In this document: one piece after another, positions 1 to 5,503 of the stretch | How positions within the stretch are numbered: position 1 is the first letter of the stretch | How the letters are laid out: the number at the start of each line of letters is the position of its first letter | IMG/VR virus record: IMGVR_UViG_2740892229_000002 | Strand: one strand, 5' to 3' | Length of the DNA: 5,503 bases | DNA from: a virus | Taxonomy: Duplodnaviria; Heunggongvirae; Uroviricota; Caudoviricetes | Made by a program: the position numbers and the translations under genes | Notes under the pieces: generated by a model | Seen by the model: only the letters and a program-made list of their open reading frames with translations | Database searches by the model: none | What the model was told of the DNA's origin: nothing

Positions 1-271
1 TCCGCAGAATCTGGCGGACCCGGCTTACCGCCGCCGTCGCATCATCATGCAGAACATGCGTGACGAAGAGCTGGCCATTGCTCAGGTCGAAGAGATGCAG
101 GCAGTTTCTGCCGTGCTTAAGGGCAAATACACCATGACCGGTGAAGCCTTTGATCCGGTTGAGGTGGATATGGGCCGCAGTGCGGCAAACAACATCACAC
201 AGTCCGGTGGCACGGAGTGGAGCAAGCGTGACAAGTCCACGTATGACCCGACCGACGATATCGAAGCCTAC
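1..271 (+). CDS. E: Major capsid protein E, internal fragment (block 1; in frame from 2; cut by N-run at both logical ends)
   Basis: Translation PQNLADPAYRRRRIIMQNMRDEELAIAQVEEMQAVSAVLKGKYTMTGEAFDPVEVDMGRSAANNITQSGGTEWSKRDKSTYDPTDDIEAY matches lambda gpE as I recall it; no start or stop within block. Confidence 0.9.
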
Positions 272-282
272 NNNNNNNNNNG

Positions 283-756
283 CAGAATCTGGCGGACCCG
301 GCTTACCGCCGCCGTCGCATCATCATGCAGAACATGCGAGACGAAGAGCTGGCCATTGCTCAGGTCGAAGAGATGCAGGCAGTTTCTGCTGTGCTTAAGG
401 GCAAATACACCATGACCGGTGAAGCCTTCGATCCGGTTGAGGTGGATATGGGCCGCAGTGCGGCGAACAACATCACACAGTCCGGTGGTACGGAGTGGAG
501 CAAGCGTGACAAGTCCACGTATGACCCGACCGACGATATCGAAGCCTACGCGCTGAACGCCAGCGGCGTGGTGAATATCATCGTGTTTGATCCGAAAGGA
601 TGGGCGCTGTTCCGTTCCTTCAAAGCCGTCAGGGATAAGCTGGATACCCGTCGCGGCTCTCATTCCGAGCTGGAGACAGCGGTAAAAGACCTGGGCAAAG
701 CGGTGTCTTATAAGGGAATGTATGGCGATGTGGCCATCGTCGTGTATTCCGGACAG
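283..756 (+). CDS. E: Major capsid protein E, internal fragment (block 2, 158 codons)
   Basis: Same reading frame content as block 1 then continues ...ALNASGVVNIIVFDPKGWALFRSFKAVRDKLDTRRGSHSELETAVKDLGKAVSYKGMYGDVAIVVYSGQ; bounded by N-runs. Confidence 0.9.
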
Positions 757-767
757 NNNNNNNNNNA

Positions 768-1241
768 CAGAATCTGGCGGACCCGGCTTACCGCCGCCGT
801 CGCATCATCCTGCAGAACATGCGAGACGAAGAGCTGGCCATTGCTCAGGTCGAAGAGATGCAGGCCGTTTCTGCCGTGCTTAAGGGCAAATATACCATGA
901 CCGGTGAAGCCTTCGATCCGGTTGAAGTGGATATGGGCCGCAGTGTGGCGAACAACATCACGCAGTCCGGCGGTACGGAGTGGAGCAAGCGTGACAAGTC
1001 CACGTATGACCCGACCGACGATATCGAAGCCTACGCGCTGAACGCCAGCGGTGTGGTGAATATCATCGTGTTCGATCCGAAAGGCTGGGCGCTGTTCCGT
1101 TCCTTCAAAGCCGTCAAGGAGAAGCTGGATACCCGTCGTGGCTCTCATTCCGAGCTGGAGACAGCGGTGAAAGACCTGGGTAAAGCGGTGTCTTATAAGG
1201 GAATGTATGGCGATGTGGCCATCGTCGTGTATTCCGGACAG
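768..1241 (+). CDS. E: Major capsid protein E, internal fragment (block 3, variant allele of block 2)
   Basis: Near-identical to block 2; differences ATG->CTG (M->L) at 810-812, A->V in GRSVANN, RD->KE in KAVKEKLD; bounded by N-runs. Confidence 0.9.
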
Positions 1242-1251
1242 NNNNNNNNNN

Positions 1252-1385
1252 GAAGCGGTGTCCTATAAGGGGATGTATGGCGATACGGCGATCGTCGTGT
1301 ATTCCGGACAGTACGTGGAAAACGACGTCAAAAAGAACTTCCTGCCGGACAACACGATGGTGCTGGGGAACACTCAGGCACGCGG
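1252..1385 (+). CDS. E: Major capsid protein E, internal fragment (block 4)
   Basis: EAVSYKGMYGDTAIVVYSGQYVENDVKKNFLPDNTMVLGNTQAR; overlaps end of blocks 2/3 and start of block 5 with substitutions. Confidence 0.88.
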
Positions 1386-1395
1386 NNNNNNNNNN

Positions 1396-1713
1396 AAAGC
1401 GGTGTCCTATAAGGGAATGTATGGCGATGTGGCCATCGTCGTGTATTCCGGACAGTACGTGGAAAACGGCGTCAAAAAGAACTTCCTGCCGGACAACACG
1501 ATGGTGCTGGGGAACACTCAGGCACGCGGTCTGCGTACCTATGGCTGTATTCAGGATGCGGACGCACAGCGCGAAGGCATTAACGCCTCTGCCCGTTACC
1601 CGAAAAACTGGGTGACCACCGGCGATCCGGCGCGTGAGTTCACCATGATTCAGTCAGCACCGCTGATGCTGCTGGCTGATCCTGATGAGTTCGTTTCCGT
1701 ACAACTGGCGTAA
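1396..1713 (+). CDS. E: Major capsid protein E, C-terminal fragment with native stop (TAA 1711-1713)
   Basis: KAVSYKGMYGDVAIVVYSGQYVENGVKKNFLPDNTMVLGNTQARGLRTYGCIQDADAQREGINASARYPKNWVTTGDPAREFTMIQSAPLMLLADPDEFVSVQLA*. Confidence 0.93.
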   Translation, partial: KAVSYKGMYGDVAIVVYSGQYVENGVKKNFLPDNTMVLGNTQARGLRTYGCIQDADAQREGINASARYPKNWVTTGDPAREFTMIQSAPLMLLADPDEFVSVQLA

Positions 1714-1716
1714 TCG

Positions 1717-1732
1717 TGGCCCTTCGGGGCCA
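1717..1732 (+). promoter_or_regulatory. Perfect hairpin tGGCCC-TTCG-GGGCCa (6 bp stem, UUCG-type tetraloop) in E-FI intergenic spacer, followed by TTTTCTCTCT
   Basis: Inverted repeat read directly from sequence; recurs at 2543-2560 and 2720-2737 in the other E-FI junction copies. Confidence 0.6.
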
Positions 1733-1754
1733 TTTTCTCTCTGTGGAGGAGTTC

Positions 1755-2150
1755 ATGACGAAAGATGAACTGATTGCCCGTCTCCGGTCGCTGGGTGAGC
1801 AACTGAACCGTGATGTCAGCCTGACGGGGACGAAAGAAGAACTGGCGCTCCGTGTGGCAGAGCTGGAAGAGGAGCTTGATGACACGGATGACGCAGCCGG
1901 TCAGGACACGTCTGTCAGCCCGGAAAATGCGCTGACCGGACATGAAAATGAGGTGGTATCAGCACAGACGGATACCGTGACTGATACGGCTGCTCTGGTC
2001 ACGGTTGTGGCACTGGTGACGCTGCATACCGATGCACTTCACGCCACGCGGGATGAACCTGTGGCATTTGTGCTGCCGGGAACGGCGTTTCGTGTCTCTG
2101 CCGGTGTGGCAGCCGAAATGACAGAACGTGGCCTGGCCAGAATGCAATAA
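1755..2150 (+). CDS. FI: DNA packaging / head assembly protein FI (complete, 131 aa)
   Basis: ATG 1755 preceded by GGAGGA (1745-1750); MTKDELIARLRSLGEQLNRDVSLTGTKEELALRVAELEEELDDTDDAAGQD...RVSAGVAAEMTERGLARMQ*; stop TAA 2148-2150. Confidence 0.92.
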   Translation: MTKDELIARLRSLGEQLNRDVSLTGTKEELALRVAELEEELDDTDDAAGQDTSVSPENALTGHENEVVSAQTDTVTDTAALVTVVALVTLHTDALHATRDEPVAFVLPGTAFRVSAGVAAEMTERGLARMQ

Positions 2151-2161
2151 CGGGAGGCGCT

Positions 2162-2175
2162 GTGGCTGATTTCGA
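2162..2175 (+). CDS. FII: Head-tail joining protein FII, first 4-5 codons only (GTG start), cut by N-run
   Basis: GGGAGG then GTG GCT GAT TTC GA identical to the complete FII start at 3391. Confidence 0.7.
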
Positions 2176-2186
2176 NNNNNNNNNNT

Positions 2187-2352
2187 AACACTCATGCACG
2201 CGGTCTGCGCACCTATGGCTGTATTCAGGATGCGGATGCATTGAGTGAGGGTATTAATGCGTCTCCCCGTTATCCGAAAAACTGGAAGACATCCGGCGAT
2301 CCGGCGCGTGAGTTCACCATGATTCAGTCAGCACCGCTGATGCTGCTGGCTG
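2187..2352 (+). CDS. E: Major capsid protein E, C-terminal-region fragment, divergent allele (block 6)
   Basis: NTHARGLRTYGCIQDADALSEGINASPRYPKNWKTSGDPAREFTMIQSAPLMLLA; differs from blocks 5/7 at a clustered patch. Confidence 0.85.
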
Positions 2353-2363
2353 NNNNNNNNNNC

Positions 2364-2540
2364 ACCTATGGCTGCATTCAGGATGCGGACGCACAGCGCG
2401 AAGGTATTAACGCCTCTGCCCGCTACCCGAAAAACTGGGTGACCACCGGCGATCCGGCGCGTGAGTTCACCATGATTCAGTCAGCACCGCTGATGCTGCT
2501 GGCTGATCCTGATGAGTTCGTGTCCGTTCAACTGGCGTAA
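2364..2540 (+). CDS. E: Major capsid protein E, C-terminal fragment with stop (TAA 2538-2540)
   Basis: TYGCIQDADAQREGINASARYPKNWVTTGDPAREFTMIQSAPLMLLADPDEFVSVQLA*. Confidence 0.92.
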   Translation, partial: TYGCIQDADAQREGINASARYPKNWVTTGDPAREFTMIQSAPLMLLADPDEFVSVQLA

Positions 2541-2542
2541 TC

Positions 2543-2560
2543 ATGGCCCTTCGGGGCCAT
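2543..2560 (+). promoter_or_regulatory. E-FI intergenic hairpin, second copy (atGGCCC-TTCG-GGGCCat, 7 bp stem)
   Basis: Inverted repeat read from sequence. Confidence 0.6.
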
Positions 2561-2581
2561 TTTCTCTCTGTGGAGGAGTCC

Positions 2582-2610
2582 ATGACGAAAGATGAACTGA
2601 TTGCCCGTCT
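2582..2610 (+). CDS. FI: FI N-terminal fragment (MTKDELIARL), cut by N-run
   Basis: ATG 2582 after GGAGGAG; identical N-terminus to complete FI. Confidence 0.8.
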
Positions 2611-2621
2611 NNNNNNNNNNT

Positions 2622-2717
2622 ACCGGCGATCCGGCGCGAGAGTTCACCATGATTCAGTCAGCACCGCTGATGCTGCTGGCTGACCCTGATGAGTTCGTGT
2701 CTGTACAACTGGCGTAA
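2622..2717 (+). CDS. E: Major capsid protein E, extreme C-terminal fragment with stop (TAA 2715-2717)
   Basis: TGDPAREFTMIQSAPLMLLADPDEFVSVQLA*. Confidence 0.9.
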   Translation, partial: TGDPAREFTMIQSAPLMLLADPDEFVSVQLA

Positions 2718-2719
2718 TC

Positions 2720-2737
2720 ATGGCCCTTCGGGGCCAT
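2720..2737 (+). promoter_or_regulatory. E-FI intergenic hairpin, third copy
   Basis: aTGGCCC-TTCG-GGGCCAt inverted repeat. Confidence 0.6.
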
Positions 2738-2758
2738 TGTTTCTCTGTGGATGAGTCC

Positions 2759-2863
2759 ATGACGAAAGATGAACTGATTGCCCGTCTCCGCTCGCTGGGT
2801 GAACAACTGAACCGTGATGTCAGCCTGACGGGGACGAAAGAAGAACTGGCGCTCCGTGTGGCA
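2759..2863 (+). CDS. FI: FI N-terminal fragment (35 codons), cut by N-run
   Basis: MTKDELIARLRSLGEQLNRDVSLTGTKEELALRVA; upstream Shine-Dalgarno altered to GGATGA in this copy. Confidence 0.85.
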
Positions 2864-2873
2864 NNNNNNNNNN

Positions 2874-3143
2874 TCAGGTGCTGGGTGAGCAACTGAACCG
2901 TGATGTCAGCCTGACGGGGACGAAAGAAGAACTGGCACTCCGTGTGGCAGAGCTGGAAGAGGAGCTTGATGACACGGATGACGCTGCTGGTCAGGACACA
3001 TCTGTCAGCCCGGAAAATGCGCTGACCGGACATGAAAATGAGGTTGTATCAGCGCAGCCGGATACCGTGACTGATACGGCTGATCTGGTCACGGTTGTGG
3101 CACTGGTGACGCTGCATACTGATGCACTTCACGCCACGCGGGA
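2874..3143 (+). CDS. FI: FI internal fragment
   Basis: LGEQLNRDVSLTGTKEELALRVAELEEELDDTDDAAGQDTSVSPENALTGHENEVVSAQPDTVTDTADLVTVVALVTLHTDALHATR; T->P and A->D relative to the complete copy. Confidence 0.88.
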
Positions 3144-3154
3144 NNNNNNNNNNG

Positions 3155-3214
3155 GCTGTGGCATTTGTGCTGCCGGGAACGGCGTTTCGTGTCTCTGCCG
3201 GTGTGGCAGCCTAA
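3155..3214 (+). CDS. FI: FI C-terminal fragment carrying premature stop (TAA 3212-3214 where other copies have GAA); original stop would be 3245-3247
   Basis: AVAFVLPGTAFRVSAGVAA* versus ...AGVAAEMTERGLARMQ* in the copies at 2040-2150 and 3284-3379. Confidence 0.75.
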   Translation, partial: AVAFVLPGTAFRVSAGVAA

Positions 3215-3258
3215 ATGACAGAACGTGGCCTGGCCAGAATGCAATAACGGGAGGCGCT

Positions 3259-3272
3259 GTGGCTGATTTCGA
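3259..3272 (+). CDS. FII: FII start fragment (GTG start), cut by N-run
   Basis: GGGAGGCGCT GTG GCT GAT TTC GA. Confidence 0.7.
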
Positions 3273-3283
3273 NNNNNNNNNNT

Positions 3284-3379
3284 GAGGCTGTGGCATTTGT
3301 GCTGCCGGGAACGGCGTTCCGTGTCTCTGCCGGTGTGGCAGCTGAAATGACAGAGCGCGGCCTGGCCAGAATGCAATAA
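3284..3379 (+). CDS. FI: FI C-terminal fragment with native stop (TAA 3377-3379)
   Basis: EAVAFVLPGTAFRVSAGVAAEMTERGLARMQ*. Confidence 0.88.
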   Translation, partial: EAVAFVLPGTAFRVSAGVAAEMTERGLARMQ

Positions 3380-3390
3380 CGGGAGGCGCT

Positions 3391-3744
3391 GTGGCTGATT
3401 TCGATAACCTGTTCGATGCTGCCATTGCCTGCGCCGATGAAACGATACGCGGGTACATGGGAACGTCAGCCACCATGACATCCGGTGAGCAGTCCGGCGC
3501 AGTAATACGTGGTGTTTTTGATGACCCTGAAAATATCAGCTATGCCGGACAGGGCGTACGCGTTGAAGGCTCCAGCCCGTCCCTGTTTGTCCGGACTGAT
3601 GATGTGCGGCAGCTGCGGCGTGGAGACACGCTGACCATCGGTGAGGAAAACTTCTGGATAGACCGGATTTCGCCGGATGATGGCGGAAGCTGTCATCTCT
3701 GGCTTGGGCGGGGCGTACCGCCTGCCGTTAACCGTCGCCGCTGA
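3391..3744 (+). CDS. FII: Head-tail joining protein FII (complete, 117 aa, GTG start)
   Basis: GGGAGG SD at 3381-3386, GTG 3391; MADFDNLFDAAIACADETIRGYMGTSATMTSGEQSGAVIRGVFDDPENISYAGQGVRVEGSSPSLFVRTDDVRQLRRGDTLTIGEENFWIDRISPDDGGSCHLWLGRGVPPAVNRRR*; stop TGA 3742-3744. Confidence 0.93.
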   Translation: MADFDNLFDAAIACADETIRGYMGTSATMTSGEQSGAVIRGVFDDPENISYAGQGVRVEGSSPSLFVRTDDVRQLRRGDTLTIGEENFWIDRISPDDGGSCHLWLGRGVPPAVNRRR

Positions 3745-3755
3745 AAGGGGGATGT

Positions 3756-3935
3756 ATGGCCATAAAAGGTCTTGAGCAGGCCGTTGAAAACCTCAGCCGT
3801 ATCAGCAAAACGGCGGTGCCCGGTGCGTCAGCAATGGCCATTAACCGCGTTGCTTCATCCGCGATATCGCAGTCTGCGTCACAGGTTGCCCGTGAGACAA
3901 AGGTACGCCGGAAACTGGTAAAGGAAAGGGCCAGG
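3756..3935 (+). CDS. Z: Tail completion protein Z, N-terminal fragment (60 codons)
   Basis: AGGGGG SD then ATG 3756; MAIKGLEQAVENLSRISKTAVPGASAMAINRVASSAISQSASQVARETKVRRKLVKERAR. Confidence 0.9.
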
Positions 3936-3947
3936 NNNNNNNNNNGA

Positions 3948-4265
3948 ACGGCGGTGCCCGGTGCCGCCGCAATGGCCATTAACCGCGTTGCTTCATCCGC
4001 GATATCGCAGTCGGCGTCACAGGTTGCCCGTGAGACAAAGGTACGCCGGAAACTGGTAAAGGAAAGGGCCAGGCTGAAAAGGGCCACGGTTAAAAATCCG
4101 CAGGCCAGAATCAAGGTTAACCGGGGGGATTTGCCCGTAATCAAGCTGGGGAATGCGCGGGTTGTCCTGTCCCGACGCAGGCGTCGTAAAAAGGGGCAGC
4201 GTTCATCCCTGAAAGGTGGCGGCAGCGTGCTTGTGGTGGGAAACCGTCGTATTCCCGGCGCGTTT
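3948..4265 (+). CDS. Z: Tail completion protein Z, internal fragment
   Basis: TAVPGAAAMAINRVASSAISQSASQVARETKVRRKLVKERARLKRATVKNPQARIKVNRGDLPVIKLGNARVVLSRRRRRKKGQRSSLKGGGSVLVVGNRRIPGAF. Confidence 0.9.
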
Positions 4266-4277
4266 ANNNNNNNNNNC

Positions 4278-4658
4278 AAAAATCCGCAGGCCAGAATCAG
4301 GGTTAACCGGGGGGATTTGCCCGTAATAAAGCTGGGTAACGCGCGGATTGTCCTGTCCCGACGCAGGCGTCGTAAAAAGGGGCAGCGTTCAGCCCTGAAA
4401 GGTGGCGGCAGCGTGCTTGTGGTGGGAAACCGTCGTATTCCCGGCGCGTTTATTCAGCAACTGAAAAATGGCCGCTGGCATGTCATGCAGCGTGTGGCCG
4501 GGAAAAACCGTTACCCCATTGATGTGGTGAAAATCCCGATGGCGGTGCCGCTGACCACGGCGTTTAAACAGAATATTGAGCGGATACGGCGTGAGCGTCT
4601 TCCGAAAGAGCTGGGCTATGCGCTGCAGCATCAACTGAGGATGGTAATAAAGCGATGA
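4278..4658 (+). CDS. Z: Tail completion protein Z, C-terminal fragment with stop (TGA 4656-4658)
   Basis: [126 protein letters not shown]. Confidence 0.9.
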   Translation, partial: KNPQARIRVNRGDLPVIKLGNARIVLSRRRRRKKGQRSALKGGGSVLVVGNRRIPGAFIQQLKNGRWHVMQRVAGKNRYPIDVVKIPMAVPLTTAFKQNIERIRRERLPKELGYALQHQLRMVIKR

Positions 4659-4700
4659 AACATACTGAACTCCGAGCAGCCGTACTGGATGCACTGGAGA
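4655..4700 (+). CDS. U: Tail terminator protein U, N-terminal fragment ([15 protein letters not shown]), cut by N-run
   Basis: ATG 4655 overlaps Z stop (ATGA); identical to start of complete U. Confidence 0.85.
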
Positions 4701-4711
4701 NNNNNNNNNNT

Positions 4712-4816
4712 ACCACGGCGTTTAAACAGAATATTGAACGGATACGGCGTGAACGTCTTCCGAAAGAGCTGGGCTATGCGCTGCAGCATCAACTGAGAAT
4801 GGTAATAAAGCGATGA
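4712..4816 (+). CDS. Z: Tail completion protein Z, extreme C-terminal fragment with stop (TGA 4814-4816)
   Basis: [34 protein letters not shown]. Confidence 0.9.
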   Translation, partial: TTAFKQNIERIRRERLPKELGYALQHQLRMVIKR

Positions 4817-5208
4817 AACATACTGAACTCCGTGCAGCCGTACTGGATGCACTGGAGAAGCATGACACCGGGGCGACGTTTTTTGATGGTCGCCCCGCTG
4901 TTTTTGATGAGGCGGATTTTCCGGCAGTTGCCGTTTATCTCACCGGCGCTGAATACACGGGCGAAGAGCTGGACAGCGATACCTGGCAGGCGGAGCTGCA
5001 TATTGAAGTTTTCCTGCCTGCTCAGGTGCCGGATTCAGAGCTGGATGCGTGGATGGAGTCCCGGATTTATCCGGTGATGAGCGATATCCCGGCACTGTCA
5101 GATTTGATCACCAGTATGGTGGCCAGTGGCTATGACTACCGGCGCGACGATGATGCGGGCCTGTGGAGTTCTGCCGATCTGACTTATGTCATTACCTATG
5201 AAATGTGA
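4813..5208 (+). CDS. U: Tail terminator protein U (complete, 131 aa)
   Basis: ATG 4813 overlapping Z stop; [131 protein letters not shown]; stop TGA 5206-5208. Confidence 0.93.
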
Positions 5209-5215
5209 GGACGAT

Positions 5216-5503
5216 ATGCCTGTACCAAATCCAGCAATACCGGTGAAAGGTGCCGGAACCACCCTGTGGGTTTATAACGGGAGCGGCGACCCTTATGCGA
5301 ACCCGCTTTCAGACGTTGACTGGTCGCGTCTGGCTAAAGTTAAAGACCTGACGCCCGGCGAACTGACCGCTGAGTCCTATGACGACAGTTATCTCGATGA
5401 TGAAGATGCGGACTGGACCGCGACCGGGCAGGGGCAGAAATCCGCCGGAGATACCAGCTTCACGCTGGCGTGGATGCCCGGAGAGCAGGGGCAGCAGGCG
5501 CTG
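5216..5503 (+). CDS. V: Major tail protein V, N-terminal 96 codons (runs off window end)
   Basis: GAGGA SD then ATG 5216; [96 protein letters not shown]. Confidence 0.9.

Follow-up and report, generated by a model that had tools for sequence, protein, structure and literature searches.

A 5.5-kb public record of lambda-like head-tail genes is best read as one short-read de Bruijn scaffold, k = 61, that tiles at least three phage copies

The stretch of DNA analysed here (the window, 5,503 nt) is identical in sequence to the whole of the NCBI WGS record CCPP01000120.1 (assembly GCA_000752895.1, 5,503 bp), and is therefore one output record of a draft assembly. Annotated references and ungapped collinear mapping place in it the head-tail module genes E, FI, FII, Z, U and V in the lambda order. 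Pfam matches cover E, FI, FII, U and V (PF03864, PF14000, PF05354, PF06141 and PF16461), and Z was assigned from the reference annotation together with PF06763 on homologous loci. Only three genes are intact within a single one of the blocks described below, all on the + strand: FI (1755..2150, 131 aa, in B5; Packaging_FI, E = 2.4e-51), FII (3391..3744, 117 aa, in B11; Phage_attach, E = 2.1e-19) and U (4813..5208, 131 aa, in B14; Phage_tail_U, E = 8.2e-62). E, Z and V are present as fragments, the last of these, the major tail gene, as a 5' part of 96 codons cut by the scaffold end (5216..5503, + strand; Phage_TTP_12, E = 3e-39). The exact FI protein is very common in public assemblies, with 11,136 blocks of the searched collection containing it; pairs from the same assembly that share it are 99.7-100% identical, and so are not diverged copies.

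Thirteen runs of N, all 13 exactly 10 long, interrupt the window (272..281, 757..766, 1242..1251, 1386..1395, 2176..2185, 2353..2362, 2611..2620, 2864..2873, 3144..3153, 3273..3282, 3936..3945, 4267..4276 and 4701..4710) and divide it into 14 blocks of 119-793 nt, B1 to B14. For comparison we used the loci of two lambda-like phages, 1H12 (L001) and PhiR30_1 (L002), whose locus coordinates are given below as "ref". All 14 blocks align to ref 1501-4315 on the + strand and without gaps, with the same genes in the same order and 95-100% nucleotide identity per block; the window shows no biological difference from the lambdoid head-tail module. The 5,373 non-N bases thus lie on just 2,815 reference bases, a 1.9-fold redundancy, with a depth of block coverage along the module of 1-4. 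The block order is collinear and nearly sorted by ref start, B10 (start 2580) preceding B11 (start 2577). An initial annotation, made from the letters and their open reading frames, had described a redundant tiling of one lambdoid head-tail module by 14 N10-separated blocks, and its proposed check, alignment of the blocks to lambda-like references and to each other, bears this out as ungapped, collinear and redundant. Its coverage counts also hold: the middle of E is covered three times (ref 1504-1771), the E C-terminus four times (ref 2140-2201), the end of FI three times (ref 2580-2698) and the Z/U junction twice (ref 3523-3670). The possibility that the N-runs mask real sequence was rejected, as the blocks on either side share tens to hundreds of bases and do not abut across a 10-nt gap. 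A search with a pattern spanning an N-junction returned 0 matches in viral, genome and metagenome contigs.

The first four blocks are all on the + strand and lie within the major capsid gene E. B1 (1..271; ref 1501-1771) is the scaffold's first node; its base 61 (ref 1561) is the first difference from B2 and B3, it ends 60 nt past variant 1711, and it has one mismatch to the natural haplotype L072. B2 (282..756) and B3 (767..1241) both cover ref 1504-1978. The former, probably a merged path, starts on the polymorphic base 1504 and ends 60 nt past 1918, and is L022-like on its left and L072-like on its right, with the switch falling in an 80-nt run common to both blocks. The latter is a third allele, with 17 differences from B2 and 12 from B1, and is 99.2% identical to the top complete E. 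coli genome. B4 (1252..1385; ref 1919-2052) starts on variant 1919, ends 60 nt past 1992 and is 100% identical to both reference loci.

The next six blocks, likewise on the + strand, run from the 3' part of E to the start of FII. B5 (1396..2175; ref 1919-2698), probably a merged path, carries the E 3' end, the whole of FI and the first 14 nt of FII; it has a 98-nt run identical with B7, its top complete E. coli genome is 98.7% identical, and two panel haplotypes suffice to explain it. B6 (2186..2352; ref 2035-2201), from the E 3' part, is the most divergent allele, with about 90% identity to other blocks, and ends 60 nt past 2141. B7 (2363..2610; ref 2059-2306), with the E 3' end, the spacer and the FI 5' end, starts on variant 2059, whereas B8 (2621..2863; ref 2140-2382), with the E 3' end and the FI 5' part, ends 60 nt past 2322 and has 0 mismatches to L072-type natural haplotypes. 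B9 (2874..3143; ref 2307-2576), internal to FI, starts on variant 2307, ends 60 nt past 2516 and is 100% identical to PhiR30_1. B10 (3154..3272; ref 2580-2698), with the FI 3' end and the FII start, starts on variant 2580 and ends 60 nt past 2638, its last difference from B5.

The remaining + strand blocks extend into the tail genes. B11 (3283..3935; ref 2577-3229) holds the FI 3' end, the whole of FII and the first 180 nt of Z, and ends 60 nt past 3169. B12 (3946..4266; ref 3102-3422), internal to Z, runs from variant 3102 to 60 nt past 3362, and B13 (4277..4700; ref 3247-3670), with the Z 3' part and the U 5' end, runs from variant 3247 to 60 nt past 3610. B14 (4711..5503; ref 3523-4315), the scaffold's last node, holds the Z 3' end, the whole of U and the first 288 nt of V; it starts on variant 3523, and its end, the right end of the window at ref 4315, lies 60 nt past 4255, a site polymorphic in natural phages.

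Open reading frames that cross the N-runs are artificial, as the initial annotation had warned. One example is a 300-aa "Z" (3756..4658, + strand), which opens with the Z start codon of B11 and continues through two N-runs into B12 and B13; its translation contains XXXX twice and a repeated Z peptide, whereas the real Z is 192 aa long. This frame is nonetheless recorded as a called gene on CCPP01000120.1, along with several fragment ORFs. The chimeric proteins of the window have no exact match in a collection of 15 billion proteins.

The positions of the block boundaries follow the nodes of a de Bruijn graph with k = 61. Of the 13 internal starts, 12 fall on a site polymorphic among the blocks, as against a background of 5.9% (P about 2e-14), and because the boundaries are tied in this way to polymorphic sites the tiling is not due to chance. 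Likewise, 12 of 13 ends lie exactly 60 nt past a site at which that block differs from another; when offsets from 0 to 120 were scanned, 12 ends were recovered at offset 60 and at most 4 at any other. The exceptions match other types of node boundary: B7 ends directly before variant 2307, where B9 starts, as expected of a divergence-type node end; B11 starts at 2577, i.e. 2516+61, as a post-convergence node directly after B9; and B1 alone is printed with a 60-nt prefix, the later blocks either differing from base 1 or starting 61 nt past a convergence. Moreover, the terminal identical run is exactly 60 nt long in nine block pairs, where 0.25 would be expected, and 21 of the 23 overlapping pairs share no 61-mer. 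The remaining two pairs, B2-B3 (80 nt) and B5-B7 (98 nt), share more than 60 identical bases; hence we dropped the view of the blocks as simple unitigs, and these runs fit long blocks that are paths merged by way of nodes in common.

We then considered the differences between the blocks themselves. As the initial annotation had noted, overlapping blocks differ by point substitutions: they are 88.8-99.1% identical, with substitutions only and no gaps. Of the 127 coding differences, 90 affect the third codon position, and 86 are synonymous against 41 non-synonymous. B4, B8 and B9 correspond exactly to natural haplotypes and B1, B6 and B10 do so within 1 nt, the backgrounds of these haplotypes being different, and a panel of 96 natural loci contains nearly all 31-mers of the window. 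A stretch of 60 nt from the interior of B6 has an exact match in 67 IMG/VR contigs, and a stretch of B5 matches Escherichia albertii NBRC 107761 and 26 IMG/VR contigs; none of the contigs matching the B6 or B5 stretches has N-runs of the window's kind. A rare stretch of B3 had 0 matches in metagenomes. Judged by these patterns of substitution and matching, the differences between blocks are genuine alleles, not errors. At least three distinct sequences occur together at ref 1504-1771, 2202-2382 and 2580-2698, a multiplicity that requires at least three co-existing haplotypes.

Taking these observations together, we propose, with a probability of roughly 0.93, that the window is a single complete short-read de Bruijn scaffold, built with k = 61, which tiles at least three lambda-like copies, and that its apparent gene repeats are artefactual. 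The initial annotation's suggestion that short contigs or unitigs of lambdoid repeats had been linked by spacers of fixed length is supported by both the k = 61 node geometry and the genuine alleles. Under this proposal, the sequenced DNA would have contained at least three copies of the E-FI-FII-Z-U-V module, about 1-11% apart and differing by substitutions only. In the graph, the copies would split at each variant and rejoin where at least 61 bases are identical, giving rise to many short allele-specific nodes, and the single-copy coverage of each such node would lead the scaffolder to treat it as unique. Read pairs would presumably then link the nodes and assign them positions that overlap; where no single path through the graph joined them, they would be laid out by estimated position with a minimum spacer of 10 N.

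The assembler was most likely Velvet or a derivative, an attribution that rests on two conventions of that program. Velvet reportedly stores each node minus its first k-1 bases and prints gaps below 10 bp as 10 N; a literature search that did not cover Velvet's own 2008 paper found nothing on the node convention or the 10-N rule. The paper on Pebble describes how nodes that count as unique by their coverage and neighbour each other by read pairs, but have no path between them, are merged with a buffer of N's, the length of which equals the distance estimate (Zerbino et al. 2009, PMC2793427). The window likewise has N buffers between nodes, with prefix-less nodes and one prefix on the first, but its buffers are a uniform 10 N rather than a distance estimate. 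A related situation arises when heterozygous or repeat-rich genomes are assembled and haplotigs or bubble arms stay uncollapsed; there, as in the window, all alleles are set end to end, the length is inflated, and false duplications and chimeric ORFs result. Haplotigs, however, are separate contigs, while the alleles of the window are interleaved in one 5.5-kb scaffold and, unlike heterozygous haplotigs, most likely represent paralogous prophage copies of a haploid bacterium.

As to the origin of the copies, we think that one isolate probably carried them as co-resident prophages. This view is favoured because the record, with its GCA accession, is part of a WGS genome assembly and because multiple copies are the norm in E. 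coli. Of 5,426 complete E. coli genomes, 4,091 contain the module, at a median of 2 places each and at 10 at most. E. coli F404 has two co-resident copies with 96.7% identity and no indels, and their k = 61 graph breaks into 50 nodes. The same artefact might also have arisen from a mixed or contaminated culture of at least two E. coli strains, each carrying a lambdoid prophage of its own, a source that we regard as rather unlikely yet deserving serious consideration. Both origins had been raised by the initial annotation. A mixture would account for the match of the blocks to natural haplotypes of different backgrounds; furthermore, three or more copies of the E-FI part are present in only a minority of genomes (3,224 of the complete genomes have this part, at 4,609 places, with a median of 1 and a maximum of 5), and the long blocks are not accounted for by any one complete genome. 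Against it, apart from the nature of the record, genomes with 3-5 copies do exist and are among the best matches, and a scaffolder that picks uniform single-copy nodes would better suit copies of equal dosage.

The long blocks also bear on a further, unlikely reading, in which an isolate with at least three co-resident prophages carried E-FI-FII alleles that were new mosaics produced by recombination or gene conversion among those prophages, and not chimeric graph paths. B3, B5, B11 and B14 are absent in exact form from all 5,426 complete E. coli genomes, with best identities of 98.7-99.5%, and B3, B5 and B11 each read as two known haplotypes joined. Their absence could reflect either chimeric paths or unsampled alleles.

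The joining of the blocks might alternatively have been a later step, in which a tool or database pipeline arranged separate contigs along a lambda-like reference and linked them by 10-N spacers. The blocks indeed share one strand, and their ref starts rise in almost perfect order, but the placement of B10 before B11 is not a strict sort, and separate contigs would keep k-1 context at both ends, whereas here the 60-nt prefix is on the first block only; this suggests that the joining took place within the graph structure of the assembler itself, and we consider a later joining very improbable. That E, FI and Z underwent real nested tandem partial duplication in a phage or prophage has nothing beyond the raw block order in its favour, and we give it practically no weight: every junction is an N-run without junction sequence, and the boundaries obey k-mer geometry rather than the logic of recombination. 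Such duplications would also disrupt the capsid, FI and Z genes. Further, about 97-98% of the window collapses on one 2.8-kb place in each of the 15 phage records listed, a single place accounts for at least 80% of it in 80 of the 122 matching records, the 2,815-bp reference module is uninterrupted in 40 of the 40 E. coli records listed, and reference annotations show each gene once. Sequencing errors that produced false bubbles in a single-copy region have nothing in their favour and are equally negligible as an explanation, given the third-codon-position and synonymous bias, the exact allele matches in natural phages and a divergence of up to 11% between blocks.

The apparent repeats represent no new biology, and the finding matters as quality control only. 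In this public WGS record, ordinary lambdoid head-tail genes amounting to about 2.8 kb take up 5.5 kb, with E, FI and Z seemingly repeated; the record has already misled gene callers, as seen in the chimeric products from CCPP01000120.1, and would mislead scans for duplications, repeats, novel ORFs or gene dosage. The initial annotation's caution over gene dosage, tandem duplication and synteny was hence well placed, the repeats being an assembly artefact, and copy number, phasing and N-crossing ORFs are all unreliable in the window. The boundary test applied here, namely starts on variant bases and ends at a variant plus k-1, offers a quick means of spotting such scaffolds from sequence alone and also recovers k.

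The 130 N in the window fall into 13 runs of exactly 10, as had been counted in the initial annotation, and they separate 14 blocks (B1-B14) of 119-793 nt with a uniform GC content of 0.55-0.60. In a megablast search, about 97-98% of the 5,503 nt mapped, as 13 joined pieces, within one stretch of 2.8 kb for every one of the 15 listed lambda-like phages, and at least 80% of the window fell in one place in 80 of the 122 matching phage records. Using phage 1H12 (NC_049947, locus L001) and PhiR30_1 (PV340558, locus L002) as annotated references, all 14 blocks could be aligned to both, without gaps and on the + strand, within locus coordinates 1501-4315 (reference coordinates hereafter), a region that extends from the middle of the major capsid gene E through FI, FII, Z and U to the first 288 nt of V. 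From B1 to B14 the blocks start at 1501, 1504, 1504, 1919, 1919, 2035, 2059, 2140, 2307, 2580, 2577, 3102, 3247 and 3523, an order nearly perfectly sorted by reference start, and they cover the reference to a depth of 1-4. The alignment of the blocks to lambda-like references and to each other, which the initial annotation had proposed as a check, revealed them to be collinear, gap-free and overlapping. It agrees with that annotation both in the repeated coverage (threefold for the middle of E and the end of FI, fourfold for the E C-terminus and twofold for the Z/U junction) and in the point substitutions between overlapping blocks, which show pairwise identities of 88.8-99.1% and differ by substitutions only.

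Pfam searches recovered the E fragment (PF03864), FI (PF14000), FII (PF05354), U (PF06141) and the V fragment (PF16461), and the identity of gene Z was taken from the annotation of the two references; the genes of the window are ordinary lambda head-tail genes. In one natural locus, from E. coli CREC-2 (CP200002.1; L097), a lambdoid FI-tail module retains no more of E than its 3' part. Immediately upstream of this module, at 1008-5014, are genes for SSB, a second Phage_cap_E capsid protein, HDPD and AlpA, followed by an oppositely oriented pair of genes for HEPN_RiboL-PSP and GmrSD_N, an arrangement suggestive of a satellite or defence island inserted in the head region of the prophage.

The block boundaries bear the signature of a de Bruijn graph with k = 61. 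Of the 13 internal block starts, 12 coincide exactly with a site polymorphic among the blocks, such sites constituting 5.9% of those covered at least twice (binomial P ~2e-14). Likewise, 12 of the 13 internal ends lie exactly 60 nt past a site where the block differs from another; a scan of offsets 0-120 recovered 12 at offset 60 and at most four at every other offset. An identical terminal run of exactly 60 nt is seen in nine block pairs, versus 0.25 expected from random placement of as many mismatches. The k-1 context is present on the 3' side only in the later blocks, and on the 5' side too in the first block only. In Velvet, the probable assembler, a node is kept as the final bases of its k-mers, and the k-1 prefix is put back only where an output sequence begins. 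The boundary exceptions are other legal kinds of node boundary: 1) B1 first differs from B2 and B3 at its base 61 (1561), indicating a node printed with a 60-nt prefix; 2) B7 ends at 2306, one base before the variant at 2307 where B9 starts, and this is a divergence-type boundary; 3) B11 starts at 2577 (2516+61), directly after the end of B9 at 2576, which is the first new base past the convergence of two paths differing at 2516; 4) the right end of the window, at 4315, lies 60 nt past 4255, where natural phages are polymorphic.

Under the strict graph rule no 61-mer occurs in two nodes, and none is common to both blocks in 21 of the 23 overlapping pairs. The exceptions, B2-B3 with an identical run of 80 nt and B5-B7 with one of 98 nt, suggest that the longer blocks represent paths that had earlier been merged via a shared node. 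This is supported by a copying-model analysis, in which two haplotypes of the panel suffice to explain each long block, leaving 0-4 mismatches; the background changes at 1711/1712 in B2 as well as in B3, within their common run (1709-1788). Phasing across shared stretches is untrustworthy.

From the node geometry the window was expected to be a single complete scaffold, and its identity with the whole of NCBI CCPP01000120.1 (range 1-5503; assembly GCA_000752895.1), part of an isolate-type WGS genome assembly, bears this out. A pattern across an N-spanning junction gave 0 matches in the viral, genome and metagenome contig collections. Velvet writes gaps under 10 bp as 10 N. According to the Pebble paper, which sets out the step that such a scaffold requires, it classes nodes as unique by their coverage and estimates the distances between them from read pairs (PMC2793427). 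Allele-specific nodes of diverged repeat copies would have single-copy coverage and hence look unique, and through stretches common to the copies read pairs would connect nodes that belong to different copies and give them overlapping positions. Gap estimates would then be zero or negative, each gap probably becoming 10 N, and the nodes would be laid out by estimated position, a layout expected to give the near-sorted block order. The arrangement of the window belongs to a known kind of assembly artefact, in which a scaffolder sets alternative alleles that were not collapsed in a line; the tiling is not a biological feature. The earlier proposal of short contigs or unitigs from lambdoid repeats joined by fixed-length spacers is supported, and sharpened by the k value, node geometry and accession.

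Three mutually distinct sequences are seen at 1504-1771 (B1, B2 and B3), and also at 2202-2382 and 2580-2698, implying at least three E-FI haplotypes and at least two Z-U haplotypes in the sequenced DNA. We favor several co-resident prophages of one isolate as their origin, with a probability of roughly 0.7. The 2,815-bp module is found in 4,091 of 5,426 complete E. coli genomes, where it occupies a median of two places and at most ten. In E. coli F404 (NZ_OY754364.1) it is present in two prophages about 1 Mb apart, whose copies, at 96.7% identity, differ over 3,215 nt by 105 substitutions but by no indel; a k = 61 graph of these two copies alone falls into 50 nodes, which measure 4-359 nt as printed. 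This pair and its graph indicate that co-resident prophages of one isolate are sufficient. At the opposite extreme, two module copies that are 99.7-100% identical over 2.8 kb occur in each of three assemblies, GCA_015687505 (L098/L099), GCA_026135245 (L102/L103) and GCA_048571295 (L105/L106); such copies would collapse, rather than bubble, in a short-read graph.

A mixed culture is a less probable source of the haplotypes. It is favored by the E-FI copy number of single complete E. coli genomes (median 1, maximum 5, with three or more in a minority), and by the long blocks B3 (window 767-1241), B5 (1396-2175), B11 (3283-3935) and B14 (4711-5503), none of which has a 100% match among the 5,426 complete E. 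coli genomes, where identity reaches 99.2, 98.7, 98.9 and 99.5%, respectively. These blocks may be real new mosaics or chimeric graph paths. The isolate-type assembly argues against a mixture and for co-resident prophages. A later reference-guided concatenation of separate contigs is unlikely, as separately written contigs would retain both flanks. Real tandem duplication was rejected, since none of the junctions has been sequenced, the boundaries obey the arithmetic of k-mers, and the arrangement is absent from every contiguous relative examined.

The spacers also bear on gene prediction. The Z start codon in B11 opens an artefactual 300-aa ORF (3756-4658, + strand) that reads through two 10-N runs; its product contains two XXXX stretches and a repeated Z peptide, the real Z being 192 aa, in agreement with the initial view that ORFs crossing N-runs are artificial. 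That the frame is kept across both runs is pure coincidence of block offsets. By exact look-up the product matched a single record, CCPP01000120.1. This ORF is a called gene on that record, where about 10 further fragment or chimeric ORFs are also called (137, 175, 158, 168, 99 and 135 aa, and others).

The differences between the blocks are real alleles. Third codon positions account for 90 of the 127 coding differences from the reference, 86 of the 127 are synonymous versus 41 that are not, and there are 84 transitions versus 48 transversions. B4, B8 and B9 exactly match natural haplotypes, and B1, B6 and B10 are natural haplotypes within one base. The backgrounds of the blocks differ: they are like that of PhiR30_1 for B4, B7, B9, B13 and B14, and like those of the natural loci L072 for B1, B8, B10 and B12, L003 for B6, and L078 for B5. 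B6 is the most divergent allele, and an internal 60-nt stretch of it is found exactly in 67 IMG/VR contigs. A panel of 96 natural loci contains nearly all 31-mers of the window; those absent from all 96 are confined to window 3182-3242 in B10 (3154-3272), which has a single private T at reference 2638, 1116-1211 in B3, for which JGI metagenome contigs gave no exact match, and 1665-1710 in B5. Sequencing error as the source of the differences is excluded by the third-position and synonymous bias, the natural haplotype matches and the panel 31-mers. A 68-nt stretch of B5 at the end of E, missing from a first panel of E. coli-type loci, is found exactly at 3014-3081 of L070, a draft contig of Escherichia albertii NBRC 107761 (NZ_BBMY01000131.1) that is also the contig of IMG/VR locus L095. 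This allele of the lambdoid capsid gene is therefore not confined to one Escherichia species.

Follow-up and report, generated by a model that had tools for sequence, protein, structure and literature searches.

A short divergent tract in the capsid gene E of lambda-like prophages, probably imported by homeologous recombination

Organization of the window and identity of the gene

The stretch of DNA analysed here (the window, 5503 nt) parses at its spacers, which are runs of exactly 10 N, into 14 blocks. The blocks tile the lambda head-tail order E-FI-FII-Z-U-V with overlapping alternative versions, and each segment is present in two to four of them. When collapsed, the whole window corresponds to a single interval of ~2.8 kb of a lambda-like prophage found in complete E. 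coli genomes. The first base of every E-region block from 2 to 8 is exactly one at which it departs from some overlapping block. The overlap of blocks 2 and 3 with blocks 4 and 5 is 60 nt long, and block 6, whose first base is itself a variant (E nt 825, G to T), ends exactly 60 nt past its last private variant. These variant starts and 60-nt overlaps and tails lead us to infer that the assembly collapsed several lambda-like prophage copies and that the blocks are its unitig-like pieces (k≈61). The "copies" compared below are therefore alternative assembly paths, and the identity of their flanks, including the right flank of block 6, arises partly by construction. Block 6 would be separate and short because it is the piece spanning the bases that set its prophage copy apart.

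Three further features were observed. In block 10, TAA stands at window 3212-3214 where blocks 5 and 11 have GAA, which gives one copy of FI a premature stop 11 codons before the gene end and suggests a decaying prophage copy. Positions 1-1256 of L067 (IMG/VR UViG_2579778674_000002) hold E nt 79-665 followed by nt 358-1026 as overlapping tandem stretches, which looks like a repeat-collapse assembly artefact of the same kind as the window. Block 4 (window 1252-1385) is a fragment of another E allele with K237E, V248T, and G259D (GEAVSYKGMYGDTAIVVYSGQYVENDVKKNF), and it matches the cluster represented by P0010.

Table 1. Coordinates of the capsid gene features, spacers, and additional divergent islands
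Feature	Position in the window	Strand	Remarks
Block 6, fragment of lambda-type major capsid gene E, patch-carrying allele	2186..2352	+	E nt 825-991, codons 275-331
Divergent patch core	2237..2292	+	E nt 876-931; encodes L294, S295, P302, K309, S311
Minimal patch unit of all full carriers	2241-2292	+	E nt 880-931
Q278H substitution	2195..2195	+	E nt 834, G to T
Right flank, 60 nt, same as in blocks 5 and 7	2293..2352	+	Encodes conserved GDPAREFTMIQSAPLMLLA
Lambda-type counterpart of the patch core, block 5	1563..1618	+	E nt 876-931
Lambda-type counterpart of the patch core, block 7	2390..2445	+	E nt 876-931
Block 8, further copy of the E 3' end from nt 930	2621..2717	+	Lambda-type at nt 931
N runs	272-281, 757-766, 1242-1251, 1386-1395, 2176-2185, 2353-2362, 2611-2620		
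N runs, continued	2864-2873, 3144-3153, 3273-3282, 3936-3945, 4267-4276, 4701-4710		
Second cluster in E	~183-211 (block 1), ~461-489 (block 2), ~946-974 (block 3)		E nt 473-501
Central FI island	~1880-2000 (block 5), ~2975-3090 (block 9)		Also L001 6401-6500

Block 6 differs from block 5 at 18 positions, three in the 51 nt on the left (2186, 2195, and 2210), 15 in the 56-nt core, and none in the 60 nt on the right. From block 7 it differs at 16 positions, of which 15 again lie in the core and none in the right 60 nt. The earlier note had described a dense patch in one copy of E, and this description is correct. Of the flanks that it called identical or near-identical, the right one is identical, and the left one carries one to three differences, including those at nt 825 and in codon 278. 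The note had also placed the start of the block at 2187, which is one base late. As it had claimed, translation of the patch changes AQREGINASARYPKNWVTTGDP to ALSEGINASPRYPKNWKTSGDP, that is, Q294L, R295S, A302P, V309K, and T311S.

Every feature tested places the gene in the lambda gpE family (PF03864). The PF03864 (Phage_cap_E) assignment was precomputed for all homologues, and the full-length protein matches PDB 7VI9 over residues 1-341 (phmmer E=9e-222). An AlphaFold model (pTM 0.70) superimposes on 7SJ5 with a TM score of 0.82 (E=6e-51), and other HK97-fold capsids match as well. Lambda head-gene synteny (C/Nu3, D, E, FI, FII, Z, U, V) is present in the annotations of E. coli 2013C-4991, phage ev099, and lambda, and the order D-E-FI-FII-Z-U-V in the patch carriers is the same as that in lambda. 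Lambda gpE itself (HK97 fold; PDB 7VI9, 7VIK, 7SJ5, and 8K39) has 341 amino acids and is 96-97% identical over its full length. The two proteins differ at eleven amino acids, five of which lie within residues 294-311 around W308.

Distribution of the allele and divergence of the patch

All 167 nt of block 6 are found with 100% identity inside an intact 1026-nt gene annotated as "major capsid protein" in six closed E. coli genomes, one of which is 2013C-4991. The exact match is to six genomes because block 6 lacks the A that is common at E nt 948. Among the 3218 matching records, 424 are at least 99% identical (nearly all at 99.4%) and 88 are at 95-99%. The phages ev099, 2G7b, PhiR63_1, and IdasGreatGrand are 99.4% identical over the block. 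These four phages and ~500 E. coli prophages carry a patch identical to that of block 6. In contrast to the invariant patch, the backgrounds outside it differ among the carriers, by 4-30 substitutions. An assembly or sequencing artefact, such as a chimeric or mis-assembled short contig, might be suspected from the chain of short unitig-like pieces with 10-N joins and from the identical 60-nt right flank, which is an assembly by-product. However, the presence of the same 167 nt in intact capsid genes of closed genomes and isolated phages refutes the artefact reading, whose probability is close to nil. Block 6 is a real allele; the patch matches the capsid alleles of hundreds of complete genomes and of isolated phages.

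The clustering that the earlier note saw in a fragment persists when a full-length copy is aligned. Between the E gene of 2013C-4991 and lambda E there are 33 differences in 1026 nt, 16 of which fall within the 71 nt from 861 to 931 (p<1e-5 by scan-statistic permutation). When synonymous sites are considered alone, 8 of 19 differences lie in the same 71 nt (p≈8e-4). By the Nei-Gojobori method, dS and dN against lambda are 1.31 and 0.11, respectively, in the patch codons (287-311), compared with 0.051 and 0.008 for all other codons. The patch dS is thus ~25-fold higher, with a dN/dS of ≈0.08. In whole-gene comparisons between lambda E and Leclercia- or Klebsiella-type prophage E, dS is 1.0-1.35 and dN is 0.07-0.08. 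Because the patch dS lies within this inter-genus range and dN/dS is low, the patch has the divergence of an orthologue from a different genus that evolved under purifying selection. The base composition is also shifted. The block-6 allele has a GC3 of 0.44 within the patch but 0.67 outside it, whereas the corresponding values in lambda are 0.68 for the patch and 0.69 for the gene.

These values bear on the possibility that the five amino-acid changes arose in situ, without import, through diversifying (positive) selection acting on an exposed capsid loop. The substituted residues do occupy the most variable columns of the family, with entropy ranks of 3, 12, 15, 24, and 50 among 341 positions in a 37-sequence alignment. 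In addition, gpE reportedly triggers the Avs8 defence system (PMC12236752), which senses it and could in principle favour change. However, Avs8 is reported to recognize the fold largely independently of sequence (PMC12236752), and a link between Avs8 and the patch is speculation. Furthermore, the patch dN/dS is far from exceeding 1, GC3 is shifted, and a ~25-fold elevation of dS is beyond the reach of selection on the protein. We therefore regard positive selection in situ as very unlikely.

Localized hypermutation, by either an error-prone repair tract or a diversity-generating retroelement, would also yield dense and contiguous changes, and the lambda base affected is C in 10 of the 16 changes. 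On the other hand, 10 of the 16 changes (62%) are synonymous, compared with 22% expected from unfiltered mutation (p≈5e-4), and the invariant residues within the tract (G297, R303, P305, and W308) are all kept. Nor are the changes adenine-specific, as those of a diversity-generating retroelement are (A is affected in 3 of 16), and more than 100 alleles have the tract in the same unchanged form. An origin by hypermutation consequently appears extremely unlikely.

The 12-kb head-tail region has a background divergence of ~2%, interrupted by a few short islands of the same kind in FI, V/G, and H. A second cluster was observed in the full-length 2013C-4991 allele at E nt 473-501, with six substitutions in 29 nt relative to lambda E. 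There, the lambda residues EE158-159 are replaced by AA in blocks 1 and 2 and by VA in block 3. The central part of FI is hyper-divergent from lambda, with 14 differences in 100 nt and a 3-nt indel, and V/G and H of the same prophages contain islands like this one (Table 1).

Recombinant backgrounds, polarity, and the search for a donor

The comparison covered 103 complete E alleles, drawn from genomes, phages, IMG/VR, and metagenomes; the patch motif was the basis for selecting all except three of them. Outside the patch, the number of substitutions separating the carriers from lambda ranges from 4 to above 60. Two near-isogenic pairs isolate the patch from its background. Lambda and L024 differ at seven positions outside the patch and 16 inside it (binomial p ~4e-14), and CT30 and L133 differ at five outside and 16 inside (binomial p ~4e-15). 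Partial tracts were also found. The tract of L077 is confined to the left half (nt 876-904), nt 925-931 are missing from that of L057, and L006, L020, and L066, which have Q278, lack the patch states at nt 861 and 876. The varied backgrounds and half-tracts indicate that the tract recombines both as a unit and in sub-units. P0134, a frameshifted protein fragment from Escherichia sp., has K309 together with T311.

The upstream Q-to-H change noted earlier is present in block 6 as Q278H, but it is genetically separable from the patch. Haplotype tables contain all four combinations of the two, with H278 accompanying the lambda-type patch in CT30 and PhiR70_1, and the patch accompanying Q278 in 2017-02-1CC and 16 other alleles. 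Therefore, Q278H does not belong to the patch. A far more extensive intragenic mosaic of the same gene was observed in L037 4144-5196 (IMG/VR UViG_2874956758_000002), which encodes a chimeric capsid protein. Its N-terminal ~215 residues come from a very remote PF03864 lineage, with an nt mismatch of ~50% to lambda, and the block-6 allele makes up the gene from ~E nt 650 on.

The three nearest outgroups (~80% nt identity) have the lambda state at 10-12 of the 16 diagnostic sites and the block-6 state at 3-5. In a survey of protein motifs, the lambda-type motif AQREGINASARYPKNWV was common to the whole sister clade. From this agreement, the block-6 state appears to be the foreign one, and we designate the block-6 segment as the probable imported state, with modest residual doubt. 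The doubt concerns a reversed polarity, in which the lambda-type segment would have been imported and the block-6 segment would be original to this E lineage. Several outgroups have the block-6 base at sites 876, 885, and 904, and P0074 agrees with block 6 at 8 of the 16 sites and with lambda at 6. In addition to the nearest outgroups and the sister clade, the composition argues against this reversal because GC3 is atypical in the patch of block 6 and not in that of lambda. The lambda type is, moreover, the majority patch state in E. coli. We thus consider the reversed polarity improbable.

The earlier note proposed BLASTN as a way to find the donor lineage, but this approach did not yield one. 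Neither megablast nor blastn with the block or the patch detected a donor among 50,697 phages, and the patch in GenBank phages either matches at 100% or reaches no more than 84% identity. When the exact peptide was back-translated and scanned against 185,579 species genomes (GTDB representatives), only E. coli and Shigella flexneri matched. With a looser peptide motif, IMG/VR gave 81 loci, all of which are lambda-type E, including truncated or chimeric remnants, and no donor. A general metagenome scan gave 48 loci, likewise without a donor; all of them have lambda-type flanks, with 0-3 mismatches per 100 nt upstream and 1-4 per 95 nt downstream relative to lambda. No metagenome contig encoding the peptide with a non-GGC codon for Gly312 was matched. 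In the complete E. coli genomes, the identity bands and six sampled alleles were examined for this purpose. A protein search with the C-terminal 72 amino acids returned short fragments only. The homologues with the nearest motifs, P0074 (ALREGINASPRYPKNW), P0081 (ALSDGITSSPRYPKNW), and P0094 (RTSGDP), are just 60-76% identical in the patch DNA. The low GC3 is also found in P0074-like genes, which hints that the donor was a relative of that kind. Because no donor was found in five large collections, we take the donor lineage to be unsampled, and its absence points to unsampled diversity in the E family.

Probable recombination and the loop at W308

We consider it highly probable that this widespread E allele had a tract of ~52-71 nt (nt 861/880-931) replaced from a much more diverged gene of the E family. 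The patch is almost certainly an import by homeologous recombination, although the event and the recombinase are inferred and were not observed directly. The earlier note had attributed the patch to gene-conversion-like exchange and not to drift. The full-length clustering, the raised dS, the GC3 shift, the varied backgrounds, and the half-patch recombinants all agree with that attribution. The features expected of a mosaic tract that were found are clustering beyond chance, a foreign level of dS, and the same tract in different backgrounds. A donor lineage holding the tract within a uniformly divergent gene was not found in the collections searched.

Homeologous recombination or gene conversion would have occurred between co-infecting or co-resident lambdoid phages and prophages. 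The simplest route would be a double crossover or a short conversion tract between a lambda-type E and a diverged E. The crossovers may have lain in the strongly conserved bracketing sequence, which encodes RTYGCIQD upstream and GDPAREFTMIQSAPLMLL downstream. Upstream of the tract, R283, Y285, G286, and D290 are invariant or nearly so in the family, as are G312, D313, P314, E317, T319, M320, Q322, and others downstream, where the outgroup identity climbs to 84-86%. The tract would later have spread among lambda-type prophage E genes by ordinary homologous recombination. Lambda Red efficiently recombines 22%-diverged sequences (PMC2327257), and an exact pairing of ~23-27 bp suffices for Red-beta and other phage recombinases of the Rad52 type (PMC3945230).

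The tract resembles the homeologous mosaics described in lambdoid phages (Martinsohn et al. 2008, PMC2327257; De Paepe et al. 2014, PMC3945230), in which small fragments are exchanged; the exchange of small gene fragments is commoner than that of whole modules (PMC3945230). As in those mosaics, a short intragenic tract that is ~22-27% diverged lies inside ~98% identical sequence with conserved bounds, and it is carried by lambda-like phages and prophages, which either encode Rad52-type recombinases or encounter them. The mosaics in those papers have a median length of ~400-500 bp, whereas the block-6 tract has only ~52-71 nt. They are also defined by a matching partner, whereas none was found for this tract in the collections searched.

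In the AlphaFold model, residues 290-320 have pLDDT values of 41-63 and are predicted to form a short helix (291-295) followed by a long loop. The five substitutions are set among the anchors G297, R303, P305, W308, and G312-D313-P314. As part of the best explanation, the patch would be a tolerated variant, filtered by purifying selection, of the loop adjoining W308. This invariant tryptophan, whose codon in block 6 is at window 2283-2285, is central within the tract and adjoins V309K. PDB 7SJ5 is the W308A form of lambda gpE, which is described as soluble and assembly-deficient. Because W308 is critical for assembly and lies inside the tract, the patch may be at an inter-subunit contact, which is at least as likely as a free surface. 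No residue-level description of gpE contacts was found in the open-access literature. Co-variation of gpD with the patch was ruled out by the identical gpD proteins of ev099, which has the patch, and CT30, which does not.

A reading that goes further is that the 52-nt tract is an exchangeable "cassette" polymorphism at the W308 loop, present in ~15% of the lambda-type prophages of E. coli, maintained by balancing selection, and derived from a source lineage absent from current databases. We regard it as quite unlikely. If it were true, the tract might limit the co-assembly of capsid proteins from co-resident lambda-like prophages, or it might change what a capsid-sensing defence system recognizes.

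As a lambdoid mosaic of homeologous recombination, the patch is typical except for its unusually short length. The phenomenon is textbook, and the allele is already known from public genome and phage records; the finding has little significance beyond bookkeeping. It does provide a clean and quantifiable small case of homeologous exchange within a gene, here a structural gene of the phage that has been studied best, and short alternative blocks in draft E. coli assemblies with multiple prophages can be read as real alleles. For capsid specialists, the imported tract brackets the assembly-critical W308.

Follow-up and report, generated by a model that had tools for sequence, protein, structure and literature searches.

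The gene treated here is FI of the lambda-like phages. In lambda, gpFI acts as a chaperone linking the capsid to the complex of terminase and DNA; it is dispensable in vitro and can be bypassed by suppressor mutations (PMC13595911). FI was scored as essential for lambda in vivo in a CRISPRi map (PMC10695390), and its essentiality is recorded elsewhere too (PMC13595911). FI mutants package DNA poorly in vivo, the need for FI being bypassed by mutations in terminase or in the capsid protein, the ‘fin’ suppressors (PMC13595911). The classical amber mutants (FIam) carry nonsense mutations in FI, as does the allele described below. They are, however, laboratory alleles of lambda, whereas here an ochre codon lies close to the C-terminal end of FI in a wild prophage copy, with intact FI genes alongside.

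We analysed one stretch of DNA of 5,503 bases (the window), in which the late genes stand in the same order as in lambda, E-FI-FII-Z-U-V. A block of 119 bases (3154-3272) carries the last 30 codons of FI. With G restored at position 3212 these match lambda-like FI exactly, and FII lies downstream across a lambda-type junction; the window allele differs in having TAA at codon 121, and its product would lack the final 11 residues. The same FI background sequence occurs in the prophage of the Shiga-toxin-producing Escherichia coli O103 strain RM8385 (NZ_CP028112.1, 1353-3657). That prophage is visibly defective, with E split by IS621 and Z annotated as frameshifted. Its FI, by contrast, is intact, with G at the position of 3212, and the window shows neither the E nor the Z lesion.

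The third point of comparison is technical, namely the SNP-bubble nodes that short-read de Bruijn assemblies, with Velvet-style scaffolds, form from multi-copy repeats. In both cases the node is as long as the number of 61-mers covering its variants (119 here), overlaps its neighbour by 60 bases at the right and lacks its first k-1 bases at the left, and nodes of different copies are interleaved in map order between spacers of 10 N. Taken together, the stop allele is a truncated allele of a well-known gene, like the FI nonsense mutants and the point lesions common in defective lambdoid prophages, and nothing suggests a new mechanism.

An in-frame stop near the end of FI

Codon 3212-3214 is TAA, whereas the equivalent codons in the two other C-terminal copies of FI (2115-2117 and 3344-3346) are GAA, in the same frame and context. 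The change is a G-to-T transversion at 3212 that replaces Glu121 of the 131-residue protein. In translation the block gives AVAFVLPGTAFRVSAGVAA, a stop, MTERGLARMQ and the native stop; with G restored at 3212 it runs through ...VAAEMTERGLARMQ to the native stop. Coordinates are collected in the table.

Table. Features of the FI region and spacers in the window
Feature	Position	Strand	Basis or remark
119-base assembly block with the variant (one de Bruijn node)	3154-3272		flanked by N10 at 3144-3153 and 3273-3282
FI codons 102-120 (AVAFVLPGTAFRVSAGVAA), within the C-terminal domain	3155-3211	+	translation; the intact copy matches PF14000 and PDB 2LSM
Premature TAA for GAA (Glu121)	3212-3214	+	sequence comparison; T allele absent from all public collections searched
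FI tail MTERGLARMQ, now untranslated, and native TAA stop (3245-3247)	3215-3247	+	translation
GGGAGG, hexamer resembling a Shine-Dalgarno sequence, 4 bases before the start of FII	3249-3254	+	predicted from sequence
FII GTG start and first codons (MADFD...), cut by the block end	3259-3272	+	sequence
Intact 131-aa FI with GAA at 2115-2117, on block 1396-2175	1755-2150	+	profile and structure match; the 119-base block is a bubble on this contig
Third C-terminal copy of FI (GAA at 3344-3346), then FI-FII junction, on block 3283-3935	3283-3390	+	block alignment
N10 runs 1-7	272-281, 757-766, 1242-1251, 1386-1395, 2176-2185, 2353-2362, 2611-2620		block map
N10 runs 8-13	2864-2873, 3144-3153, 3273-3282, 3936-3945, 4267-4276, 4701-4710		block map

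Against block 1396-2175 the 119 bases show three differences (3154 G/A, 3155 G/C and 3212 T/G); against the nearest public relatives, the RM8385 prophage and phage PhiR47_2, position 3212 is the sole difference. The alignment is ungapped and the block holds no indel, so that we are dealing with a substitution and not with a frame problem: an in-frame stop at a conserved sense codon, which is GAA in every public copy examined. The initial annotation had described exactly this, a change of GAA to TAA relative to the two other copies and a single base altered within near-identical flanks, and direct comparison bears it out, with 118 of the 119 bases agreeing with the closest public sequences. It put the loss at the last 10 residues; the actual figure is 11 (E plus MTERGLARMQ), which leaves a product of 120 out of 131 residues. 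Of the 270 single-base substitutions that the FI part of the block allows, only 5 (1.9%) create a stop, but the site was picked because TAA is a stop, and a chance test hardly applies to a direct sequence difference. The coincidence is mild and equally unlikely whether the T is real or an error.

The intact FI at 1755-2150 matches the profile PF14000 (Packaging_FI) with E = 2.4e-51 over positions 1-131 of 131, and the 119-base block with G restored is lambda-like FI exactly. FI is preceded by E, the gene of the major capsid protein, and followed by FII, which codes for head-tail joining, in the order seen in PhiR47_2 and the O103 prophage. A different upstream setting was found in the complete genome CP200002.1 (1-6400), where the tail module FI-FII-Z-U-V stands without lambda head genes upstream; in their place are genes for SSB, a capsid-E-like protein, a decoration-protein-like protein and AlpA, together with a HEPN/GmrSD pair on the opposite strand. 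This replacement of the head module could be a satellite or defence-island insertion.

FI is extremely common, the exact intact protein being indexed in 11,136 blocks of a public collection. Lambda FI sequence also occurs in genome assemblies of unrelated bacteria, among them Undibacterium, Amycolatopsis, Arthrobacter, Bradyrhizobium and Desulfosporosinus, mostly on contigs of 350-1,900 bases and in some cases (Pseudomonas sp. 30_B, Pseudomonas sp. NFX15 and Shewanella canadensis) on contigs of ~48.4-48.5 kb, about the size of the lambda genome. These look like contamination with lambda control DNA rather than real prophages. Among public FI proteins, P0001 (206 aa) contains residues ~45-119 twice, and P0019, P0035 and P0090 continue beyond the end of FI into FII sequence; all four are assembly or frameshift artefacts.

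The window as a chain of assembly nodes

The window is neither continuous DNA nor a single prophage. It comprises 14 blocks, from 119 to 793 bases long, with a run of exactly 10 N at each of the thirteen joins. All blocks are pieces of lambda-like late regions in one orientation, sorted by map position, and each stretch of the late region is covered by several overlapping versions. As many as three different 61-mers fall on one reference position, and the window therefore holds at least three paralogous copies of lambda-like prophages. Complete E. coli genomes hold up to five copies of the E-FI-FII-Z-U-V region. Parallel haplotypes and mosaic long blocks would look the same if the blocks came from several strains or a subpopulation, with T a minority variant in the culture, but one E. 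coli genome with up to five copies of the region suffices for three haplotypes and nothing in the window requires a mixture, which we regard as very unlikely.

In ten blocks the end lies exactly 60 bases past the last difference from some other block, in seven it is a single 60-mer common to a neighbour, and in ten the first base departs from that of a block which continues through the position. This geometry is the signature of de Bruijn graph nodes with k = 61, printed without their first k-1 bases. Velvet scaffolds put a minimum of 10 N between nodes, and the layout of the window is, we presume, that of a Velvet-style scaffold. A search of the literature for the 10-N gap convention of Velvet scaffolds found nothing relevant, and the naming of Velvet as the assembler is our own deduction. 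We also considered whether block 1-271, which ends within 2 bases of the IS621 insertion point of RM8385, might link the stop to that defective prophage. This was rejected: the block ends 60 bases past its last difference from blocks 282-756 and 767-1241, so that the agreement is a coincidence only, and its last bases continue intact E sequence.

Short and long blocks behave differently. The short ones have 0-2 differences from known sequences, whereas the long ones (282-756, 767-1241, 1396-2175, 3283-3935 and 4711-5503) have 4-8 differences from the nearest single public sequence, yet no novel base. The best complete-genome matches of long blocks reach 98.7% and 98.9% only, and no long block has an exact match among the fetched lambda-like loci, because the long blocks are mosaics that can be tiled by 2-5 segments of known haplotypes. 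Consensus paths switching between prophage copies are a more likely source of these mosaics than natural recombinants. Open reading frames read across the N10 joins are artefacts, for example a 300-aa ‘Z’ at 3756-4658 and the ORF at 1207-1713. Block 2186-2352 holds a markedly divergent form of the C-terminal part of E, which has 89% identity to each reference prophage and encodes ...LSEGINASPRYPKNWKTSGDP... in place of ...QREGINASARYPKNWVTTGDP...; it is a known haplotype, one difference away from many loci of the panel described below.

The block with the stop fits this scheme as a bubble on the contig of block 1396-2175. Its three variant sites span 59 bases, less than k = 61, and the 61-mers starting at 3094 through 3212, each with at least one variant, number 119, which is the length of the printed node. 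The block starts at the first variant, a G that differs from contig 1396-2175, and ends k-1 bases past the last (3272 - 3212 = 60); both blocks end on a common 60-mer (3213-3272 = 2116-2175). The 60-mer at 1997-2056, the required branch point of the bubble, is a natural upstream context in 3 of the 7 panel loci with the G version. The T at 3212 is phased with GG at 3154-3155, markers of a genuine fourth haplotype that has G at the site in O103 RM8385 and in PhiR47_2.

Phasing of the 119-base block extends over 60 bases on each side only, and the stop thus cannot be assigned to a particular prophage. The initial annotation had placed it in ‘one prophage copy’; with k = 61 nodes drawn from at least three paralogous prophages, and with mosaic long blocks, this cannot be established. 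Its further suggestion of a ‘decaying, defective prophage’ finds no support inside the window. All 14 blocks align ungapped to the viable phage PhiR47_2, the codon at 3212 is the only premature stop and no block has a frameshift. This absence of other stops and frameshifts holds for the 14 blocks, which are not assignable to individual prophages and of which the long ones are mosaic.

Rarity and origin of the T at 3212

Megablast with the 119-base block gave 4,567 hits, spread over 3,206 of the 5,426 complete E. coli genomes; of 50,697 phage records, 81 were hit. Neither set held an identical match. The best matches, at 118/119, came from 14 complete genomes and phage PhiR47_2, and in both of those fetched (the O103 RM8385 prophage and PhiR47_2) the single mismatch was G at 3212. 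A 41-mer centred on the T, in which any 28-base megablast seed must include the T, had no match in the 5,426 complete E. coli genomes on either of two sequence backgrounds, whereas the G control hit 3,058 places in 2,301 of them. An exact 23-base pattern around 3212, in which the third position of the Ala codon before it could be any base, was likewise without a match for T in 185,579 species-representative genomes, in IMG/VR viral contigs and in JGI/ENA metagenome contigs; the G controls gave 53, at least 120 and at least 120 matches, respectively.

The same base stands out within the window. In a panel of 295 fetched lambda-like loci, which was selected for G at 3212 and for which the T-pattern scans cover that site independently, T at 3212 is the only window base never seen. 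None of the other ~5,370 called bases is absent from the panel or even rare in it, for which reason the consensus quality looks high.

For the TAA there are two explanations, each of them ordinary: a recent mutation private to the strain, or a sequencing error. The initial annotation had already offered a real truncated allele and a sequencing error as the options, and both are still live. We lean slightly towards the former, a real G-to-T substitution, private to the strain, which truncates gpFI from 131 to 120 residues in one of the three or more lambda-like prophage copies. In a k = 61 assembly, the copy with GG at 3154-3155 and T at 3212 would depart from the copy in contig 1396-2175, the 119 k-mers covering these sites would collapse into one bubble node and the scaffold would print this node between 10-N spacers, beside the other copies. 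The substitution, its uniqueness, the node geometry and the place of the stop in the C-terminal domain are shown; read support for the T is presumed. A real T is favoured because it lies on a node with the GG haplotype markers, the G version of the same 119-mer being present in 14 genomes and PhiR47_2, because the node is unbranched throughout, even where a path with G would leave it, and because its ends follow the k = 61 rule of ten other blocks. It is favoured also because the branch 60-mer is natural for the haplotype and no private base occurs elsewhere in the window. A well-covered assembly holds more SNPs that are private with respect to database genomes than errors in the consensus, and bubble-popping de Bruijn assemblers discard low-coverage error paths and keep the better-covered one.

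The reading of the T as real is weakened by the fact that the allele is unseen among thousands of FI copies, as an error would also look. The true base could be G, with recurrent miscalls or damaged templates having given rise to enough T-bearing 61-mers to outlast error removal; G-to-T is a known oxidative-damage artefact of library preparation. The node would then have been printed only because the error fell within k of two real variants and so produced 119 k-mers instead of 61, whereas a simple error bubble of 61 k-mers would have been popped or filtered out. This is a serious contender, though we hold it to be somewhat improbable. It agrees with the absence of T from all collections, where the G controls were plentiful, with the T being the only private base in the window and with its place in the shortest of the blocks, in an assembly of repeats that is fragmented and mosaic; a smallest block of 119 bases fits a length filter hiding ordinary error bubbles, and the G version of the node, at only ~62 k-mers, would hence be invisible. 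It sits poorly with a node that is unbroken at the point where the G alternative would fork, with the habit of bubble-popping assemblers of retaining the better-covered path and with the lack of any private base in the other blocks, though several of these are short nodes from closely spaced variants. The missing G branch counts for little, however, because on the GG background that branch would amount to ~4 k-mers and would never be printed, and long blocks run through graph forks, so an unprinted G branch could exist.

Expected consequences for FI and for the prophages

The C-terminal domain of FI is said, by Popovic et al. in 2012, to carry the binding to the capsid protein gpE. Residues 74-131 align to the solved structure of this domain, PDB 2LSM, through its last residue, and the stop allele, with 11 of the 58 aligned residues removed (about a fifth), no longer encodes the complete domain. 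The lost tail falls within the PF14000 model as well. The tail (E)MTERGLARMQ, or a one-residue variant of it, is present in 117 of the best 120 FI cluster representatives, none of which ends at VAA, and it is invariant or nearly so in an alignment of 24 sequences. An AlphaFold2 model of FI built on that alignment, which was too shallow (24 sequences of 89-99% identity), was set aside: pLDDT was below 50 for residues 48-131 and the model was uninformative on the tail. If the stop is real, the FI copy that bears it is probably null or weakened, because the 11 lost residues fall in the C-terminal domain, which reportedly binds the capsid. The same assembly holds at least two intact, near-identical FI copies on other blocks, and since FI is diffusible the defect would probably be complemented in trans, with little phenotype.

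The start of FII (GTG at 3259, with GGGAGG upstream) is unaffected by the change at 3212, and the same GGGAGG arrangement also precedes the 117-aa FII ORF at 3391-3744. Ribosomes would stop 44 bases before the FII start instead of 11, an effect on FII being unlikely.

The truncation might also be a functional, selected variant, which we consider highly improbable. In one version the truncated gpFI would be dominant-negative, its intact N-terminal part and damaged C-terminal domain hindering packaging by co-resident lambdoid phages; in another, TAA-ATG would split the gene and the MTERGLARMQ peptide would be made by reinitiation. Circumstantially, a natural ATG (3215-3217) does follow the stop directly and in frame, several near-identical lambda-like late regions in the assembly could interact, and a stop is an improbable (1.9%) result of random change. 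But a selected variant should recur, and the T is found in none of the thousands of public FI copies, nor does an end at VAA occur in the best 120 cluster representatives. The ATG is merely the ancestral Met122, and the ~15 bases before it (GGTGTGGCAGCCTAA) contain no Shine-Dalgarno-like purine run (GGAGG or GAGG). That the truncated gpFI is an interference allele, selected in prophage competition for poisoning the packaging by co-resident prophages that share nearly the same FI, is barely credible and is contradicted by the complete absence of the T allele elsewhere.

The stop at 3212 carries very little biological weight. Its practical lesson concerns the data, with interleaved nodes and mosaic long blocks: differences between ‘copies’ inside the window must not be read as alleles of identifiable prophages. 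An erroneous T would mean one incorrect base in a draft assembly. A real T would add one to the private point mutations that inactivate late genes of prophages, and the cell would still have intact copies of the gene.
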